A stretch of DNA of 61,828 nucleotides, counting the filler, from Chthonomonadaceae bacterium (GTDB lineage: Bacteria; Armatimonadota; Chthonomonadetes; Chthonomonadales; Chthonomonadaceae): NCBI GenBank assembly GCA_035650735.1. It is 4 parts of 4 records of this genome, joined end to end, with 100 filler letters (N's around TTAATTAATTAA, not from the genome) between each part and the next. Parts side by side here need not be neighbours in the genome. Positions count along the whole stretch, not along the records: positions 54,877 to 61,828 come from DASRGZ010000136.1; 3 more parts are not named here. One strand, written 5' to 3'. Positions 1-61,828 of this stretch are shown piece by piece. Both the position numbers and the translations under genes were made by a program. Numbering within the stretch: position 1 is the first letter of the stretch; each line of letters begins with the position of its first letter. Under the pieces are notes generated by a model that worked only from the letters and a program-made list of their open reading frames with translations, was not told where the DNA came from and did not search any database.

Positions 1-180
1 AGGAGAGGGGAGAAAGGAGTCCGCGAAGGCGGACTTGGTGCCTTTGTTGCTGCGGCTGATGACCTTGGATTGTCTAAGGGGGCAGTTTTTCTAACTCAAC
101 ACTATCCGGTTAGATTGTCAAAGGTCATTAGCCGCCCGAAAAGAGAACAGAAGCTTTGATTCGAAGCCGTCCAGAGACCT

Positions 181-1197
181 ATGTTGCACCGCCTGCGCGA
201 AAACCTGCTGCTCAAAATCATCTCCCTGGTGGCCTCCGTCCTGCTCTGGTTCTACGTGCAGGTGGAGCGCCCGCCCAGCCTCATGCGTACGGTTTTTGCC
301 CGCGTCGTCCCCCAGGGTGCGCCGCCCAACGTGGATATTCAGAACCTGCCCCAGCAGTTGCCGGTCTCGGTCGTCGGGCCCGTGGCCTCCGTCGAGCGGC
401 TGAAAAACGGTGACATCCAGGCCCTCGTAGATCTGCATAACGTCCGTTCCGATCAGCCCGGACCGGCCTACGCGCAGGTGACTCTGGTGCTGCCGGACTG
501 GGCGCGCAACGTCACCTACGACTCGCCACCGCCCATTAAAGTACAGGCCAACCCGCAGCAGCAGCGCCAGATGGCAGTGGTGCCGCTCTATCCCAAAGAG
601 CCGCCCGCCGGGTTCCACTATGGTCGTCCCGAAGTTCGGCCCCGCGTTGTCACTATCACCGGTCGGGCTGATCGGCTAAACCAGGTAGATCGACTGGTGG
701 TGCTGGCCGCGCCGCCGGAGTTTGGCGCCCCGATTGAGGGCGATTTTCCGGTGCAGGCCCGTGACGGCGACAACGACGTCGTGGATGGGGTGAAGGTCGA
801 GCCGGAGAAGGTGCACGTCGCCGTTCCCCTGATCGAGGAGCCCTCCGCTAAGATCGTCACGATTAGCCCAACCATTATTGACCAGCCGGAGCCGCCTTAT
901 GTGCTCAAGAGCATCACGGTCAGGCCCAACCAGATCAAGCTCACCGGGCGGCCCGAGCGCCTGAATCAGCTTTTTACGGTGCCGACGGAGGATATACCGA
1001 CACGTAACCTGACCGGAGATCAAAAAATCGAGGCCAACTTGAACATTCCTCCCGATGTAACCGCCTTTGATCTGGAGGGGAGGCGCCTCACCCGAGTCAC
1101 CGTCTCCGTGGAGGTGCGCAAGATCGGCGAGTCGTCTCCCTCCATGACGCCGCAGCCATCGCCGCCGCCAACGGAAATACAGACGCCCAAACCCTGA
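181..1197 (+). CDS. YbbR/CdaR-like membrane-anchored protein
   Basis: N-terminal 'NLLLKIISLVASVLLWFYV' anchor typical of CdaR, followed by repeated beta-rich YbbR-like units (V.V.G....V..L). Confidence 0.8.
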   Translation: MLHRLRENLLLKIISLVASVLLWFYVQVERPPSLMRTVFARVVPQGAPPNVDIQNLPQQLPVSVVGPVASVERLKNGDIQALVDLHNVRSDQPGPAYAQVTLVLPDWARNVTYDSPPPIKVQANPQQQRQMAVVPLYPKEPPAGFHYGRPEVRPRVVTITGRADRLNQVDRLVVLAAPPEFGAPIEGDFPVQARDGDNDVVDGVKVEPEKVHVAVPLIEEPSAKIVTISPTIIDQPEPPYVLKSITVRPNQIKLTGRPERLNQLFTVPTEDIPTRNLTGDQKIEANLNIPPDVTAFDLEGRRLTRVTVSVEVRKIGESSPSMTPQPSPPPTEIQTPKP

Positions 1198-1262
1198 TAT
1201 GCCGCTTCGCATCTGTACCCTAGCCCTCCCTATGCGGGGGCGCACCACCGATCATGAAAACG

Positions 1263-1306
1263 CCTCTCCCCTCTCTCGCAGCGTGGGAGAGGGGCCGGGG
1301 GTGAGG
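1263..1306. repeat. REP-like palindrome (CCCCTCTCC..GGGAGAGGGGCCGGGGGTGAGG family)
   Basis: Same motif recurs at 5912-6024, 16750-16943, 20066-20110 and 24219-24428. Confidence 0.85.
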
Positions 1307-1370
1307 GCTACGCTCACCCCAGGCTATCTCATCTTGGCCGCACCGCCATCCCTGGGAGGAGTTACCCACC

Positions 1371-2654
1371 ATGCCGCAGGATGACCGAATGTCTTCCCCG
1401 CAAAGAAGCTCCTCCGAACCGCAGAACGTGTCCTCCGAGCCATCGGAAACGGGGCGCTCCATTACGGAGGCGCTGCTGCCGCAGACGCTGGCCGGCGTCT
1501 TTGACGAAGCCTTCGACCTGTATAAGCGGCACTTCTCCACGCTGGCGCTGACGGCGGCCCTCCTCTATCTGCCCGCGCATATCGTGTTGAACGGCCTGCT
1601 CTACCTGTGGCTGCGCCCGCTGCAAACGGAGCTTGCTGCACAGCGCGGCAGCGCCGACTTTGACGTGTTTTTCCAGGTGGGTCTGGTGTTTCTGCTGTTC
1701 AGCCTCGTGGTGATGGCCGCGCTCATCCTAACGACCGGCCCGGTGGCGGTGGCCGTCTCCGATCTCTACCTGGGGCGCAGGGTCTCCGTGCGGGAAGCCT
1801 ACCGCCGTGCGCGGCCCCATCTGCTGCGGCTCTTTGGCGGCTGGCTCGTGGTGGCGCTCGCCTTTATCGGGATCAGCTTCGTCAGCTTTTTCGTGATCAC
1901 GGTGTTGCTGGCCCTGATCTTGAGCGCGCTGGGCCTGCGCGGCACCAATAGCGGCCTGACGGAAGAGATTGGCGTCGTGGTCGGGCTACTCATGGTGCTC
2001 TGTCCCTACTTCGTCGGCTGTATGGTGCTCGCCCGCAACTATCTGTTCACGACCCAGCTTATTGTTCTGGAGGGCCTGGGGGTCTCTCAGGTGTCCCCGC
2101 GCAACACGCAGCTGGTGGGCAAGGCGCGGTTCTGGCGGTCCTTCTGGGCGGTCTTCTTTCTGCCTATCCTCAGCTTCGGCCTGATCAGCATGATCTCCTA
2201 TTCCGCCCGGAGCGCGCTGAGCCTGGTGCCCCTGCCGCCCCTGGCAGACTTTCTCGCCACTACCGCCGTTTCGGTGGCAGCCAGCTTTTTCATTCAGCCC
2301 TACTGGATGATCTTTTTGACGCTGCTCTACTACGATTACCGTGTGCGGCGCGAGGGGTTGGACTTGCGTATCCTCTCCGCAAACCTGCCGCAGCCGGAAC
2401 AGGCTGCCGCGCCCGCGTTTACGTCGAACGCGCCCGCAGCGGGATATGGTATGCCGCAGGCGTATCCCTCGCCCTACCCGTCTTTCCAGCACAACGGCGG
2501 CTTGCAGCCGACCGTCTCCATGCGCCCTCAGCCCACGACGGCTCCCCTGCCGGAGGAACGCGCCGCCTTTGACCAGCCCGCCGACGGCGCGGCGGGAGGG
2601 CTGGAGTCGCCCTCGGCACCAGAGGGCGAGTCACCGCGCGAGGAGGCCCCATGA
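1371..2654 (+). CDS. Multi-pass membrane protein of the MoxR-cluster type
   Basis: Several TM helices and the C-terminal signature 'LLYYDYRVRREGLDL'; first gene of the DUF4129-DUF4350-MoxR run. Confidence 0.75.
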   Translation: MPQDDRMSSPQRSSSEPQNVSSEPSETGRSITEALLPQTLAGVFDEAFDLYKRHFSTLALTAALLYLPAHIVLNGLLYLWLRPLQTELAAQRGSADFDVFFQVGLVFLLFSLVVMAALILTTGPVAVAVSDLYLGRRVSVREAYRRARPHLLRLFGGWLVVALAFIGISFVSFFVITVLLALILSALGLRGTNSGLTEEIGVVVGLLMVLCPYFVGCMVLARNYLFTTQLIVLEGLGVSQVSPRNTQLVGKARFWRSFWAVFFLPILSFGLISMISYSARSALSLVPLPPLADFLATTAVSVAASFFIQPYWMIFLTLLYYDYRVRREGLDLRILSANLPQPEQAAAPAFTSNAPAAGYGMPQAYPSPYPSFQHNGGLQPTVSMRPQPTTAPLPEERAAFDQPADGAAGGLESPSAPEGESPREEAP

Positions 2655-3646
2655 AGCTCTCGCCCTCCATGCCCTCTCTCGGTGGACCTAACCCCACCCG
2701 TCGCTGCGCGACTCCCTTCCCTGCGAGGGAAGGGGGTGACCTGGCTTCTCTCAACGATGGGCTAAATTCCTTCGCACAAGCGACCTATCCGTCCCTGAAG
2801 GATGCCCTGGCGATTTGCTTTCGCGCAGGGCTTGCCGCAGGAGTGCGCGCATGGATGGCACTCGCGCTGGTGCTCTGCCTGGGACTGAGCGCAGCCGCGC
2901 GGATAGCCGCGCAGGCTGCGCCGCCTTCGCGCCCCGCCCCCGCGCAGGTACGGGCCGAGCTTGACCGTATCCTGTCCTGCCCGGAGTTTCAGCCGCACGT
3001 CGTCTCCGGCCCCAATCCGCTGGAAAAGGCGCTGAAGTGGATCGGGGAGCAGTGGGATGCCTTTTGGGAGTTTATTCGCAAGCTGCTTTCGTTCGGGGGC
3101 ATACGCGGCGGCTCGGCGGGATTGCAGTGGGTGCTCATCGGCGCTTTTATTCTGTTGGGCGCGTGGCTTCTCTCCAAACTGATCCGCAGCTACCTGGCTC
3201 ATTCCCAGGGTCGCCGCACGCCGCCGCGCACGGCCTCCACCTACGAGGAAGAGCTGGAGGCGGAAACCATCACGGAGCCGGACATCTGGCTGGAGCAGGC
3301 GCAGCGATACGCCGCGGAGCGCGACTACCGGCGCGCGTTCCGGGCGGTGTACCTAGCGATCCTGCTGCAAATGGACCGCGCCCGAGCCATCCAGTACGAC
3401 CGCTCTCGCACCAACGGCGACTATATTCGCATGCTGCGCGGCCAGGGGCTGGGCGACCTCTATAACGTCTTTGTTCCCCTCAGCGCCGAGTTTGACCTCC
3501 GCTGGTACGGCCATCGGCCCACCGCCGAGGCGGACTATCGCCGGTGCCTGGAGGCGTATGGCCGCATACGCGGCTTGCTCTCCACGGCGGCCCTGAGCGC
3601 CGCCGGCGCGGGAGCCGGCCCGGCGCTGGCGGGAGGCAGGGGGTAG
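2651..3646 (+). CDS. DUF4129 domain membrane protein
   Basis: 'A...DYRRAFRAVYLAIL..RTNGDY..FDLRWYG' motif; ATGA overlap with the upstream gene; alternative start at 2855. Confidence 0.8.
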   Translation: MKLSPSMPSLGGPNPTRRCATPFPAREGGDLASLNDGLNSFAQATYPSLKDALAICFRAGLAAGVRAWMALALVLCLGLSAAARIAAQAAPPSRPAPAQVRAELDRILSCPEFQPHVVSGPNPLEKALKWIGEQWDAFWEFIRKLLSFGGIRGGSAGLQWVLIGAFILLGAWLLSKLIRSYLAHSQGRRTPPRTASTYEEELEAETITEPDIWLEQAQRYAAERDYRRAFRAVYLAILLQMDRARAIQYDRSRTNGDYIRMLRGQGLGDLYNVFVPLSAEFDLRWYGHRPTAEADYRRCLEAYGRIRGLLSTAALSAAGAGAGPALAGGRG

Positions 3647-3651
3647 GCGGA

Positions 3652-4849
3652 ATGCAGAAGCGGCGCATCAGCGGCGAAGCCTGGGGCCTCCTCGCGCTCT
3701 TTCTCCTCTTCCTAGGTTTCGCCGCTTACTATGAGCATATGGGCCAGCAGACGGCCCAGCCGGATGAGCCAAGCTCGTTCAACGCCAAGCCGAAAGGGGT
3801 CAAGGCGCTCTACCTGCTGCTGGAGAAGTACTATCGCGTCGGCACGCTGGAGACGACCTGGAACAGCCTGGACGCGGGGGATCGCCTGCTGATCATCGTC
3901 GAGCCGCTGGATAAGGAGCGTCCCATCACGAAGTCCGAGATAGCGGCGTTGCGCAAGTGGGTAGAGCAGGGCGGCGCTGTGCTCTACCTGGTCACCTCAC
4001 CGGCTCGGCCTCTTGACCTGGAGGATACTATCTTTGGTGATGTCGCCATTGTGGAGGGCAAGGCGACGGGAGAGCAGGTGCCTCCTGTAAACCGCCACTC
4101 TCCCTTCACCAGCGACGTAGAGAAAATCGCCGTCAACAGCCCCGTTCGCCTGAAGCCGGACGCAAGCGCCCACTACGAAACACTCTTCCGCGACAGGCAG
4201 GGCGCGTTGGCGCTGCATAAGAAGCTGGGCCGGGGCGACCTGATCCTCGTGGCCAACAGCGCCGCCGCCAACAACGCCTCCGTTCGGCAGGCCGATAACG
4301 CCCTCTTCCTGGTCGACGTGGCGGCGGCGACGGTGGAGGCTTCGGACGGGCGTATCCTGTTCGACGAGTACCACCACGGCAAGGGATTTGCCAGCCGTCC
4401 GACCGACTCGGAGGGCGGCCTGTGGAGCAGCTTGCCGGTTCCGCTGCGCCTGGCCATATGGCACTTGCTGGGCCTGGGCGCGCTGCTCATCTACAACGGC
4501 AACCGCCGTCTGGGCAGGCCGCGCACGCTGCCAACCCCGGCGTACCGCCCCAGCACGGACTACCTGGGATCAATGGCGCGGCTTTTCCGGCGGGCGGGCG
4601 CGGCGGACATCGCCCTGCTGACTCTCTACCGGCAGTTTGTGCGTGACTTAGCACACGCGCTGGACAGGCCGCCCGAGGCCCGGCCCCAGGAGTTAGCCCA
4701 GCGCGCTGCGCAACGCTGCGGCGTGGACGACGAGGCCCTGAGTGAGTGGATGGCGCGCTGCGAGGAGATCGCGGCGGGCCGGCGCATCGGCGAGGCGGAA
4801 ATGCTTTCGCTGACGCAGCAATTGCAACAGTTCAGGAGGAAATGCGACC

Positions 4850-4866
<17 letters not shown>
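3652..4866 (+). CDS. DUF4350 domain protein
   Basis: 'SSFNAKPKGVKALYLLL', 'LRKWVEQGG', 'FDEYHHG' and 'GNRRLGRP' motifs. Confidence 0.85.
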
Positions 4867-5911
<1,045 letters not shown>

Positions 5912-6024
5912 GCTACCTAACCCCCCGGCCCCTTCCCTATCCGCTCGTCCCTCGCTAGGGAAGGGAGTGACCCGGCTTCTGCTCTCCCCTCTCCCACAGT
6001 GTGGGAGAGGGGCCGGGGGTGAGG
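5912..6024. repeat. Paired REP-like palindromes
   Basis: Two inverted copies of the CCCCGGCCCCT(T/C)CCC hairpin family. Confidence 0.85.
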
Positions 6025-6053
6025 TGGTATCAAAGCGAGAGGAAGGGCGCGGC

Positions 6054-7220
6054 GTGGAAGGAACACGGACAGCCAGACGCCCGGCGATCCGGGTGGCGCA
6101 GGTCATGCGTCCGGCGGCGGGCGGGATGCGCCGTCACCTCTTCACGCTGCTGGCAGGGCTGGATCGCCGCCGGTTTGCCCCTACCCTGTTTGCTCCTGCC
6201 GATTTTCCTGCCGCCGACTGCCCTTCCGATGTTCCCCACATTCCGCTTGCCATCAGCGCACGCACCCGCCCCCTGGCCGACCTCCATGCCATCCGCCAAT
6301 TAGCGCAGCATTTGCGCCAAAACTTTGATATAGTGCATGCACACGGGTTGCGTGGCGCGCTTATCGGCGTGCTGGCTGCGCGCCAGGCCGGGCTTCCTGC
6401 CCTCTTTACCGCCCACAACCTTATTTCCCGTCCGAGTCTGTTGCAGCGGTTTTTTCTGGCGCTCGTAGGCCGTGATGCCGCTGCCGTCATCGCCGTCTCA
6501 GAGGCCGTCGCGGCAATGCTCTGCGCAGCCGGCATTCCCCGCGCCAAAATCGCCGTCATCCCCAACGGCATCGCGCTTGGCCCCTTCGATGTCCAGACGG
6601 ACGCAGAAGCCGTCCGCGCCGCTTTTGGCGTTCCTCCTACCGCGCCCCTCGTGCTTGCCATCGGCAGGCTATCCCCGGAGAAAGGCTTTGATGTTCTCCT
6701 GGAGGCGTTTCGACAGATGCAACTGCGGATGCCCGAAGCGCGTCTGATCCTGGCAGGCAGCGGCCCGGAGGAAGCCGCCTTGTGGAATCAAGCGGTACGT
6801 GGAGGGATAGACCAAACCGGGACGGTAATCTTTGCCGGGCAGCAGGCGGAGGTCGCGCCGCTCTTGCAGGCTGCCGATGTCGTCGCCATTCCCTCCCGGC
6901 AGGAGGGACAGGGCATCGTCGCGCTGGAGGCGATGGCCGCGCGCAGGCCGGTCGTCGCCAGCCGCGTGGGCGGATTGGTGGAAACGGTTATCGAAGGAGA
7001 GACGGGCCTGCTCGTCCCGCCGCAGGATGCCGCCGCCCTGGCAGAGGCGCTTCTGGCGCTGCTCTCCAACCCGGCACAGCGGCAGCAAATGGGAGAAGCA
7101 GGCCGCGTCCGCGTCACGCAGGAATACACGGCCGAGCGCATGGTGCAGCGCATCGAAGCAGTTTATGCAGGGCTAGTTCACCGCACGCGGGAGCCGGAGG
7201 GAACCTCCCTATCGGGCTGA
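6054..7220 (+). CDS. Glycosyltransferase family 4
   Basis: 'IGRLSPEKGFD', 'PSRQEGQGIVALEAMA', 'VVASRVGG'; GTG start chosen after a GAGGAAGG SD. Confidence 0.92.
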   Translation: MEGTRTARRPAIRVAQVMRPAAGGMRRHLFTLLAGLDRRRFAPTLFAPADFPAADCPSDVPHIPLAISARTRPLADLHAIRQLAQHLRQNFDIVHAHGLRGALIGVLAARQAGLPALFTAHNLISRPSLLQRFFLALVGRDAAAVIAVSEAVAAMLCAAGIPRAKIAVIPNGIALGPFDVQTDAEAVRAAFGVPPTAPLVLAIGRLSPEKGFDVLLEAFRQMQLRMPEARLILAGSGPEEAALWNQAVRGGIDQTGTVIFAGQQAEVAPLLQAADVVAIPSRQEGQGIVALEAMAARRPVVASRVGGLVETVIEGETGLLVPPQDAAALAEALLALLSNPAQRQQMGEAGRVRVTQEYTAERMVQRIEAVYAGLVHRTREPEGTSLSG

Positions 7221-9274
7221 AGTAGAATGGCGCGGCCATCCACGTCGGCGGCGAGCAGCATCCCCTGCGACTCGATGCCCCGCATCTTGCGCGGCTGCAA
7301 GTTGGCGACGATGACCACCTGCCGCCCGACAAGCTCCTCCGGCTTGTAGAACTCGGCGATGCCCGCCAGGATCGTGCGGGTGTCGTCTTCGCCGACCTGA
7401 ACCGTCAGGCGCAGCAGCTTGTTGGCGTTGGGAACCGGCTCGGCGGCCAGTATCTCCGCAACGCGCAGCTGCACCTTCATGAAGTCCTCGATGGTGATCG
7501 GCCCCTCAGCGGCAGCGGCGATGCTGCTCGGCGGCACCGGCGTGCCCGGAGCCGGGGCCTGATTTTGGGATGGAACCGTCTCGCTCACGGTCTGTGTCGT
7601 CTCCTTCGCTTCCCCGGGTAGCGGCTCGCCGGTCGGATTGGCGCTGCCCAGCGCGTAGAGCGTCGCCTCGTCCACCGCCGTCTCCTGGATGCGCGGGAAG
7701 AGAGGCTGCGGCGGGCCGACCTTCGTTCCGGCGGGCAGCCCTCCCCAGTCCAGATCCTCCCAGCGCGCCTCGGCGACCGGCTGCGCGAGGCCCAGTTGGG
7801 CGCGAATGGCGTCGGCGGCGACCGGCATAAACGAACTGACCAGGATGGTGACGATGCGCGTCGCCTCCAGGCAGGAATAGAGCACGGTGGCAAGCGCCTC
7901 TCGGCTGGCCTCGTCGCCGGCATTGGCGGCTTTGGCGAGCGTCCAGGGAGCCTTCTCGTCAATGTACTTGTTCATGCGGCCCACGAGCTTCCAGGCCGCC
8001 TCCAGGGCCGCGTTGAGCCGGTACTCGGCCATCGCGCGCGTATATTCCTCCCGCACTTGCAGCGCAAACGCCGCGATCTCGTGGTCGTGATCCCGCGTCT
8101 GGGGCACCACACCGTCGAAGTACCGCACCATCATGTTGACCGTGCGGTTGAGCAGGTTGCCCAGGTCGTTGGCGAGATCGGTGTTGAAGCGGCGCAGGAA
8201 GTTCTCGACGCTGAACTCGGTATCCAGGCCGAAATTCATCTCCCGGCAGAGCAGGTAGCGCTGGGCGTCCGCCGCGAGGTCGAATGACGCGCCGGAGCGG
8301 TCGGCGATCAGCTTCGTGAAGCGCGTCGGATGGGGCAGGCTGGCTCCCGTCTTGCCGCCTTTGGCGCCCTGCACCGTCCACCAACCGTGCGCGTAGACGT
8401 GCTTGGGCAGCGGGATTTCGAGCGCCATGAGCATTGCGGGCCAGAGCGTGGCGTGGAAGCGGACGAATATCTCCTTGCCCATGAAGTGCAGGTCGGCGGG
8501 CCAGTAGAGCGGCCACCTGGGGTCGTCCGGCCAGCCGACGGCGGCCAGGTAGTTGATGAGGGCGTCGAACCAGACGTAGATGGTCTGCTCTTCGTCGCCG
8601 GGCACCGGAATGCCCCAGCCGCGCGAAGGGCGCGCGATGCTCATATCGCGTAACCCCTCGTTGATGAAGCGGATGACCTCGTTGCGGCGGAAATCGGGCT
8701 GGAGGAAATCCGGGTTCGCCTCGATATGGGCCAGCAGGCGCTCGCCGAAGGCCGAGAGCCGGAAGAAGTAGTTCTTCTCCTGCACGCGCACGACCGGCTT
8801 GCCGCTTTCGATGGCGACGCCGTCCTTGACCTCGCTGTCGCGCAGGAACGTCTCGTCGCTGAGGCTGTACCAGCCCTCATAGTTGTCCACGTAGACGTAG
8901 CCGCGATACTGTAAGCGCTTGAAAAACTCCTGCACCGCGCGGATGTGGCGCGGCTCGGTGGTACGGATGAAGTCGTCGTAGGAGACGTGGAGCGCGTGCC
9001 AGCACTCGCGGAAGGCGTCAGCCAGCCCTTCCACGAACTGCATCGTGGGGACGCCCATCTTCTCTGCCGCCGTCTGCACTTTGGACGCGTTCTCATCCGT
9101 GCCGGTCAGCAGCCACGTCCGCCGCCCGTGCAGGCGCTGATAGCGGGCGAGCGCGTCGCAGGCCACCGTCGTCAGCGCCGATCCGACGTGAGGCAGGCCG
9201 TTGACGTAGTAGATGGGCGTGGTAACGTAATAGAAGGTTTTTTCCGGGCGGACGGGCGTCTGGGCGTTGCTCAT
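7178..9274 (-). CDS. metG: Methionine--tRNA ligase with C-terminal tRNA-binding domain
   Basis: 'TTPIYYVNGLPHVGS', 'TGTDEN', 'FIRTTE', 'YVWFDALINY', 'LANDLGNLLNR' and C-terminal 'NLQPRKMRGIESQGMLL'. Confidence 0.97.
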   Translation of the reverse strand: MSNAQTPVRPEKTFYYVTTPIYYVNGLPHVGSALTTVACDALARYQRLHGRRTWLLTGTDENASKVQTAAEKMGVPTMQFVEGLADAFRECWHALHVSYDDFIRTTEPRHIRAVQEFFKRLQYRGYVYVDNYEGWYSLSDETFLRDSEVKDGVAIESGKPVVRVQEKNYFFRLSAFGERLLAHIEANPDFLQPDFRRNEVIRFINEGLRDMSIARPSRGWGIPVPGDEEQTIYVWFDALINYLAAVGWPDDPRWPLYWPADLHFMGKEIFVRFHATLWPAMLMALEIPLPKHVYAHGWWTVQGAKGGKTGASLPHPTRFTKLIADRSGASFDLAADAQRYLLCREMNFGLDTEFSVENFLRRFNTDLANDLGNLLNRTVNMMVRYFDGVVPQTRDHDHEIAAFALQVREEYTRAMAEYRLNAALEAAWKLVGRMNKYIDEKAPWTLAKAANAGDEASREALATVLYSCLEATRIVTILVSSFMPVAADAIRAQLGLAQPVAEARWEDLDWGGLPAGTKVGPPQPLFPRIQETAVDEATLYALGSANPTGEPLPGEAKETTQTVSETVPSQNQAPAPGTPVPPSSIAAAAEGPITIEDFMKVQLRVAEILAAEPVPNANKLLRLTVQVGEDDTRTILAGIAEFYKPEELVGRQVVIVANLQPRKMRGIESQGMLLAADVDGRAILLQPDREVPSGSRVR

Positions 9275-9286
9275 GGATTCGACTGC

Positions 9287-9661
9287 TTAATAGGGACTAT
9301 GAAGTTTCTTCACTCTGTTTTCGGCCTCTTCCAGCGTGGTCGGGTCGGCCTCTTCGGCGGCGGTCAGCTCCGCTTCCGTCGGGGGCGGCGTGTTCAGGAG
9401 GGCGCGCGCCGATTCCACCAGAGAGGCCGGAACGTAGATGCCGCCGCTCCAGCTATCGCCGCCGACGGTCTCGGTCAGCAGGCTCGTCCCGGCGTGGAAA
9501 TTAGGCGTCTGGATCGTGGCCGGAATGCCCGCCGCCTCCAGGGTCGCCCGCACGACCTCCGCCTCCTCCTCGCTGGCTGCGTTATAGACGAGGACGAGTT
9601 GATTGGAACCTGCCGGCGCACCGGCGACAACATCCTGACTGCCTTCCGGTAGATTGCTCAC
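9287..9661 (-). CDS. DUF2007 domain protein
   Basis: 'EAEVVRATLEAAGIPA..IYVP..ARALL' pattern; AGGAG upstream of GTG. Confidence 0.7.
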   Translation of the reverse strand: MSNLPEGSQDVVAGAPAGSNQLVLVYNAASEEEAEVVRATLEAAGIPATIQTPNFHAGTSLLTETVGGDSWSGGIYVPASLVESARALLNTPPPTEAELTAAEEADPTTLEEAENRVKKLHSPY

Positions 9662-9782
9662 GGACACTTCTCCTATTCCGCGTGGTTCACCTCCGCGCCT
9701 GCTGGGAACAGGCCCATGCCGCAGCCAGCGCGCGAGATCATGGCGGTTCCCCATCGCACGTGCGGGGAATAGTCCTATCTCT

Positions 9783-10037
9783 TCATTGGCTCAGCGGCGC
9801 GTTCACAGGCTCTTCCAGGGTGTTCTCCTGCAACAACGCCTGCGCTGCCTCGGCCTGCCGGATAGGAACTAGCACGCGCACGCTGCTGGCATCGTTTTTT
9901 TCGGCGGCGGGGATGCGCGAGGGCTCCACGATGGCGGCAATGCCCGCCGCCTCCAGACGCGCCCGCACAATATCCGCCTCCGCCAGATTGTTTGCATAAA
10001 AGATGGCGACCCTCTCGCCATCCCTCTCAGTGCTCAT
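9783..10037 (-). CDS. DUF2007 domain protein
   Basis: 'EADIVRARLEAAGI..VRVLVP..QAEAAQALL'. Confidence 0.75.
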   Translation of the reverse strand: MSTERDGERVAIFYANNLAEADIVRARLEAAGIAAIVEPSRIPAAEKNDASSVRVLVPIRQAEAAQALLQENTLEEPVNAPLSQ

Positions 10038-10053
10038 GGCCTTACATTGGCTT

Positions 10054-10278
10054 CTAATCTCGACAGCCGCACGCGGCTGGATTCAAGCCTCACCCACCGC
10101 CGCTGGGCAGCGCGCAGCTTTTTTCGTTGGCGGAACGGGCCTGTGCCGTTACCGAAAGCAGGCGTGCCACTCTGCCGGCGCCGCAGGTCGGGCAGGTAAC
10201 ATTATCTAAATTATTGAGGGAGCGCAGGGTCTTAAAGTTCCGGCGACACTCCTTGCAATGAAACTCATAAATGGGCAT
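10054..10278 (-). CDS. FmdB-family zinc-ribbon protein, probable selenoprotein (UGA at 10090-10092)
   Basis: MPIYEFHCKEC..CPTCG motif and AGGAGG SD; after the TGA the frame continues GLNPAACGCRD-TAG, with a hairpin starting 11 nt downstream. Confidence 0.8.
10055..10083 (-). promoter_or_regulatory. Candidate bacterial SECIS element
   Basis: UGA-GGCUUG-AAUC-CAGCCG-CGUG-CGGCUG-UCGA-GAUU: perfect 6-bp upper stem, with the loop G 18 nt after the UGA. Confidence 0.6.
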
Positions 10279-11242
10279 CGTCGTCCTCCTCATCCTCGCC
10301 TTCGGAGGCCAATTCCCCGGCCCGCTCGCGTGCCACTTCGGCGGCGTGCCGACGCATCTCGTCATCCGGAAGAATGGCCTCTGCCGCATCGGCCTGTAAC
10401 TGACCGACGCTGCATCCCCGGCAATCGGAACATTTGCTGGTTTTTTCGATACGCAATTCACTGGCGGGAAATTCCAGTTCCGCCGTACTTTCCAGCAGTT
10501 GCACCAGCGCGGTCTCTTTGAGCAGGTTGAGATCAATGACCTTGCCCTGTCCCTTGGGCGACATTACGATTTCGCCGATCTGGGGCAGCCGCTTTTTGGC
10601 CTCCACGTAGGTTTCATGCTCGTAGCGCAGGCAGCACATCAGCTTGCCGCACACGCCCGAAAATTTGACCGGGTTGAGAAAGAGGCTCTGGTCCTTAGCC
10701 ATCTTCATCGAGATAGGCGCAAATTCGGTCAGAAAAGTGGAACAACACAGCGTCAGCCCACAGGGGCCAATGCCGCCGATCAGTTTGGACTGATCGCGCG
10801 CTCCGACCTGATGCAGTTGCACCTTGCAGCGCAGTTGCCCCGCCACATCGCGCACTAGCTCACGGAAATCCACGCGCGTTTCGGCGGCGAAATAGATAGT
10901 CACCTGGCTGCCGTCGAAGCTATATTCGGCCATCAGCAGCTTCATCGGCAGGCCGTGAAACCGAACCCGCTCCTGACAGATGGTCAGCGCCTGCCTGGCC
11001 TTCTCCCGGTTGCGCCGCTCTTGCAGCAGATCGGCCGCGCCGGCCCGCCGCAGCACGCGCTTCAGAGGCGACTGTATCTCCTCAGGAACGATCTGGCGTG
11101 GCCCGATCTTGACCGTGCCTAACTCCATTCCGCGCGTCGTCTCGACAACAACGCGATCCTCCTCTTGCAGCTCCAGGTCGCCGGGGTCGAACCAATACGA
11201 TTTGGCAACGCGCTTAAAAGCAACACCAACGCACAATGGCAT
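10265..11242 (-). CDS. ricT: PSP1-domain protein RicT/YaaT (stage 0 sporulation family)
   Basis: 'RVDFRELVRD', 'GGIGPCGLTLCC', 'SMKMAKDQSL', 'SGVCGKLMCCLRYE'. Confidence 0.92.
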   Translation of the reverse strand: MPLCVGVAFKRVAKSYWFDPGDLELQEEDRVVVETTRGMELGTVKIGPRQIVPEEIQSPLKRVLRRAGAADLLQERRNREKARQALTICQERVRFHGLPMKLLMAEYSFDGSQVTIYFAAETRVDFRELVRDVAGQLRCKVQLHQVGARDQSKLIGGIGPCGLTLCCSTFLTEFAPISMKMAKDQSLFLNPVKFSGVCGKLMCCLRYEHETYVEAKKRLPQIGEIVMSPKGQGKVIDLNLLKETALVQLLESTAELEFPASELRIEKTSKCSDCRGCSVGQLQADAAEAILPDDEMRRHAAEVARERAGELASEGEDEEDDDAHL

Positions 11243-11558
11243 GGCGAGAGTTCCTTGTTGAAGTCTTGCGAATAAATCAGGAACCCGCCTTTCACAACGG
11301 CGGTTCCTGTCTTTTTTTCGACCAACAGCAGCACGCGCACAATAAGTAGCCTGGGCCGTTGTCGGCGGCGATGACGCGCCTATTGTAACATAGAAGCCCG
11401 CCTCGAATCAAGCAGCGGGCATTTCCTGGCAGGGCGAGATTTTTGATCTCCCTATGGCAGGTGAACAACCACTTCAGGAGAGAAAAAGCCTCTCCTCCCT
11501 TTGCCCTGGAGTTTCCATCTTGACAAACTGCGTATAATAGAAGCAAGTAGGAAGGGAG

Positions 11559-13217
11559 TTGCAGGGAATGTTTTGGCTTCTCATGAAAATACGGCTGCTC
11601 AGCGCGCGCAACGTCGTGCGCGACTCGCTGCGCCGGCATCCGCTGCTGGTAACGGGGCTGAGCCTGCTGGGGATCGGCCTGTTTGTCCTGGCCTACCTGG
11701 TCGTGTTCTTCGTTTTCGCGTTCGCCCACGACCGCAACGTTCTGCCGGAGACCCTCTACCAGGTCTTCTATTTCCTCTTCCTGTTCCTGCTGGCCGGCGC
11801 GGTGCCCTTCGTCGCCTCCACGCTGCTGCACTCCACCGACTACACGCTGCTCTTCTCCGCGCCGCTGCCGCCGCGCGCCGTCATCGCCGCCAAGCTCCTG
11901 GACGCCACCGTCACCAATTCGCTACAGTTTACGGTCATCGGCCTGCCTGCCATTGTCGCCGGCGCCACCGTGCTGGGCCTGCCGCTGTTGGGCTGGCTGC
12001 TGCTGCCCCTGCTCATCGGGCTGTTCGTGTTGGTTCCCGCGCTGCTGACCGCGCTGGCGCTGCTTCTGGCCCTGGCCGTACTTGGCGTGCAGCGGCTCCG
12101 CTCCGCCATTACGGTCCTTAACGCGGTCATGGCGGCGGTTATCTGCATCACCATTGTGCTGGAAGCCGGACACCTCCCGTTGCGGCCCGGTATGCTGGAC
12201 GCCTCCCTGACCAGCCTGACGACCTCCTCGGCGACGGCCCATCATGCGCCGTCGAGCTGGTTTGCAACCGCATTGCTGGCGATGGCCCGCGCCGACCTGA
12301 CCGGCACGCTCCAGGCCGCCGGAGCGTTTCTGGGCAGCGGGCTTGTGGTCTTTGCGCTCTTTGTCGGGTGCCTGACGCTGGGCGAGCGCTTGCTGTCGGC
12401 GGCCAACGTCGCAGACGAGGATTCGGGTGGGCGCGCGCTTCCCGCTGAGGCCGTCCACGCCGAGCCGACGGGCTGGCACCGCCTGTTTTCCATGCCCGTC
12501 GCCGCCATTCTCCTCAAAGATTGCAAGTACCTGTGGCGCGACAGCATCCTGCTCTCGCAGCTGGCGATGCCGATGATCCTGTTCCTCGTGCCGTTCCTGC
12601 TGTTGATGCAGGATACCTCCTCGCCGCTCCGAGACGAGATGTTCGGCTTCGCGGCGGCCATGACCGGCGTGATCCTGTTCATGCAGACCAGCATCCTCTC
12701 GCTCTCGCTCATCGGCATGGAAAGCCGCAGCTTCTGGCTGATCTTGACCTCGCCGAACACCGGCTCCACGCCGATCTGGGCCAAGTTTATCCTGAGCTCG
12801 CTGGTCTCCTGCGGGATAGGCGTCACGCTGCTGCTGATCTCGGCGCTGATCTTCGGGGTTTCCGCCCAATCCCTGCTCTTCATCCTGGGGCTGGTCTTGC
12901 TCTGCTCGATGGCGCTTTGCGGGCTGGGCGTGGGAATTTCGGCGGCGCTGCCCCGCTTTATCTATGATAATCCGGCGCACCGCGTCAGCGCGTGGGCGCT
13001 CATCCTGGGATTTTTCGGCTCGGTGGGATATCTGACCGCGACCGCCATTCTCTTCCTGGGCGCGTGGCTGCTGGCGCTGCGCCTGGACGGGGGACAGCAT
13101 GCCCGCATGATCTACTCTCTGAGTATGACGATCTTCCTGGCGCTGACCGGGTTTGTGACGTTTGTGCCGATGGTTATCGGCGCGCGGCGGCTAGAGGTCT
13201 ATCAATGGGAGCATTAG
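11559..13217 (+). CDS. Putative ABC-2 type exporter permease
   Basis: About 12 TM segments; 'LLFSAPL....VIAAKL', 'KDCKYLWRD', 'GMESRSFWLILTSP'. Confidence 0.75.
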   Translation: MQGMFWLLMKIRLLSARNVVRDSLRRHPLLVTGLSLLGIGLFVLAYLVVFFVFAFAHDRNVLPETLYQVFYFLFLFLLAGAVPFVASTLLHSTDYTLLFSAPLPPRAVIAAKLLDATVTNSLQFTVIGLPAIVAGATVLGLPLLGWLLLPLLIGLFVLVPALLTALALLLALAVLGVQRLRSAITVLNAVMAAVICITIVLEAGHLPLRPGMLDASLTSLTTSSATAHHAPSSWFATALLAMARADLTGTLQAAGAFLGSGLVVFALFVGCLTLGERLLSAANVADEDSGGRALPAEAVHAEPTGWHRLFSMPVAAILLKDCKYLWRDSILLSQLAMPMILFLVPFLLLMQDTSSPLRDEMFGFAAAMTGVILFMQTSILSLSLIGMESRSFWLILTSPNTGSTPIWAKFILSSLVSCGIGVTLLLISALIFGVSAQSLLFILGLVLLCSMALCGLGVGISAALPRFIYDNPAHRVSAWALILGFFGSVGYLTATAILFLGAWLLALRLDGGQHARMIYSLSMTIFLALTGFVTFVPMVIGARRLEVYQWEH

Positions 13218-13990
13218 GACAGGAACCGCCTTCGGGGCCGCTCCCCGGCAGGTTTCCGCCGCGTCGGGATGCGCGCCGGCTGATTGTGGCCGCGCTTATC
13301 GTCCTTCTGCTCGGCGTCGGCCTGCCGCCGCTACTCTCCTGGCAGCGCAGCGAGGATCAGCGCGCCACCAGCCTTTCCAATCTGCGTCGCCTCGGCATGG
13401 GCTTCCTGCTCTACGCGCAAGATTACGATGGACGCGCGATGCCCCCGGTCCTCCGGCGACCGGACGGCTCCTGGCTTACCTGGGACATCTCCCTCCGTCC
13501 CTACGTCGGCCTGCCTGCCCTCTTCGATAACCCTTCCAATCCAGTCGGCCCACAAACGCACCATCCGACGGACGGCTATCGGGTCCATACCTCCTACGCG
13601 CTGAACCGGCGCCTGTGGGACACTTTCGCGCCCGGCCCCTTTCCGTTCGAGAATCTGGAGCTGCCGGAACAGACGGTCCTCTTCGTGGAGGCCGGGCCGA
13701 TGTGGCGCGATCCGCTCCATCCACCGCGCCCTGGAGAACGGTCGGCCCTCGCGCTCCTCGTCTACGGGGACACCACCGACCGCGTGAACGGCCTCTGCCC
13801 CTATCCCTCCTCGCATGACGGGCGCATGGCCCTCATCGCCGCCGACGGCCACACCACCACCGTCAAAGTGGAGCACTATGGCCCGCGCAGCGGCCCGCAC
13901 GATACGCTCTATGGACGCATTGGCGGCAATACCTACAACTGGAACGGCGGCCATCCCAACGGCGAGACCGACCGGCCTGCCCGCGAATAG
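13205..13990 (+). CDS. DUF1559 / H-X9-DG domain protein lacking a canonical prepilin motif
   Basis: 'SLSNLRRLGMGFLLYAQDYD' and 'HDGRMALIAADGH'; start overlaps the end of the permease. Confidence 0.75.
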   Translation: MGALGQEPPSGPLPGRFPPRRDARRLIVAALIVLLLGVGLPPLLSWQRSEDQRATSLSNLRRLGMGFLLYAQDYDGRAMPPVLRRPDGSWLTWDISLRPYVGLPALFDNPSNPVGPQTHHPTDGYRVHTSYALNRRLWDTFAPGPFPFENLELPEQTVLFVEAGPMWRDPLHPPRPGERSALALLVYGDTTDRVNGLCPYPSSHDGRMALIAADGHTTTVKVEHYGPRSGPHDTLYGRIGGNTYNWNGGHPNGETDRPARE

Positions 13991-14013
13991 TCTCTGCCTT
14001 ACCCCAACGGACT

Positions 14014-14754
14014 TCACCCTTCACAGAAACTCGGATCCGGTGTGCCTTTTCGACACCGTGCCGCCAGGACAGCAGGCACCTCTCCCCACACCGGCCTCGT
14101 TTCGGCGATGTTACCTAGAGCGCGCGGCTCGATCAGGCGTTCCAGCACAAGCCCGACGAGGGGCAGGGTGTTGACGTAGGTGCTCAGCGTGCGGTGATAG
14201 GCGCCTACCTTGCCAGGCGGCCCCGGTCTGGTGTTCGACCGCCAATGCCCCTCCGCGAAGTAGCTGGCGACGGTACGTACTGTTCCCTCCGGCAAGGCCA
14301 TCTCGCCCGAACGCGGCGTGTGGTAGCAGGGGTGGAGGATCGAAAAGACGAACCATCCGCCGGGCCGCAGAGTGCGCGCGACGCTGTGGAGGGTGGGGGA
14401 GAGTTCGGGGATGTCCATCAGCGCCATGTGGCAGACGACCCCATTGAAGGCGGCGTCTGCGATGCCGTTGAGGTTCTGAGCATCGGCCCGGAGGTAGGCG
14501 ATCCCACGCGGCTGAGCCTCCTCGTGGCGGCGGGCGATAGCGAGCAGTTTGAGGGAGAGGTCAATGCCGACTACGAAAGCGCCCTGATCGGCCAGATGCC
14601 GGGCCAGCCTGCCCTGACCGCAGGCGAGATCGCAGATACGCCGTCCGGCAACCTGGCCCATGAGCGCTTCAACCGCCGGAAAGTAGACGTCTTCGCGCAT
14701 TGACTGGGAGACCCAGCCATCGTACCACTCGGCAATCTCGTCATAAGTGCTCAT
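14014..14754 (-). CDS. Class I SAM-dependent methyltransferase
   Basis: 'YDEIAEWYD', 'DLACGQG', 'LRPGGWFVFSILHP'. Confidence 0.9.
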   Translation of the reverse strand: MSTYDEIAEWYDGWVSQSMREDVYFPAVEALMGQVAGRRICDLACGQGRLARHLADQGAFVVGIDLSLKLLAIARRHEEAQPRGIAYLRADAQNLNGIADAAFNGVVCHMALMDIPELSPTLHSVARTLRPGGWFVFSILHPCYHTPRSGEMALPEGTVRTVASYFAEGHWRSNTRPGPPGKVGAYHRTLSTYVNTLPLVGLVLERLIEPRALGNIAETRPVWGEVPAVLAARCRKGTPDPSFCEG

Positions 14755-14909
14755 GGTCTCTGACCGCTTCCTCGGTTCCGTTGCTCGGAAGGAAAGGTAA
14801 GCCTGGCTCTGTCGGCAATATGCCGTCACCAGCCAGGCTCAATACGTCCTTACGGTAACTTCGTAGTCTTCTAATCCCGGAGAGCGACGAAATTACTCTG
14901 CGTGGGTGT

Positions 14910-15719
14910 TCAGAAGAGGCGAATATCGGAGATGGTATGCGTAGCAACGAGATAGACATAGGCGTCGGTGAGACCGACGGAGCAGAGGCTCATCATCGCC
15001 CAGAGGCCGTGCCGCTCGTTGAGGAAGCTGACCTTGCGCCACAGACCATAGCGAGTGCGGTTGGCAAGGGAGCAGGAGTAGCAGTCCACGCCGCCGCCAA
15101 CCAGGTGCCGCCAGGAGTGGCAGGAGAAGGTGTACAGGGTCAGCAGAATAATGTTGGCCAGAAAGACCAGCGTGCCGAGGCCCATGCCGAACGCCACCCC
15201 GCCGTTGGCGGTGGGAAAGAAGAAGGCATCAATGGTGTCCTTCCAGAGAAAGACGATGAAGACGACGGCGGCGTAGAAGGCGTAGCGGTGGAAGTTTTGC
15301 AGGACGAAGGGAAAGGCGCGCTCGCCCAGGTAGCGCTTGAAGCGCGATTTCTCCAGCGGAGCGGGCTCGGTGACGGCGCAGGCGAGCGGATCGGCCAGGT
15401 ACGAGCGATAGATGGCCTTGCGGTAGTAGTAACAGCTCAGGCGGAAGCTCAACGGGAACGGCAGGATGAGCAGCGCGGGCGAGACAAACCATCCCCCGAT
15501 ACGCCAGTGCTCAGGAATGGTGGGCGAGTAAAACGGAGACAGATAGGGTTGAGTGTAATAGTAATTGCCCTGGAAGGCCCGAAACGTCGCCCAGACGGCG
15601 AACGCGCTGAAGACGATCAAGAAGATGAGCGGCGAAACCCACCACATATCTTTGCGTCCGATGCGCGGCAGGGGGCCAGCCTCGGTGACGACGGGACGCT
15701 GGGTTTGAGCAGTAGCCAT
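14910..15719 (-). CDS. Succinate dehydrogenase membrane anchor (Rv0249c-like)
   Basis: 'YLSPFYSP', 'FRLSCYYYRKAIYRS', 'QNFHRY', 'SCHSWRHLVGG'. Confidence 0.8.
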   Translation of the reverse strand: MATAQTQRPVVTEAGPLPRIGRKDMWWVSPLIFLIVFSAFAVWATFRAFQGNYYYTQPYLSPFYSPTIPEHWRIGGWFVSPALLILPFPLSFRLSCYYYRKAIYRSYLADPLACAVTEPAPLEKSRFKRYLGERAFPFVLQNFHRYAFYAAVVFIVFLWKDTIDAFFFPTANGGVAFGMGLGTLVFLANIILLTLYTFSCHSWRHLVGGGVDCYSCSLANRTRYGLWRKVSFLNERHGLWAMMSLCSVGLTDAYVYLVATHTISDIRLF

Positions 15720-15786
15720 GCTATAAATCTCCCTGGAGGTACTACCGACGAAGCGGGATGATACGGCGCGGGATACTCTCCCGCTC

Positions 15787-15795
15787 ATTATAGCA
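15787..15795 (-). promoter_or_regulatory. Extended -10 promoter (TGCTATAAT)
   Basis: TGnTATAAT about 68 nt upstream of the 15719 ATG. Confidence 0.6.
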
Positions 15796-15850
15796 TATTG
15801 GGGACAAATGACGGATCATCCCTCCGAGTCTAATTTATGGCAAGCCGACA

Positions 15851-16720
15851 TCATTCGTCCCAGAGGAGGTCGCGGGCCTCGAAGATCGGGCCGTCCCAGC
15901 AGGCGCGGGCGTAGACGAAGCCTGCCGGATCGGCAGGGTCGCGCACTTTAATGGCGCAGCCCTGGCAGATGCCGATGCCGCAGGGCATGGAGGTCTCCAC
16001 AGAGAGCTGACAGGGCAGGTTGCGGGCGATGGCGATGGCGGCTATGGCGCGCAGCATGGGGTTGGGGCCGCAGGCGCAGAGGTGTGTGGGGGCAGACGCC
16101 TCCGCGTCTAGCAGGGAGGTTAGTAATCCGGTGACCAGGCCGCGCTGGCCGTGCGTGCCGTCGTCGGTAGTGACGAACAGCTCGACTTCGAGACTGCCGA
16201 ACTCGACCATGCCGACCAGCAGATCGCGGGTGCGCGCGCCGTTAATGACGATGACGTTCTCGGTTGACTCGCCGCGTGCGATCAGATCGCGGCTGATCTC
16301 CTGCGCGAGAAAATAGATAGGCGGCGCACCGATGCCCCCGGCGATCAGGATATGGCGGACGCCCGGCTCCGATGGCCAGGTAAACGGCCTGCCGAGCGGC
16401 CCCAGCACGGAAACCGTTTCCCCCACACGCTTCTGCGCCAGCCCGGTCGTGAAGGAGCCGCGCGCCAGGTAGAGAACGCTGCACGTCCCCGCTTCCCGGT
16501 CCACGCGATAGAGGCTGAAGGGGCGGCGCACCAGAGGCGCGTAGTTGTCGCCGAAGAGCAGCTCCAGGAACTGGCCGGGACGCGCCGCCTGCGCTATCGC
16601 CGGGGCGTGGAAGGTGATCTCATATTCGTGTCCGATAATCTGTTCGTGCGCGACGACGGGCGCGTCCAGCTCAAAACGGGGCGGGCGCACGAAGGCGGGT
16701 AGCGAAAAGGTCATATTCAT
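15851..16720 (-). CDS. pyrK: Dihydroorotate dehydrogenase electron transfer subunit
   Basis: 'RRPFS', 'GPLG', 'AGGIG', 'CGP.PM' and the 2Fe-2S motif 'MPCGIGICQGC...C.DGPIF'. Confidence 0.9.
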   Translation of the reverse strand: MNMTFSLPAFVRPPRFELDAPVVAHEQIIGHEYEITFHAPAIAQAARPGQFLELLFGDNYAPLVRRPFSLYRVDREAGTCSVLYLARGSFTTGLAQKRVGETVSVLGPLGRPFTWPSEPGVRHILIAGGIGAPPIYFLAQEISRDLIARGESTENVIVINGARTRDLLVGMVEFGSLEVELFVTTDDGTHGQRGLVTGLLTSLLDAEASAPTHLCACGPNPMLRAIAAIAIARNLPCQLSVETSMPCGIGICQGCAIKVRDPADPAGFVYARACWDGPIFEARDLLWDE

Positions 16721-16749
16721 ACTATACCCGATGAGACCTAACCCTAGTT

Positions 16750-16943
16750 GACCTCACCCCCCCGGCCCCTCTCCTTCTCAAGGAGAGGGGAGAATGTCTT
16801 ACTCCCAGGATCTTTCCGTTCTGCTTTATCTCTCCTCATTCCCTTCCCTTCTCCCTGCAAGGGAGAAGGGGGAAGAGAAGCCGGGGAATCCCCTTCCCTG
16901 TGAGCGGAGCGAACATATCAGGGAAGGGGGCCGGGGGTTAGGT
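16750..16943. repeat. REP-like palindrome cluster (three hairpins)
   Basis: CCCCTCTCC/GGAGAGGGG and CCCTTCCC/GGGAAGGG stems with GGCCGGGGGTTAGG tails. Confidence 0.85.
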
Positions 16944-16944
16944 C

Positions 16945-18222
16945 TTACTGTACTTCCGCGCCGCGTTTGTGGAAGGTCAGGCGGATGGGGGCGTCGGTGG
17001 ATTGGGAGAGTACGACCGTCAGCTTGCGCCAGTCGGCATGGGTGGCGAGCACGCCGTTTTTGAGGGCAAGGAGACCTTTCTGCGTGTAATCAAACCGCCA
17101 GGCGCGCACCGGGCCTGCCGTCGTGACGGTATATTCCCCGCGCGGCAGGTAGATAAAGAGCGCGTCCGTGCGCTGGTCTTTGGTCCGCAGGGGCAGAGTC
17201 ACGGTGAACTCGGTGGCGTCCTGTAGGGACTGGCAGGCGCCGCGTAGGAAATCCGGGGCCTGCGTAAAGACGCCACCGTTGCTCGGCATCGTGTAGGCCA
17301 GCGCATCCAGCAGGGCCTTGCTGCTGTAGACAGAGTCGAGATAGAGCACGAAGCCGGTATAGTAGTCCATGCCGGCGGCATCGTGTCGGCCCATCTGGCG
17401 CGCGTCTACGCCGTCATGGGCGATGCGCCGGAGGGGGGGCGTCACCTGACGGGTGATGTATTCGTCCAGTTGATCCGGGGTGACGAAGGGCACGTCCTCC
17501 GGGCGCAGGCGCCCGGCGCGCAGGTCGTCTTGCAGCCACTTCAGAAACAGGCGCTCGCCCAGGACGCCGTTGGCCCACTCCTCCGGGGCCGTGTAGCCGG
17601 AGACGCCGGGCAGGGCGAAGTGACCGTACTCGTGCGCGACCTCGCGCGCCCACTCAATCGGCTTGCGCTCGGCATAGATGCTGTAGAGGTAGATGTCGCT
17701 TCGCGTCTGCTCGCCGCCTACGTCCGCCGCGCGTCCGGGGGCTACCTGGCGCGTCAGCCAGACGTTCACGGTCGCCGCGCTGAGCGGATGGTCAAAACGC
17801 AGCCGTTCCCGATTCTCGCCGAAGAGAAGGAGCAACAGGCGGCCGATGCGCTTAGCGAGCGGCAGCGCCTCCGCATCCGGCGCGTGCACGATGAACCGAC
17901 GCGCGTAGCCGGTAACGCTGCCGCTGCCCGTGACATGCTCGGCGATATAGACATAACAGGCGGCATGGAACGGCTGGCCCGTGTTTGTGTCGGTATCGGC
18001 CTGCTGGCCGTGCGGAACGATCAGCGCGCCGGGGAACGGCCCGCCGATCAGCTCTTTGTCGGCGTCCAGATGTTCCAGTTGGATGGGAACCAGTTGCGGC
18101 GGGAGGGTGGCAGCGCGGAGCGTTCCCGGCATCATCACGAGCGCGACAAAAAGACAAAGCAGCGCGGGTCTTCCCTTCACAGGCGCACTTCCCTTACTAT
18201 TCGAGGACGATTTTGCCGGCAA
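16945..18222 (-). CDS. Exported hypothetical protein with HExxH zinc-peptidase motif
   Basis: Signal-peptide-like N-terminus; 'AHEYGH...EEWANG'. Confidence 0.65.
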   Translation of the reverse strand: MPAKSSSNSKGSAPVKGRPALLCLFVALVMMPGTLRAATLPPQLVPIQLEHLDADKELIGGPFPGALIVPHGQQADTDTNTGQPFHAACYVYIAEHVTGSGSVTGYARRFIVHAPDAEALPLAKRIGRLLLLLFGENRERLRFDHPLSAATVNVWLTRQVAPGRAADVGGEQTRSDIYLYSIYAERKPIEWAREVAHEYGHFALPGVSGYTAPEEWANGVLGERLFLKWLQDDLRAGRLRPEDVPFVTPDQLDEYITRQVTPPLRRIAHDGVDARQMGRHDAAGMDYYTGFVLYLDSVYSSKALLDALAYTMPSNGGVFTQAPDFLRGACQSLQDATEFTVTLPLRTKDQRTDALFIYLPRGEYTVTTAGPVRAWRFDYTQKGLLALKNGVLATHADWRKLTVVLSQSTDAPIRLTFHKRGAEVQ

Positions 18223-18285
18223 TGCCGGCTCCGTCCCACGAAATATACAATACCCACGACGGATCCGGACCTATCAGCCGTGCGC

Positions 18286-18753
18286 TTAAGCGGTCGCGTC
18301 GGAGTCGAGCAGCAGCAGGATGTAGTTGATCTGGCCCAGATGGTAGGCGCTGTGGCGCACGATCTGCTGAGCGAACCACAGCACATCCAGCGGCCCCGAT
18401 ACCTCCACGCCAAGCGGCATCCACCCGTCGGCGCGCGGCAGGCACAAATCCTGCGCCGATAGCTGCTCGAACACGGTCTTTACCCGCTGCTCGGAGGTGT
18501 CCAGCAGTTCCAGCAGCCTCTCCCGGTTGGGCGCAGGCTCTCGGGGTCGGACCACATTACGATGGCCCTCCGCGATCATGCTGGAGTAGGCCAGGTTCCC
18601 GCTGACAATATGCCGGGTAATCCCGTCCACCGAGGTAGCTCCTGGGGTGGGCTGCCAATGCAGCCGGTCCTCCGGCACCTGCGCCAATGCTTGCCGGAGC
18701 GCATCGTAGGTCTCGGTGAACTGCTTCCATACAGGTTCCAACTCACTAATCAT
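18286..18753 (-). CDS. DinB family protein
   Basis: 'W.P...S...I.RHI' and 'HSAYHLGQI'. Confidence 0.85.
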   Translation of the reverse strand: MISELEPVWKQFTETYDALRQALAQVPEDRLHWQPTPGATSVDGITRHIVSGNLAYSSMIAEGHRNVVRPREPAPNRERLLELLDTSEQRVKTVFEQLSAQDLCLPRADGWMPLGVEVSGPLDVLWFAQQIVRHSAYHLGQINYILLLLDSDATA

Positions 18754-18772
18754 GCCTTCTCCTGAGGGATGG

Positions 18773-19837
18773 CTACGCACGCCCGAAATCAGGAACGGGC
18801 AGCGACTCGCCGCCCTTGAGCGCTGACTGATGGGCTACAATGCCGGGCGCGGTATAGGCGATGGCCTCGTAGATGTCAATGGCGGGGCGGCGCTCCTCCA
18901 GCAGCGCACAGATAAACTCGTGCGTCAGATGGGTATGCGAGCCGCCATGCCCGCTGCCGTGCCGCAGCGACCCCGGCAGGAGCTCGTAGAAGTCGGGCAC
19001 ATCCACGTTCTGGACGTGGACGCTCTGGCTGACGGCGTTGGGCTGGCCGGTCGGGGACGCCATGAAGAAGGAGAAATCGCTGCCGAACCAGGAGGCGCGC
19101 TCTATCTCCGGATGGCCCAGGTGCCAGCCGACGGCCATGCGGGTCGCGTAGCCCCGGTCGGTCTGGAAAAAGGCGACCTCGTTCCAGAAGGGGTTGTTAT
19201 AGACGTTGGTTTTCAAAATCTCATTGTCATCGCCCCAGCCGATACATTGCACGTGGATCAAGCGCTCGCCGGTGACGCCGATCAGAAAGGCGGTCGAGTG
19301 GGTCGGGTAGTGCATGGGCGGGTAGCCGTAGCGCCACGTCCGCTCGCCGTTATGGAACATCAGGGAATCCAGGGCCTCGTGCCAGTACTCGCCCTCGCAA
19401 TAGAACAACTCGCCGAAGCGTCCCTCCTGATACCACTTTCGCGCCTGGATGGTCTCCTTGCGGTAGTAGCTGGTCTCGGCCATCATGTAGGTCAGGCCAG
19501 TGGCGCGCACGGTATCCAACAGTTGCTGGCACTCCTCCAGCGTAAAGGCGGCGGGAACCGCGCTGAGGACGTGCTTGCCTGCCTTGAGCGCGGCGATGCT
19601 GTGCCGGGCGTGCAGGGGCGCGGGCGTGAAGAGGCCGACCGCCTCCATGTTGGGATCGCGCAGTAGCTCTTCTAGCGTGTGGTAGACGGTATCGCACCGA
19701 TAGTAGTTGCGCAGCGCCTCCCGCCGATCCGGGCGCAGGTCGGCTACCGCCACGACCTTGCAGCCAGGATGGACTCCGAATTGAAACGCGCACCCAAAGC
19801 CGCCGCCCACCAGGCCCATCTTCACCCTGCGTTCCAT
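18773..19837 (-). CDS. Gfo/Idh/MocA oxidoreductase
   Basis: 'GLVGGGFG', 'AGKHVLSAVP', 'YPTHS', 'GHGGSH'. Confidence 0.9.
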   Translation of the reverse strand: MERRVKMGLVGGGFGCAFQFGVHPGCKVVAVADLRPDRREALRNYYRCDTVYHTLEELLRDPNMEAVGLFTPAPLHARHSIAALKAGKHVLSAVPAAFTLEECQQLLDTVRATGLTYMMAETSYYRKETIQARKWYQEGRFGELFYCEGEYWHEALDSLMFHNGERTWRYGYPPMHYPTHSTAFLIGVTGERLIHVQCIGWGDDNEILKTNVYNNPFWNEVAFFQTDRGYATRMAVGWHLGHPEIERASWFGSDFSFFMASPTGQPNAVSQSVHVQNVDVPDFYELLPGSLRHGSGHGGSHTHLTHEFICALLEERRPAIDIYEAIAYTAPGIVAHQSALKGGESLPVPDFGRA

Positions 19838-19916
19838 ATGCTGCGCCTCCTCTATTGCCGGTGTGCTTTCGATTCACCGCCACGCCGCCCAACTCCTGCG
19901 CGCCCTCACCCCCTGT

Positions 19917-20009
19917 CCCCACTGCTAGGGTCGGGCCTGCAATGGACTGCAAGGGTCGGCCCTGCCATGGTTGGGGCCTCTGCCTTGCGACAGCCCTCCG
20001 CCTTGCGAT
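19917..20009 (-). repeat. Nested hairpin unit (two levels) inside a REP palindrome
   Basis: Minus strand: ATCGCAAGGCGGAG / TGTCGCAAGGCAGAG ... CCGACCCTTGCAGT / CCGACCCTAGCAGT. Confidence 0.8.
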
Positions 20010-20240
20010 CCCCAACAACAGGGGAGGGGAGACTCTCTCACTGCCAGGTTCTTCCGTACTCTCTTATCTCCCCTCCTCCCCGGCCCTTCTCCCTGCAAGG
20101 CAGAAGGGAGAGCAGAAGCCAGCATGACCTCTGCCCACGTAGGTGGGCAGCGGGCCATAGGCCCCACAGCGGCAGGGTTTAGCCTGCCGAGAGAACAGAA
20201 GCCGGGTCCCCCCTTCCCTAGCGAGGTACGAGCGGGCAGG

Positions 20241-20324
20241 ATCGCCAGGTGTCGCCAGGCAGAGCCGCGAACCGTTGAGCGGCGTCCCTGGCAGTCGAGC
20301 GTGCCCAGTCCCGACCCTAGCAGT
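20241..20324 (+). repeat. Nested hairpin unit (two levels) inside a REP palindrome
   Basis: ATCGCCAGG[TGTCGCCAGGCAGAG...GTCCCTGGCAGT]CGAGCG...CCGACCCTAGCAGT interrupts the REP right arm. Confidence 0.8.
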
Positions 20325-20361
20325 GGGGGCCGGGGGGTTAGGTCTATGGAGGGCCGCAGGA

Positions 20362-22371
20362 TTACAGGGCGATGACGCGCACGCCATAGGGCGGCAGCGG
20401 CAGGGAGCTCTGGAACGTCTCGCCGGTCAGCAGATCCTGCACGGAGGCGGACAGCGGAGGCGCAGGCAGAGCCAGCGCGGCCTGCTGGCGGGTGTGGTTG
20501 ATGACGAGCAGGACGGCGCGGCCATCCTCGCCGACGCGGCCATCCTCGCCGACGCGGCGGGCGACCTCCACCCCGGCGGGCGCACCGGAGAGGACGGGCG
20601 TAATCCGCGCCTGCTGGGTCAGCCAGGTCATCAGGCTGGTTTGCAGTGGGTCATCGAGCACGGCGCCGACCGTGATGACCTGTCCGCCGCGTTCCCCGAC
20701 CCGATGCAGCGCCGCCGCGCATTCGCCTTCCAGCCAGCCATTTGAGGGACCAAAGCGGGCCAGGATCTGGGTGTTCGGGTCGAGTGGGCGCAGTAGCTCA
20801 GCCCAGAGCGTGCTCTGGCCCGCCTGGTGGCCCTGCCAGGACGCCTCCACCGGAACCGGCTCGTCCAGGGCGTAGTACTCCGCCGTCTCCACGCCCGCCA
20901 GATGGCGCAGGGGGCCGGGCTGGAGCGTGGGGAACAGGGCGTTGTGTACGTCCTTCTGGCCGACGCGCACCGTCAGCAGCAGCGTGCCCCCACCCTCCAC
21001 GAAGGCCCGTAAGTTCTCCGCCGCCGTCTCCGAGAGCACGACCAGCGCGGGCGCGATGACGAGCTTGTACCCCTCCAGCGGCGCCTCTGAGGAGATAATA
21101 TCCACGCCGATGTTCTGCGCGGCCAGCGGGCGATAGTAGTGCAGGAGGTGGGTGATCGGGTCGAAGCCCTGGTGGTGGCGCTGCCAGTTGATGGACCAGC
21201 GGGCGTCATAAGAGTGGAGGATGGCAACCTCGTTGCGAGGCTCGGTGCCGGTGAGGGCTTCGCCAAGCGCCTGGAAGTCTCGACCCAACTGCTGCGCCTC
21301 GCTATAAAAGGGACGCGGGTTACCGTCCGCGCCAAGCAGGGAGCCGTGCAGCTGCTCCTGCCCGCCGCGCGCCGGGCGCCACTGCCAGTAGAGGATGGCG
21401 TCTGCGCCGTGCCCGATGGCGTGCCAGGCCATGCAGCGCGCCTCGCCTTGATAGAGCACGTTGTTGATGCTCGCCCAGTTGACGCTGCCGGGCTGGGTCT
21501 CCATCAGCCAGAAGTTCTTGCGCTTGAGGCCGCGCATCAGGTCGTGGGTGGCGCCGGTGCGGGTATAGTCGTGGTGACCGGCGCCGATATACCAGTCCCA
21601 GGAGATAAAATCTAAGTCCCTGGCCAGCTCGTAGTGGTCGAAGGCGTCGAACCAGCCCATAAAATTGTGCGTGATCCACTGCTCCGGACGGATATACTGG
21701 CGCAGCGCATCTATCTGAAGCTTTTGGAAGTCGCGCCAAACTTTGGTGATGAAGCGGCGGAAGGCCAGCATCAGGCCGGGGTTGTGCGGGCCGATGGGCA
21801 ACGGGATCTCGTTCCAGTCCGTGTAGGTCTGGCTCCAGTAGGCGGTGGTCCAGTGGGCGTTGAGGGCTTCCAGCGTACCGTACTGCTCTTTGAGGTACGC
21901 GTGGAATTGGCGGCGCGAGTTCTCGGAGTAGTCCACGCGGTTATATTCATTATCAATCTGCCAGCCAATGATGCCCTCATCCTGCCCAAAGCGCTTCGCC
22001 ATCTGCTCGACGATGCGGCGGACGTACCGATGGTAGGTGGTGCTGGTGGGGGAATAGTGGCAGCGATTGCCGTGCTGGGCCGGGCGTCCGCTGGCTTCGA
22101 CGGCGAGCGTATCCGGGTGATGGTGGGTCAGCCAGGCGGGCGGCGCCGCCGTCGGCGTGCCCAGGACGACCGCCAGGCCGTTATCCTTGAGCAGGGCAAT
22201 GGCCCGTTCCAGCCAGCCGAATTCATAGTGGCTTTCGCTCGGCTCCATTGTGCTCCAGGCAAACTCGGCGATACGGCAAACCGTAAAGCCCGCCTCGCGC
22301 ATCAGGCGCACGTCTTCCGCCCAGCGCTCCTCAGGCCAGTGTTCGGGATACCACGCGGCCCCTAAATGCAT
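20362..22371 (-). CDS. GH42 beta-galactosidase
   Basis: 'GAAWYPEHW', 'EFAWS..EP', 'TPTAAPPAW', 'WQIDNEY', 'METQPG', 'EQLHG'. Confidence 0.95.
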   Translation of the reverse strand: MHLGAAWYPEHWPEERWAEDVRLMREAGFTVCRIAEFAWSTMEPSESHYEFGWLERAIALLKDNGLAVVLGTPTAAPPAWLTHHHPDTLAVEASGRPAQHGNRCHYSPTSTTYHRYVRRIVEQMAKRFGQDEGIIGWQIDNEYNRVDYSENSRRQFHAYLKEQYGTLEALNAHWTTAYWSQTYTDWNEIPLPIGPHNPGLMLAFRRFITKVWRDFQKLQIDALRQYIRPEQWITHNFMGWFDAFDHYELARDLDFISWDWYIGAGHHDYTRTGATHDLMRGLKRKNFWLMETQPGSVNWASINNVLYQGEARCMAWHAIGHGADAILYWQWRPARGGQEQLHGSLLGADGNPRPFYSEAQQLGRDFQALGEALTGTEPRNEVAILHSYDARWSINWQRHHQGFDPITHLLHYYRPLAAQNIGVDIISSEAPLEGYKLVIAPALVVLSETAAENLRAFVEGGGTLLLTVRVGQKDVHNALFPTLQPGPLRHLAGVETAEYYALDEPVPVEASWQGHQAGQSTLWAELLRPLDPNTQILARFGPSNGWLEGECAAALHRVGERGGQVITVGAVLDDPLQTSLMTWLTQQARITPVLSGAPAGVEVARRVGEDGRVGEDGRAVLLVINHTRQQAALALPAPPLSASVQDLLTGETFQSSLPLPPYGVRVIAL

Positions 22372-22415
22372 GGATTCACTCCTCAAACTCCCGCCTTTCC
22401 CGGCGGGATACAGTG

Positions 22416-22745
22416 TTAATCGCCCTGGCGGTTGGAAAACTTGGCACGCTCCAGCAGCAGCAAGCCCTGTACGGCGGCGTGGAAGCCTATCAGCACGGTA
22501 AAAATGAGTATGCCCGGCAGACACAGTCCGCGCAAGCACCAGAACAGGGAGAACCCCAGGTAGAACGGCAGCGCCACGAAGGGCAGGCCGGAGGGAACGT
22601 ATCCGGCCCGCCGCTGGATGGGTTTGCGGATCAGCCAGAGCAGCAGGGAAAACAGGTCGAGCGCCAGCCCCAGGAGGAGCGCTCCCATCCCGAACAGATA
22701 ACACATCTGGGTGAAAGGCAGTGCGTGGGGCATTGCCGTTCTCAT
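22416..22745 (-). CDS. Small membrane protein
   Basis: Three hydrophobic segments; fills the gap between co-oriented genes. Confidence 0.55.
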   Translation of the reverse strand: MRTAMPHALPFTQMCYLFGMGALLLGLALDLFSLLLWLIRKPIQRRAGYVPSGLPFVALPFYLGFSLFWCLRGLCLPGILIFTVLIGFHAAVQGLLLLERAKFSNRQGD

Positions 22746-22788
22746 TTCTGGCCGATAGGCCCGGAAGGCTGCTGCGAAGCGATTAGCT

Positions 22789-24108
22789 CTAGAGAGAACG
22801 CAGGATCAGCCCGCTCCAGAGCTTGGGATAGAAGAAGGTAGATTTTTGCGGCATCTTATCCCCGGCGGCGGCCACATCGCGCACCTCCGTCACGGTCGGC
22901 GTCTGGAGCAGGCAGGCCAACTGATATACGCCCGATTGGACTTTATAGACGGCCTCCTGCTCGTCGCGCGTATAGGCGATGTCGGGCGTGTGGGCCAGCT
23001 CCGCCCAGGAGATTCCCAGCGTTCGCTCTAGCACCAGCGCCTGCAGGATCGTCACGTCCAGGTGGCGCCAGGCGGGGCTATGCTGGCTGTCCAGAGCCGC
23101 ATCCACCAGGTTCAGATCGCGCAGCGTCAGCGCGTAGGCACCTCGCGCCGTGATCAAAACGAATCGCTTCTCGCCCGGAACCTGCGTCTGGAGCCAGGCG
23201 CGGGCGGCGCTGACGGGCATGGCCTGCACATGAAAGAAGCGATCAAGCTGTAGAGCCAGTTGCTCCAGGCGGCTGGCCGGGATATTCTTGACCAGGCGAT
23301 GCGTCGGCAGGACCACCAGGCCGGGGTACTCAAAGGCGCTCAGGCCGATCAGCAGGTAATCATAGGGCTGCGGTATCTCCGGATTCCCCTCAGCGGCACG
23401 GCGTTCGCGCTGATAGTTCAGCGCGGTTTCGTAGCGGTGGTGGCCGTCGGCGATCCAGATACGGCGCGGGGCGAAGAACTCTTCCAGGTCGGCAAGCAGG
23501 CAGGAATCCGTATAACGATAGAGGGTATGCTGCTCGCTGTCCGGGGCGTGCCGGCCCGGCAGGACGGCTTTGAGCAGGGGCTCCTGCTGCCAGCGCTGCG
23601 CCTGGAGGCTACTGGCGACGGTCCCGGCGGGATCTTCATAGAGGCCGTAAATAGGCTCCGGGTTGACGCGGGTGGCGCGCATCAGCTCCAGGCGGTCGGC
23701 CTTTGCCTTCGGGTGCGTCTCCTCGTGCGGCAGGACGATGCCCTGCTCATAAGGCACCAACTTGAGCGCGACGAACAGGGCGCGGCGCTCCAGGAGGCGC
23801 TGCGGCTCCAGCGGATGCTCGAACTGCTGAATATATTCGTAGAGGGCGGGCGCCGTATCCTGCACCAGCACGCCCTTTGCCAGCGCCTCGCGTAAAAATT
23901 GGGCGGCGCGGGTGTAGCGATTATGCGCGGCATCGTCTCCAGACGCCTCTTTGTTGAGGATCAGGCGCACGATATTCTCAGGGTGCCGGGCATAGAGGGC
24001 GTCCTGCTCGGCGGGCGAGAGCACATCGTAGGGCGGCGCGATGACGTCGGCTATCGGCACGCGCGCCGGGTTATAGTGTATTCCCCGAAATGGGGCAATC
24101 TCAGCCAT
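22789..24108 (-). CDS. DUF1015 family protein
   Basis: 'IAPPYDV', 'PHEET', 'IADGHHRYETA', 'MPQKSTFFYPKL.SGL'. Confidence 0.93.
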   Translation of the reverse strand: MAEIAPFRGIHYNPARVPIADVIAPPYDVLSPAEQDALYARHPENIVRLILNKEASGDDAAHNRYTRAAQFLREALAKGVLVQDTAPALYEYIQQFEHPLEPQRLLERRALFVALKLVPYEQGIVLPHEETHPKAKADRLELMRATRVNPEPIYGLYEDPAGTVASSLQAQRWQQEPLLKAVLPGRHAPDSEQHTLYRYTDSCLLADLEEFFAPRRIWIADGHHRYETALNYQRERRAAEGNPEIPQPYDYLLIGLSAFEYPGLVVLPTHRLVKNIPASRLEQLALQLDRFFHVQAMPVSAARAWLQTQVPGEKRFVLITARGAYALTLRDLNLVDAALDSQHSPAWRHLDVTILQALVLERTLGISWAELAHTPDIAYTRDEQEAVYKVQSGVYQLACLLQTPTVTEVRDVAAAGDKMPQKSTFFYPKLWSGLILRSL

Positions 24109-24218
24109 GCGGGTATTAATTTCCTCTCCGTTGAATTTCTTGTGATTTTTATACCTGCAATGCGGCCCTGTCCGTTATGGGTCTAGCAAAATTCGCCCAA
24201 CGGCTGGTTCGCCTCCAG

Positions 24219-24428
24219 CCCTCACCCCCGGCCCCTCTCCCGACGCTGCGGGAGAAGGGAGAGGTTCTCATTCCCAGGCTCTTCCGTTCTGCCTTCTCTC
24301 CCCTCATCCCCGGCCCTTCTCCCTTGGAGGGAGAAGGGAGAGCAGAAGCCGGGCATCTACTTCCCCCTCTCCCGCAGCGCCGGGAGAGGGGGGCAGGGGG
24401 TGAGGGCGATAAGAAACAGGGGGTTAGG
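24219..24428. repeat. REP-like palindrome cluster
   Basis: Three copies of CCCTCACCCCCGGCCCCTCTCCC-loop-GGGAGA, in both orientations. Confidence 0.85.
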
Positions 24429-24432
24429 TGCG

Positions 24433-25200
24433 TCAGCGCAGGCGGCGCGCCCACTCTGCCAGACGTACGGCGGTCTCTTCGGTGAGCGGCCAGCCATGCC
24501 CAGCCAACAGCGCTGCCGGGCGCAGCTCGGCCAGGCGGCGCGCGCTCTGTTTGGCCTGCTCCCAGTTCTCCGTGAAGAGAGGCATGGGCAGGCTGAGGCC
24601 GGTCACGCGCTTAACCGGGATAATATTGAGCACGGCATCGCCGCTGAACAGCAGCCCATCGCGCTCACGGAAGTAGGCGACGTGGCCGGGCGTGTGGCCG
24701 GGGCTGGCGAGAACCCGCAGCGGCCCGCCGGGAGCCTCCACGATCTGTCCCTCCGTCAGCAGGACGTCCGCGCCGCAGCGTTCGACCGGATAGAGCAATT
24801 CGCCCGCTAGAAAAGCCAGGCTGGTATGCAGGCGTACCAACCGTTGCCAGCCGGGAGGAGCATAGGTACGCAGGGGTCGCCCCAGATAGGGCGCTTCGGC
24901 CTGATGCGTGTAGATCGCCGCCCGGCAGGTGGGGCTGCCCTTCCTGGCGCGACCGGCAAAGTAGGCGGCGTTGCCCGCATGGTCGCAGTGGGCGTGCGTC
25001 AGATAGGCCGCCCGTATTTGCTCCGGCGCAACGCCGACCTGCCGGACTGCCTCCAGCAGCCGTCCCCGATCCTTTGCTAACCCCGTATCAATCAGGGCCG
25101 CCTCGCCGCCTTCGGTAAGCAGATAGGCGTTGCTCCATGCCAGCGAAATCTGATACACTCCCTTCCCGACCTGTCTCACCGCCACACCTTGCCTAAACAA
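24433..25200 (-). CDS. MBL-fold metallo-hydrolase
   Basis: 'LIDTG', 'THAHCDHAG', 'PGHTPGH', 'SGDA', 'GHG'. Confidence 0.9.
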   Translation of the reverse strand: MFRQGVAVRQVGKGVYQISLAWSNAYLLTEGGEAALIDTGLAKDRGRLLEAVRQVGVAPEQIRAAYLTHAHCDHAGNAAYFAGRARKGSPTCRAAIYTHQAEAPYLGRPLRTYAPPGWQRLVRLHTSLAFLAGELLYPVERCGADVLLTEGQIVEAPGGPLRVLASPGHTPGHVAYFRERDGLLFSGDAVLNIIPVKRVTGLSLPMPLFTENWEQAKQSARRLAELRPAALLAGHGWPLTEETAVRLAEWARRLR

Positions 25201-25318
25201 ATGCTGGACGCCTCTGCAATCATATACGCACGGGTTCTGAAGTCGAGAGCAGCCCCAGGAGACGGCGCGAGCCTACAAGGCGCTTCCAGGATGGTGCGCA
25301 ATCGGCCCGATGCCCGCT

Positions 25319-25663
25319 TTAACGCGGGGGCATCGTCTCGTCGGAAGGTCTTACCATAAGCTCCTTCTCGGCTGCCTCGCGTGCGGCACGCTCGCTCTCC
25401 GTCCTCTGTGCATCGGTAGACTCTATCCGCTCGACCTCAATCGTGCAGTGGGTCAGCACCGCAGCCAGCGCGCCGACGGCAGCGAGTATGGGAGCCAGGG
25501 CAACGCCGATGATGCCGATAGTCAACGGAAACTCAGCGATGGTATGATCGTCCTGCTTGATAACGATACGGCGGACGTTACCCTCGTGAATGAGGCGCTC
25601 GACCTGTTCCACGAGTTCTTCGCCGGCCACTTTGATCTGTTCGACGTAAGATCGTTCGCTCAT
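25319..25663 (-). CDS. DUF4342 protein
   Basis: 'LIHEGNVRRIVIK...EFPLTIG...LAAVGALAA...CTIEVER'. Confidence 0.85.
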   Translation of the reverse strand: MSERSYVEQIKVAGEELVEQVERLIHEGNVRRIVIKQDDHTIAEFPLTIGIIGVALAPILAAVGALAAVLTHCTIEVERIESTDAQRTESERAAREAAEKELMVRPSDETMPPR

Positions 25664-25727
25664 GATAGAATTCCTTTCTCTCCTCAAACGTGGTGAGCGC
25701 TTCGCTCTCCACCCGTTGAAAAAGCGG

Positions 25728-26819
25728 TTACGCTGCCTCTTCCAGTGCGTAGGCAATGGCCTGCTCCAGAGTCATGGCCCGTCCCTCCGACCAGGCAGCG
25801 TTAAAGCCATCCTCGCTCAAGTCAGCACGGGCCTGAGCTATCTCGCGGTCGTGCTTCTTACGCTCACGGGGCTGGAGGGGAGCGCCAATCTCCTCCCGCA
25901 GCGCCTCCGCAGTGCCCCACAACCGTGCCGCGCGCTCTGTCTGCTCCTGCACGGAAGCCAGAGCCGCAAATGCCTCCAGCGAACCCGCAATGCCCTGTTG
26001 TTGCCCTAATTCCCGAAAGAGTGCCAGGCTCTCCCTATGCAGGTCATGCGCTGTGGCATACTCGTCTTGAGCATAGGCGACCTGCCCCAGGTTGAAGAGC
26101 GAGTAGGCCAGACCTCCTTTGTCCCCCACCTCCCGAAAGAGCGCCAGACTCTCCTCTTGAAGGGTACGAGCCGCCCTGTAATCATCCTGCATTTGAGCTA
26201 CCAATCCCAGGTTGTTAAGGGACGCCGCGATGCTCGGTAGACACTCCCAGCCGTGTGGATCAATCTCACGCAGCCTGCTGCTGAGGAGATACGTCAACAC
26301 CGTTGGGAGGGATTACCCGATGCTCTGTTTGTCTCCCAATTCCCGTCGCAGCGCCAGACTCTCCTCGTGCAAGGCGCGTGCTGTCGTAAAATCGCCTTGC
26401 TCATAGGTCAGCACCGCAAGATTATTGAGTGTCGTTGCGATGTTCAGAGGCTGACCGAAGTAATCACCATCGCGTTCTTCTGTCATGCCGGTATGCAGAG
26501 CCATCCTTACGCGCAGCGAAAGTCTGTCCGGCCAGGGCTCGGCGTGGAGAGCGCGCTGCGCAGCGAGAGCGGCGTGGAGAGCATCGGGTGCGCTGGCGAA
26601 GGCAGCGCAGAAGGCATCACCGACGGTTTTGAACACCACCCCGCTGTTGCTCTCGATGGCCTGTCGGAGCAGGGCGTCATGGCGTGCCAGAGCCGCGCGC
26701 ATAGCCTCCGGGTGTTCCTCCCAGAGCTTGGTGCTGCCCTCGATGTCCGTAAAGAGAAAAGTAACGATTCCGCTCGGCAGGTTCAAACTACAACTCCCGT
26801 TCTTATATATCAGCGACAC
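25728..26819 (-). pseudogene. Adenylate/guanylate cyclase-TPR gene remnant (internal deletion plus MITE insertion)
   Basis: 'TFLFTDIEGST..KTVGDAF..RMALHTG..DYFG' runs directly into TPRs; removing the 90-bp insertion restores 'GDKQSIAASLNNLG'. Confidence 0.85.
26236..26317. mobile_element. 82-bp MITE with IS1-like termini
   Basis: Inverted ends GGTAGACACTCCCAGCCGTGTGGA / GGTAATCCCTCCCAACGGTGTTGA (18/24 match); 8-bp target duplication CGATGCTC at 26228-26235 and 26318-26325. Confidence 0.85.
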
Positions 26820-26895
26820 TGTTCATTATGAGGCGAACCCTTTCCTGCCTCAGGGTCCTTCCGTTCTCGGCGCTATTGCGTTTTTGGCGTCCGCC

Positions 26896-27028
26896 AGTCA
26901 CAAGGCAGAGGCGCGAGTGTCGCTAGGCGGAGGGCTGTCGCAAGGCGGAGGCGCGAACTATTGCAGCGCCGACCCTTGCAGTCCGTTGAGGGCCGACCCT
27001 AGCAGTCGTAGCGCCGTCCCTTGCAGTC
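26896..27028 (+). repeat. Nested hairpin unit (three levels)
   Basis: Left ends CAAGG, CTAGG, CAAGG matched outside-in by right ends CCTTG, CCTAG, CCTTG. Confidence 0.85.
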
Positions 27029-27202
27029 GCTTGGCCGCTGAGCCGGGTCATTCATGGCCCGGCGTCTGCCTAGGACAAGAACGTTCAGGATCCCTGGCTC
27101 AAGAGCAGGGATTGTGCTCTCTCCCGAGGAATGGTAAAACCGGAATTTACTCACTTAAAGCCGATGTGCTTCGCAGTGGCGGGAGTTGAAAGGGGAGTAA
27201 CA

Positions 27203-28414
27203 GTGGCACAAAGACAATCTAGTTCGGAGGCGTCCCGGGGAGCGGAGGAGGATCTCGCTACCCTGGATGCTTATTGGCGCGCGGCCAACTACCTGGGCGC
27301 AGCCCAGATCTACCTTCAGGATAACTGCCTGCTGGAAGCGCCGCTTCGGCCCGAGCATATCAAGGAGCGCCTGCTCGGCCACTGGGGAACGGTGCCGGGC
27401 ATCAATTTCATCTATGCGCACCTGAATCGATTGATACGACAGCAGGATGCCGGCATTCTCCTGATCACCGGCCCCGGGCACGGCGCGCCCGCCAACATCG
27501 CCAACCTCTACCTGGAAGGCTCCCTCCAGGAATTTTATCCCGACCTGACTCTCGACCGCAAGGGCGCCTATCGCCTGATACGCAGCTTCTCCTGGCCGGG
27601 CGGCTTCCCCAGCCATCTCTATCCCGGCATGCCCGGCAGCATCCACGAGGGCGGCGAACTGGGCTACGCCCTGGCGACGGCCTTCGGAGCGGCTTTCGAC
27701 AATCCCGACCTGATCGTGGCCTGCATTGTCGGCGACGGCGAGGCGGAAACCGGCCCGACCGCAACGGCCTGGCATAGCACCAAGTTTCTGAACCCGGCCC
27801 ACGATGGCGCGGTGCTGCCCATCCTGCATCTAAACGGCTATAAGATCTCCAGCGAGACGGTCTTCGGCGCCATGACCGATGCCGAGCTTATCGATCTGTT
27901 TGAAGGCTACAACTATTCCGTATCTATCGTAGAGGCCCAGGCCGATACGCCGGAGCCGCGTGCGTCTGCGCACCGCCAGATGGCCGGGGCGCTCTCGGAG
28001 GCGTATGCGGCTATCCGGCGCATCCAGGCGGCAGCGCGCCAGGGCTTTCCCGAAGATCGTCCGCGCTGGCCCATGCTCATCCTGCGCTCCCCCAAAGGCT
28101 GGACGGGGCCGAAAGAGGTCAACGGCGAGCCTGTCGAAGGCTCGTTCCGGTCGCACCAGGTGCCGATTACGGACGTCAGGACCAACCCGGCGCATCTGGC
28201 CCAACTGGAGCAATGGCTGCGCTCCTATCGCCCGCAGGAGCTTTTCGACAAGGAAGGACGTCCGAGGCCGGAGATCCTGGCTACCTGCCCCACCGGCGAC
28301 CGGCGCATGGGCATGAATCCGCATGCCTACGGCGGACGCATTCGCAAGGATCTGAACCTGCCGGACTTCCGGCAGTACGCCGTTCCTGTCGCCACGCCGG
28401 GTTCGCTGCGGCGA
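27203..28414 (+). CDS. xfp: Phosphoketolase, N-terminal part (cut by contig end)
   Basis: 'YWRAANYL', 'LLGHWGT', '[11 protein letters not shown]', 'GDGEAETGP', 'LNGYKI', 'PKGWTGP'. Confidence 0.95.
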
Positions 28415-28514
28415 NNNNNNNNNNNNNNNNNNNNNNNNNNNNNNNNNNNNNNNNNNNNTTAATTAATTAANNNNNNNNNNNNNNNNNNNNNNNNNNNNNN
28501 NNNNNNNNNNNNNN
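28415..28514. other. Artificial contig linker
   Basis: N-run + TTAATTAATTAA + N-run, 100 nt, identical at three places. Confidence 0.98.
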
Positions 28515-28655
28515 CAGCCGCTGTCCCAAAGCCCTATGGCGTGCGGTCTGGCTGTTTGTGTATGCTTACAACACAAGACAGTTAAAGAAGCGGGCGAACC
28601 CGCAGTACCAGTATGCATTGGTTGATTGCCTACCTGCAATCAGTTAGACACTCCC
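28515..28655 (+). mobile_element. 3' end of an IS1-family element (transposase C-terminus plus right IR)
   Basis: Frame 28516-28647 reads SRCPKALWRAVWLFVYAYNTRQLKKRANPQY..LVDCL; ends ..GTTAGACACTCCC; located at a contig edge. Confidence 0.7.
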
Positions 28656-28746
28656 GCGCATCCTGCAAGCTGCAAACGCGGTATCGCGGAGTACCGTAGG
28701 GACAAGCCCATGCGGTTTTTCACCCCCTGCACTCCCGCTATTATAA

Positions 28747-28777
28747 AGCCCCCGTCAGCTTAGTTGGCGGGGGCTTC
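28747..28777 (-). terminator. Intrinsic terminator after gyrA
   Basis: AAGCCCCCGCCAAC-TAA-GCTGACGGGGGCTT followed by an AT-rich tail. Confidence 0.7.
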
Positions 28778-28820
28778 GCAGGGGACAAACCCACTCTATC
28801 GGACTGCTCGTGCGGCTCGG

Positions 28821-31800
28821 TTATTTGCCGTTCTTACCGTTGGATTGCGCTTTGGCCTGGGCGGCGGCGTTGGCCTTCTCCTCGACCTCTTCGGTGCTGA
28901 CCAGCCGCTCCATGGTGGCCACCTTATCGCCCTCATCCAGGTTGATCAGCTTGACGCCCTGCGTGCTGCGCCCTGCGACCCGGATGTCGGCGATATTCAT
29001 GCGGATAGCCACCCCGCTTTCGGTCAGCACGATCAGCTTATCGTTGGGCTCGACGACGGCTGCATCCACAATCGGGCCGGTCTTGGTGGTCACATTCATC
29101 GTAATCAGGCCCTTGCCGCCCCGCGATTGGGCCCGGTAGTGGGCTAAGTCGGTGCGCTTGCCGTAGCCGTTCTCGCTGGCGACAAGAAGTTGGCTGGTGG
29201 GGCTGACCACATCCATCGCCACGACCTTATCCTGGAGTTGGCGTGTCTTGGGGTCGCGCAGCTCGATGCTGCGCACGCCGCCGGCCGAGTAGCCCCGCTC
29301 CGGCACGTCCTCTTCCTTAAAGCGAATGGACATGCCGTTGCGCGTCACCAGGATCACCTCCTGCTTGCCGTCGGTGTGCTTGACCCACTTGAGGTTGTCG
29401 CCCTCCTCGATGTCAAAGCACTTCTTGCCGTTGACGCGCAGGTTGGCGAACTCGGAGAGCGGGGTGCGCTTGACCTCGCCGTGCTCGGTGGCCAGCAGCA
29501 GGTAGCCCTCGGCGCTCAGGTCCTTGATGGGCAGGATGGCCGTGATCTTGTCTCCCGGCTCGACCTGGATGAAGTTATTGATGTGCTGGCCGCGCGCCTG
29601 GCGGGAGGTCTGGGGCACCTCGTAGGCTTTGAGCTTGTAGACGCGGCCCCGGTCGGTAAAGAACAAGATATAATGGGTCGTGGTCGCCACAAAGAGGTGG
29701 GCCAGCGAGTCCTCCTCTTTGAGGTTGGCCGCCTGTACGCCGCGCCCGCCGCGCTTCTGCGTGCGGTAGGTATCCATCGGCACGCGCTTGATATAGCCGT
29801 CGCGGGAGATGGTGACCAGGGTCTCCTCTTCGGGAACGAGGTCGTCTTCGGTGATCTCGTCGGCCTCGGTGGGCAGAATGCGCGTGCGCCGGTCGTCGCC
29901 GTACTTGTCGCGGAGGGCGCGCAGCTCGTCCTTGAGTATCTTGACCAGCCGGGCCGGGTTGACCAGAATGTCCTCGAAGTGGGCGATCTGCTTGAGCAGG
30001 CCCTTGTATTCGTCCTCGATGCGCTGGCGCTCCAGTTGGGCGAGGGAGCGCAGCTGCATACTCAAGATGGCCTCCGCCTGAATCTGGGTCAGGCCGAACC
30101 GCTCCACCATCTGCGTGCGGGCCGCGTCGCTGCTGGAGGCGTTGCGGATGAGCGCGATAATCTCGTCCAGGAAGTTGAGGGCGATCTGCAACCCTTCCAG
30201 GCGGTGCGCGGCGGCTTTGGCGCGGGCCAGCTCGTAGCGGGTGCGCCGGACGACGACCTCTTTGCGGTGCGCCAGGTACAGGTGGATGACCTGCTGGAGA
30301 TTGAGCAGACGCGGCTGTCCGTTGACCAGGGCCAGCATGATGATGCCGAAGGTCTGGCGCAGCGCCGTATGCTTGAGCAGGAAGTTGACGATACGCTTGG
30401 GCAGGACGTCGCGGCGCAGCTCGATGACAATGCGCATCCCGTGCCGGTCGCTATAATCCTGGACATCGGTGATGCCCTCGACCTTCTTGAGCCGGGCCAA
30501 TTCCCCAATATGCTTGATGAGATTGGCCTTGTTGACCTGGTAGGGCAGTTCGGTGACGACGATGGCGTTCTTGCCGCCGTCCATCGGCTCGATCTGCAAC
30601 TGCGCCTGCATGATCACGCGCCCGCGCCCGGTGCGATAGGCTTCCTTGGCGCCCTTCGTGCCCAGAATTAACCCGGCGGTCGGGAAGTCGGGGCCGGGGA
30701 TGAAGCGCATGAGGTCATCCGGGGTGGCGTCCGGGTGGTCGAGGGCGTAGATGCAGGCGTCCACGACTTCGCGCAGGTTATGCGGGGGGACGCTGGTGCT
30801 CATGCCGACGGCGATGCCTTCGCCGCCGTTGCAGAGGAAGTTAGGAAACTTGCCCGGCAGAACGGTCGGCTGTTGCCTGGACTGGTCGTAGTTGGGCATC
30901 CAGTCTACGGCGTCCTTGTCCAGGTCCTCCATCATCTCCATCGCCAGCGGCGTCAGACGACACTCGGTATTGTGGTTGACGAAGCCGTTAGCGACGAACG
31001 AGTGGCATTCGCTGTCCACGCGCACGGAGTAGACGCGCTGCATTCCCGCGTCCTCGATGTGGACGACAGGATCGAACAGATAGCGCCCCTGCGCGAAGGA
31101 GGCTGCGTGCGCATAATCGGCGGGGGTCAGCGCCTGTTCCAGGCGCGGCAGCGCCTTCGCCAGTCGCGCAGGCCGGTCTATGTTGTGCTTGGACAGCCAT
31201 TCCCGGTGTCCGCGCCAGGCGTTGGCGCGCACAAAATCGGCCAAAAACGGCACGAAGTCCGTCTTTGAGAGCGCCCGTCCGGAGTGGTTTGCCAGCAGTT
31301 CGACCAGCGCCGCGCGCTTGATTGCCGAGACAAAGCCGATCTTGGCCTCAAATCGCCGCAGGTTCTCCTGGCCGACGATGCCCAGGCGGTACGTGCCGCG
31401 CACCCGTTCCTCGCCCAGCGCCGACACGATGCCGAAGCGCAATAGTACCGTCTGCACCTGCCGCAGCAGCGCCCGGTTCTTGGCGCACAGCCCGACGCGT
31501 AGCAGGCTGCGCCCCGACCGCTCCGCCGCGCCGTCGCCCTCATAGAGGCCGCGCAGGAACGCCGCGACGACAGCCTGCGGCGACCGCAAAACCACTTCGG
31601 GGATCAGGCGCGTCGCCGCGCGGCCTGTCAATCCCAGGTTATTCAGGAAGGCGATCACCTGACGGCTGACGACCTGCATCTGCCAGAACGGCTTTTTGCC
31701 ATAGCGGGCAGGCTCGCGCAGGAAGGTATGCAGGCAGCACGTCGGGAAGACACGCGCCCAGGCGGCTTGAAATGCCTCCGCGAAATCGCCGGGCGTATTG

Positions 31801-32687
31801 GTGAACTCAATGACGCTACTGCGGACGGTGCCTTCTGCAACCAGCGCGCCCAGCAGGAAAGCCAGGTCTTCCGTCAGTTCCGTCGGCAGGGGATGCCGCT
31901 CCTGCCGCGAGTCGGCGGGCAGATCGGGATGGAAGGGCCGCAGGTCTACCGGGCGCTCCGGCCAGAGCGCTTCGCTGCGATCCAGTACCAGGTAGTCGCC
32001 CGGCTGAAGATCGGCAATCGTCTTCCAGACAAGCTGCACGCGCTTGTCCTGGCCGGGAACGCAGATGAGCAGAGGATGGTTGGTCGTTCCGGTGACCTCA
32101 TAGCCGCGCCGCGTGCGGATGCGCCGGGTAGGAAACGCGCCGCAGTCGAACCATTTGCTGGCGGTGTTCACCTGGCCCTGTAGGGAGAGCACCTGCTCCT
32201 GAATATCTTCCTCACCTTCGGAAAGCCGATCCATGCGCTGTAAGCCATCTTTAGTGACAATAAGGCTGTCACCAGTGACACAATAGCGCATAGCGGCAGG
32301 TGGATCGCCATCCACGCTGCCAAAATTGCCCTGTGGGTCAATCAGCGGGTAGCGCATACTGAAGTCTTGCGCCATGCGGACGAGGGTGCCATAGAGGGCG
32401 AGGTCGCCATGGGGGTGGTAGTTGCCCATCGTCTCACCGACAACTTTGGCGGATTTGACGCGGGCGGAGCCAGGCCCGACGCCGAGCTCGCGCATGGCAT
32501 AGAGGATGCGCCGCTGTACGGGCTTAAAGCCGTCGCGCACATCCGGCAGGGCGCGCGAGACCAACGTGGAGACGGCATAGCCGAGGTAAGAGCGGCGCAG
32601 TTCCTGCTCGATGTCTACGAGCATCAGGCCGCCTTCTCCGTTTTCGTTGCCGTCGTTCGGGCCGTTGGGAAGGGTGTCGTTTGCCAA
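28821..32687 (-). CDS. gyrA: DNA gyrase subunit A (intein-containing)
   Basis: '[16 protein letters not shown]', 'YHPHGD', 'AAMRY|TE', GyrA box 'QKRGGRG', beta-pinwheel repeats; TTG start after GAGGAG. Confidence 0.97.
30969..32282 (-). mobile_element. 438-aa intein with LAGLIDADG homing endonuclease
   Basis: Starts CVTGDS, block B 'TTNHPL', DOD helices 'LLGALVAEG' and '[10 protein letters not shown]', ends '[10 protein letters not shown]' before Thr. Confidence 0.95.
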
Positions 32688-32780
32688 CGTTCTCTCCTCA
32701 AAAATCACGCACAGGCCGACGCCGCTGCGGTCATCCGACCTGCAATCAGGGACTCATATCCTATCTCATTTATGCTCTCT

Positions 32781-32809
32781 ATTATACCATTTATGTACAA
32801 ATTTGTCAA
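32781..32809 (-). promoter_or_regulatory. Consensus sigma70 promoter of gyrA
   Basis: TTGACA-17 bp-TATAAT with TG extension. Confidence 0.85.
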
Positions 32810-33009
32810 CTGGTGATACCTCTTCGCAATGCTTAACACGAAGAGCCGCCGGCCTTTTTTGCGGACGAGGACTTTTTCCCTGCGCGGGCCGCGCCGAAGA
32901 GAGAAACTGCCGGCTAAAAGCAAAGCGGCCCCTACGGGAACGTCTCCCATAGGGGCTTTGCATGGGGATGTGGAGGAACGAACAGGCGGCTCGCTCCTGT
33001 GCGCCGCGA

Positions 33010-33903
33010 TCACCAGTTCAGCGTGGGCGGGAAATACTCAGCGATCAGGTCTTCGTAGTAAGGGCGCAGCGCCGCCACGTCCGGGCGCTGGTGGCTCTTG
33101 GAATAGAGGTCGTAAGGGTTGAAGGCGCGCACCCAGGCGAACATCTCCTTATCGTGGTCGTTCATCAGATGGGTGTACTCCCCCTCCTTGTGGCAGGGAT
33201 AGAAGGAGTGATACCGGATCATGTAGAGGGCTTCTTCGGGCAGATAATCTTTCACGACCTGGTAGAGATACTCGTCGTGTCCCCAGGAGAGATGGACGTT
33301 ATCCAGGCCGCAGCCTTCCGTGTAGATGCCGCAGCGGGTCTGGTATGCCTGCGCCTGGCTGTCGGGATTATCCGCGAAATACTCCGGGAAAACGATCTTG
33401 TCGGAGAAGGCGCACCCGACCGGGAACGTATCGCCGACGACCGCCCACTGCGGCTCGCCGAAGAGGCAGAGAATCTTGCCCAGGTCGTGGATCAAGCCGG
33501 CTAGGATAAACCAGCGGGGATGCCCGTCCCGGCGAATGGACTCCGCCGTCTGCAACAGATGCTCGATCTGCGACAGGTCCGTATCGGGGTCGCTGTCGTC
33601 CACCAGCGTGTTGAGATATTCCATCGCCTCCCAGATGCCCATCTGCCGCTTGTTTTTGGGCAGGTACTCGCGTTTCTTCTGGAGCACGAAGTCTAGCGTC
33701 TGGTAGCGGTGGTTGAGCCGATAGAACTCGCGGACGCTGCTGCGTGCCTCGGCCTCATAGTTGCGAAACTGCTCTTTGGGCTTGTTGGGATCGATAAACT
33801 GGCTGTGGTCTGGCTCCGGGTAGCGCCGCTTCAAGTCCTCCTCCCATTCGTCGAGGTCTTTCAGGGGCGCGTTCTCATCCGTCAAACAGGTCTGCTCTGC
33901 CAT
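33010..33903 (-). CDS. myo-inositol oxygenase family protein
   Basis: 'DDSDPD', 'HLLQTAE', 'HDLGK', '[13 protein letters not shown]', 'SWGHDEY', 'RYHSFYP', 'DLYSKS'. Confidence 0.95.
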
Positions 33904-33980
33904 GGTCTGCTTCCTCCGTCCATATCTTACCCCAACGTTCGCTCCTCGAGGCAGGAACTCCTGCTGCTTATTTTCGTCGG

Positions 33981-36149
33981 TTAGCGTAGGAAGGCTTCGG
34001 GCAGGCCCGCATCTACGGCGAGTATCTGGCCGGTTGTCAGGCCCAGGCGGCGGGAAGCCAGCAGGAAGATGGCTTCGGCCACGTCTGGCGGCGTGACCTT
34101 CCGCTTGAGCAGCGTGCGCTCGGCATAGAAGCTGGAGAGTTTGTCCCGCAGCGCCTCCGTCGTCTCGCTCCCGTCAAAGGGAAGGTTGTACTTGGCCAGC
34201 GAGGACATCACGCGCTCGCGCGGAAATTGCAGCGACCCCTCCACCACGCTGGCCGGAGCGACGCCGTTGACGCGCACGCGCGGGGCGAACTCGACCGCCA
34301 GTTCGCGTATCAGGTGGTTCAGGGCGGCCTTGCCGGTATCGTAAGCCCAGCTTCCTTTTTTGGCGACGACGGCGTTGGCGCTGCTGATAAGGACGATGCT
34401 CCCCTCCGTTCCCTGCGCGGCCATCACCTTCTGCGCCTCGTCGGCGGCGAGCATGGAGGCCAGCAGGTTCACGTCGAAGGTCTTGCGCCACTGTTCCTCG
34501 GTGATGCGCCCGGTCTGCGGGTCGGGCGGGAAGAAGGTCGCGGCCACCTGCACAAGAATATCCAGGCCGCCATAGCGCATCACGACCGCATCCAGCATCC
34601 GGCGCACCGCTTCGCGGTCGGTGCTGTCCACCGTCTCCGCCGCCACGACCTCCTTGCCGAACGCTTTTTGCAGGGATTCCGCCGCCTGCTGGGCCAGCTC
34701 GGCATGGATGTCGGCGACGACCACATGCGCGCCCTCCCGCGCCAATCGTTCCGCCACCGCCTGCCCGATGCCCGGACTGGCCCCGATGACGACCGCCACC
34801 TTCCGGCTCAACTCCTTCTCCGGCGACAGGCGCTTGAGCTTGGCCTCTTCCAATTGCCAGTACTCGATGTTGAATGCTTCCTCTGGCGGCAGGGCGACAT
34901 AGTTATCTACCACACGGTCGGCAGGAAGGCCGGGCTGGGCGGGCAGGTCGTCGAGGGCCGTCGCGCCCTCTATGACGTGAATGGCGTTGACGTAGAACTC
35001 GCCGGTGATGCGCGCCTCCGGCTTGCTGCGCCCGAAGCTGAACATGCCGACGCCGGGCACCAGCACGACGGTCGGGTTGGGCGAGCGCATGGCGGGCGAA
35101 TCGGGCCGTTTGTGCGCTTCATAGTAGCGGGCGTAGTCCTCACGGTAGGCGGCCATGCCCTGCCTTATCGCCGCGATCAGGCTCGCCGCATCGCCCTGAG
35201 CCGGGTTCCAATCCACAAAGAGCGGGCGGACTTTCGTGCGGACGAAATGGTCGGGACAGCTCGTGCCCTGCCAGGCCAGCGCCTTCGCCCGCGCGCTGTT
35301 GACGAAGCGCAGGACGGTTTCGCCGTCGTCGAAATGGCCGAGCACGCCGCCGATCTCTCCGCGCAGCACGGGCATAATCTCACGAGCCACGGCCCTGCGG
35401 TCCGGTCGAGTCTCCACCGCCGCGCCGCCGAACAGCTTCTCGCCCTTCCTCTCTACGCGCTTTAAGACATACTGCCCGATGCCGTCAATGACGCGCAGCG
35501 TGTTGCGATACGACTCGCGCGCCGTATCGCCCCAGGTGAACAGCCCGTGCGAACCAAGGAGGATGCCGTCGGCGTCCGGGTTTTCCCGAACGGCGCGCTC
35601 CAGCCAGAGGCCCAATTCAAAGCCGGGCCGCTTCCAGGGCAGCCAGATCAGCTTCAGGCCCGTCTCCTCCCGCAGCCGATCCAATTGCGCCGGGCCGTTG
35701 GCGCAGGCGGCCAACGCGATAGCCCAGTCCGGGTGCAGGTGGTCTACGTGGCGGAAGGGCAGGAAGCCGTGCAGCGGCGTATCTATGGAGGCCGCGCGGG
35801 GATTGTTGCCGAAGGTGCAGAGCGGATACATCTCCGCCATCGCGTCCTCGTGCTCCGCGCCCCGGTAGCGCCGCTTCAGGGCGTTGAGGCGATCCAGATA
35901 GAGCGTGGCGAACCCGTCACGCTGAATCGTGCCCAGGTCGCCGCCGCTGCCCTTGACCCACAGGACTTCCACCGTCTCGCCGGTCACGGGATCTTCTGCC
36001 TGCACCTTTGCGGAGGTGTTGCCGCCGCCGAAGTTGGTCAGGCGCAGGTCGCGGCCCAGCAGGTTAGAGCGGTAGCGCAGCAATTCCGGTTCGTCCATCC
36101 CTGCCGTTTCGGCCTCGTTCCATAAGTCTTCTAGGTAACGCAACTGCAT
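33981..36149 (-). CDS. rhaEW: Bifunctional rhamnulose-1-phosphate aldolase / short-chain dehydrogenase
   Basis: '[10 protein letters not shown]', 'WVKGSGGDL', 'SIDTPLH', 'PDHFVRTK', '[10 protein letters not shown]', plus an SDR domain. Confidence 0.92.
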
Positions 36150-36360
36150 CTGTTCTTCCTCGTTTGTTTTTCCTCACCTAATCATGATCCGGGCGATGCA
36201 AATACGCGCCGAACCCTGGCAGGAATTCTTCGGCTGACCTGCGAATCCCTTCTGCACTCGGGGGTTTGCAGGCTCCTGTTTTACGGGCGGCTCAAGACGC
36301 AGCAACAAGAGCACTAAGTCGCCCTGCGGCGACTCCATCCTCCCCTCTCCCGCAGCGTGG

Positions 36361-36502
36361 ATCGCTAGGCGAGGGGTGTCGCCAGGCGGAGGGGTGTCGC
36401 AAGGCAAAGCCGTGTCGCAAGGTGTCGCAAGGCGGAGGCAAGGGCCGTAACCTTGCCGACCCTAGCAGTGGCCCGAACCATGGCAGCCCCGACCCTTGCA
36501 GT
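36361..36502 (+). repeat. Nested hairpin unit array inside a REP palindrome
   Basis: Five TCGCNAGG left ends and two CCGACCCTNGCAGT right ends replace GAG in the REP arm. Confidence 0.8.
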
Positions 36503-36535
36503 AGGGGGCAGGGGGTGAGGGCTTTCGGAACAGAC

Positions 36536-36581
36536 GCAAAAACGCCCCCGCAGCTCGGAAAGTTCCGGGTTGGGGGGCGTT
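36536..36581 (-). terminator. Intrinsic terminator-like hairpin
   Basis: AACGCCCCC...GGGGGCGTT followed by a T-run on the minus strand. Confidence 0.55.
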
Positions 36582-36838
36582 GCTCTCGCGCGACCCGCCT
36601 ACCGCCGAGTCTCCTCGACGCAGCGGGTGAGCGAGTCGCCAGAGGCGATAATATCCAACTCGCTCACCTCCTTTCGTCAGCGCCACGCAGGCGCGTAATC
36701 ACTTCCCTTATCGCTGCGGTGCGCCGTCTTGCTAAAGGAGGGAACGTTGTCATAGCAAAATGGCGCTCCCGGCGATAGACAAGGAGAATAATCTATGTCT
36801 GCCTGGCATGGGAAGCCTGAACACGAAGGAAGCACACC

Positions 36839-37876
36839 ATGACTCCGTCATTTCGCGTAGGCGTCACCCGTGACCTTCTCAAGCATGCTGGCACGCCGGG
36901 TTCCGATGACATCGGCTTGAATTTGCTTTCCGAGGCCGCCGGGGTACAATGGGAGTTCCTGGCCGAAGAGACGTCAGAACTCCGCGCCGACCAGGTGCGG
37001 GACTACGATGCGCTGCTGGTGCTGGCGTCGAGCGTGACGGCGGCCACCCTGGAAGGGGCCGATCGGCTGGCAATCATAGCGCGCTTCGGGGTAGGCTACG
37101 ACCGGGTAGACGTGGAGGCGTGTACCCAGAACGGGGTGCTGCTCACCATCACCCCCGATGGCGTCCGGCGTCCTCTCGCCGTTGCGGCCCTGACTCTCGT
37201 GCTGGCGCTCAGCCACAAGTTGCTAATCAAGGATCGCCTGACCCGTGCCGGACGCTGGGCGGAGAAAGTGAGCTATATGGGCATGGGACTGACCGGGCGC
37301 ACGCTCGGCGTGATCGGCCTGGGCAACATCGGGCGAGAACTGTTGGTGCTGGCGCGGCCATTCAGTATGCGCCACCTGATTTATGATCCTTACGTGACGC
37401 CGGAGCAAGCCCAAACGGAGGGCGCGGAACAGGTGAACCTGGAGACTCTGCTGCGTACCGCCGACTTCGTCTGTCTCTGCTGCCCACTGAACGCAGAGAC
37501 GTATCATCTTATGAACGCGGAGCGGATCGCGCTCATGAAGCCGACCGCGTATCTGATCAACATTGCGCGCGGCCCTATCGTAGATCAGGCGGCGCTTACA
37601 ACGGCGCTGCGCGAAGGGCGTATTCAGGGTGCGGGTCTAGATGTGTTCGAGCAGGAGCCTGTAGACCCTGACGATCCCCTCCTGGCCCTGGAGAACGTTA
37701 TCGTCGCGCCGCACGCCATAGGCTGGACGGACGAGTGCTTCCGGGGCAACGGGCGGAGCGCGTGCCAGAGCATTTTAGAGGTCGCGGCGGGACGCCTCCC
37801 ACGGTATGTGGTGAATCGCGACGTCCTTTCTCATCCACGGCTGCTGGAGAGACTGCGCCAGTACAGCCAACGCTAA
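36839..37876 (+). CDS. D-2-hydroxyacid dehydrogenase (PGDH-like)
   Basis: 'RFGVGYD', 'GLGNIG', 'NIARG', 'LDVFEQEP', 'APH'. Confidence 0.92.
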   Translation: MTPSFRVGVTRDLLKHAGTPGSDDIGLNLLSEAAGVQWEFLAEETSELRADQVRDYDALLVLASSVTAATLEGADRLAIIARFGVGYDRVDVEACTQNGVLLTITPDGVRRPLAVAALTLVLALSHKLLIKDRLTRAGRWAEKVSYMGMGLTGRTLGVIGLGNIGRELLVLARPFSMRHLIYDPYVTPEQAQTEGAEQVNLETLLRTADFVCLCCPLNAETYHLMNAERIALMKPTAYLINIARGPIVDQAALTTALREGRIQGAGLDVFEQEPVDPDDPLLALENVIVAPHAIGWTDECFRGNGRSACQSILEVAAGRLPRYVVNRDVLSHPRLLERLRQYSQR

Positions 37877-37885
37877 GGAGATACG

Positions 37886-38671
37886 ATGCGAGAGAACAAG
37901 GTCAAACGCGCCCTTGCCGCCGGGGGCGTCGCGCTCGGCACGATGGTGTTCGAATTCAACACGACGGGCATGGCACGCCTGGTGGCCGGGGCCGGCGCCG
38001 ATTTTATGATCTTTGACATGGAGCACACGGGCTGGAGCATCGAGACGGTGCGCGCGATGATGGCGACGTCGGGCGGCGTGGATGCCGTGCCGATGGCGCG
38101 GGTGCCCGCAACGCAGTATCACTTCCTGGCGCGCGTGCTGGATGTCGGCGCGATGGGCCTGATGGTGCCGATGGTCGAGAGCGAGGAGCAGGCGCGGCTT
38201 ATCGTGCAGTGCGCCAAATATCCGCCCCAGGGACGGCGTGGAACCGCCTTCGGCGTGGCGCACGACGATTACACGGACGGCGACATCGTCGCCAAGATGC
38301 AGAGCGCCAACGCGGAGCAGTTGCTCATCGCGCAGATCGAGACGGCGCAGGGCGTCGAGAATGTGGAGAGCATTGCGGCGGTGGAGGGCATTGACGTGCT
38401 CTGGATCGGCCACTTCGACCTGACCGCCTCCCTGGGCATTCCAGGACAGTTCCAGCACCCGGCCTACCGACGAGCCAGCGAGCGCGTCCTGGACGCCGCC
38501 CGACGGCACGGGAAGGCGGCGGGGTTTATGGCGTCCAGCGTTGAGGAGGGGCGCGCGCTACTGGCAGAGGGCTTTCGCTGCCTGGCCTACGGGCGAGACA
38601 GTTCCCTGTACCAGCAAGCGTTGCGGGAGGGCATCAGCGCGCTCCGCGCGCGCGCCTCGACGCCCGGTTAA
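37886..38671 (+). CDS. HpcH/HpaI aldolase
   Basis: 'DMEH', 'LDVGA.G.MVPMV', 'YPPQGRRG', 'QIET', 'IGHFDL'. Confidence 0.92.
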   Translation: MRENKVKRALAAGGVALGTMVFEFNTTGMARLVAGAGADFMIFDMEHTGWSIETVRAMMATSGGVDAVPMARVPATQYHFLARVLDVGAMGLMVPMVESEEQARLIVQCAKYPPQGRRGTAFGVAHDDYTDGDIVAKMQSANAEQLLIAQIETAQGVENVESIAAVEGIDVLWIGHFDLTASLGIPGQFQHPAYRRASERVLDAARRHGKAAGFMASSVEEGRALLAEGFRCLAYGRDSSLYQQALREGISALRARASTPG

Positions 38672-38779
38672 CCGCCTGGCGAGAAGGTTTTGCCGGGAAC
38701 CATAGCCCGATGGGGTAACCGAGGGAGCCGTTTTTGGAGATCGGTTGCCCTTTCGAAACGTTAAATCAGGAGAGTAATA

Positions 38780-39910
38780 ATGATCGAAGGGCCGCGCGCT
38801 GTTCGTAAGGAAGAGTTCGAGACGCTGCGTCCTCTGACCGACGTGGTGTTTCGCCCCGACATGATGGACGAGTATCCTCAGCTTTTCAACGAGGACAACC
38901 TGGAGAACTTGCGGGTGTGCGTAGACGAGGGGCGCTGCGTCAGTCACGTAGGCATGACGGAGCGAACGGCATCGCTGTTTGGCTGCCAGGTCAAGACGTG
39001 TTGCATTGGCGCAGTCTCTACCTTGCCGGAGTATCGGAAGCAGGGATTGGCGTCGGCGTGCTTTGACGACGCGGCGAACAAGGCGTTCCACGACGGCGTG
39101 GATTTCATGATTGTGTCTGGGGATCGCAATCTCTATCGGATGCGCGGCTGTCTGCGCGTCGGGAGCGATACCCGCTATACGCTGATAGCGGACGCGCTGC
39201 CGACGCTGGAAGCGGCAGGTGGGCGGAGTGTCACGGTGGAGCTTATGACGGAGGCGGAACTGCCGAGGGTGATGGACTGCTACCGCTACGAGCCCGTCCG
39301 GTTCGTGCGTCCGCTGGACGATTACGGCTACGCGCTGAAGTGCGGTCGGGTTATGAACCGGCCCGCCGAGTTCCTGGTGATCCGCGCGCAGGGAGATTTT
39401 CGGGGCTATGTGATCGTCCAGACGCCGGGCGAGAGCAGCAGGGCGGGGATCGTGGAGTTCGCGGGCGACCGCCATGCGATTCTGGCCGCGCTGCCGGAAA
39501 TCTTCCGGCGATATCGTGTCGCGGAGTTAGGATGGCAGGTGTCGCGGCATGACCATCTCTTCCGCGCCCTCTGCGCCGAGTCCGGGCTACAGGGGCAGCA
39601 GACGACGACGGCAGGCACCTACAAGCTCATCAACTTTCCGCAACTGATGGAGCGGATGCGCCCGCGCTGGGAAGAGTTGCTGGGCTGGCGAGAGGCCGCC
39701 AAACTCAGCTTCCGACAAGATACGGATGAATATGGCTTCTGCTATGGTGAAGAGGAGTTTGTGACGGATCGCGATACGGCGACGCGACTGGTGTTCGGCA
39801 CGGTGGAGCGCGCGGAGGAACAGGCGTTGGCGGAGGCCGGGAAGGTGGCGGAGGTGCTGAAGGCGATCTTGCCGCTGCCGACGCTGTGGTACGGGCTTAA
39901 CTACGTCTGA
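38780..39910 (+). CDS. Eis-like GNAT acetyltransferase
   Basis: 'IGAVSTLPEYRKQGLAS', 'SGDRNLY'. Confidence 0.85.
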   Translation: MIEGPRAVRKEEFETLRPLTDVVFRPDMMDEYPQLFNEDNLENLRVCVDEGRCVSHVGMTERTASLFGCQVKTCCIGAVSTLPEYRKQGLASACFDDAANKAFHDGVDFMIVSGDRNLYRMRGCLRVGSDTRYTLIADALPTLEAAGGRSVTVELMTEAELPRVMDCYRYEPVRFVRPLDDYGYALKCGRVMNRPAEFLVIRAQGDFRGYVIVQTPGESSRAGIVEFAGDRHAILAALPEIFRRYRVAELGWQVSRHDHLFRALCAESGLQGQQTTTAGTYKLINFPQLMERMRPRWEELLGWREAAKLSFRQDTDEYGFCYGEEEFVTDRDTATRLVFGTVERAEEQALAEAGKVAEVLKAILPLPTLWYGLNYV

Positions 39911-40177
39911 GGCTTACAGTTGCCTTTCAATTATGGAGATTGGACGGCGTTTGGGCAAAAAGCTGGGATTTTGCCAAAACCTCCGTTCAGGCTATTTGCC
40001 CGACGGAGGTTTTGGTCTTTCTGGGATCTCACACCTAACCATAGGAGCAGGCAGACTGCCTGCCCATACGACCGATGCGCCTGCGGTCTGGCCTGTTGTA
40101 TGCTAAGAGTACGGCAAAACTCTACGCTGCTATAGGGACGGCTGCCGTGAAATGTGTTGCAGGGAAGGAGAGAGAAG

Positions 40178-41089
40178 ATGTCCCAGGAAGCGACCGCCGG
40201 GGTGCTGGTCAGCCTGTCATCCCAACTGGCGGATGTCGTGGAAAGAACGGCGCCCTCTGTGGTGCGCGTGGACGATGGGAGTCGCCTCACCGCGACCGGC
40301 ATCCTCTGGTCGGCGGAGGGCGTGATCGTGGCCACCTCGCACGGAGTGGAGCGCGATGAGGAACTGACCGTTGAGTTGGCCGATGGCATGCGCCTTGCGG
40401 CCACGCTGGTGGGCCGCGATCCGGATATTGACCTGGCGGTGCTGCGCGTCAATGCGACGGGATTGCCGGCCATCGAGAGAGCCGGGGAGAATGAGATTCG
40501 GGTAGGTCATCTCGTGCTGGCGCTCGGTCGGCCTGGCACGGCCGGGTTGCAGGCGACCATCGGCGTCGTCGGCGCGCGAATCGAAAGTCAGACCCACGGC
40601 CAACCAGGCTCCATTCTGCATACGGACGCCGTACTGTATCCCGGCTTCTCCGGCGGGCCGTTGGTGGATGTCAGCGGTCGTATGGTCGGCCTTAACAATC
40701 TGATGTTCGGGCGAGGTCGGGGCGTCACCATCGGCACCTCGATTGTGGCTGCCGTGACCGAGGCGCTGCTGTCTCATGGGCGAGTCCCGCGCGGTTATCT
40801 TGGCGTGCGCACGCAGCGGGTGGCGCTGCAGGAGAATCTGGCCCGCGCGCTGCAACTGGAGCAGACGCGGGGGCTTCTTGTCGTCGGGGTCGAGAGCGGA
40901 AGCCCGGCGGAGAAGGGCGGCCTGCTGCTGGGCGATACGCTGCTGGGCATCAACGAGCGCCGTGTGCAGGATGTGGAGGAGTTGCGAGGCAGCCTGCGCG
41001 AGGCTAAGGCGGGCGAAGCCATCACGCTGCGCATCCTGCGCGGCGGCCAGCTACAGAACCTGAGCGTGACCCTGGGCGCGGAGCCCTGA
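40178..41089 (+). CDS. S1C (HtrA-like) serine protease with PDZ, no signal peptide
   Basis: Triad 'TSHGV', 'DLAVL', 'PGFSGGPL'; PDZ 'YLGV..SPAEKGGL'. Confidence 0.92.
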   Translation: MSQEATAGVLVSLSSQLADVVERTAPSVVRVDDGSRLTATGILWSAEGVIVATSHGVERDEELTVELADGMRLAATLVGRDPDIDLAVLRVNATGLPAIERAGENEIRVGHLVLALGRPGTAGLQATIGVVGARIESQTHGQPGSILHTDAVLYPGFSGGPLVDVSGRMVGLNNLMFGRGRGVTIGTSIVAAVTEALLSHGRVPRGYLGVRTQRVALQENLARALQLEQTRGLLVVGVESGSPAEKGGLLLGDTLLGINERRVQDVEELRGSLREAKAGEAITLRILRGGQLQNLSVTLGAEP

Positions 41090-41126
41090 CCCCGCAAGGG
41101 GCTGGCTGTGGCGGAATAGGACGGGC

Positions 41127-41798
41127 ATGAGCGAGTACGGGCAAACGGAAGAACGAAGGCGTATCCGGGTTCTGATCGTGGCCGCCTATGCCGCGGTGCG
41201 GGCCGGTTTGCACGCGCTCCTGTCCGAGGCCGAGGATCTGACTCTGGTGGGGGCGCTGAGCGGCAGCGAGGAGTTAGAGCGCGCGCTGCCGGCCTGTCAG
41301 CCCGATGTGGTTGTCTACGACTATCAGGCCGGCGAGGGGGAGCGCCTGATAGAGATCCTGGCAGGCCGCAACACGGGTCTGGTGCTGCTCGGCGAGGAGC
41401 GGAGCGCTTACCGCAGGCTCCTCCCCCAGCCGCTGCGCGGCTGGGCCTATCTGCTCAAAGAGGCGGAGGGAGGCGAAATTGCCGGCGCCATACGCGCTGC
41501 CGCCGCCGGGTTGATCGCCCTGGATCGCAGCCTGGCGCCGCTCCTGACCGCGCCCGTCTCCTCACCGGAACAGGAACCCGGGGCCGAGAACGAGGCCGAA
41601 CAAGAATTGACGGTTCGAGAACGCGAGGTATTACAGCATCTCGCGCAGGGGTTGCCTAACAAGGTCATCGCTGCGCGCCTGCAAATCAGCGAGCACACGG
41701 TCAAGTTCCACGTCGCCTCCATTCTGGCCAAACTGGGCGCCGGTAGCCGTACCGAGGCGGTGACCCTGGGCGCACGGCGCGGCTATGTGAGCTTATGA
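41127..41798 (+). CDS. NarL/LuxR response regulator
   Basis: REC domain plus 'LTVREREVL..GLPNK.IA..L.ISEHTVKFHV'. Confidence 0.92.
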   Translation: MSEYGQTEERRRIRVLIVAAYAAVRAGLHALLSEAEDLTLVGALSGSEELERALPACQPDVVVYDYQAGEGERLIEILAGRNTGLVLLGEERSAYRRLLPQPLRGWAYLLKEAEGGEIAGAIRAAAAGLIALDRSLAPLLTAPVSSPEQEPGAENEAEQELTVREREVLQHLAQGLPNKVIAARLQISEHTVKFHVASILAKLGAGSRTEAVTLGARRGYVSL

Positions 41799-41905
41799 CC
41801 CAGTCCCAGGATGGCACCGTCTGGAACTGGGTCGTCATGCCCACTACTATACATAACTTCTGGAGCAGCGTGTTGCAGTAGGTGTAGTGGCCGTAACGGG
41901 CCTTC

Positions 41906-42193
41906 CTACGGCGATTCGTTCCCTCCTCCGCGTGATCGTCGGCGTGGTGATTCCCAAATGAGAAACACAAGCGCCACCGCGCCTGCCAGGTACAAAACAG
42001 CGCTAACCAAAGAGACGAGAGGACCGGCAGGAAACCACCGCCAATGGCCGGAAGTCATTGCGTCCAATACCGCACCAGCAAGCAGCAACCCCCAAGCCCA
42101 TGCCACTCTCATACGCCTGCTTGCGGCCAACGCTAGGTTCACCGAGAGGACAAGAAGTAGTAAGGATGCTAACTGTTTTCATCTTGCTTCCAT
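41906..42193 (-). pseudogene. Putative Rhs immunity membrane protein with a nonsense codon at position 5
   Basis: ATG GAA GCA AGA TGA AAA CAG TTA..: MEAR*KQLASLLLLVLSVNLALAA.., three hydrophobic segments, directly after the Rhs gene. Confidence 0.6.
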
Positions 42194-42255
42194 TCCCCGC
42201 ACGAACAAAGAAGCAGGGCGATGGCCCGGATTGAGGGGCCACCGCCCAGACTGTT

Positions 42256-44922
42256 CTATTGGGTGAAGTACTTACCCACCTTGCCGATTACCGTGGCGAT
42301 GGCCCCGCCCCATACAAGACCGCCGCCTATCACCTTAATGATGCCCCTTGGTGTGGCCCAACGGTAAGTGGGGAGCGGGGATAGCCTGGCCACTTAATCG
42401 GAAACTTCCTGGGCCGGAACCCCGGCACGCTCTCGCGTGGGTCGACATTGGAAAAAAAGCTCCCGCCTCCTAAGATGGTGCCGATCACCACCTCGCTTTC
42501 ACCCAACTGTTCCGTGCCGTCAAAGATGTCGTGCCAGTCCTGTCGGGTGAAATGATAGTCCCAGGTAAATGGATTCCAATCGCTATAGTCGTGCCCACTT
42601 GGGTCCACATGATTGACAGGCTCATGGTTACAGTACAGATACGGATGCTGGTCCAGTTCCGTATCCCTGGTGATGAACCTTCCGACCTGGGCATCATAGT
42701 ACCGAGCGCCCACCTTCATCAGCCCCGCATCCCCTTCCGTCCGGTAGCCTGCGGTGGCCCCATACATGTAGGCACTCGTGCTGCTGCCCGTGGTGGCTAA
42801 GGTCGGACCGAAGGCATAGTAGCTGATCGTGCCCGTCACACTCTGGCTGCTGTTGGTCACCGTCCGCTCGCTGCCCTGCCCATCAAACAGAGGATACTCC
42901 CCATCCTTGCGAAGCAGCGCGCTGCCGTAGGTGTAGGTGGCCGTGGTGGTCGAACTCTGCTTCTCCAGCAGCACGGCCCCACCAGCATACAGGAAGCTGG
43001 TCGTCACTCCTCCGGCTGTCCGGCTGACCCGCCTGCCGGTGGCATCGTAGGCGTAGCTGGTAGTGTTGGCTCCCTGAGTAATCGAGGTCAGGTTGCCGTC
43101 ATAGTCATAGCTGAGCGTGTAGGCGGTGCCGGAGAGCGTGCGGCTGGTCTGCTCGCCGTTGGCGTTGTAGCCATAGCTGTTGACGAAGCCTCCGCTGGTG
43201 GCGGTCAGTTGGTCATCGCTGTTGAGAGTGAAGCTGGCCGTCACCCCGCCCACCGTCTGGCTGGTGCGGTTGCCCACGTCATCCAAGACATAGCTGATGC
43301 TGTAGGCGCTGGTGCCGGTGCGGCTCTCGCTGGTCAGTCGGCCTCCCCAGTCATAGCCGTAGGTGGTCTTGTCGCCGTTGGCCTCCGTGCAGGAAGTGCG
43401 GCGGTTGTCGGCATCCAAGACGTAGCTGAAGGAGCTAAGGGTGGTGCCGCTGCTGTTCTTGTTGACCACGCTGGTAAGCTGACTGGCGTTGTCGTAGCCC
43501 TTGGTTACCGTGGTGCCGTTTTAGTTGGTGAGGCTGGTCTCGTTGCCGTTGGCATCATAGCCGTAGGTGGCGGTGCCTGCCGTATCCTGAACCTGGTAGA
43601 GTTGGTTGCGGGCCTTGTAGCTGTAAGTGAGGACCCGATTGTTGGCGTCGGTGAGGGTGGAGAGCAGGCCCTTCTTGCCTATGGCGTCGTAAGAGTAGCT
43701 GACGACCGTCGAGCCGCCCTTGCTTTCCCCGGTAATGCGCTCGACCCCATCATAGGTGCGGGGCGTGGTGCCAGTGGCATCGGTAAATTGGGTCAGGTTG
43801 TTGTCAGGGTCATAGCTGAAGGTTTGGGTGCTGGTGTCGGGATAGGTGATGGTGGTCACCCGCTCCCAGTTGTCGAGTGTGTAGGTCGTCTGGCGGTTTA
43901 AGGCATCGGTCCGGCTGGTCTTGACGCCTAAGCCGTCGTAGCCCCAACTGGTCACATGCCCCAGGGGCGTGGTCTGGCTGGTCAGGTCTCCATTGGTATT
44001 GTAGCCATACTGGTAATGGTGGTTGTTGGCATCGTAGTAATCCGTGCGCAGACCGTTGAGGTTGACTGTATAGGATTGGCTGGCCTGGATGGCGCCACTG
44101 CTGTCCTTATAGGTCTTCCCCGTCAGGTTGTCGTGGGTATCATAGGTAGAGACAACCTGCTCTCCGGTAGGGAGGGTGCTCGTCAAGGGAAAGTTGTGCC
44201 CGTTGTAGGTGTAGGTCCAGGTATCCAGGTAGGGGTCTTTCTTGGTCAGCATGTTGCCCATGCTGTCATAGGTGTACTGCCAGGCAAACCCCCGCTTGTC
44301 GGTGACCTTTGTCCGATTGTTGTTGGCATCCCAGACATAGTCCTCGTGGTAGAGCAGCGGGTCTTTGGCCTGGGTGACCTTGCCGCCCGTGTAGGTGTAG
44401 ACCGTCTGGTTGCCGTTGGGGTCGGTGACGGTGGTGGCCCCGGCAACATAGTCATAGCTGGTCTGGTTGAGAGCCGGGTCTTTCTCCCAGGCCAGGCTGC
44501 TATCGGTGCTGTTGTAGCCGAATGTCCAGTGATAGCCTCTGGGAGTCTGGATGTCGGTGATGCAGTGGTTGGCATCATACGAATAGACCGCGCTATAGGT
44601 CTGGCCATTGACCGGCGGGTTGCTCACTGTCTGGAGGTTGCCGTTGGCATCATAGGTTATCGTCCACTGGCGGTTTAAGGGATCGGTGATGGTGCTGATC
44701 CGGTTCTGGGCATTGTAGCCCAGCGTGATGACCCGGTTGGTCGGGTCGGTGATGGTGGTGACGTAGTTGCCCGTGTTATAGGCAATGGTAATGGTATTGC
44801 CGTTCCGGTCGGTGATGGTGTCACAGTAGAGGCTAGAGACGTTGACAACCTTGTAGTGGTACTTGGTCTGGTCCGTCTTGGTCAGCGTGTAGCTGCCGTC
44901 CGTATTATGTATTATGGACCAG
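42256..44922 (-). pseudogene. Rhs/YD-repeat polymorphic toxin pseudogene
   Basis: YD repeats and core end 'ARYYDAQVGRFITRD..Y.YC..EPVNHVDPSG'; in-frame TAA at 43521-43523, 7-bp duplication at about 44903-44916, probable frameshift in the C-terminal tip. Confidence 0.88.
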
Positions 44923-45017
44923 TGTTGAACGACAAATATCCTTCCTGGTCGGCGACAATTAGATTTCCCGTTGCCTCTTTTTCAGGATGGTGCGATTTCT
45001 GCTGCTTGCTGCTGGCT

Positions 45018-45117
45018 NNNNNNNNNNNNNNNNNNNNNNNNNNNNNNNNNNNNNNNNNNNNTTAATTAATTAANNNNNNNNNNNNNNNNNNNNNNNNNNN
45101 NNNNNNNNNNNNNNNNN
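45018..45117. other. Artificial contig linker
   Basis: N-run + TTAATTAATTAA + N-run. Confidence 0.98.
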
Positions 45118-45631
45118 TCGGCATCGTGCTTGCCTTGAGATGCACCGTCAGCGTTCCGCCGCCCTCCGGGTTAGAGATCCACTCCGCGCGCGTGACCTGG
45201 GCCTCCAGCGAAGGCGACGTAGCCGGGATGGGGCGGACAAGCCGAATCAAATATCCGAGCGGATTGAGCGTGGCGGGCCGGGTCTGTACGGCATCGGCAC
45301 AGGCCAGAAGCAGCACGGCTGCCGCCGCGCCGAACGCGAGGGCGCGCGGGCGAAACAGGAGGCGCCAATCCCAGAGGGCGCGTTTACGCGCAGCGGCCTC
45401 CGCCGCCGCCTGCGCGACCTCCACATGGCTCATAAGGCGCTCATGGAAGAAAGCGGGCGGTTCCACCCGGGGCGCCTGATCCAGCGCCGCCCAGACATGG
45501 CGCAGTCCCGCCAGCTCTTCACGACACGCCGCGCAGTCCGCAAGGTGATTCTCCAGGCTGACGGTCAGCGCGCTCTCCATCGTTTGCGCTATATAATCAG
45601 AAAATAGCTCCTGCGCATACACACACTTCAT
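45118..45631 (-). CDS. Zinc-finger (HxxxCxxC) anti-sigma factor, cut by contig end
   Basis: 'MKC......SDY..HLADCAAC' plus a TM segment; directly downstream of the ECF sigma. Confidence 0.88.
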
Positions 45632-45687
45632 CGTTCTCTACCCCGTCCCGACCAGCTATCGATTTTGGTCCTATGTCTCCGACGACA

Positions 45688-46275
45688 TCAGATTCCGAAT
45701 TGTTCCTTTAGCGGCTCCAATTTTGCGCGCAGGCAGAGACGAGCGCGGTTCAGGCGCGATTTGACCGTGCCGATGGGCAGCGCCAGGATCTCGGCGATCT
45801 CTTCATAGGACTTCCCTTCTGTGTGATAGAGCACGATCATGGCGCGCTGGTAATCGGGCAGCGTCGCGATGGCCTCCTGGAGCAGATCGTAGCGCTCCCT
45901 CTCTTCCACGATCCGATCCGGGGTCGGCGAGGTATCCTCGATCTGGCGGACTAGGCTGTTCTCCTCCATCTCGATGTACTCTTCCAGGGAGAGATGCTGC
46001 CTGTTGAGCGTGCGCTTGCGCCGGTCCAGATAGACGTTGATGACGATGCGAAAAAGCCAGGTGGAGAAGTTAGCGCTGCCGCGGAACAGGTGGATTGCCT
46101 GGAACACGCGCACAAAGGCGTCGGAGCTGATGTCGTTGGCCTCATCGTAGTTGCCGCACATCCGGTAGGCAAAGTTATAGACGCGCTTTTCATAGGCGCG
46201 CATAAGCGCATCAAATGCGGCGCGCTCGCCGCGCTTGCAGCGTTCTATCAGCAGCCGTTCTTCCGTGTCGGTCAT
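45688..46275 (-). CDS. ECF RNA polymerase sigma factor
   Basis: 'FSTWLFRIVIN', 'SYEEIAEIL.LPIGTVKSRLNRAR'. Confidence 0.95.
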   Translation of the reverse strand: MTDTEERLLIERCKRGERAAFDALMRAYEKRVYNFAYRMCGNYDEANDISSDAFVRVFQAIHLFRGSANFSTWLFRIVINVYLDRRKRTLNRQHLSLEEYIEMEENSLVRQIEDTSPTPDRIVEERERYDLLQEAIATLPDYQRAMIVLYHTEGKSYEEIAEILALPIGTVKSRLNRARLCLRAKLEPLKEQFGI

Positions 46276-46319
46276 TGTGGCAGTACGTTCTCGCGGTGTA
46301 ACAGGCGCAGAGGCCGCCC

Positions 46320-46829
46320 TCAGCGCAGGGCAACCTCCCGTAAGGCGCGCTCCTCTTCTTTAGAGAGCGCATGGCTGGACCGTCCGTTGTGGATGGCTTT
46401 GGCATAGACGCGCACATCCATGCGGCTGTATACGCTGGTCAGTACCACGCCATCGCCATTGGCGTCCAGCAGGGCCAGCGAAAAGCTCTGTTCGCCCCCC
46501 ACATCCTCAAAGGCATCATAGCGGACCAGGTTCGCAAAACGCAGGCAGGAGGGCATCTGCGCCTGGAGCACGCCGACGGCCTGCTCCAGCGCCTCCATGC
46601 GGCGTATCGTCTGCTGAACGGTCTCCAGGTGGGCCGCCAGCACCTGCTCCAGGCTGCCCGCCTCCACGCCGCCCGTGAGCGCGGTGAGTCGACGGTTGAG
46701 GCGTCGCAGGCGCAGCGCCAGGATCAGTCCCCCGATCAACAGCAGAATGACCAGCGCCGTCAGTGCGATCAACAGGATAGTGGCAGTATCGCCCCCAGGG
46801 CGGAGGCTGGTGCGAATTACTTCAGGCAC
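46320..46829 (-). CDS. DUF4446 family protein
   Basis: 'VRYDAFEDVGGEQSFSLALLD..GDGVVL..RVYAK..LSKEE'. Confidence 0.88.
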   Translation of the reverse strand: MPEVIRTSLRPGGDTATILLIALTALVILLLIGGLILALRLRRLNRRLTALTGGVEAGSLEQVLAAHLETVQQTIRRMEALEQAVGVLQAQMPSCLRFANLVRYDAFEDVGGEQSFSLALLDANGDGVVLTSVYSRMDVRVYAKAIHNGRSSHALSKEEERALREVALR

Positions 46830-46923
46830 AGAACAGACCTCGCTGGTTCCAGGAATGGCTCATAGATACACGGGAGCAACGTCGTTCCATCGCAGTGTGC
46901 CGGATACTGAAAGCACCCGTCTC

Positions 46924-47008
46924 TAGGGCGGCTACGCCGCCAACCGTCCGGACGGACGGAACAACCTAGCTTGGCAGGGCGTCCGAAGGACGCTTGGCCG
47001 TAGGCCCC
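46924..47008 (+). repeat. Dispersed repeat; unoccupied version of the 58059-58314 repeat
   Basis: Shares AGGGCGGCTACGCCGCCAACCGTCC..GGAACAACC and TGGCCGTAGGCCCC; contains an intact GCGTCC-GAA-GGACGC hairpin. Confidence 0.75.
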
Positions 47009-47178
47009 CACGCCGGGGGTTTTCAACCTCCGGCATTTAGGGTAGGCTCCTGCGGCGGCGCTTGCCTTCGCTATTCCACTATTGCAGGTATACTGCAAGG
47101 CATAGAATCGGTCACGCGCGCTCGGCTCCCCTGCCGAAGTCGCGAAGGAATACGAGGCCCCGGAAGGAGACTGCCACT

Positions 47179-47718
47179 GTGTCGCCGGATACGCGCCGCC
47201 AGGCTATCTTTGTTGCCGTATTTCTGATCGTCGTGGTTATGTTTGTGCTGACGTTTCGCCTGGGCGTGGTTCACGGCCAGTCCATGGCGCCCACCTATCA
47301 GGACGGCCAGGTCGTGCTGGTGCGGCGGCGCAACCTCTGGAGCGGTCCGCTTCACCATGACGACGTGGTGCTGGTGCGCAAGGATCGGGATGTGTTGATC
47401 AAGCGCATCTATCTGCTGCCCGGCGAAGAGTTGACCAACCCGGCAATCGTGCGGGCGACGTTTGTAAATAATGTCGCTGACTACTATGAGCAACAGATCA
47501 CGGACACGCCGCGCGGTCCCATAACGCGCCTGTTTGTGCCGGAAGGCTTTATCGTCGTGCTTGGCGACAACCGCCGCGTTTCCGATGACAGCCGCCAGTT
47601 CGGCCCGGTTCCTATTCGGAATGTGCTAGGGGTCGTAGTCGGCTCGCCGCCTCCGCCCACGCCCGCAGAGCGGGCGGCTGCCGGCGGAGAACCGTCGTCT
47701 CGATTAGGGGCCAGATAA
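47179..47718 (+). CDS. lepB: Signal peptidase I
   Basis: 'GQSMAPT', 'LIKRI', 'GDNRRVSDDSRQFG'; AAGGAG before GTG. Confidence 0.9.
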   Translation: MSPDTRRQAIFVAVFLIVVVMFVLTFRLGVVHGQSMAPTYQDGQVVLVRRRNLWSGPLHHDDVVLVRKDRDVLIKRIYLLPGEELTNPAIVRATFVNNVADYYEQQITDTPRGPITRLFVPEGFIVVLGDNRRVSDDSRQFGPVPIRNVLGVVVGSPPPPTPAERAAAGGEPSSRLGAR

Positions 47719-47767
47719 GCCCCTTATTGTAGCACGTCCGACGTCTCATGTAAACCGCGTCGAATCG

Positions 47768-47846
47768 GGAAGCGTCAACACGGCTGCCGGTGTCTTTGCG
47801 GCCTAGCAGGATAAACGAACTTACCTGCAAGAGGTTAGACGCTTCC
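47768..47846. mobile_element. 79-bp MITE related to the IS end at 28631-28655
   Basis: GGAAGCGTCAAC...CCTGCAAGAGGTTAGACGCTTCC; similar to 56962-57040 along its whole length. Confidence 0.65.
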
Positions 47847-47863
47847 GTACCGATAGTCTGCCC

Positions 47864-48376
47864 ATGCCGCAATCACTCAATGTTCCCGCATTTCCTACCG
47901 TAACCTGGGGAGAGGATCAGGTCACCTTTCTGCCGGAGGGCGTTCCCCTGCCGGCAGGGATGCCAGCGCCCGCCGCCCTCGTCTTCGCCCTGCTCGGATC
48001 GCGCTTCGTCGTCGCCGACATCCCCGGGCGTGGCTGGTGCATTCCCGGCGGTCGCCTGGAGCCGGGGGAAACAGCAGAGCAAGCGGCCCGGCGCGAAGCC
48101 CTGGAAGAGGCGGGAGCGCACCTCAAGATGCTCCGTCCCCTGGGCCACTATCTCAAGACGAATGCGGCCACCGGAAGCGCCCTCCTGGCGGCGGCGTTCG
48201 TTGCGGAAGTCGCCTACCTGGCTCCCCTGCCCTCCGGCACCGAATCGCTGGGCGTTCGTCTGCTCTCGCTGGAGGAATTGCCGCATCGCTATTATATGTG
48301 GGACGCACTTCTGGAGGCCGTCTTTACCTATGCCTGGGAGCAGGCAAAAAGCGTGCCAGAAGAGGATAGGCACTGA
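47864..48376 (+). CDS. NUDIX hydrolase
   Basis: Nudix box 'GGRLEPGETAEQAARREALEEAG'. Confidence 0.92.
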   Translation: MPQSLNVPAFPTVTWGEDQVTFLPEGVPLPAGMPAPAALVFALLGSRFVVADIPGRGWCIPGGRLEPGETAEQAARREALEEAGAHLKMLRPLGHYLKTNAATGSALLAAAFVAEVAYLAPLPSGTESLGVRLLSLEELPHRYYMWDALLEAVFTYAWEQAKSVPEEDRH

Positions 48377-48392
48377 ACTTGCCCGGCCCGGG

Positions 48393-49118
48393 TCATGCCT
48401 CGTCCTTGACGCCTCCGAGGCCCTGCTCCAGCGCATAGACGGCAAGCTGTGTCCGGTCGGCCAGGGCTAGCTTCTCCAGCAGATGGCTGACGTGGTTCTT
48501 GACCGTCTGGATACTGATGCCGAGCCGGTGCGCGATCTCTTTATTACAAAGCCCCTGCGCGATCAGCGAGATGACGGCCCGTTCCCGCTCCGTAATGGCG
48601 GCTGCCGGCGTGCTTTTCCCATTCGGCCCCGCTTCGCCCGGCGACGTGCAGCCCGCGGCGCTATCCTCCGGCGGCGCCGCGTCGCCCTCCACATCCGCGC
48701 CGCCACGGGCCGCCGCGACGGCCCGCAGCGCCCGCAGCAGCTCGGCCCGATCCAGCTGGACGTGCAGGTAGGCTGCCGCCCCCAGCCTAAGCGCCCGGCG
48801 CCGCTCAGCCTGCGCGGCCTCCGGTTCGGCCTCCTCGGCGGCAAGCGCCCCGGCCTCGCCGAGCACGACGATGGTCGCCGTGGGGCAGCAGACGCGTAGC
48901 CCGGCGATCACGGATAGACTATCCTCTTCCCTGTCTTCCAGCAGCGCCGAAGCCAGCAGGATGAGGTCCGGCATGGCATGAATGCAGACGCGCCGGGCCG
49001 CATCGGCGTCCGCCGCCTCGCCGACCACCTGAAAATCGGCTTCCGCATTCAGCAGCGCGGCCAATCCCTGCCGGAACAGCGTGCGTCCCTCGGCAATGAC
49101 TACCCGCACCTTCGCCAT
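48393..49118 (-). CDS. LuxR-type regulator with atypical receiver domain
   Basis: HTH 'TERERAVI..GLCNKEIA..TVKNHV'; receiver reads 'AEG' and 'PDLILLA'. Confidence 0.88.
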   Translation of the reverse strand: MAKVRVVIAEGRTLFRQGLAALLNAEADFQVVGEAADADAARRVCIHAMPDLILLASALLEDREEDSLSVIAGLRVCCPTATIVVLGEAGALAAEEAEPEAAQAERRRALRLGAAAYLHVQLDRAELLRALRAVAAARGGADVEGDAAPPEDSAAGCTSPGEAGPNGKSTPAAAITERERAVISLIAQGLCNKEIAHRLGISIQTVKNHVSHLLEKLALADRTQLAVYALEQGLGGVKDEA

Positions 49119-49452
49119 GTCCAGCCTCCTTCCTGATTCCTGCGGCTTTTGTTTTCCCCGCACCAGGCCGCTGTTGCTTTCCTCTTTGCCAGGCGGCTCA
49201 AACACAACGCTTCACGCTGGGTGTCCCTGGCTAATTTCGGAGCCGCGCGTTCCGTCACCGGCCTATCTAGATCATACGCGGTTTCCCGCTCAGAGGCGCA
49301 ATGTTTTGCCAATTTCTCACCGCTGGCGCGGATTCAACAGATTTCCGATGCGGCTAACGGCCCTCCTCCTGTCCGGATAGCTTACCCGGCGCCTTTTCGA
49401 TTTTTTTCTTCGCACTTTGAAAGAAGCGAGAGAACAAGCCCTTAAAAAGGGC

Positions 49453-49481
49453 TTGACTTTTTTCGCTATACTGCTTAGAAT
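49453..49481 (+). promoter_or_regulatory. sigma70 promoter of the DUF1559 operon
   Basis: TTGACT-17 bp-TAGAAT in AT-rich DNA. Confidence 0.75.
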
Positions 49482-49775
49482 GGAATTTGTCCTTGTGTTT
49501 GAAGCAAATAATCAGTTGCTCGACTTCTAAGGATACTCCTCCGTTTTGACGACCCGCATCATCCTGGGATAGCCCTTTTGTGCGTCCCTTTAAGGAGGTG
49601 ATGTGCCGCACCGAGAAGCCGTTTGCCGGTGGATTACACGTCCACCTATCGCCTTGTCTTCCAGGATTTTCTTTTTGTTTTTGGACCGACAGTACCGAAC
49701 CGACAGCAGCGGCAGGTACAACGTGCCTGCTCCTGCGGTAAGGTTGCATTTAGGGTTCCATTTTAGGAGGGTCTG

Positions 49776-50654
49776 ATGAAAAACCGAACGCGTTTCGGAT
49801 TTACCTTGATTGAATTGCTCGTGGTGATAGCCATTATCGCCATTTTAGCCGCCATCCTCTTCCCCGTATTCGCGCAGGCGCGCGAATCCGCCCGCAAAAC
49901 AAGCTGCCTCTCCAACATCAAGCAGCTCACTCTGGGCTACCTGATGTATACCCAGGACTATGACGAGCAGTTGATCGGCGAAAAGCTCTGCAGCTACGGC
50001 GACAGCGGCTGCGCCAATCCCGAACCCGGCCAGAAGAGCGCCTGGGTAGATACCTACCCGACCGGCGACTCCGCGGGTTGGTGGTTTGGGCGCATCCAGC
50101 CCTACGTCAAAAACTATGGGTTGTTCGCCTGCCCGGATGATGCGCGCGGCCTCAGCGACAGCAACGGCTGGGGCCAGGCCATCAAGCTGGGCCGCAATTA
50201 CCAGGAGCCAGGCGACGACAAGTACTTCAAGGAGAGCTACGGCCTGAATGAGTGGCTCACCTGCAACCCCAGCGGTTCGGGCAATCAGGCGCCTCCGGTC
50301 TGCGGCATGGCCCAGCTCACCCAGCCGGCTTCTATGGTGCTCCTCGCCGACGGCATCGGCCAGTTGATCAACGACTGGGATCTTCAAGGCGGGCAGTGCT
50401 GCAGCGGCTATATGCGCGCCTGGTATGCCAATACGACCTGGGGCGTCTGGGACGATGACTTCCTGAACTTCGAGAAGTATGACCATTACGCCCGGCATAC
50501 CGGCGGCGCTAACTTCTCGATGGCCGATGGTCACGCCAAGTGGGTCAAAAACTCTGGGACGATCCGGCCCCCGGTGGACCCGAATCCGAATAACCAGTGG
50601 AACCCCGGCCCGTCGTTCCCGTGGTATGATCCATACAGCACCCCGGCCAAATAG
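49776..50654 (+). CDS. Prepilin-type N-methylation / DUF1559 / H-X9-DG protein
   Basis: '[37 protein letters not shown]', '[17 protein letters not shown]'. Confidence 0.95.
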
Positions 50655-50842
50655 CCCAGGGTCCTTCTAACCTTGATGCTCCGAGTACCTATCTGCCTTA
50701 CATAACGCCGTAAGGTAGAATGTAGGGCAATAGGTACCACCTCTCGGAGCGGATTCTGTGTCGCATGGGGACGGCGCATTTTGTGCTGCCCCCGCCCTCA
50801 GAGCAACGCACGCAAACTTAGTCAATGAAGGAGTAAGGACCC

Positions 50843-51085
50843 ATGCAAGGCAAAATTCCGCCCTGGCTGGCCATTGTCATCATCGTTGTGATCGTGGCGC
50901 TCGTCGGGTTTTTCGGCTATAGCCAGATGAAGTCCAAGGATACGGCCAAAACGCCTCCGCCGCCCTGGATCGATCCGGTCACGAACCGACCGCGCAAAAC
51001 CGGAGTCGGCACCGGCGCGCCGTCTAATAACCCTGCGCCAGGTGCGCAAACGCCCGCAACGGCTCCTGCCGGGAACGGCCCATAG
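50843..51085 (+). CDS. Small single-TM protein with Pro-rich tail
   Basis: AAGGA SD; 'MQGKIPPWLAIVIIVVIVALVGFFGY'. Confidence 0.75.
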   Translation: MQGKIPPWLAIVIIVVIVALVGFFGYSQMKSKDTAKTPPPPWIDPVTNRPRKTGVGTGAPSNNPAPGAQTPATAPAGNGP

Positions 51086-51189
51086 ACTAGAATCCTTCTG
51101 GCCCTCTTGTTACCTAACACAACCATCCAGAGCATCAGGGGCGGCTGCCGGCAGCTTCCGCAGCCGCTCTGTTGGAATAATTTTAAGCA

Positions 51190-52596
51190 ATGCTATCCAG
51201 TAAGCCCTCTCATCCCGTTGCGGCAGGGACATCCCAGGTTGCCTCGCGTTCCTCCGGCAAGCAGGGGGAGCGCCGGGTTCGCCTGCTGCTGCTTGCCGGA
51301 CTGGTGATCAGTCTCGCCGTCTACTGGTTTGTCATCGGCGCGCCGCGCTGGCGTGCCAGGCGCCTAGCGCAGATGAATACGGCGGACCTCACGCGCGCCT
51401 GCTCCCAACACGACCTCGCCGCCTGCACCCTGCTGGGCAACCGGCTGATCCGCGCCCGCCAGGCCGAGCGCGCGGTCGCGCCGCTGAAGGAGTGCCTCAA
51501 CGCCATCCAGGCAGGAAGCGTTCACGCCTCCACCGCCGAAAAGGCCCAGGTGCTCGGCGTTCTGGGCCTGGCGCTGGCGCTCAGCAACCAGGTGCCGGAA
51601 TCGGCCTCCTATTTCCGCCCGGCCATCTACCAGGATTTCAACTGCGCGCCCGCTCACCTCGCCTTCGCCTTCTGGCTCAACTCCAATAACGCCTACGCGA
51701 TCGCCCTCAAAGAGCTGGATACCACCCTGACGCTCGATCCCGACAACGATCTGGCCTGGTTCCTGAGGGCGCATATCTACAACAATAACAAGGAGCCGGA
51801 AAAGGCGCGCGACGCCGCCCAGAAAGCCATCGCCCTCAACCCCAGCTTTCCCAACTCCTGGCAGGAGCTTGGCGACGCCTTCGGCTATTCGGGCCGCTAT
51901 GAGGAGTGCCTGCCCTACTATCAGCAGGAGCTCAAGCTGGACCCTGACTCGCCGACCGCGCAGGCCGACGTGGCGCGCGCCCTGGCCCTTGCCGCCAAGG
52001 ACGAGGCGCAGTATCAGGAAGCCGTACAGCGCATTACAGACGTCCTGAACCGCAATATTGTGGAGGCTGGCCCCGGCTATACGCTGCTGGGCCAGCTGCA
52101 CCTGCGGTTTGGCCGGTACAAAGAGGCGCGTGCGGCGCTGGAAAAGTCGCTCAAACTCGACGATACCGTGCCGGAAGTCTATTATAGCCTCTCGCAGGCC
52201 CTGCGCCTGACGGGAGACATAAAAGGCGCAGAAAAGGCGACCGCGCAGTACAAAGAGATGGAGCGCAACTTCCGTGAGGCGCGCACCCTGCAAAAACAGC
52301 TCTCCGAGCACCCGGACGACCCGGACCTGCATCTCGCCCTGGCGAAAAAGTGGGAGCACTACAAATCCTGGTCCAATGCGCTGCGCGAGTACCAGGCGAC
52401 GCTGACGCTGCGCCCTCAGGACCGGGTCGCCAGAGCGCGCGCCGCCGCGCTGGCGCGCTATAGTTCACAAATTCGGGAGCCGGTGGCGAAGAACTTTGCG
52501 ATGGCCCGCCTGCTGAACGCCAACGCCGCCATTATTCTCTCGCCAAACCAGGGCCGCGCCCCGGCGCTGATGGCTCCCTCCGCTGCACAACCATGA
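51190..52596 (+). CDS. Membrane-anchored TPR protein
   Basis: N-terminal TM and multiple TPRs ('ALNP', 'LKLDP'); ATGA overlap with the next gene. Confidence 0.88.
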   Translation: MLSSKPSHPVAAGTSQVASRSSGKQGERRVRLLLLAGLVISLAVYWFVIGAPRWRARRLAQMNTADLTRACSQHDLAACTLLGNRLIRARQAERAVAPLKECLNAIQAGSVHASTAEKAQVLGVLGLALALSNQVPESASYFRPAIYQDFNCAPAHLAFAFWLNSNNAYAIALKELDTTLTLDPDNDLAWFLRAHIYNNNKEPEKARDAAQKAIALNPSFPNSWQELGDAFGYSGRYEECLPYYQQELKLDPDSPTAQADVARALALAAKDEAQYQEAVQRITDVLNRNIVEAGPGYTLLGQLHLRFGRYKEARAALEKSLKLDDTVPEVYYSLSQALRLTGDIKGAEKATAQYKEMERNFREARTLQKQLSEHPDDPDLHLALAKKWEHYKSWSNALREYQATLTLRPQDRVARARAAALARYSSQIREPVAKNFAMARLLNANAAIILSPNQGRAPALMAPSAAQP

Positions 52597-54335
52597 AATC
52601 TCGGCACATCTTGCTTTACCTGGCGGGCAGCCTGCTGGCTGCCGCGCTCCTGGCGCTTTGGGGCTGCCAGCCCCATTCCGCGGTGCGCCTCACCCCGGCC
52701 GCAACGGCGCAGTCAGGCCCACAGACGGGCATCTTTGCCGATCAGCTCCCCGCTTCCGGCATTGATTTCCACATTCATCAGCAAAAATCGCCCATTACCA
52801 TTCTGGAGTCCGTCGGGCATGGCGCCGGCGTGATTGACTACGACGGCGACGGATTGCTGGACCTCGTCTTTCTAGGGTCGAACCAGATCAAAATCTATCA
52901 CAACGACGGCAACTGGCATTTCCGCGACGTTACCGCCAGCATGGGGCTGCGGCAGGAGGGATATTGGCAGGGCCTTGCCGTCGGCGACTACGATAACGAC
53001 GGCCATCCCGACCTCTACGTCTGCGGCTACGGCTGCTCCGCGCTCTACCATAACGAGCATGGGCAGCGCTTCCGGGAGGTGACCCAGGAGGCCGGATTGC
53101 AGGCCAATCCGCCCGACAAGGACGGCAATGCTGACTGGCGCACCTCGGCGGCGTTCGTGGATGTGGATAACGACGGGCGGCTCGACCTCTACGTCTGCCG
53201 CTACGCCAAGTTCGGCCCCAAGACCATCCAGCTTTGCGGCGATCCCGGCAAGAAGCTCTCCTGCTCCCCCGAAATGTACAAGGGACAGATCGGCAGCCTG
53301 TACATAAACCTGGGAGGGGGCCATTTCCGCGATGAGACGCAGGCGCGCGGCCTGAGCACCGCCTCCGGGCGTGGCCTGGGGGTCGCCGTTGCCGACTACA
53401 ACGAGGATGGCAATATAGACATCGCCCTCGCCAACGACGAGCTGCCCGGCAACCTGTTCAAAGGCATCGGTAAGGGCCGCTTCCAGGATGTGAGCCGGGA
53501 GAGCGGCACGGCCTACGACAGCACCGGCAAAACGCACGGCGGCATGGGCATTGATTGGGGCGACTTCGATGGCGATGGCAAGCTAGACCTCTTCGTTACC
53601 ACCTATGAGAACGAAACCAAAACGCTCTACCGCCACATCCAGACCGATATGTTCATGGATGTAAGCCAGATTGCCAACCTGGTACAGCCGACGTCCCTCT
53701 GGGTCGGCTGGGGCACGAAATTCCTGGACTACGACCGCGACGGCCACCTGGATCTCTTTATGACCAGCGGCCATGTCATGGATAACATCGCCATCCTGGG
53801 CAAGGGCGGCCTGTATGCCCAGCCGATACAGTTGTTCCACAACGAGGGTAACCGGTTTACCGAGGTCAGCAAAGAGGCGGGGCCGGCTTTTCTGAGTAAC
53901 CTGGTAGGACGGGCCGCCTGCCTGGCCGACATAGATAACGATGGCCGGCAAGACCTGATCGTCAGCAACATTGAGGGCAAGCCTCTCCTGCTCCGCAACG
54001 TCTACGAGTCCCCCAATCACTGGCTCGGCCTGCAATTGGTCGGCAAGCAGAGCAACCGCATGGGATTGGGTGCGGAAGTGCGCGCCGATCTAGGCGGTCA
54101 CAAGCTGGTGCGCATCTGTACGACGACGGGCAGCGTGCTCAGCGCCAGCGATCCGCGCGTCTATTTCGGCCTGGGCGCGCACACGACCGTGCCGCGCCTG
54201 ACCATCCGCTGGCCGAGCGGCAAGACCGATACCTTTGCCAACGTGCCGGTAGACCGCTACCTTATCGCCACCGAAGGAGAGAAGGCCCTGGTTCCGGCTG
54301 CCTACAACGGCCTGGCCTCCGCGAGATCGGAGTGA
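52593..54335 (+). CDS. CRTAC1-family (FG-GAP + ASPIC/UnbV) lipoprotein
   Basis: Lipobox-like LWGC; DxDxDG repeats; 'FGLG....V..LTIRWPSG'. Confidence 0.92.
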   Translation: MKSRHILLYLAGSLLAAALLALWGCQPHSAVRLTPAATAQSGPQTGIFADQLPASGIDFHIHQQKSPITILESVGHGAGVIDYDGDGLLDLVFLGSNQIKIYHNDGNWHFRDVTASMGLRQEGYWQGLAVGDYDNDGHPDLYVCGYGCSALYHNEHGQRFREVTQEAGLQANPPDKDGNADWRTSAAFVDVDNDGRLDLYVCRYAKFGPKTIQLCGDPGKKLSCSPEMYKGQIGSLYINLGGGHFRDETQARGLSTASGRGLGVAVADYNEDGNIDIALANDELPGNLFKGIGKGRFQDVSRESGTAYDSTGKTHGGMGIDWGDFDGDGKLDLFVTTYENETKTLYRHIQTDMFMDVSQIANLVQPTSLWVGWGTKFLDYDRDGHLDLFMTSGHVMDNIAILGKGGLYAQPIQLFHNEGNRFTEVSKEAGPAFLSNLVGRAACLADIDNDGRQDLIVSNIEGKPLLLRNVYESPNHWLGLQLVGKQSNRMGLGAEVRADLGGHKLVRICTTTGSVLSASDPRVYFGLGAHTTVPRLTIRWPSGKTDTFANVPVDRYLIATEGEKALVPAAYNGLASARSE

Positions 54336-54405
54336 TCGCCCTTAACTACAGAGCAGGAAACCATAACGCACGCAGTATGTCAGCTTACCATTGGAGGAGA
54401 GACCC

Positions 54406-54627
54406 ATGCTACAAAAGAAGGTAAGCCCGGGGGTCGTGATTGTAGCCATCATTCTTACGGCCATTTTCGTGATCGCCCTGGGCTCGCGCACCTTGCAGGA
54501 GAAGCCGACCGCCATTGGCTTTATGCACGGCAAGCCGATGACAAGAGAGCAGGGCGAGGCTCTCGCCGCGGCGATGCGCGGCCATTCCAGGCCCCCTGCC
54601 AACGCCGGCCAGAATCAGAAAAGGTAA
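54406..54627 (+). CDS. Small single-TM protein
   Basis: GGAGGAG SD; 'KKVSPGVVIVAIILTAIFVIAL'. Confidence 0.7.
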   Translation: MLQKKVSPGVVIVAIILTAIFVIALGSRTLQEKPTAIGFMHGKPMTREQGEALAAAMRGHSRPPANAGQNQKR

Positions 54628-54664
54628 CTCTTTTTCCGGCAGGCTAAACCCTGCCGCTGTGGGG

Positions 54665-54776
54665 CGCTGCCAGGGTCGGCGCTGCGCTCGCTCGACTGCC
54701 AGGGACGCCGCTCAACGGTTCGCGGCTCTGCCTGGCGATCTCCGCCTAGCCAGGCCCGCTGACTGCCAGGGTCGGG
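54665..54776 (-). repeat. Nested hairpin unit at contig end
   Basis: Minus strand: GCTAGGCGGAG ATCGCCAGGCAGAG..GTCCCTGGCAGT..CCGACCCTGGCAG. Confidence 0.75.
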
Positions 54777-54876
54777 NNNNNNNNNNNNNNNNNNNNNNNN
54801 NNNNNNNNNNNNNNNNNNNNTTAATTAATTAANNNNNNNNNNNNNNNNNNNNNNNNNNNNNNNNNNNNNNNNNNNN
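54777..54876. other. Artificial contig linker
   Basis: N-run + TTAATTAATTAA + N-run. Confidence 0.98.
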
Positions 54877-54942
54877 GTTGCAGGCAAGTTCTTGCCTTGA
54901 CTGCACAGAACCGCACTCACCTGCAAGAGGTTAGCCACTCCC
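54877..54942. mobile_element. Truncated MITE / IS end
   Basis: Ends CACCTGCAAGAGGTTAGCCACTCCC; inner TTGCAGG/CCTGCAA inverted pair; at a contig edge. Confidence 0.6.
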
Positions 54943-55190
54943 TTTTAGCGAGCCCAAAGCGGTCATCAGCCTCAAGGTCTTCTCTCGAAGCAGGCAAAAA
55001 AGGGCATACACCCTCTAGAAAGCGCGCCAGGATGGCTATCCATGCTGCCGTCACTTTGCGGAGGGAATGACCCTATTCTGTACGCTATTGGGAGCCGTCT
55101 GGTTCAGGGCGTTGCGGCCTCTTCGTCGCTAACCGCATCAACAGACGAGGTTAACAGGAACGAAGTTGTCTCTCGCGTGGAAGTTCCTTA

Positions 55191-55595
55191 CTAGGGCCGT
55201 CTCTTGCGGCGTTTGCCAGGCCGATACGTGCCCTCCTGCTTTACCTCATGCGTATCTTGAAACTCTTGCAGTCGTTCGGACAGCGATTCGAGGCTGGCAA
55301 CCTCACGGGCATCTTCTTCGATGTGCCGGGCGTGGGCGCGCACCATAGGGCTGGGGTCTTTTTGCAGCCGTTTGGCCGCTTGCCGTAATCGGTAGAAAAC
55401 TTCCCAGGGCATCCGGCAAGGACAGATCTGCCGCACCGCTTTGGCGCGGGTGACTTCGTCGTCGGACTGCATATCGGCCAGGATGCGCTCCACTTCGGCT
55501 TCATCGAACGGTTGCGACCGTAGCCTTTCAACTTCGGCGAGCTTCTGCTCCATGTGTTCCTTCTGTGAAGGCGACAGGCATAGCTTCGTAGCCAT
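55191..55595 (-). CDS. Small HEAT-like repeat protein
   Basis: 'RAKAVRQICPC', 'KDPSPMVRAHA'; GGAGG SD. Confidence 0.65.
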   Translation of the reverse strand: MATKLCLSPSQKEHMEQKLAEVERLRSQPFDEAEVERILADMQSDDEVTRAKAVRQICPCRMPWEVFYRLRQAAKRLQKDPSPMVRAHARHIEEDAREVASLESLSERLQEFQDTHEVKQEGTYRPGKRRKRRP

Positions 55596-55805
55596 TTTTC
55601 CTCCCCTTTTCTGATGGGTAGCCCTGCATTCCACCGTGGTGGGAGATTGGGCGTTCGAGAGGCAAGCACCATTTTGTAGGGCGCTGCCCCTTACGGACTA
55701 CTCCTATCCTATATCCATTTGAAGAGGGAATTTGCTAAAGCAGCGTCCTGGTACGGAGCAGGAGGGAGCTAAAGAGACCGTTAAAAGAGCTAGATTCCGA
55801 GCCGT

Positions 55806-56781
55806 CTAAGCATGTTCAAAGGTAAGCCGCTTTCCGTAGGCGGCCTCCGTAAATGCCTCAATGGCGGCGCGCAGGCTCATGGCCGGGAACTCCATTTTGT
55901 CGGGGCTGGTCTCGCCCAGCCCCAATCGGCTTGCCTCCCAGAGATGGCGCACGGCCTGCGGCCCGAAGCCCAGCAGCTTAGCGCCGACCACGTCGGCAGC
56001 CAGCGGGTCGGTGCTGGCGATGACCAGCCCCGTCTCGACGACATGGCCGCCGAGCGGCCCGGCGCCGATCATGGCCGGATGGCCGACGGTGATCGCCAGG
56101 CGGATGGGGAAGCGCTTTGCCATCGCTGCGATGAAGGAGTGCATATCCGCGAAAAACCAGTTCTCGTGCTTCTTCGTGGAGCGGGGATGGCCGTAGTAGT
56201 CCGCCGCCGGGAAGGACATGGCGATGTTCTTGAGCGCCAGGGTAACGGTGGCTGTCTCGTGCAGCTTCAACTGGCTGAGGGAGATCAGCGTTTCATACTC
56301 CAGCACGCGCGGGTTGACCATGATCGACCTTTGCGGGCCTTCCACGTCTTTATTCGGGGCATACTTTTTTAGCTGGGGGGGAGGATCGCCCCCCCCCAGT
56401 TTGGCCTTCCACGTCTTTATTCGGGGCATACTCCAGCGCGACTTCCGTAAACGGCGGGCGGTTGTGATCGAAGAAGGTCGCTCCTTCCTGCTCGACGACC
56501 TCCATCAAGCCGGCAATGCGAAACACATCTTCCGTCTCCGCGGCGCCAGCGCCGCCGCTGACGACGAGCTCGCGCGGGCCATAGGCTTTCAGACGGCGCA
56601 GCACCGCGCGGAGCGTGTCTGGCTGCGTCACGCCGGTCTTGTCTTTTTCCGAGGCCCAGGTATCGTTGGGTTTGACCGCGACGCGCTTGCCGCGTACCAG
56701 CCCCTCCAGGGGAATAGGGTCCAGCGCGGCGTTGATGGCCTTCTCAATGGCATCGTTCTGGGTAATGACAACGGCAGGCAT
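55806..56781 (-). pseudogene. DUF362 Fe-S protein frameshifted by a 67-bp insertion
   Basis: 'VAVKPN', 'LKLH....VTLALKN', 'ASTDPLAAD'; removing the insertion gives a continuous 'LEYAPNKDVEGPQRSIMV'. Confidence 0.88.
56336..56432. repeat. 30-bp perfect direct repeat flanking a 37-bp hairpin insert
   Basis: GGCCTTCCACGTCTTTATTCGGGGCATACT at 56336-56365 and 56403-56432. Confidence 0.92.
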
Positions 56782-56961
56782 CTGCTTCTCCTCGCTTCTT
56801 ACATCGAGATTTGGGAGGCTCGCAGGCGGCGCGGGTGGACACTAAACTACTGCTGCTCCTCGCTTCCTGAATCGAGATACCGAGCGCCGATCTGCGGGTC
56901 GGGCCGGGAACAGGACGGCGCATAGAACCGTCCTGTTCCTCAAGAATGGGCTTCCATCACC

Positions 56962-57040
56962 GGAGTGTCGGATCGGTTGCCGTTATCTTTGCGTTCTCGC
57001 TGAATAGAAGCCAACTTACCTGCAAGCGGTCAGATACTCC
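56962..57040. mobile_element. 79-bp MITE (second full copy)
   Basis: GGAGTGTCGGA...AACTTACCTGCAAGCGGTCAGATACTCC. Confidence 0.65.
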
Positions 57041-57070
57041 CGTTACGAGATCTGGAGGGAGGTGCGCGCC

Positions 57071-58045
57071 ATGCTGCTGGCGCTGCTGGGGGATGTGATG
57101 CTGGGCCGGGGCGTGGGGGATGAGATCGTACGGCGGCCCCCGCAGAGCTTCTGGGGCGACACGCTGCCGCTGCTGCGTGAAGCCGACCTGGTGCTGGCCA
57201 ATCTGGAGTGCGCCGTGACCACCTATCCCCATCCCTGGTCGCGCTCGCCAAAGGTCTTCCATTTTCGCGCGCCGCCCGGAGCTATAGAGGTCCTGCGTGC
57301 TGCCAACATCCGCCTGGTTTCCCTGGCGAACAACCATACGCTCGATTTTGAAGAGCAGGGCCTGCTCGACACGCTGGCCTATCTGGACAGCGCCGGCATC
57401 GCCCATGCCGGAGCCGGGCGGAATCGGGAAGAGGCGCGTCGTCCGGCTATCGTGGAGGCTGGCGGCCTACGCATCGGCCTGATCGCCTGCACCGATAACG
57501 AGCCGGGTTGGGAGGCGGGGCCGGATCGTCCCGGCATCAACTACCTTGCCATTCGCCGCGACCCCGTAACCATGCGGCTTCTGACCGAGACGATTGCGCA
57601 GGCCCGTGCGCAGGGCGCCCAATTTGTGATCCTCTCGCTGCATTGGGGGCCAAACATGCGCCTGCGTCCGCCCGTACACTTTCAGGAGTTTGCCCACGAT
57701 GCGTTGGATTTTGGTGCCGATCTGATCTACGGGCATTCGGCGCATATCTTCCAGGGCGTCGAGATCTACGCGGGCAAGCCCATCCTCTACGATACCGGTG
57801 ATTTCCTGGACGACTATGCCGTAGACCCAACGCTGCGCAACGACCAATCGCTGATCTTCTTTGCCGAGGTGGATAAAGGCGGCGTTCGTGCGCTGCGCAT
57901 GGTTCCCGTACGCCTGCGCTACGCGGAGGTCAACCGGGCCGCAGGGCCGGACCTGGCGGAGATCTGCGACCGGATGATCGCGCTCTCGGCAGAGCTCGGC
58001 ACGCGCGTACAACGGCAGGATTCCACGCTATTAGCCGGGCCATGA
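57071..58045 (+). CDS. CapA family (poly-gamma-glutamate synthesis) metallophosphatase-fold protein
   Basis: 'GDVMLGR', 'NLEC', 'LANNH', 'HWG', 'GHSAH', 'YDTGDF'. Confidence 0.92.
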   Translation: MLLALLGDVMLGRGVGDEIVRRPPQSFWGDTLPLLREADLVLANLECAVTTYPHPWSRSPKVFHFRAPPGAIEVLRAANIRLVSLANNHTLDFEEQGLLDTLAYLDSAGIAHAGAGRNREEARRPAIVEAGGLRIGLIACTDNEPGWEAGPDRPGINYLAIRRDPVTMRLLTETIAQARAQGAQFVILSLHWGPNMRLRPPVHFQEFAHDALDFGADLIYGHSAHIFQGVEIYAGKPILYDTGDFLDDYAVDPTLRNDQSLIFFAEVDKGGVRALRMVPVRLRYAEVNRAAGPDLAEICDRMIALSAELGTRVQRQDSTLLAGP

Positions 58046-58338
58046 ATGACCCGTCTGTAGGGCGGCTACGCCGCCAACCGTCCTCGCGGACGGAACAACC
58101 GGCCTATCGGCAGGGGGATTGCCTTCGTAGAGCGGAAAGAGCCGTCCGCAACGGAGCGTCCGCTAGTCGCAAGGCAGAGGCGCGAGTATCGCCAGGCGGA
58201 GATCGCCAGGCAGAGCCGCGAACCGTTGAGCGGCGTCCCTGGCAGTCGAGCGTGCCCAGTCCCGACCCTAGCAGTGGTAGCGCCGTCCCTTGCAGTCGCC
58301 TGGCCGTAGGCCCCTCAGACGGGTCATTCATGGCCCGG
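58035..58338. repeat. Composite repeat with perfect 23-bp terminal inverted repeats enclosing a three-level nested unit
   Basis: CCGGGCCATGAATGACCCGTCTG (58035-58057) / CAGACGGGTCATTCATGGCCCGG (58316-58338). Confidence 0.85.
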
Positions 58339-60144
58339 ATACGTCCGGGTGGGTAAGGGGAGAGATTTATGCGGAATGCCGCGCCCCTCTTCGATGCACA
58401 GGATGCGGTCGGGGGCGATGTGCCGCAGGGTCTCCTGATGGCCATCGGGCCAGCGGATGGTGAGGCTATCCAGCGTGGCGGTCTGGCCTAAGCCGAAGTG
58501 GATTCGCGGATCGCTGGAGGAAAGATAGGAGGAGGCGGGGGAAACCTGACCGACCCACTGATCCTTGCCGGCGCGCGCCACGACCTGCGCGCCGTAGGCG
58601 AAGCGATTGGGACTGCTGCCGCGCAGATCGAGCGTGATCCAGTGGTTGGGCGTCTGGGAGACGTTGTGGAATAGAAGGGGCTGGCCCTCATAATCCACCG
58701 CCAGGAAATCCATGCGGCCATCGTTGTCGAAGTCGCCGGTGGCCAGGCCGCGTCCCAGGATAGGCGTCGCCACCTCCCCGCCCATCTGGGGCACCAGGTC
58801 GGTGAACTGGCGTCCGCGCTCGTTGTGGAACAGCATCATGGGCTGCCGGAAGGTGGAGAGCGGATCGATGTCGTGGACGTTATCGTAGACGTGGCCGTTG
58901 ACGAAGATAAGATCGGGCCAGCCGTCGTTGTCCAGATCGATCCACTTGTCGCCGAAGCCCAGCGGCTTGTAGGTCGGCCCGGAAAGGCCCGTCTCGTCGC
59001 TCGTCTGCTCGAAGAACCCCCTGCCCACCGCCCGATACAGCGTGTAGGACTCATCGGAGAAGCCGGAAACCGCCAGGTCGAGCCGTCCGTCTCGATCATA
59101 ATCGGCCCAGTCCGCGCCCATTGCCGCCATGGGATGGGCCAGCGCGCCGTAGGCGACGTTGCTGCGCAGCGCGACGTTGCGGAAGCGCAGGCCGCCCAGG
59201 TTGAGCATCAAATCCGCCGGCGTGCCGTCGTTGCCGATGTAGAAGTCCATTCGCCCGTCGCCGTTCACGTCGGCAAAGGCCACGACCAGCGCCTTGCCGT
59301 GCGTGGCCTTCATGCCGGAGGCGTCGGTCACGTCCTTGAACTTCCCGTTGCCCAGGTTCTGCCAGAGTTCGCCGAATTCGGGCCGGTAGCTGCTGGGCGG
59401 GCAGCCACTGCGCACGCCCGATCTCATCTCGCAATACTGCGGCTCGTGCGGCCCAAAGATGACGTAGTTCAGGAGCACCAGGTCGAGCCTGCCGTTGCCC
59501 TCTAAGTCCATAAATCCGGCGCTGCTGCCCCAGTGCCCGCGATTGTGCGGGTCCAGGCCGGCGGCGGCAGTCACATCCTGGAAGCCTTTGCCTCCCGCGT
59601 TCTTTAGGAGCGCCAGCCGTCGGAAGCCGGTCAGCACCAGATCCAGATAGCCATCGCCATCATAATCCCCGACGGCACAACCCTTCCAATCTCCCTGCAC
59701 GGCGGCGAGGCCCATCGCCTCCGACACCTCTTCGAACTGGCCGTTGCCCTTGTTGTGATAGAGCAGGACGTGCGGCGCGGTCACCAGCAAAATATCCTGC
59801 CAGCCATCGTTATCGTAGTCCAGGAAGGCGCACCCGCAGCCGAAGGCTTCCAGGTTGCGCAGCGGGCGCGGCTGTTGGGGCCAGCGATAGTGCAGGCCCG
59901 CCTTCTCCGCGACGTTCTCAAAGCGGATGCCCTGCACGGCCTGTGCGGGACGCGCGTAAGGGTCTGCGCTGGCCGCTTCGGCGGCTTTGACGACGGGCAC
60001 GGTAACGGAAGGCGAGCGGTGGCAGCCCGCCAGGCCGCCCGCCAGCCCTATCCAAAGCGCAGCCAATCCGAGCGGCGCGGGGAGCCGGGATGCTCGCTTC
60101 AGGATGCGTAGGAGGAAGCAGATACGGTGGGATGGAGAGGACAT
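58324..60144 (-). CDS. CRTAC1-family (FG-GAP + ASPIC/UnbV) lipoprotein
   Basis: Lipobox LAGC; DYDNDG repeats; 'SYLSSSDPRIHFGLG..IRWPDG'. Confidence 0.92.
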   Translation of the reverse strand: MSSPSHRICFLLRILKRASRLPAPLGLAALWIGLAGGLAGCHRSPSVTVPVVKAAEAASADPYARPAQAVQGIRFENVAEKAGLHYRWPQQPRPLRNLEAFGCGCAFLDYDNDGWQDILLVTAPHVLLYHNKGNGQFEEVSEAMGLAAVQGDWKGCAVGDYDGDGYLDLVLTGFRRLALLKNAGGKGFQDVTAAAGLDPHNRGHWGSSAGFMDLEGNGRLDLVLLNYVIFGPHEPQYCEMRSGVRSGCPPSSYRPEFGELWQNLGNGKFKDVTDASGMKATHGKALVVAFADVNGDGRMDFYIGNDGTPADLMLNLGGLRFRNVALRSNVAYGALAHPMAAMGADWADYDRDGRLDLAVSGFSDESYTLYRAVGRGFFEQTSDETGLSGPTYKPLGFGDKWIDLDNDGWPDLIFVNGHVYDNVHDIDPLSTFRQPMMLFHNERGRQFTDLVPQMGGEVATPILGRGLATGDFDNDGRMDFLAVDYEGQPLLFHNVSQTPNHWITLDLRGSSPNRFAYGAQVVARAGKDQWVGQVSPASSYLSSSDPRIHFGLGQTATLDSLTIRWPDGHQETLRHIAPDRILCIEEGRGIPHKSLPLPTRTYPGHE

Positions 60145-60254
60145 GGGCGTTCTGGCAAACAAGGGAAAGCATGTACTGCCCAGCGCGAAAACGGCACAAA
60201 AGCTTGCCTGTCTCTGTCTACCTATCTCTCGAAGGCGTCGGGTAGAGTTATTCC

Positions 60255-60719
60255 TTACGGGTGGGCGTTGGGGTTCTCCATAGCAAGCCCTTCGGCTGTT
60301 GCTGCGATGTTCAGTTCCACATCGGCGGAGATGAAGAGGATGGCGGGAAACCCTGCCGCTATGTAGAGGTTGTTCACCTCCAGGCCGGCGGCCAGTTGCA
60401 CCGTATCGTAGCCCCGCAGGCCATGCGTTTCGGCAAGGGTCATCGCTTGGGCAACAAGCGTGTCGGTCGCTTCGATGACGAGATAGCCGGTAACTAGGTC
60501 GGCACGAAAGTCAGCACGAGCGCGGGCCGCATCTGCTGGCGTGAGCGTACCGGCCCGCTCGCGGCGGGTGATGGCGGCGATGAGTTCCACCGTCGTCATG
60601 CGAACGGTATACGTTTCATTGCCGGTAGGCAGGCCGACCATGCCGCGCAGCCACGCCGACCCGCGTTCCAAGACATAGCGTTTGGCGAGGGCGCTGGTGT
60701 CGGCATACAGCACCGCCAC
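60255..60719 (-). CDS. vapC: VapC PIN-domain toxin
   Basis: 'YADTSALAKRY..E', 'VE', 'LRGYD..QLA', 'FISAD'. Confidence 0.9.
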   Translation of the reverse strand: MAVLYADTSALAKRYVLERGSAWLRGMVGLPTGNETYTVRMTTVELIAAITRRERAGTLTPADAARARADFRADLVTGYLVIEATDTLVAQAMTLAETHGLRGYDTVQLAAGLEVNNLYIAAGFPAILFISADVELNIAATAEGLAMENPNAHP

Positions 60720-60947
60720 TAGCGGCGTTCCTCGATGATGGTCTCCGATAAGGGCTTGCCTTCGATGGTTGCCATCGGGCGATCCAGGGTGCTCTTCCCT
60801 GTTCGGAGGGAACGTGCTTAAGCAGTCCCGCCTGCATCAGCGTCTCATGCGCGCGCTCTTCTTCCGGCGTATATCCCTTTCAGAAAGTTCCTGCTTCGCT
60901 TGTGTCTGTGCCAAGTCCCCTTCTTCTTTCGCAGCGGCTACATCCAT
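60719..60947 (-). pseudogene. VapB-like antitoxin split over three frames
   Basis: Fragments MDVAAAKEE.., YTPEEERAHETLMQAGLL.., IEGKPLSETIIEERR-TAG; the TAG overlaps the vapC GTG. Confidence 0.7.
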
Positions 60948-60979
60948 TGTACCACGTTCTGATTTGCTTGCTGCTAAGG

Positions 60980-61828
60980 TTAGCCCTCCAGCAGCAGCGT
61001 CTCGGGGTCTTCGATCAGTTCTTTGACGCGCACCAGGAAACGCACGGCCTCGCTGCCGTCCACGATCCGATGGTCGTAGGAGAGGGCCAGGTACATCATG
61101 GGCTTGATGACCACCTGCCCGTTCACGGCCACCGGGCGCTCCTCGATCTTGTGCATACCGAGGATACCCACCTGCGGCGCGTTGAGAATGGGGGTGGACA
61201 GCAGCGAGCCGAAGACGCCGCCATTGGTGATAGTGAAGGTGCCGCCCATAAGCTCCGGCAGCGACAGTTTCCGGTCGCGGGCGCGGGCGGCCAGGTCGGC
61301 GATCTCGCGCTCGATCTCGGCAAAGGTCTTGCGGTCGGCGTCGCGCACCACCGGCACGACCAGCCCCGCCTCCGTGCTGACGGCGATGCCGATGTCGTAA
61401 TAGTACTTGAGCACCATGTCCTCGCCCTGAATCTCGGCATTCAGGCGCGGGAAGGCTTTGAGCGCTCCGACGGTCGCCTTGGTGAAGAACGACATGAAGC
61501 CCAGGCCAACGCCGTGCCGCTCCTTAAACGAGTCGCGGCGGCGCTTACGGACCTCCATGACCGCGCTCATGTCCACCTCGTTGAAGGTGGTGAGCATGGC
61601 GGCGGTGTGCTGGGCTTCGACGAGGCGCTGCGCGATGGTTCGTCGCAGCGGCGACATGCGCACGCGCTCTTCCGGGCGCTGTTCGGTGACCGGAAGGGAC
61701 GATGGCGCGGCAGGCCGCTCGGCGCGCGCCGTCGCGGGCGCCGGTTGGGCGGGCGGCGGAGCCGCCGCCGGACGCTCGGTAGGGCGTTCTGCCGGAGGCA
61801 CGGCCACCGTGCGCTCCTGGGGCGATTC
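60980..61828 (-). CDS. sucB: 2-oxoglutarate dehydrogenase E2 (succinyltransferase), 3' part
   Basis: '[11 protein letters not shown]', '[22 protein letters not shown]', '[11 protein letters not shown]'. Confidence 0.95.

What the first reader, a model, noticed from the sequence alone, without database searches (positions are those of the whole stretch)
10054..10278. Hidden selenoprotein: FmdB zinc ribbon with UGA read-through, SECIS-like hairpin and Cys tail
Seen: the ORF stops abruptly at ..SCALPSGGG-TGA, but the frame continues GLNPAACGCRD-TAG, giving a C-x7-U-x6-C-x-C tail. Eleven nt after the UGA a perfect CAGCCG/CGGCUG stem begins. Its CGUG loop puts a G at +18, and a lower AAUC/GAUU stem extends it. 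Known: FmdB tails are usually Gly/Cys-rich, Sec-containing FmdB proteins have been described, and bacterial SECIS elements are UGA-proximal hairpins with an apical-loop G. Inference: this is a 74-aa selenoprotein. It overlaps and is coupled to Fe-S-binding RicT and lies upstream of metG, suggesting a Sec-based redox or metal partner of RicT.
Basis: partly seen in the sequence, partly recalled or inferred. Interest (0 to 1): 0.85.

Follow-up and report, generated by a model that had tools for sequence, protein, structure and literature searches.

The report
Zinc-ribbon protein with selenocysteine tail
A small zinc-ribbon gene that looks as if it stops at a TGA codon very probably reads that codon as selenocysteine and continues for 11 more residues, which puts selenium in a cysteine-rich tail, a site not listed for this family in the catalogues checked.

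Summary
The genome has selA, selB, Sec-containing selD and tRNA-Sec. The UGA aligns with Cys or TGA in 28 of 28 aligned homologues. Eight genes from three families carry TGA there, all in selA-positive genomes. The closest tail match, from a 96%-complete genome where selA, selB and selD were not found, has Cys and no such hairpin. The hairpin fits the published bacterial SECIS model, and its seven codons are identical in three genomes of another genus. Published FmdB selenoproteins carry Sec in the first CxxC of the ribbon; here it lies in the tail, so this is an unlisted subfamily. Tail Sec recurs across Armatimonadota and other phyla, and this scan noted it before on other genomes. The RicT-partner idea is only partly supported: ricT directly precedes the gene in 56 of 129 loci, but Sec-tail genes also occur where RicT was not found or lies elsewhere. 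Most likely function: a flexible thiol/selenol redox or metal site. No experimental evidence.

The parts
10054..10278 (-). FmdB/TIGR02605-family gene read through UGA: 74 aa, Sec63, ends at TAG
10144..10278 (-). Zinc-ribbon domain, residues 1-45, C8-x2-C11...C29-x2-C32, all four Cys
   Evidence: TIGR02605 56.1 bits (cut-off 31.3), PF09723 52.2 bits; homologue model pLDDT about 90 over residues 1-40
10057..10116 (-). Gly/Cys tail C55-x7-U63-x6-C70-x-C72, predicted without fixed structure
   Evidence: homologue model pLDDT about 47-55 beyond residue 40
10090..10092 (-). In-frame TGA, inferred Sec codon
   Evidence: Cys/TGA pairs in homologues; TGA form only in selA-positive genomes
10056..10083 (-). 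SECIS-like hairpin: upper stem 10079-10074 / 10069-10064, loop CGUG 10073-10070 (G at 10072), lower stem 10083-10080 / 10059-10056
10265..11242 (-). ricT (PSP1/YaaT family), overlaps the start by 14 nt; carries the six Bacillus-type Cys and a C-terminal CxxCxxC
   Evidence: NF041131 273 bits
9783..10037 (-). Small DUF2007-like ORF downstream
   Evidence: PF09413 27.2 bits
9287..9754 (-). Second small ORF before metG, no family match; locally similar to the DUF2007-like ORF
7178..9274 (-). metG, methionine-tRNA ligase
   Evidence: NF008900 739.9 bits

Best explanation
The UGA at codon 63 is decoded as selenocysteine by the standard bacterial SelA/SelB/SelD/tRNA-Sec system, directed by the hairpin just downstream. 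The product is a 74-aa protein with an N-terminal four-Cys zinc ribbon and a flexible tail. Sec replaces the middle one of three conserved tail cysteines, and lineages switch between Cys and Sec at this site. Shown by sequence comparison: recoding signal, machinery, Cys/Sec pairs. Inferred, not shown: the ribbon binds zinc and acts as the folded handle, and the tail is a thiol/selenol centre that either cycles through a Se-S bond with C55/C70/C72 or ligates a second metal or Fe-S centre. It does not need RicT in every lineage. Confidence: about 0.95 for the recoding, about 0.6 for the redox/metal-site role.
For: Own genome (97.6% complete): selA 535.7 bits, selB 368.8 bits, selD 374.5 bits with one in-frame TGA, tRNA-Sec 71.7 bits. 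Column 63 is Cys or TGA in 28 of 28 hand-picked homologues. TGA at this column in G000, G004, G026, G035, G024, G014, G037, G057: 8 of 8 have selA, 7 of 8 selB (G024 is 77% complete). In the 11 genes from same-order genomes with neither selA nor selB, none has a TGA before the last tail Cys. G021 (96% complete, selA, selB and selD not found) has the near-identical tail with Cys; only 2 of 8 same-residue codons match and the hairpin is not predicted, against 8 of 10, 8 of 10 and 7 of 10 in three TGA genomes. The shared codons include TGT and CGA, used at 19% and 6% in long ORFs of this genome. The hairpin meets the model in PMC13188914 (spacing 16, G in loop position 2, 6-bp stem, -13.6 kcal/mol), and selD SECIS hairpins of relatives also show a G-U loop. 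Over 126 family genes whose first stop is TGA, SECIS plus a second stop within 14 codons: 38 of 80 in Sec-positive against 4 of 46 in Sec-negative genomes; with a stricter rule chosen after seeing the data, 32 of 80 against 0 of 46, background 6 of 400. Tail Cys57 and Cys66 invariant and Cys73 at 90% or more in 40 ricT-linked Cys forms.
Against: No protein-level or RNA evidence. The loose SECIS test passes 112 of 400 ordinary TGA stops of this genome, so the hairpin alone proves little, and it failed 2 of the 8 same-column TGA genes (G024, G057). Tails are low-complexity and Cys-rich, so distant alignments of Cys to U are easy. Upstream codon identity with the three TGA relatives is already 14 of 27, 15 of 25 and 18 of 25, and those three are one genus. 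Many Sec-positive relatives use Cys, so Sec is not required. Genomes are related and some incomplete. Nothing here tests the tail's chemistry.
Confidence: 0.85

Rival explanations
1. Sec is read, and the tail stands in for the RicF/RicA tails: it gives three ligands (C55, U63, C70 or C72) to a [4Fe-4S] cluster shared with RicT C167, helping RicT load onto RNase Y in a phylum without RicA/RicF.
For: In Bacillus, cluster 2 is held by RicT C167, RicF C134 and C146 and RicA C141 on unstructured tails (PMC6751060, passages). RicT C161, C166, C167, C198, C203, C204 are invariant in 48 of 48. No RicA/RicF family match in the own genome; RNase Y present. ricT directly precedes the gene in 56 of 129 loci, 9 family labels. 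Three tail Cys are conserved in ricT-linked genes.
Against: RicT in this family has its own conserved C-terminal CxxCxxC that could supply three ligands. Sec-tail genes occur where RicT was not found: G071 (98% complete), G144 (93%), G369 (89%), G183 (91%); in G283, G245, G268, G057 ricT is on another contig. None of the non-Armatimonadota loci has ricT or metG within about 3 kb. ricT near metG is an old gene cluster (recalled), so adjacency may be inherited order.
Confidence: 0.17
2. Sec is read, and the protein works like Ruc (Rv0991c): oxidation releases zinc and turns it into a holdase chaperone, with the selenol as the first oxidation sensor.
For: Ruc has C8, C11, C29, C32, the same positions as here, binds one zinc and needs its disordered tail (PMC7448276, passages).
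Against: Ruc tails are described as hydrophilic; this tail is Gly/Cys-rich. The genome has another paralogue with an FKGSGWY motif and a Ser/Thr/Lys tail that fits the Ruc type better (the motif assignment is recalled). No chaperone gene among the neighbours scanned.
Confidence: 0.15
3. The TGA is an ordinary stop or a nonsense mutation; the product is 62 aa and the downstream frame is a relic.
For: Hairpins and short extensions after TGA stops are common by chance: 37 of 400 pass both loose tests.
Against: TGA at the same Cys column in 8 genes of three families, all selA-positive; full conservation of the downstream peptide and hairpin codons between genera; Cys where the machinery was not found.
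Confidence: 0.04
4. Sequencing or assembly error, or an alternative genetic code with TGA as Trp or Gly.
For: The genome is a 224-contig assembly.
Against: Contigs of three runs agree letter for letter (possibly the source). 1166 ORFs of 350 codons or more end in TGA in this genome. The only tRNA with anticodon TCA is tRNA-Sec. The aligned residue is Cys.
Confidence: 0.01

Closest known systems
'Putative regulatory protein, FmdB family' selenoproteins from GOS reads (PMC2398784; listed in PMC9312934 and PMC13188914 Table 1)
   Same: Same TIGR02605 zinc-ribbon family; UGA plus downstream bacterial SECIS; Cys homologues.
   Different: Both published sequences have U in the first CxxC of the ribbon and a G-W-Y-E-T-D type segment. 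Here all four ribbon residues are Cys, that segment is absent, and Sec is in the C-terminal tail.
TIGR02605 / PF09723 FmdB-family zinc-ribbon proteins
   Same: Domain match over the cut-offs, residues 1-45.
   Different: The models do not cover the tail; a stop at the TGA removes 12 residues with U63, C70, C72.
Ruc (Rv0991c), redox-regulated chaperone (PMC7448276)
   Same: C8, C11, C29, C32 ribbon with a disordered tail. That Ruc belongs to TIGR02605 is recalled; the paper has no occurrence of 'FmdB'.
   Different: Cys/Sec-rich tail; a different paralogue of this genome looks closer to the Ruc type.
RicF (YlbF) and RicA (YmcA) C-terminal tails (PMC6751060)
   Same: Unstructured tail with several Cys (RicF C134, C138, C144, C146) next to RicT; ends in C-x-C.
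   Different: No Com_YlbF helical domain; analogy only, binding to RicT untested.
Dual CXXC motif small selenoprotein NF041197 and selenobacteriocin TIGR04081 (PMC13188914 Table 1)
   Same: Small proteins with GxU, RxU or SGUG motifs.
   Different: Neither model matched any of 7 tail-Sec proteins at E up to 10.

Membership tests
Bacterial selenoprotein | In-frame UGA with an open, conserved downstream peptide | tested here: met
Bacterial selenoprotein | selA, selB, selC, selD in the genome | tested here: met
Bacterial selenoprotein | Cys homologues aligned to the UGA | tested here: met
   G021 has the near-identical tail with Cys
Bacterial selenoprotein | bSECIS model: loop 3-9 nt, stem 4-16 bp, G in first two loop positions, spacing 16-37, MFE <= -7.5 | tested here: met
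   criteria from PMC13188914; own implementation, not bSECISearch; 112 of 400 ordinary TGA stops also pass
Bacterial selenoprotein | Selenium detected in the protein | not testable with these tools
   needs 75Se labelling or mass spectrometry
FmdB/TIGR02605 zinc ribbon | N-terminal CxxC-x17-CxxC domain above the curated cut-off | tested here: met
   56.1 bits against 31.3; PF09723 52.2 against 34.4
GOS FmdB selenoprotein subfamily | Sec in the ribbon CxxU/UxxU motif | tested here: not met
   C8, C11, C29, C32 are all Cys; published sequences seen
Ruc chaperone type | Four-Cys ribbon at C8, C11, C29, C32 | tested here: met
Ruc chaperone type | Hydrophilic tail and chaperone gene neighbourhood | tested here: not met
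   Gly/Cys/Sec tail; neighbours ricT, DUF2007-like ORF, metG
Ruc chaperone type | Oxidation-dependent holdase activity | not testable with these tools
   bench assay
RicA/RicF (Com_YlbF) | PF06133 domain | tested here: not met
   no match in the protein or the genome
RicT partner (functional analogue) | Always co-occurs with RicT | tested here: not met
   RicT not found in 4 of 10 genomes searched, 89-98% complete
RicT partner (functional analogue) | Physical binding and a shared Fe-S cluster | not testable with these tools
   needs co-purification and iron counts

The most novel reading that the evidence does not exclude
FmdB-family zinc ribbons with Gly/Cys tails form a widespread, uncatalogued selenoprotein group that has gained Sec repeatedly at different tail positions. 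In Armatimonadota the ricT-linked member replaces the RicA/RicF tails and gives a selenolate ligand to a [4Fe-4S] cluster shared with RicT, tying selenium to RNase Y-dependent RNA processing.
Probability: 0.15. Interest if true: 0.85.

Novelty: new variant of a known kind. Interest (0 to 1): 0.55.

Why it matters
The recoding mechanism is standard, but the site is not in the catalogue checked. The 2026 review counts different Sec positions as separate subfamilies and lists FmdB only with ribbon Sec. About a quarter of the 126 family genes examined whose first stop is TGA (32 by the strict rule) look like tail selenoproteins, so stop-at-TGA gene calls would cut off the most reactive residue in many genomes. 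Sec marks the tail cysteines as functional in a family whose role is mostly unknown, and natural Cys/Sec pairs give a direct comparison. The ricT link offers a test of how RicT works where RicA and RicF are missing.

Tried and rejected
Plus-strand reading of the coordinates: no gene. Complex prediction of RicT with the natural Cys homologue from G021, two 4Fe-4S and Zn: no verdict, score 0.00 in two runs, partner fold uncertain; not evidence either way. Sequencing runs: no RNA holder listed, so expression is untested. PDB sequence search with alignment A1: 0 matches at E 0.01. Fold search with the homologue model: no match at E 0.001; weak rows are generic zinc ribbons such as MCM, HypA and RNA polymerase subunit P. 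'Short extension after TGA' alone does not discriminate: 148 of 400 ordinary stops; Sec-negative L164, L206 and L216 have short extensions without a SECIS, and L229 ends in GFS-TGA without selA and with a long extension, so these are read as true stops. One comparison row (G021) was off by one codon and was redone. A DNA alignment of eight post-UGA regions showed different hairpin spacings, so no covariation count was attempted. The RicT tree is mostly unresolved (14 of 25 inner branches open); it supports only that the G024 Sec form nests among Cys forms. PMC11227280 and PMC4807772 use 'FmdB' for formylmethanofuran dehydrogenase subunit B, another protein. How databases call this protein could not be checked. 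Haft and Tolstoy 2025 was not available. Look-ups of earlier notes by sequence, by place and for a RicT/RicF link returned nothing.

Full report
Observation. The finding lies on the minus strand. Window 10278-10054 read with TGA as Sec gives 74 residues, U63 at 10092-10090 and a TAG end. The tail spacing C55-x7-U63-x6-C70-x-C72 is as stated. The hairpin is as stated: 6-bp stem from +11, loop CGUG with G at +18, lower AAUC/GAUU stem. Its stability is only moderately above shuffles (z from -1.04 to -2.68 over four windows). Residues 1-45 match TIGR02605 and PF09723 above their cut-offs. ricT overlaps the start by 14 nt; a DUF2007-like ORF and a second small ORF lie between the gene and metG. Contigs of 3 of 4 public runs laid cover the gene without a differing letter, though they may be the source of this DNA. 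The best named relatives are Chthonomonadaceae and Chthonomonadales genomes, so the organism is placed in Armatimonadota by inference.

Machinery. The genome (97.6% complete) has selA (535.7 bits), selB (368.8 bits), selD (374.5 bits, one in-frame TGA) and tRNA-Sec (Rfam RF01852, 71.7 bits) about 1.5 kb from selD. TGA is otherwise a normal stop: 1166 ORFs of 350 codons or more end in it.

Cys/Sec pairs. A search of 61 genomes found matches in 59. In an alignment of 28 homologues that I picked from these, column 63 is Cys or TGA in all 28. TGA stands at this column in G000, G004, G026, G035, G024, G014, G037 and G057, six genus labels in three families. All eight have selA; seven have selB, the exception being 77% complete. 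In 11 genes from same-order genomes where neither selA nor selB was found, no TGA precedes the last tail cysteine. The clearest pair is G021, 96% complete, with selA, selB and selD not found: its tail reads C-ALNPEACGCR against U-GLNPAACGCR here. Only 2 of 8 same-residue codons are identical and the hairpin is not predicted, whereas three TGA genomes of one other genus keep 8 of 10, 8 of 10 and 7 of 10, with the seven hairpin codons identical and one A-U pair changed to G-U. Upstream codon identity with these three is 14 of 27, 15 of 25 and 18 of 25, so the contrast is real but rests on small numbers. Many Sec-positive relatives use Cys. The RicT tree places the G024 Sec form among Cys forms with good support, which implies at least one separate switch; most other branches are open.

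SECIS. The hairpin meets the four criteria given in PMC13188914 (passages) in my own implementation. selD hairpins of relatives carry a G-U loop as well. The test is loose: 112 of 400 ordinary TGA stops pass, and two of the eight same-column genes fail it although they have a G-U-containing hairpin. I tabulated 198 family genes from 193 genomes. Left out before counting: two acidic-tail paralogues (L055, L157), three loci without a pattern match (L054, L198, L214) and ten Armatimonadota loci. Sec-positive means a selA or selB match (selA only outside the phylum). Of 126 genes whose first stop is TGA, SECIS plus a second stop within 14 codons holds for 38 of 80 in Sec-positive and 4 of 46 in Sec-negative genomes; background 37 of 400. 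A stricter rule set after seeing the data (stem of 6 or more, loop of 6 or fewer with G-G or G-U) gives 32 of 80, 0 of 46 and 6 of 400. Kin are not independent and incomplete genomes can hide selA, so these are not significance tests.

Breadth. Tail Sec is not confined to this site. G005, G027 and G036 have Cys at column 63 and TGA at the C70 position, ending U-A-R. Other families of the phylum end in GGG-U-G[IV]P[RV]R, RPG-U-ALPTRR, C-U-RL[QS]R or TG-U-R[VA]SW, with Cys homologues such as GGG-C-GLPMRR. Outside the phylum, selA-positive Desulfomonilaceae, Desulfocapsa, Syntrophales, other deltaproteobacterial and Acidobacteria records end in S-U-G, S-U-A, G-U-GH, P-U-GK or G-U-RI with a fitting hairpin. 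Eight earlier notes of this scan describe the same kind of tail on other genomes; they are unchecked AI notes and are not counted as support.

Function. A model of the Cys homologue has a confident ribbon (pLDDT about 90, residues 1-40) and a tail without fixed structure. Among 40 ricT-linked Cys forms, two tail cysteines are invariant and a third is present in 90% or more; they correspond to C55, U63 and C70. Sec usually sits at redox-active or metal-ligating positions (PMC13188914, section 7). The most likely reading is therefore a flexible thiol/selenol centre on a zinc-ribbon handle. This is inference. For a RicT link: ricT directly precedes the gene in 56 of 129 loci, in 9 family labels; RicT keeps C161, C166, C167, C198, C203 and C204 in 48 of 48; in Bacillus C167 shares a cluster with RicF C134, C146 and RicA C141 (PMC6751060, passages), and that complex loads RicT on RNase Y (PMC10470536, passages); this genome has RNase Y and no RicA/RicF match. 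Against it: RicT of this family has its own conserved CxxCxxC; RicT was not found in 4 of 10 genomes searched, all four with Sec-tail genes and 89-98% complete, and lies on another contig in four more Sec-tail genomes; non-Armatimonadota loci show neither ricT nor metG nearby. I give this about 0.17. Ruc shares the ribbon positions (PMC7448276, passages), but the genome has three TIGR02605 genes above the cut-off, and another of them looks closer to the Ruc type.

Comparison with the literature. PMC2398784 (passages, section 7, supplement passage) predicted two FmdB-family selenoproteins from GOS reads; both have U in the first CxxC. PMC9312934 (passages) and PMC13188914 (passages; section 7 parts 1 and 2 of 3, with Table 1) list the family with U/CxxU or UxxU only. 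PMC12013277 and PMC13326102 (passages) have no occurrence of 'FmdB' in the main text; the BSepDB supplement was cut when stored, so its family table may not have been searched. Searches listed no paper on a tail Sec in this family. Haft and Tolstoy 2025 could not be read, and subscription papers are not covered. No NCBIfam selenoprotein model matched 7 tail-Sec proteins at E up to 10.

Verdict. Real feature; selenoprotein with about 0.95 probability; standard mechanism; a Sec site absent from the catalogues checked, hence a new variant of a known kind. The RicT-partner reading is a testable minority hypothesis. Interest 0.55.

Noticed in passing
window 10265-10450 (-), C-terminal part of ricT: RicT carries a CxxCxxC motif after the PSP1 region, conserved in most of family f1 and in f2; other families have different Cys sets or none. 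It could supply the ligands that RicA/RicF give in Bacillus.
   Followed up: partly
L019:1501-1734, L020, L021 (G005, G027, G036): Second Sec site: Cys at column 63, TGA at the C70 position, ending U-A-R-stop, with the hairpin in the 3' untranslated region. All three genomes have selA and selB.
   Followed up: partly
L082, L085, L087, L089, L095, L102, L104, L105, L108, L109, L111, L115, L148 (family f14): Tail-TGA genes directly upstream of metG; RicT not found in 3 of 5 of these genomes searched.
   Followed up: partly
L205, L212, L221, L225, L226, L232, L233, L234: Family genes outside Armatimonadota ending in TGA, 1-2 residues and a stop, with SECIS-like hairpins, in selA-positive genomes.
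   Followed up: partly
L264:1498-1788 and L266:1501-1857 (G000 C211, C130): Two more TIGR02605 paralogues in the genome: one with an FKGSGWY motif and Ser/Thr/Lys tail, one with a long acidic tail. Neither has an in-frame TGA.
   Followed up: partly
window 9287-10037 (-): Two small ORFs with a shared similar segment (DUF2007-like) between the gene and metG; only 2 of the related loci scanned gave a hit to one of them.
   Followed up: no
L004, L239-L263: selD is a selenoprotein in 22 of 26 relatives found and has no in-frame TGA in 4; its hairpin loop lies at about +32 to +33 with a G-U core.
   Followed up: partly
window 28415-28514, 45018-45117, 54777-54876: The window is four contigs joined at N-containing spacers; the finding lies inside the first.
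   Followed up: yes
run X2, record 9, laid on window 10055-10117: A contig of another organism covers the tail with 9 differing letters in 63; none is listed at the TGA.
   Followed up: no

Follow-up and report, generated by a model that had tools for sequence, protein, structure and literature searches.

The sequence analysed here, which we refer to as the window, is a stretch of 61,828 nucleotides (filler included) joined from four parts of four records of a Chthonomonadaceae bacterium genome (GCA_035650735.1; 6.5 Mb in 224 contigs, 97.6% complete), hereafter the source genome or G000. At positions 26896 to 27027 it carries three copies of a short non-coding hairpin unit inserted one inside the other, and the whole nest interrupts a repeat of the type that flanks a Y1 transposase gene. 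The parts of this locus, the other loci of the same element in the window and the empty host repeats used for comparison are as follows:

26886..26895 (+), host repeat, left part; repeats of this type flank the Y1 transposase gene at G000:C166 (L001)
26896..27027 (+), outermost unit of the three-level nest; tag AGTC, tail AGT, degenerate left arm ACAAGG, right arm CCTTGC
26918..27006 (+), middle unit of the nest; N pair T/A, with TGTC as tag
26936..26982 (+), innermost unit, 47 nt long and intact; tag TGTC, tail AGT
27028..27063 (+), right part of the host repeat including its terminal hairpin
19921..20010 (-), DUF559-type host with a two-level nest; N pair A/T in the inner unit, mismatched A/A in the outer one
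20240..20324 (+), nest of two levels, likewise in a DUF559-type host; 46-nt inner unit at 20250-20295 (C/G)
36360..36502 (+), unbalanced array of 5 left and 2-3 right ends in a DUF559-type host
54666..54776 (-), nest of two levels together with another unit's right end, cut by the scaffold gap at 54777
58165..58296 (+), three-level nest in a Y1-type host; tags AGTC, TATC, GATC; N pairs A/T, C/A, C/G
24364..24406 (+), palindrome of a DUF559-type host without insertion (comparison site)
16891..16938 (+), empty DUF559-type host palindrome with GGAA target (comparison site)
58073..58092 (-), empty Y1-type host with AGGA target (comparison site)

From 5' to 3' each unit consists of a 4-nt tag, GC-N-AGG, a 4-nt bulge, a 5-bp inner stem around a 10-11-nt loop, a 3-nt bulge, CCT-N-GC and the tail AGT. 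The whole measures 46-47 nt, and the 39-40 nt between tag and tail form an interrupted hairpin of 6 bp plus 5 bp that starts with GC; its inverted repeats are therefore subterminal and asymmetric, with an extension of 3 nt on the right and at most 4 nt on the left. Genome-wide, the length from arm to arm is 40 nt in 518 and 39 nt in 172 of 702 units (under a parse that accepts only 38-42), the tags observed are TGTC, GGTC, GATC, AGTC and CCTC, and the tail is AGT in 603 of the 702. The intact unit at 26936-26982 illustrates this plan with a 6-bp outer stem, a 4x3 internal loop (CGGA/GAC), a 5-bp inner stem and an 11-nt loop. It interrupts the middle unit at offset 14, a position that reads CGAA in intact units, while the middle unit in turn interrupts the outermost one at offset 18; the empty form of the surrounding host repeat is CGTCCGCC-AGGA-CGCTTGG.

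A preliminary description of this DNA had reported stacked left and right ends at six loci. All of them exist, although the array at 36361 is unbalanced and the locus at 54665 runs into an N gap. The three levels at 26896 and their N pairs (A/T, T/A, A/T) are as had been described, apart from a degenerate outermost left end, and the reported mismatch in the middle level at 58166 (C/A) is confirmed. At 20241 the inner unit indeed begins directly after the AGG of the outer one, but the outer unit, whose own N pair is a C/A mismatch, is short by 8 nt rather than 4. The core sequence that had been quoted fits only some subfamilies and has a single exact match in the window. Upstream of the 26896 locus, at approximately 26236-26290 in an ORF region, lies another high-copy repeat at which public contigs pile up and break.

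The source genome harbors about 680 units at about 460 loci, with nesting up to four deep. A stack parse that accepts end pairs enclosing fewer than 70 nt of their own sequence yielded 682 left/right pairs genome-wide, with 424 innermost units and 202, 52 and 4 at successively deeper levels; an independent peeling parse gave 702 units at 462 merged loci. A strict single-unit pattern matched 283 times and a looser one 397 times, each against 0 for its reversed-pattern control, and reversed-pattern controls overall returned 0-1 matches. Beyond this genome the looser pattern stayed at chance level, with 0-1 matches in each of the 347 other genomes listed from a phylum sample of 400, a listing in which the relatives G001 and G010 are absent. 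The unit pattern detected copies in 3 of 60 relatives, looser patterns found about 11 copies in G001 and 7 in G010, a scan of a genome collection returned at least one locus, and other subfamilies occur in at least about a dozen unrelated metagenome contigs. One subfamily measures 43 nt from arm to arm and has a 12-bp outer stem with unchanged ends, and a G001 subfamily carries a perfect 12-bp outer stem. At one contig end in a genome of another genus (L005, G019:C128), 141 nt in a DUF559-type host are identical to a spacer-tagged composite of the source genome (see below); this copy may reflect either a chimeric contig end or horizontal transfer. The element had no match in Rfam and was found neither in viral contigs nor in plasmids. 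We came across no description of it in the full texts searched, which include few subscription journals; repeat families are listed in the supplements to PMC3733652 and PMC3119063, and a similar one may be among them. Taken together, this is a real, lineage-restricted, repeat-targeting micro-element whose insertion signature is unusual.

Covariation is strong in the inner 5-bp stem and weak at the N pair of the ends. Among 188 distinct 40-mers the five inner-stem pairs are complementary in 186, 172, 174, 164 and 173 cases (87-99%), compared with shuffle means of 186, 157, 98, 63 and 90. In a hand-picked set of 17 46-nt units from the window and from loci outside G000, chosen without control for relatedness, the inner stem is 100% paired with four of five pairs changed on both sides, a degree of pairing reached by 0 of 500 shuffles. 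At the ends, covariation of the variable base as previously proposed does exceed chance but is weak: the N pair is complementary in 319 of 676 cases genome-wide (47%; shuffle mean 198, maximum 231) and in 9 of 14 at the six window loci, and an A/G mismatch is its most frequent state genome-wide. In relatives the N pair is nearly always A/T, and we infer that slippage among the repeated ends has shuffled N. In folding, single units have a modest advantage over shuffles (-9.9 versus -7.6 kcal/mol; 219 units, one shuffle each). Nested arrays fold no better than shuffles (z +1.06, +0.68, +0.19, -0.11), and at 26896 the nested hairpin appears in the centroid structure only.

The element sits almost exclusively in other palindromic repeats or in its own copies. 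Repeated DNA was found in a flank of 411 of the 428 loci that lie away from contig ends, compared with 762 of 3,000 control intergenic points, and most of the remaining 17 loci resemble diverged hosts. Since intergenic DNA contains about 64,000 NGRR-type contexts, the tetranucleotide alone fails to explain this targeting. Only 11 of 462 loci overlap genes (by our own rough gene caller), and 85 lie between convergent and 43 between divergent genes against a background of 441 and 618, respectively. One type of host is the palindromes that flank standalone DUF559 genes in relatives, and another is the terminal repeats of Y1 transposase genes. The repeats around a gene that we take to be GxxExxY are probably a third, as the host in one metagenome contig is of the type flanking this putative gene in the source genome. 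Other cassettes of a repeat plus a small gene, presumably GxxExxY-like and four-helix-bundle-like, lie at G000:C18:3536-3986, C161:11162-11897 and C123:4105-4509, with gene-less MITE forms on C23, C37, C111, C119, C163, C184 and C185.

Insertion is strand-polar. DUF559-type hosts present an identical local site on both strands and are filled almost always on one of them (77 filled in all, 2 on the other strand; 129 versus 0; approximate regex counts), a polarity to which founder effects could contribute. There is no replication-strand bias by a weak skew proxy (155 versus 171). Most loci carry the element on one strand only, in agreement with the earlier view that it is no REP doublet. Self-insertions fall at offsets 6, 10, 14 and 18 (81, 37, 90 and 21 of 233), all in the 5' half of the unit, and nesting in its own copies is one instance of a broader targeting of palindromic repeats. 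As the hosts are themselves repeated, none of these counts represents independent events.

Many host repeats also exist in empty form, and we used these to define the insertion junctions at base level. Exact empty paralogues exist for 90 of the 335 distinct filled flank pairs and are lacking for the other 245; these empties are paralogues rather than orthologous alleles. A gap of 4 nt separates the flanks in the empty form of 76 of the 90, most often CGGA (14), GGAG (13), GGAA (12), CGAA (12) or AGGA (7). In these 76 cases a 47-nt block stands in place of a 4-nt NGRR target, target bases 3 and 4 are always gone, no target duplication arises and the net gain is 42-43 bp. The first base of the tag follows that of the target except that a leading C is turned into T in 44 of 48 cases (C>T 44, G>G 28, A>A 8, A>G 6, C>C 4, one transversion); at the second base we counted G>G 61 times and G>A 19 times. 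Because tag bases follow the target in this way, the true left boundary of the unit is ambiguous by 1-2 nt. Across the source genome 316 left ends read TGTC and 8 read CGTC. The change from CGAA to TGTC also occurs in the 7 copies of G010, where empty sites adjoin Y1 genes, and three copies in G001 retain CGTC.

The lengths of interrupted units provide independent support for this geometry, since 149 of the 202 units split once fall short of the intact length by exactly 2 nt; another 28 of these 202 one-level hosts are short by a further 8 nt. The 4-nt geometry recurs across 53 distinct target contexts, at least five host families and four self-sites, and also in other genomes with different subfamilies. 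A shuffled-flank control peaked at 4 nt as well (98 of 166 matches) and is non-discriminating because it re-pairs flanks of one host. We found no tandem head-to-tail junctions in G000. A 370-nt metagenome contig (L135) that is densely packed with several subfamilies, among them long-stem variants whose outer arm has undergone a compensatory change, shows one ambiguous right-arm/AGT/left-arm junction. None of 370 empties with 9-nt flanks has a TC ending as expected of a tag-bearing excision footprint, and one footprint-like GGTG case is a subfamily variant. Metagenome contigs that could be compared revealed no filled/empty polymorphism, their sole indel being an unrelated tandem repeat; the empty sites sought earlier thus exist as paralogues, and no empty allele was seen in these assemblies. 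We regard anatomy, targets, polarity and junction geometry as established. Single units, empty sites and a fixed mode of insertion support the earlier proposal of a tiny non-autonomous unit that re-inserts into earlier copies; the general targeting of palindromes and the loss of target bases had been missed.

One two-level nest is marked by a unique 36-nt spacer-like insert. This composite occurs at 15 contig places, some of which are overlapping contig ends, and the 11 with a visible left flank lie in at least four host types, with TGTC at sites starting with C and GGTC or GATC at sites starting with G. Composites were thus likely mobilized whole by their outer ends, though gene conversion would give the same picture. 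Arrays also likely collapse, as shown by unbalanced arrays and by the hosts that are short by 8 nt, and the array at 36360..36502 is likely partly collapsed. With composites likely copied whole and arrays collapsing, the nests are not a clean chronological record of insertions; the idea of an ordered, growing hairpin that records successive events is not supported, given the weak N pairing, the often unbalanced arrays, the composites apparently copied whole and the 28 one-level hosts with a further 8-nt deficit.

Several loci document rearrangement between copies. The hybrids at G000:C115:3856, C155:10213, C133:48704 and C139:34309 have either a reversed right end in place of the left end or one arm copied from the opposite arm, which suggests that templates were switched between inverted copies. 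At the CTAG of an element arm, a transposase gene of the IS630 type (L054, Pfam DDE_3) has inserted, as has a short derivative with IS630-like ends at G000:C55:22162-22315. The element is not a CRISPR array, as had been recognized: its units are concentric and lack spacers, and the sole array detected (C93, period 65-67) has an unrelated repeat. The source genome also encodes cas1. Repeat-spacer-repeat scars, in which roughly 28-40 nt are duplicated around a unique insert of 30-40 nt with periods near 64-68 and 71-75, lie in or beside element loci, for example at C28:62648, C59:66548, C107:19397, C120:27848, C27:3628, C115:41819 and C119:18332. Several of the longer scars begin their duplication inside the right end of the element (TTGCAGT); Cas1-Cas2 may favor this end as an off-target site.

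In line with the preliminary description, no cognate enzyme was found in the window: 22 scanned ORFs (140 listed) include no transposase or repeat-associated nuclease, and their only nuclease domain is a LAGLIDADG intein in gyrA (28821-32708, minus strand). In the incomplete G000 assembly as a whole, no match was found to the IS110 domains PF02371 and PF01548 or, by tblastn, to two Ssn-like proteins. The only GIY-YIG proteins of G000 and G001 are UvrC-sized, and G001 and G010 yielded no Ssn-like gene; other genomes of the family contain two small Ssn-like genes, whose repeats are unrelated to the element. The standalone DUF559 genes of G001 and G010 are flanked by host repeats and not by the element. 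In G000, DUF559-type repeats are abundant and no standalone DUF559 gene was found, which makes absence from an assembly weak evidence and shows that a mobilizer can be missing. Of Y1 genes, G000 contains one intact and one frameshifted copy, both TIR-flanked. Long multi-hairpin terminal repeats flank the small Y1 genes at C166:80029-80451 and C166:12519-12952 (L001, L002) as well as those at L159-L168, and such genes, common in the family, score as IS200-type rather than RAYT in NCBIfam. No element copies flank the three Y1 matches in G000 or 15 in G001 and G010, and element ends around an IS110/IS1111, IS200/IS605 or RAYT gene, which the preliminary description had suggested seeking, were not found in G000. 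Judged by eye and in part by Pfam, neither the orphan ends of G000, nor its long elements bounded by one left and one right end, nor its genes lying between two loci or two inverted repeats offered a candidate, and no element-flanked enzyme gene was present among 45 neighbor ORFs scanned in relatives. Orphan right ends in G001 and G010 were uninformative, a short-pattern search was at chance level, and contig parts present in metagenomes and missing from G000 contain ordinary genes only.

We consider it about an even chance (roughly 50%) that the element, a 46-47-nt hairpin standing in place of NGRR in palindromes and in its own copies, is moved as single-stranded DNA by a hairpin-recognizing nuclease acting in trans. 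Such an enzyme would recognize the fixed ends (GTC-GCAAGG ... CCTTGC-AGT) together with the hairpin shape and would open an extruded host palindrome at NGRR; host repair would then trim 2-3 target bases and resolve a T:G mispair at the left junction. Copies would nest because the 5' half of the unit itself carries NGRR sites at offsets 6, 10, 14 and 18, whole nests would be mobilized by their outer ends, and slippage between repeated ends would collapse nests and shuffle N. The strand choice at targets and the conservation of shape despite sequence change count in favor of a hairpin-recognizing nuclease, and a hydrolytic nuclease with host repair is favored because base loss is difficult for a transesterifying Y1 or DEDD recombinase. 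Precedents for base loss are the 2-nt 3' overhangs produced by GIY-YIG homing endonucleases and the 2-bp target deletion that can accompany insertion of the R2 retrotransposon. The enzyme would most likely be a small repeat-associated nuclease with an Ssn- or DUF559-like lifestyle whose gene is missing from the assemblies. Ssn nucleases cut CGTC-type repeats as single-stranded DNA on one strand only, and the activity demonstrated for them is cutting rather than DNA movement (PMC11893778).

The resident TIR-flanked Y1 (HUH) transposase on C166, the product of the only intact Y1 gene found in G000, could instead excise the hairpin from single-stranded DNA and insert it in the manner proposed for TnpA-REP on REP/BIME. 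A single bulged hairpin, the absence of duplication and the strand polarity fit HUH chemistry (PMC3333891, PMC8266576), and the terminal repeats of this very gene are targeted (55 filled, 96 empty). We nevertheless judge this unlikely: a GTAG foot is absent and the two cut points have no CT in common, transesterification would not be expected to lose bases or produce C>T, 0 of 18 Y1 matches viewed are flanked by the element, no tandem head-to-tail junction exists in G000, pairing of a bulge as guide shows no covariation between subfamilies on inspection of the sequences, and relatives of the protein occur in 26 of 41 other family genomes compared with two genomes and one doubtful contig end for the element. 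Placement of an IS1111/IS110-derived MITE into palindromes by an RNA-guided DEDD recombinase, as for MITEPpu9, would account for subterminal inverted repeats with a 3-nt right extension, lack of duplication, fixed orientation and REP targeting (IS1111 traits; PMC11187229, PMC12288879) as well as for the perfect 12-bp outer stem of a G001 subfamily. It is made very unlikely by the missing PF02371 and PF01548 matches in G000, a left extension of at most 4 nt rather than 6-7, a usual stem of 6 bp, unrelated target repeats that share NGRR only, unlike a guided target, and the lack of a common core at the two junctions; moreover, IS1111 insertion adds no bases and is not described as removing any.

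The pattern might also have arisen with no dedicated enzyme, if a small number of founder insertions traveled along with mobile host repeats and spread further by gene conversion or template switching between shared ends. Host-plus-element composites with identical cargo do recur in the source genome, the tag is nearly fixed for each host, end-swapped hybrids and perfected palindromes are present, and conversion could spread the tagged composite. A uniform 4-nt geometry over 53 contexts, at least five host families, four self-sites and other genomes would nonetheless require many precise primary events, which leaves this explanation quite unlikely. That the nests are mis-assemblies of a short high-copy repeat is extremely improbable. 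Many contigs do end inside the element and no public contig compared crosses a nest, but other metagenome assemblies, which may share reads with the source, are 100% identical to G000 across 26896 (L091, 4,477 nt) and 19917/20241 (L099, 6,350 nt). Contigs of two further studies reach both outer ends from unique flanks without spanning the nest, and the nests are shorter than 150 nt and carry locus-specific variants.

Insertion geometry for CGTC-type repeats was not found in the literature covered, where the spread of short palindromic repeats is still an open question. The present element lands in repeats that also exist empty and therefore offers before/after junctions at base level in 53 target contexts, and its signature (no duplication, two bases lost, C>T) allows a direct test of any candidate enzyme. 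If a dedicated enzyme exists, it would form a very compact system that inserts a hairpin of variable sequence, possibly with cargo, at hairpin targets. More speculatively, it is possible that this is one of a class of hyperparasitic micro-elements, about 45 nt long and so far undescribed, that exploit their own copies and the palindromes at the ends of selfish nuclease cassettes (DUF559, Y1, GxxExxY), moving by a new non-conservative chemistry in which a hairpin is exchanged for a tetranucleotide and a C-to-T change is written at the junction, and that could carry nests and spacer-sized cargo.

Compared with known systems, the element departs in defining features from CGTC/SRM repeats, REP/REPIN, IS1111 MITEs and DDE MITEs. 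Like REP, REPIN and BIME sequences with their RAYT (PMC3337134, PMC3116915, PMC3333891, PMC8266576), it consists of hundreds of extragenic imperfect hairpins with lineage-restricted expansion and enrichment between convergent genes. In contrast to them, its end logos and tags lack a GTAG-type foot on either strand, it is one hairpin rather than a doublet, its higher-order forms are concentric where those described for REPs are tandem, and it interrupts the repeats flanking Y1 genes while flanking none itself. With IS1111/IS110 elements and MITEPpu9 (PMC11187229, PMC12288879) it shares subterminal inverted repeats, a 3-nt right extension, absence of duplication and insertion into palindromes in one orientation. 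However, IS1111 elements have inverted repeats of 11-13 bp with extensions of 7 (or 6) and 3 bp, compared with mainly 6 bp here (12 bp in one G001 subfamily), and unlike these systems the element measures 46-47 nt, has no guide-RNA region or common core and loses target bases. A classical DDE MITE differs from its subterminal, asymmetric repeats and its insertion without target-site duplication.

The closest described systems, as far as these sources go, are the CGTC-tagged repeats with Ssn nucleases and SMR-A of Haloquadratum. CGTC repeats (dRS3/NTS/SRM; PMC3733652) likewise have an unpaired 4-nt tag (CGTC, often TGTC or CCTC), a hairpin and a 3-nt tail, and are intergenic and strand-polar without a transposase neighbor (PMC3733652, PMC11893778). 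They differ in an 8-9-bp stem starting with AT, a 4-5-nt loop and a CCA tail, as opposed to a 39-43-nt hairpin with internal loop and AGT, in forming head-to-head dimers rather than nests, and in a small GIY-YIG (ssn) gene flanked by the repeat, which was not found in G000 or G001; in the element, moreover, the first tag base follows the target. SMR-A of Haloquadratum walsbyi (HqIRS42/43/55; PMC3119063) is also non-coding with inverted ends, causes no duplication, has an unknown mobilizer and strongly prefers the palindromes of other mobile elements, a likeness that is descriptive and by class. It is archaeal and about 110 bp long, targets IS605/PATE ends and only rarely its own kind (1 of 114 events), and neither base loss nor C>T appears in its description as available (PMC3119063). 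On this comparison, the element behaves like SMR-A built on the tag-hairpin-tail plan of CGTC repeats.

Follow-up and report, generated by a model that had tools for sequence, protein, structure and literature searches.

How did a gene of a soil bacterium of the Chthonomonadaceae (Armatimonadota) come to carry 30 bp of its own coding sequence twice, on either side of 37 nt that homologues of the gene lack? The locus lies in a window (the whole stretch of DNA analysed here, 61,828 nucleotides) in which N runs around a TTAATTAATTAA linker (28415-28514, 45018-45117 and 54777-54876) join four separate contigs, so that gene order across the joins is meaningless. The site (G000:C136:1460-1556, G000 being this genome) begins 1.46 kb inside the fourth contig. 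The host gene, on the minus strand, belongs to the DUF362 family (PF04015) and is split over two frames by the insert. The features of the site are as follows.

56336..56365, plus strand: duplicated target, copy 1, 30 bp of DUF362 coding sequence.
56366..56402, plus strand: foreign, spacer-sized insert of 37 nt, single copy in the genome and absent from homologues.
56403..56432, plus strand: duplicated target, copy 2, 100% identical to copy 1 and not extendable.
56365..56378, plus strand: stretch of the insert common, end to end, to array spacer 9 (G000:C93:3124-3137), from the same invader.
56371..56401, plus strand: GC hairpin inside the insert (-25.6 kcal/mol), from invader DNA and with no part in the mechanism.
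56403..56781, minus strand: broken DUF362 gene, 5' part (PF04015 positions 1-83, E 2.4e-9).
55806..56365, minus strand: broken DUF362 gene, 3' part, still open (PF04015 positions 88-199, E 2.9e-20).
56782..56878, plus strand: probably an earlier scar of this type, now decayed (two 29-nt repeat copies, 86% identical, in a unit of 68).

An earlier note on this DNA had described an exact 30-bp duplication around a 37-mer that shifts the frame of the gene, and the description is accurate. The two copies are identical throughout, cannot be extended on either side and correspond to a single copy in the orthologue; copy 1 is 29 bp long when the T at 56365 is assigned to the insert. Removal of the extra 67 bp yields a single 302-aa ORF that aligns without gaps to the orthologue in a related genome (G019; 250 of 302 residues identical), and the 3' part is 87% identical to that orthologue. 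Among 80 homologous loci, 79 of them scorable, the N-terminal half lies in frame directly upstream in 76. An empty site with a single target copy therefore exists, both in the orthologue alignment and in the 76 uninterrupted homologues, and the insert is the derived state. The reading frame of the 5' part enters the insert and meets a stop at 56350; the 3' half is still open, which argues that the insertion is recent. The genome has distant paralogues of the gene elsewhere, and no relatives of the DUF362 half were found in plasmids. Runs of G9 and C7, together with the 30-bp repeats, may make the knock-out reversible. Directly upstream of the start codon, the pair at 56782..56878 is probably an older scar, and its unit length of 68 is a mode of the main scar class described below.

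The array of this genome points to the source of the insert. The first 13 nt of the insert are the last 13 nt of spacer 9 (14 nt with the adjacent T at 56365). This is the only end-to-end case when the 84 inserts described below are compared with the 79 array spacers, no such case arose in three sets of random fragments from the genome, and the chance expectation is about 2e-5 per insert, or 1.7e-3 over 84 inserts. Since the overlap runs end to end, insert and spacer 9 come from one invader. On the other strand their joined sequence reads as a hairpin, then a purine-rich ribosome-binding site with an ATG, which would be the start of a foreign gene. Read from spacer 9, the 5' flank of the insert is CCT if the unit is split 29+38 and CTT if it is split 30+37. 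A second insert (C193:12614) has 18 nt in common with spacer 24, which belongs to a group of five overlapping spacers from variant forms of one foreign gene; the array also holds two pairs of exact duplicate spacers. Spacer overlaps place CCN on the 3' side of several spacers. No exact match was found for the insert or its parts in viral contigs or genome contigs, and viral contigs gave none for portions of spacer 9 or spacer 24 either. A comparison of the array with named phages returned two weak matches (E 0.1), both to one and the same mycobacteriophage, which we took as chance.

The insert is indeed a GC hairpin with an A-run, as the earlier note saw (folding z -3.7), and is the second strongest hairpin of the 84. 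A mechanistic role for it was considered and rejected, the median being -8.9 for inserts and -9.3 for array spacers. Spacer 9 carries seven T at the place of the insert's run; the T-run is thus templated and the hairpin incidental.

The earlier note described this one site, and here it needs correcting: the insertion is one of about 100 in the genome. We scanned the 6.52-Mb genome, array excluded, for exact direct repeats. Unit lengths outside the array concentrate at 61, 64-70 and 72-75, with almost none between 80 and 200; the peaks stand at 61, 66-68 and 72-75, with very few pairs at other lengths. From 91 candidate pairs we kept 84, on 72 contigs and each with a repeat sequence of its own; the seven dropped were C23:66, C65:114, C84:4311 and C10:5082 (tandem or dispersed repeats), two type I-E mini-array units on C109 and one of two units on C224. 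By geometry the 84 scars divide into those with repeats of 28-29 bp and unit 61 (4 scars), of 29-33 bp and unit 64-70 (52 scars) and of 35-40 bp (17 scars), besides 11 that fit none of these. The 52 form the main class, with a unit length mode of 67-68 and mostly 30-bp duplications, and fit the type I-B module of this genome. Allowing two mismatches added 78 pairs. A uniqueness filter retained 44, of which about 30 resemble older, decayed scars with the same unit lengths. The inserts are mutually unrelated, except for one pair derived from a host repeat. About 5 of 12 'empty paralogue' hits were not counted, as they are probably matches of a scar to itself through a longer mismatched repeat. 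Four 'array-like' control loci proved to be N runs, and the other control hits were, by eye, low-complexity repeats or GC-rich palindromic doublets, one of them (from G001, L045:906) being uncertain.

The same exact scan of 2.27 Mb from relatives gave 1 isolated event against 25 expected at this genome's rate (P 2e-10), in a sample made of parts of 13 genomes and 18 short loci (0.08-0.40 Mb per genome) from kin that are not independent. At a locus of one relative (L014 3160-3267, G029) two perfect 37-bp repeats flank 34 nt, which is probably a scar of the same kind, and no further scars were found in another 0.38 Mb of that genome. Within the present genome, only 7 of the 84 empty sites, that of DUF362 among them, scored as coding, versus 68% of random sites (hexamer model trained on this genome). 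This scarcity is likely due to purifying selection, with target preference possibly adding to it; target GC is 55% compared with 63% overall. Several scars sit within copies of GC-rich dispersed repeats, other copies of which are empty. High-copy repeats of this GC-rich dispersed kind also occur in the window, at contig ends or between genes (54640-54776 and 58030-58345). One locus (L027 8548-8710, that is, G000:C224:43547-43709) shows three identical copies of a 29-30-bp repeat of no known family here, with two unrelated spacers between them, and seems to be a scar that took a second spacer. Two-repeat units of this kind are easily missed, or miscalled as sequencing frameshifts.

A lack of cas1/cas2 would, by the earlier note, have spoken against its reading, and both genes are present: one cas1 and one cas2 were detected in the genome, which is 97.6% complete in 224 contigs, with cas1b above its cut-off. 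Contig C93 carries cas1, cas2 and cas4, type I-B cas3, cas5 and cas7, type III-A genes and an 80-repeat array of type I-B kind (L023 2502-7721), truncated at its far end by IS21. The array has 29 invariant repeat bases and units mostly of 65-67 (mode 65), and 72 of its 79 spacers measure 36-38 nt, a range that includes the 37-38 nt of the DUF362 insert. The comparison of the 30/37 geometry with the array thus holds in part: the unit length matches and the spacer range fits, but the array itself duplicates 29 bp rather than 30.

The leader may account for that one base. In three relatives that share this Cas1, 30 repeat bases are invariant (125/125, 8/8 and 56/57), and in this genome the full 30-mer is present at the leader, its first base being retained in only 25 of the 80 repeats. 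A leader motif common to all four genomes is found at distances of 101, 111 and 111 bp from the junction in these relatives; here it lies 100 bp from the junction, which is 101 bp from the 29-bp junction. The leader (L023 7722-7902) is 1 nt shorter than in the closest relative (G012) and its G-rich end is missing: leaders end in GGG, GGC and GGG in relatives versus TGT here. We infer that on-target integration is positioned from the leader and that the loss of one base shifted its placement.

Other CRISPR remnants are scattered through the genome. Two orphan mini-arrays resemble type I-E (L024 6231-6381 and L025 9899-10050), the I-E genes, including cas2 and cse1, not being found in this genome; one of their spacers matches the host (C91:1275), adjoining AAG. 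Solitary repeats away from cas genes comprise 7 I-B copies and at least 5 copies of a 37-bp repeat family (G000:C89:7761-7892, C166, C19, C152, C121, C162, C3, C33, C76, C155 and C112), and on C89 one I-B repeat and one 37-bp repeat stand about 100 bp apart. The Cas1b (L023 8250-9428) has an insertion of about 60-70 residues, acidic and little conserved, which G008, G012, G025 and G031 have as well. No relatives of cas1 were found in viral contigs.

We consider it very probable that the DUF362 insert is an off-target spacer integration by Cas1-Cas2. The explanation that survives best beside it, improbable though we judge it, keeps the chemistry and changes the enzyme: a second type I-B Cas1-Cas2 with 30-bp duplications, lost or unassembled, or a Cas1-like integrase outside CRISPR. 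The scars, mode 67-68 and mostly 30 bp, do differ from the array, with its 29 bp and mode of 65, which speaks against a single module; there are two further geometry classes, and the I-E mini-arrays and solitary 37-bp repeats are relics of lost systems in a genome 97.6% complete in 224 contigs. On the other hand, the DUF362 insert overlaps a spacer of this genome's own array, a single cas1 was found, and the leader, 1 nt shorter than that of the closest relative, can account for 29 versus 30.

The choice of targets also bears on the integrase. The 45 main-class targets of 30-33 bp have a near-palindromic motif in common, with an information content of 9.07 versus 4.4-4.8 in 12 matched control sets: G at -3/-2, A12, C13, G17-G18, T19 and C two and three bases past the end. 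Identity of the targets to I-B repeats is maximal at shift 0 (z 6.3 for 25 exact 30-mers, z 7.2-8.0 for the 45 sites); against the genome's own repeat z is 8.0, and relatives' I-B repeats score similarly. The main class shows no such match at shift 0 to repeats of 36-37 bp (z -1.0 to 0). With an I-E repeat it reaches z 4.1, at shift -1, which means that the motif is not peculiar to I-B. Targets of the 35-40-bp class match none of the repeats tried in register (z at most 2.0). The DUF362 site ranks in the top 2.7% of random sites under a leave-one-out target profile; its direct identity to the array repeat is weak, 8/29 at best. The G-rich outer flank of the targets fits the leader ends of relatives, not the leader end of this genome.

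Some inserts come from the host itself. With 0-1 mismatch, 7 of 84 inserts match the host chromosome, versus 0 of 79 array spacers (Fisher P 0.014), and two further inserts loosely match a host repeat. Immediately 5' of the seven sources stands CCG in 4, the same flank shifted by one base in 2 and no CC flank in 1. Four of the seven derive from C15, a 43.5-kb chromosomal contig and a hot spot of spacer uptake, although its share of the genome is 0.7% (P 7e-8 if the contig is named in advance). We asked whether C15 is a mobile element and rejected this, given its genome-average GC and an ORF that we take, from its sequence, to be DNA polymerase III alpha-like.

These regularities bear on a second alternative, the capture of a stray fragment during repair of a staggered break or by a template switch in replication. 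Events of either type can leave a duplication around filler DNA, and some of the fillers here are indeed host-derived. Neither process would fix both duplication and insert lengths in three narrow classes, select repeat-like targets in register or favour CCG-flanked sources, and we regard this origin as very improbable. A third candidate is what remains of an integrative element, a MITE or an insertion sequence that had an att core or made a long target duplication; in its favour, the insert is an inverted repeat and some IS families produce long, variable duplications. Here, however, lengths are tightly fixed and the inserts are unrelated save for the host-repeat pair. The 37-mer, which the earlier note wished to see checked as a possible dispersed element, is single copy and was not found in viral or genome collections, two metagenome matches being the same locus, and no transposase or integrase gene was evident among the ORFs beside the site (7 of 55 ORFs scanned). 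The att-site relic that the note had offered as an alternative can hardly be maintained.

The locus recurs in other assemblies. In three metagenome runs listed under three studies (X2, X3 and X4, X2 being a possible source of this DNA), contigs cross the site with 0 differences at a depth of 11-15, and the same allele is found at this locus in a further pair of metagenome contigs (L048 and L049), making five other assemblies with the insert; a fourth run (X7) has too little depth and leaves a gap at the site. None of the joints listed for the run contigs, which drop rare variants, skips the insert, though a rare empty allele may have been missed. The assemblies were made separately and agree, which makes an assembly error unlikely even if they have samples in common. 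The note's two last alternatives can be given next to no credence: against a terminator RNA inserted by target-primed reverse transcription, which the hairpin and the A-run at one end recall, stand the run templated in spacer 9, the rarity of such runs (1 of 84 inserts, that of DUF362, ends in one) and the failure to find a PF00078 reverse transcriptase in the genome, while an assembly error, conceivable in a metagenome assembly, is countered by both junctions being present in the independent assemblies.

Off-target integration by Cas1-Cas2, the note's own proposal, is thus upheld by the matching cas genes, the overlap with the array and the resemblance of the site to other targets. The type I-B adaptation module (Cas1b, Cas2 and Cas4) would capture a 37-38-nt prespacer from an invader that the array also remembers, and the prespacer ends would be joined, at a spacing of 30 bp, one to each strand of a chromosomal site. 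Filling of the gaps would duplicate the 30 bp, giving repeat-spacer-repeat in the DUF362 gene with its frame shifted. The geometry and polarity of the insertions are read directly from the DNA; the identity of the enzyme is presumed, and the steps are modelled on established Cas1-Cas2 chemistry. With no leader to guide it, the integrase would pick its site by weak intrinsic preferences, for G-rich bases just outside the ends and for an AC...GT core (12-13 and 18-19) such as the I-B repeat contains. The identical misfire would have been fixed many times in the lineage, its scars surviving mostly between genes, and host-derived spacers would persist in scars, presumably as scar repeats are not processed into guides and so yield no crRNA. 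The DUF362 unit works like a neo-CRISPR unit, and those features of such a unit that can be tested are present in it. As a functional array it does not qualify: its 'repeat' is coding sequence that does not resemble the array repeat, and its flanks are gene sequence. The 'neo-array' of the earlier note should be understood as a matter of repeat-spacer-repeat geometry only.

Why are misfires so frequent in this genome? HU/IHF was not found in it with three profiles that detect these proteins in 9 bacterial controls, and PF00216 was found in 1 of 25 genomes of the order, the negatives being 23 of 24 relatives and this genome. A lineage without HU/IHF may organise its chromosome by other proteins. 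According to PMC13769266, HU suppresses off-target integration by Thermotoga profunda Cas1-Cas2 in vitro, and PMC13748974 ascribes the same effect to histones in Pyrococcus. Absence of HU/IHF as a sufficient cause was rejected, since relatives also without HU/IHF show almost no scars; so was the acidic insertion of Cas1, which four relatives share with no scar in the 0.10-0.40 Mb sampled from each. The altered leader, 1 nt short, is a candidate cause for the main scar class. The apparent lack of HU/IHF, combined with a leader 1 nt short whose array duplicates 29 rather than 30 bp, may explain the frequent misfires. The 28-29-bp and 35-40-bp classes would need other integrases and point to past I-E and 37-bp systems in a permissive host; I-E mini-arrays and solitary 37-bp repeats remain in the genome as relics of lost systems.

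A broader account can be offered tentatively, with rather more doubt than belief. In a chthonomonad lineage lacking both HU and IHF, a leader deprived of one base and of its G-rich junction would have made the array a poor target, and the leader motif about 101 or 111 bp upstream would set the 29-bp on-target duplication. The integrase, left unguided, would write 30-bp duplications across the chromosome. Cas1-Cas2 would then be a constant source of mutations throughout the genome and would record DNA of invader and host alike, free of selection, and at least one site (C224:43547) would have taken a second spacer and started to become an array whose repeat is new.

Off-target integration is known mainly from over-expression and test-tube work; here about 100 events, which differ in age, have become fixed in a single wild genome. 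Together these misplaced insertions record the target choice of the enzyme in nature, and they give an in vivo target logo for a leaderless type I-B integrase. They also display spacer uptake before the purge of self-targeting spacers (7/84 self-derived versus 0/79 in the array), and the contrast of 29 with 30 separates the leader-set from the intrinsic duplication length in one enzyme. The scars include direct cases of CRISPR adaptation disabling host genes, and provide a starting point for new arrays. Our literature search, outside which most subscription journals lay, found no paper on dozens of natural scars per genome or on loss of HU in Armatimonadota.

The closest known system is the off-target integration that yields 'neo-CRISPR' loci in Escherichia coli type I-E (Nivala, Shipman and Church 2018, as cited in 10.1101/148544, PMC6698737 and PMC9456107). 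There a repeat-length duplication is likewise reported to surround a spacer-length insert at a non-array site. According to 10.1101/148544, the E. coli case needs artificial up-regulation, and the evidence from two other species was circumstantial; the events described here are instead natural and fixed, at about 100 sites per genome, mainly with type I-B geometry and in a genome in which HU/IHF was not found. In type I-B of Haloarcula hispanica, the mid-repeat motifs AACCC (11-15) and GTGGG (18-22) direct the duplication, whose size can slip to 29-33 bp (PMC4872114), and the strongest positions of our scars, A12/C13 and G18/T19, fall within these motifs. In that system the motifs were mapped by mutating the array, whereas ours emerge from natural, leaderless off-target sites. 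The off-target sites of Pyrococcus furiosus Cas1-Cas2 in vitro share features of the repeat, as the scars do (PMC6698737). These, and those of Thermotoga profunda without HU (PMC13769266), are test-tube plasmid products, in contrast to the heritable chromosomal scars of several ages found here in a lineage where HU/IHF was not found. Casposons also use a Cas1-family enzyme that duplicates its target; the cargo here, by contrast, is spacer-sized and has neither element ends nor genes, and the only cas1 found encodes the CRISPR-linked Cas1b. What is new in the present case is the link to an invader and the contrast between a leader-set and an intrinsic duplication length.
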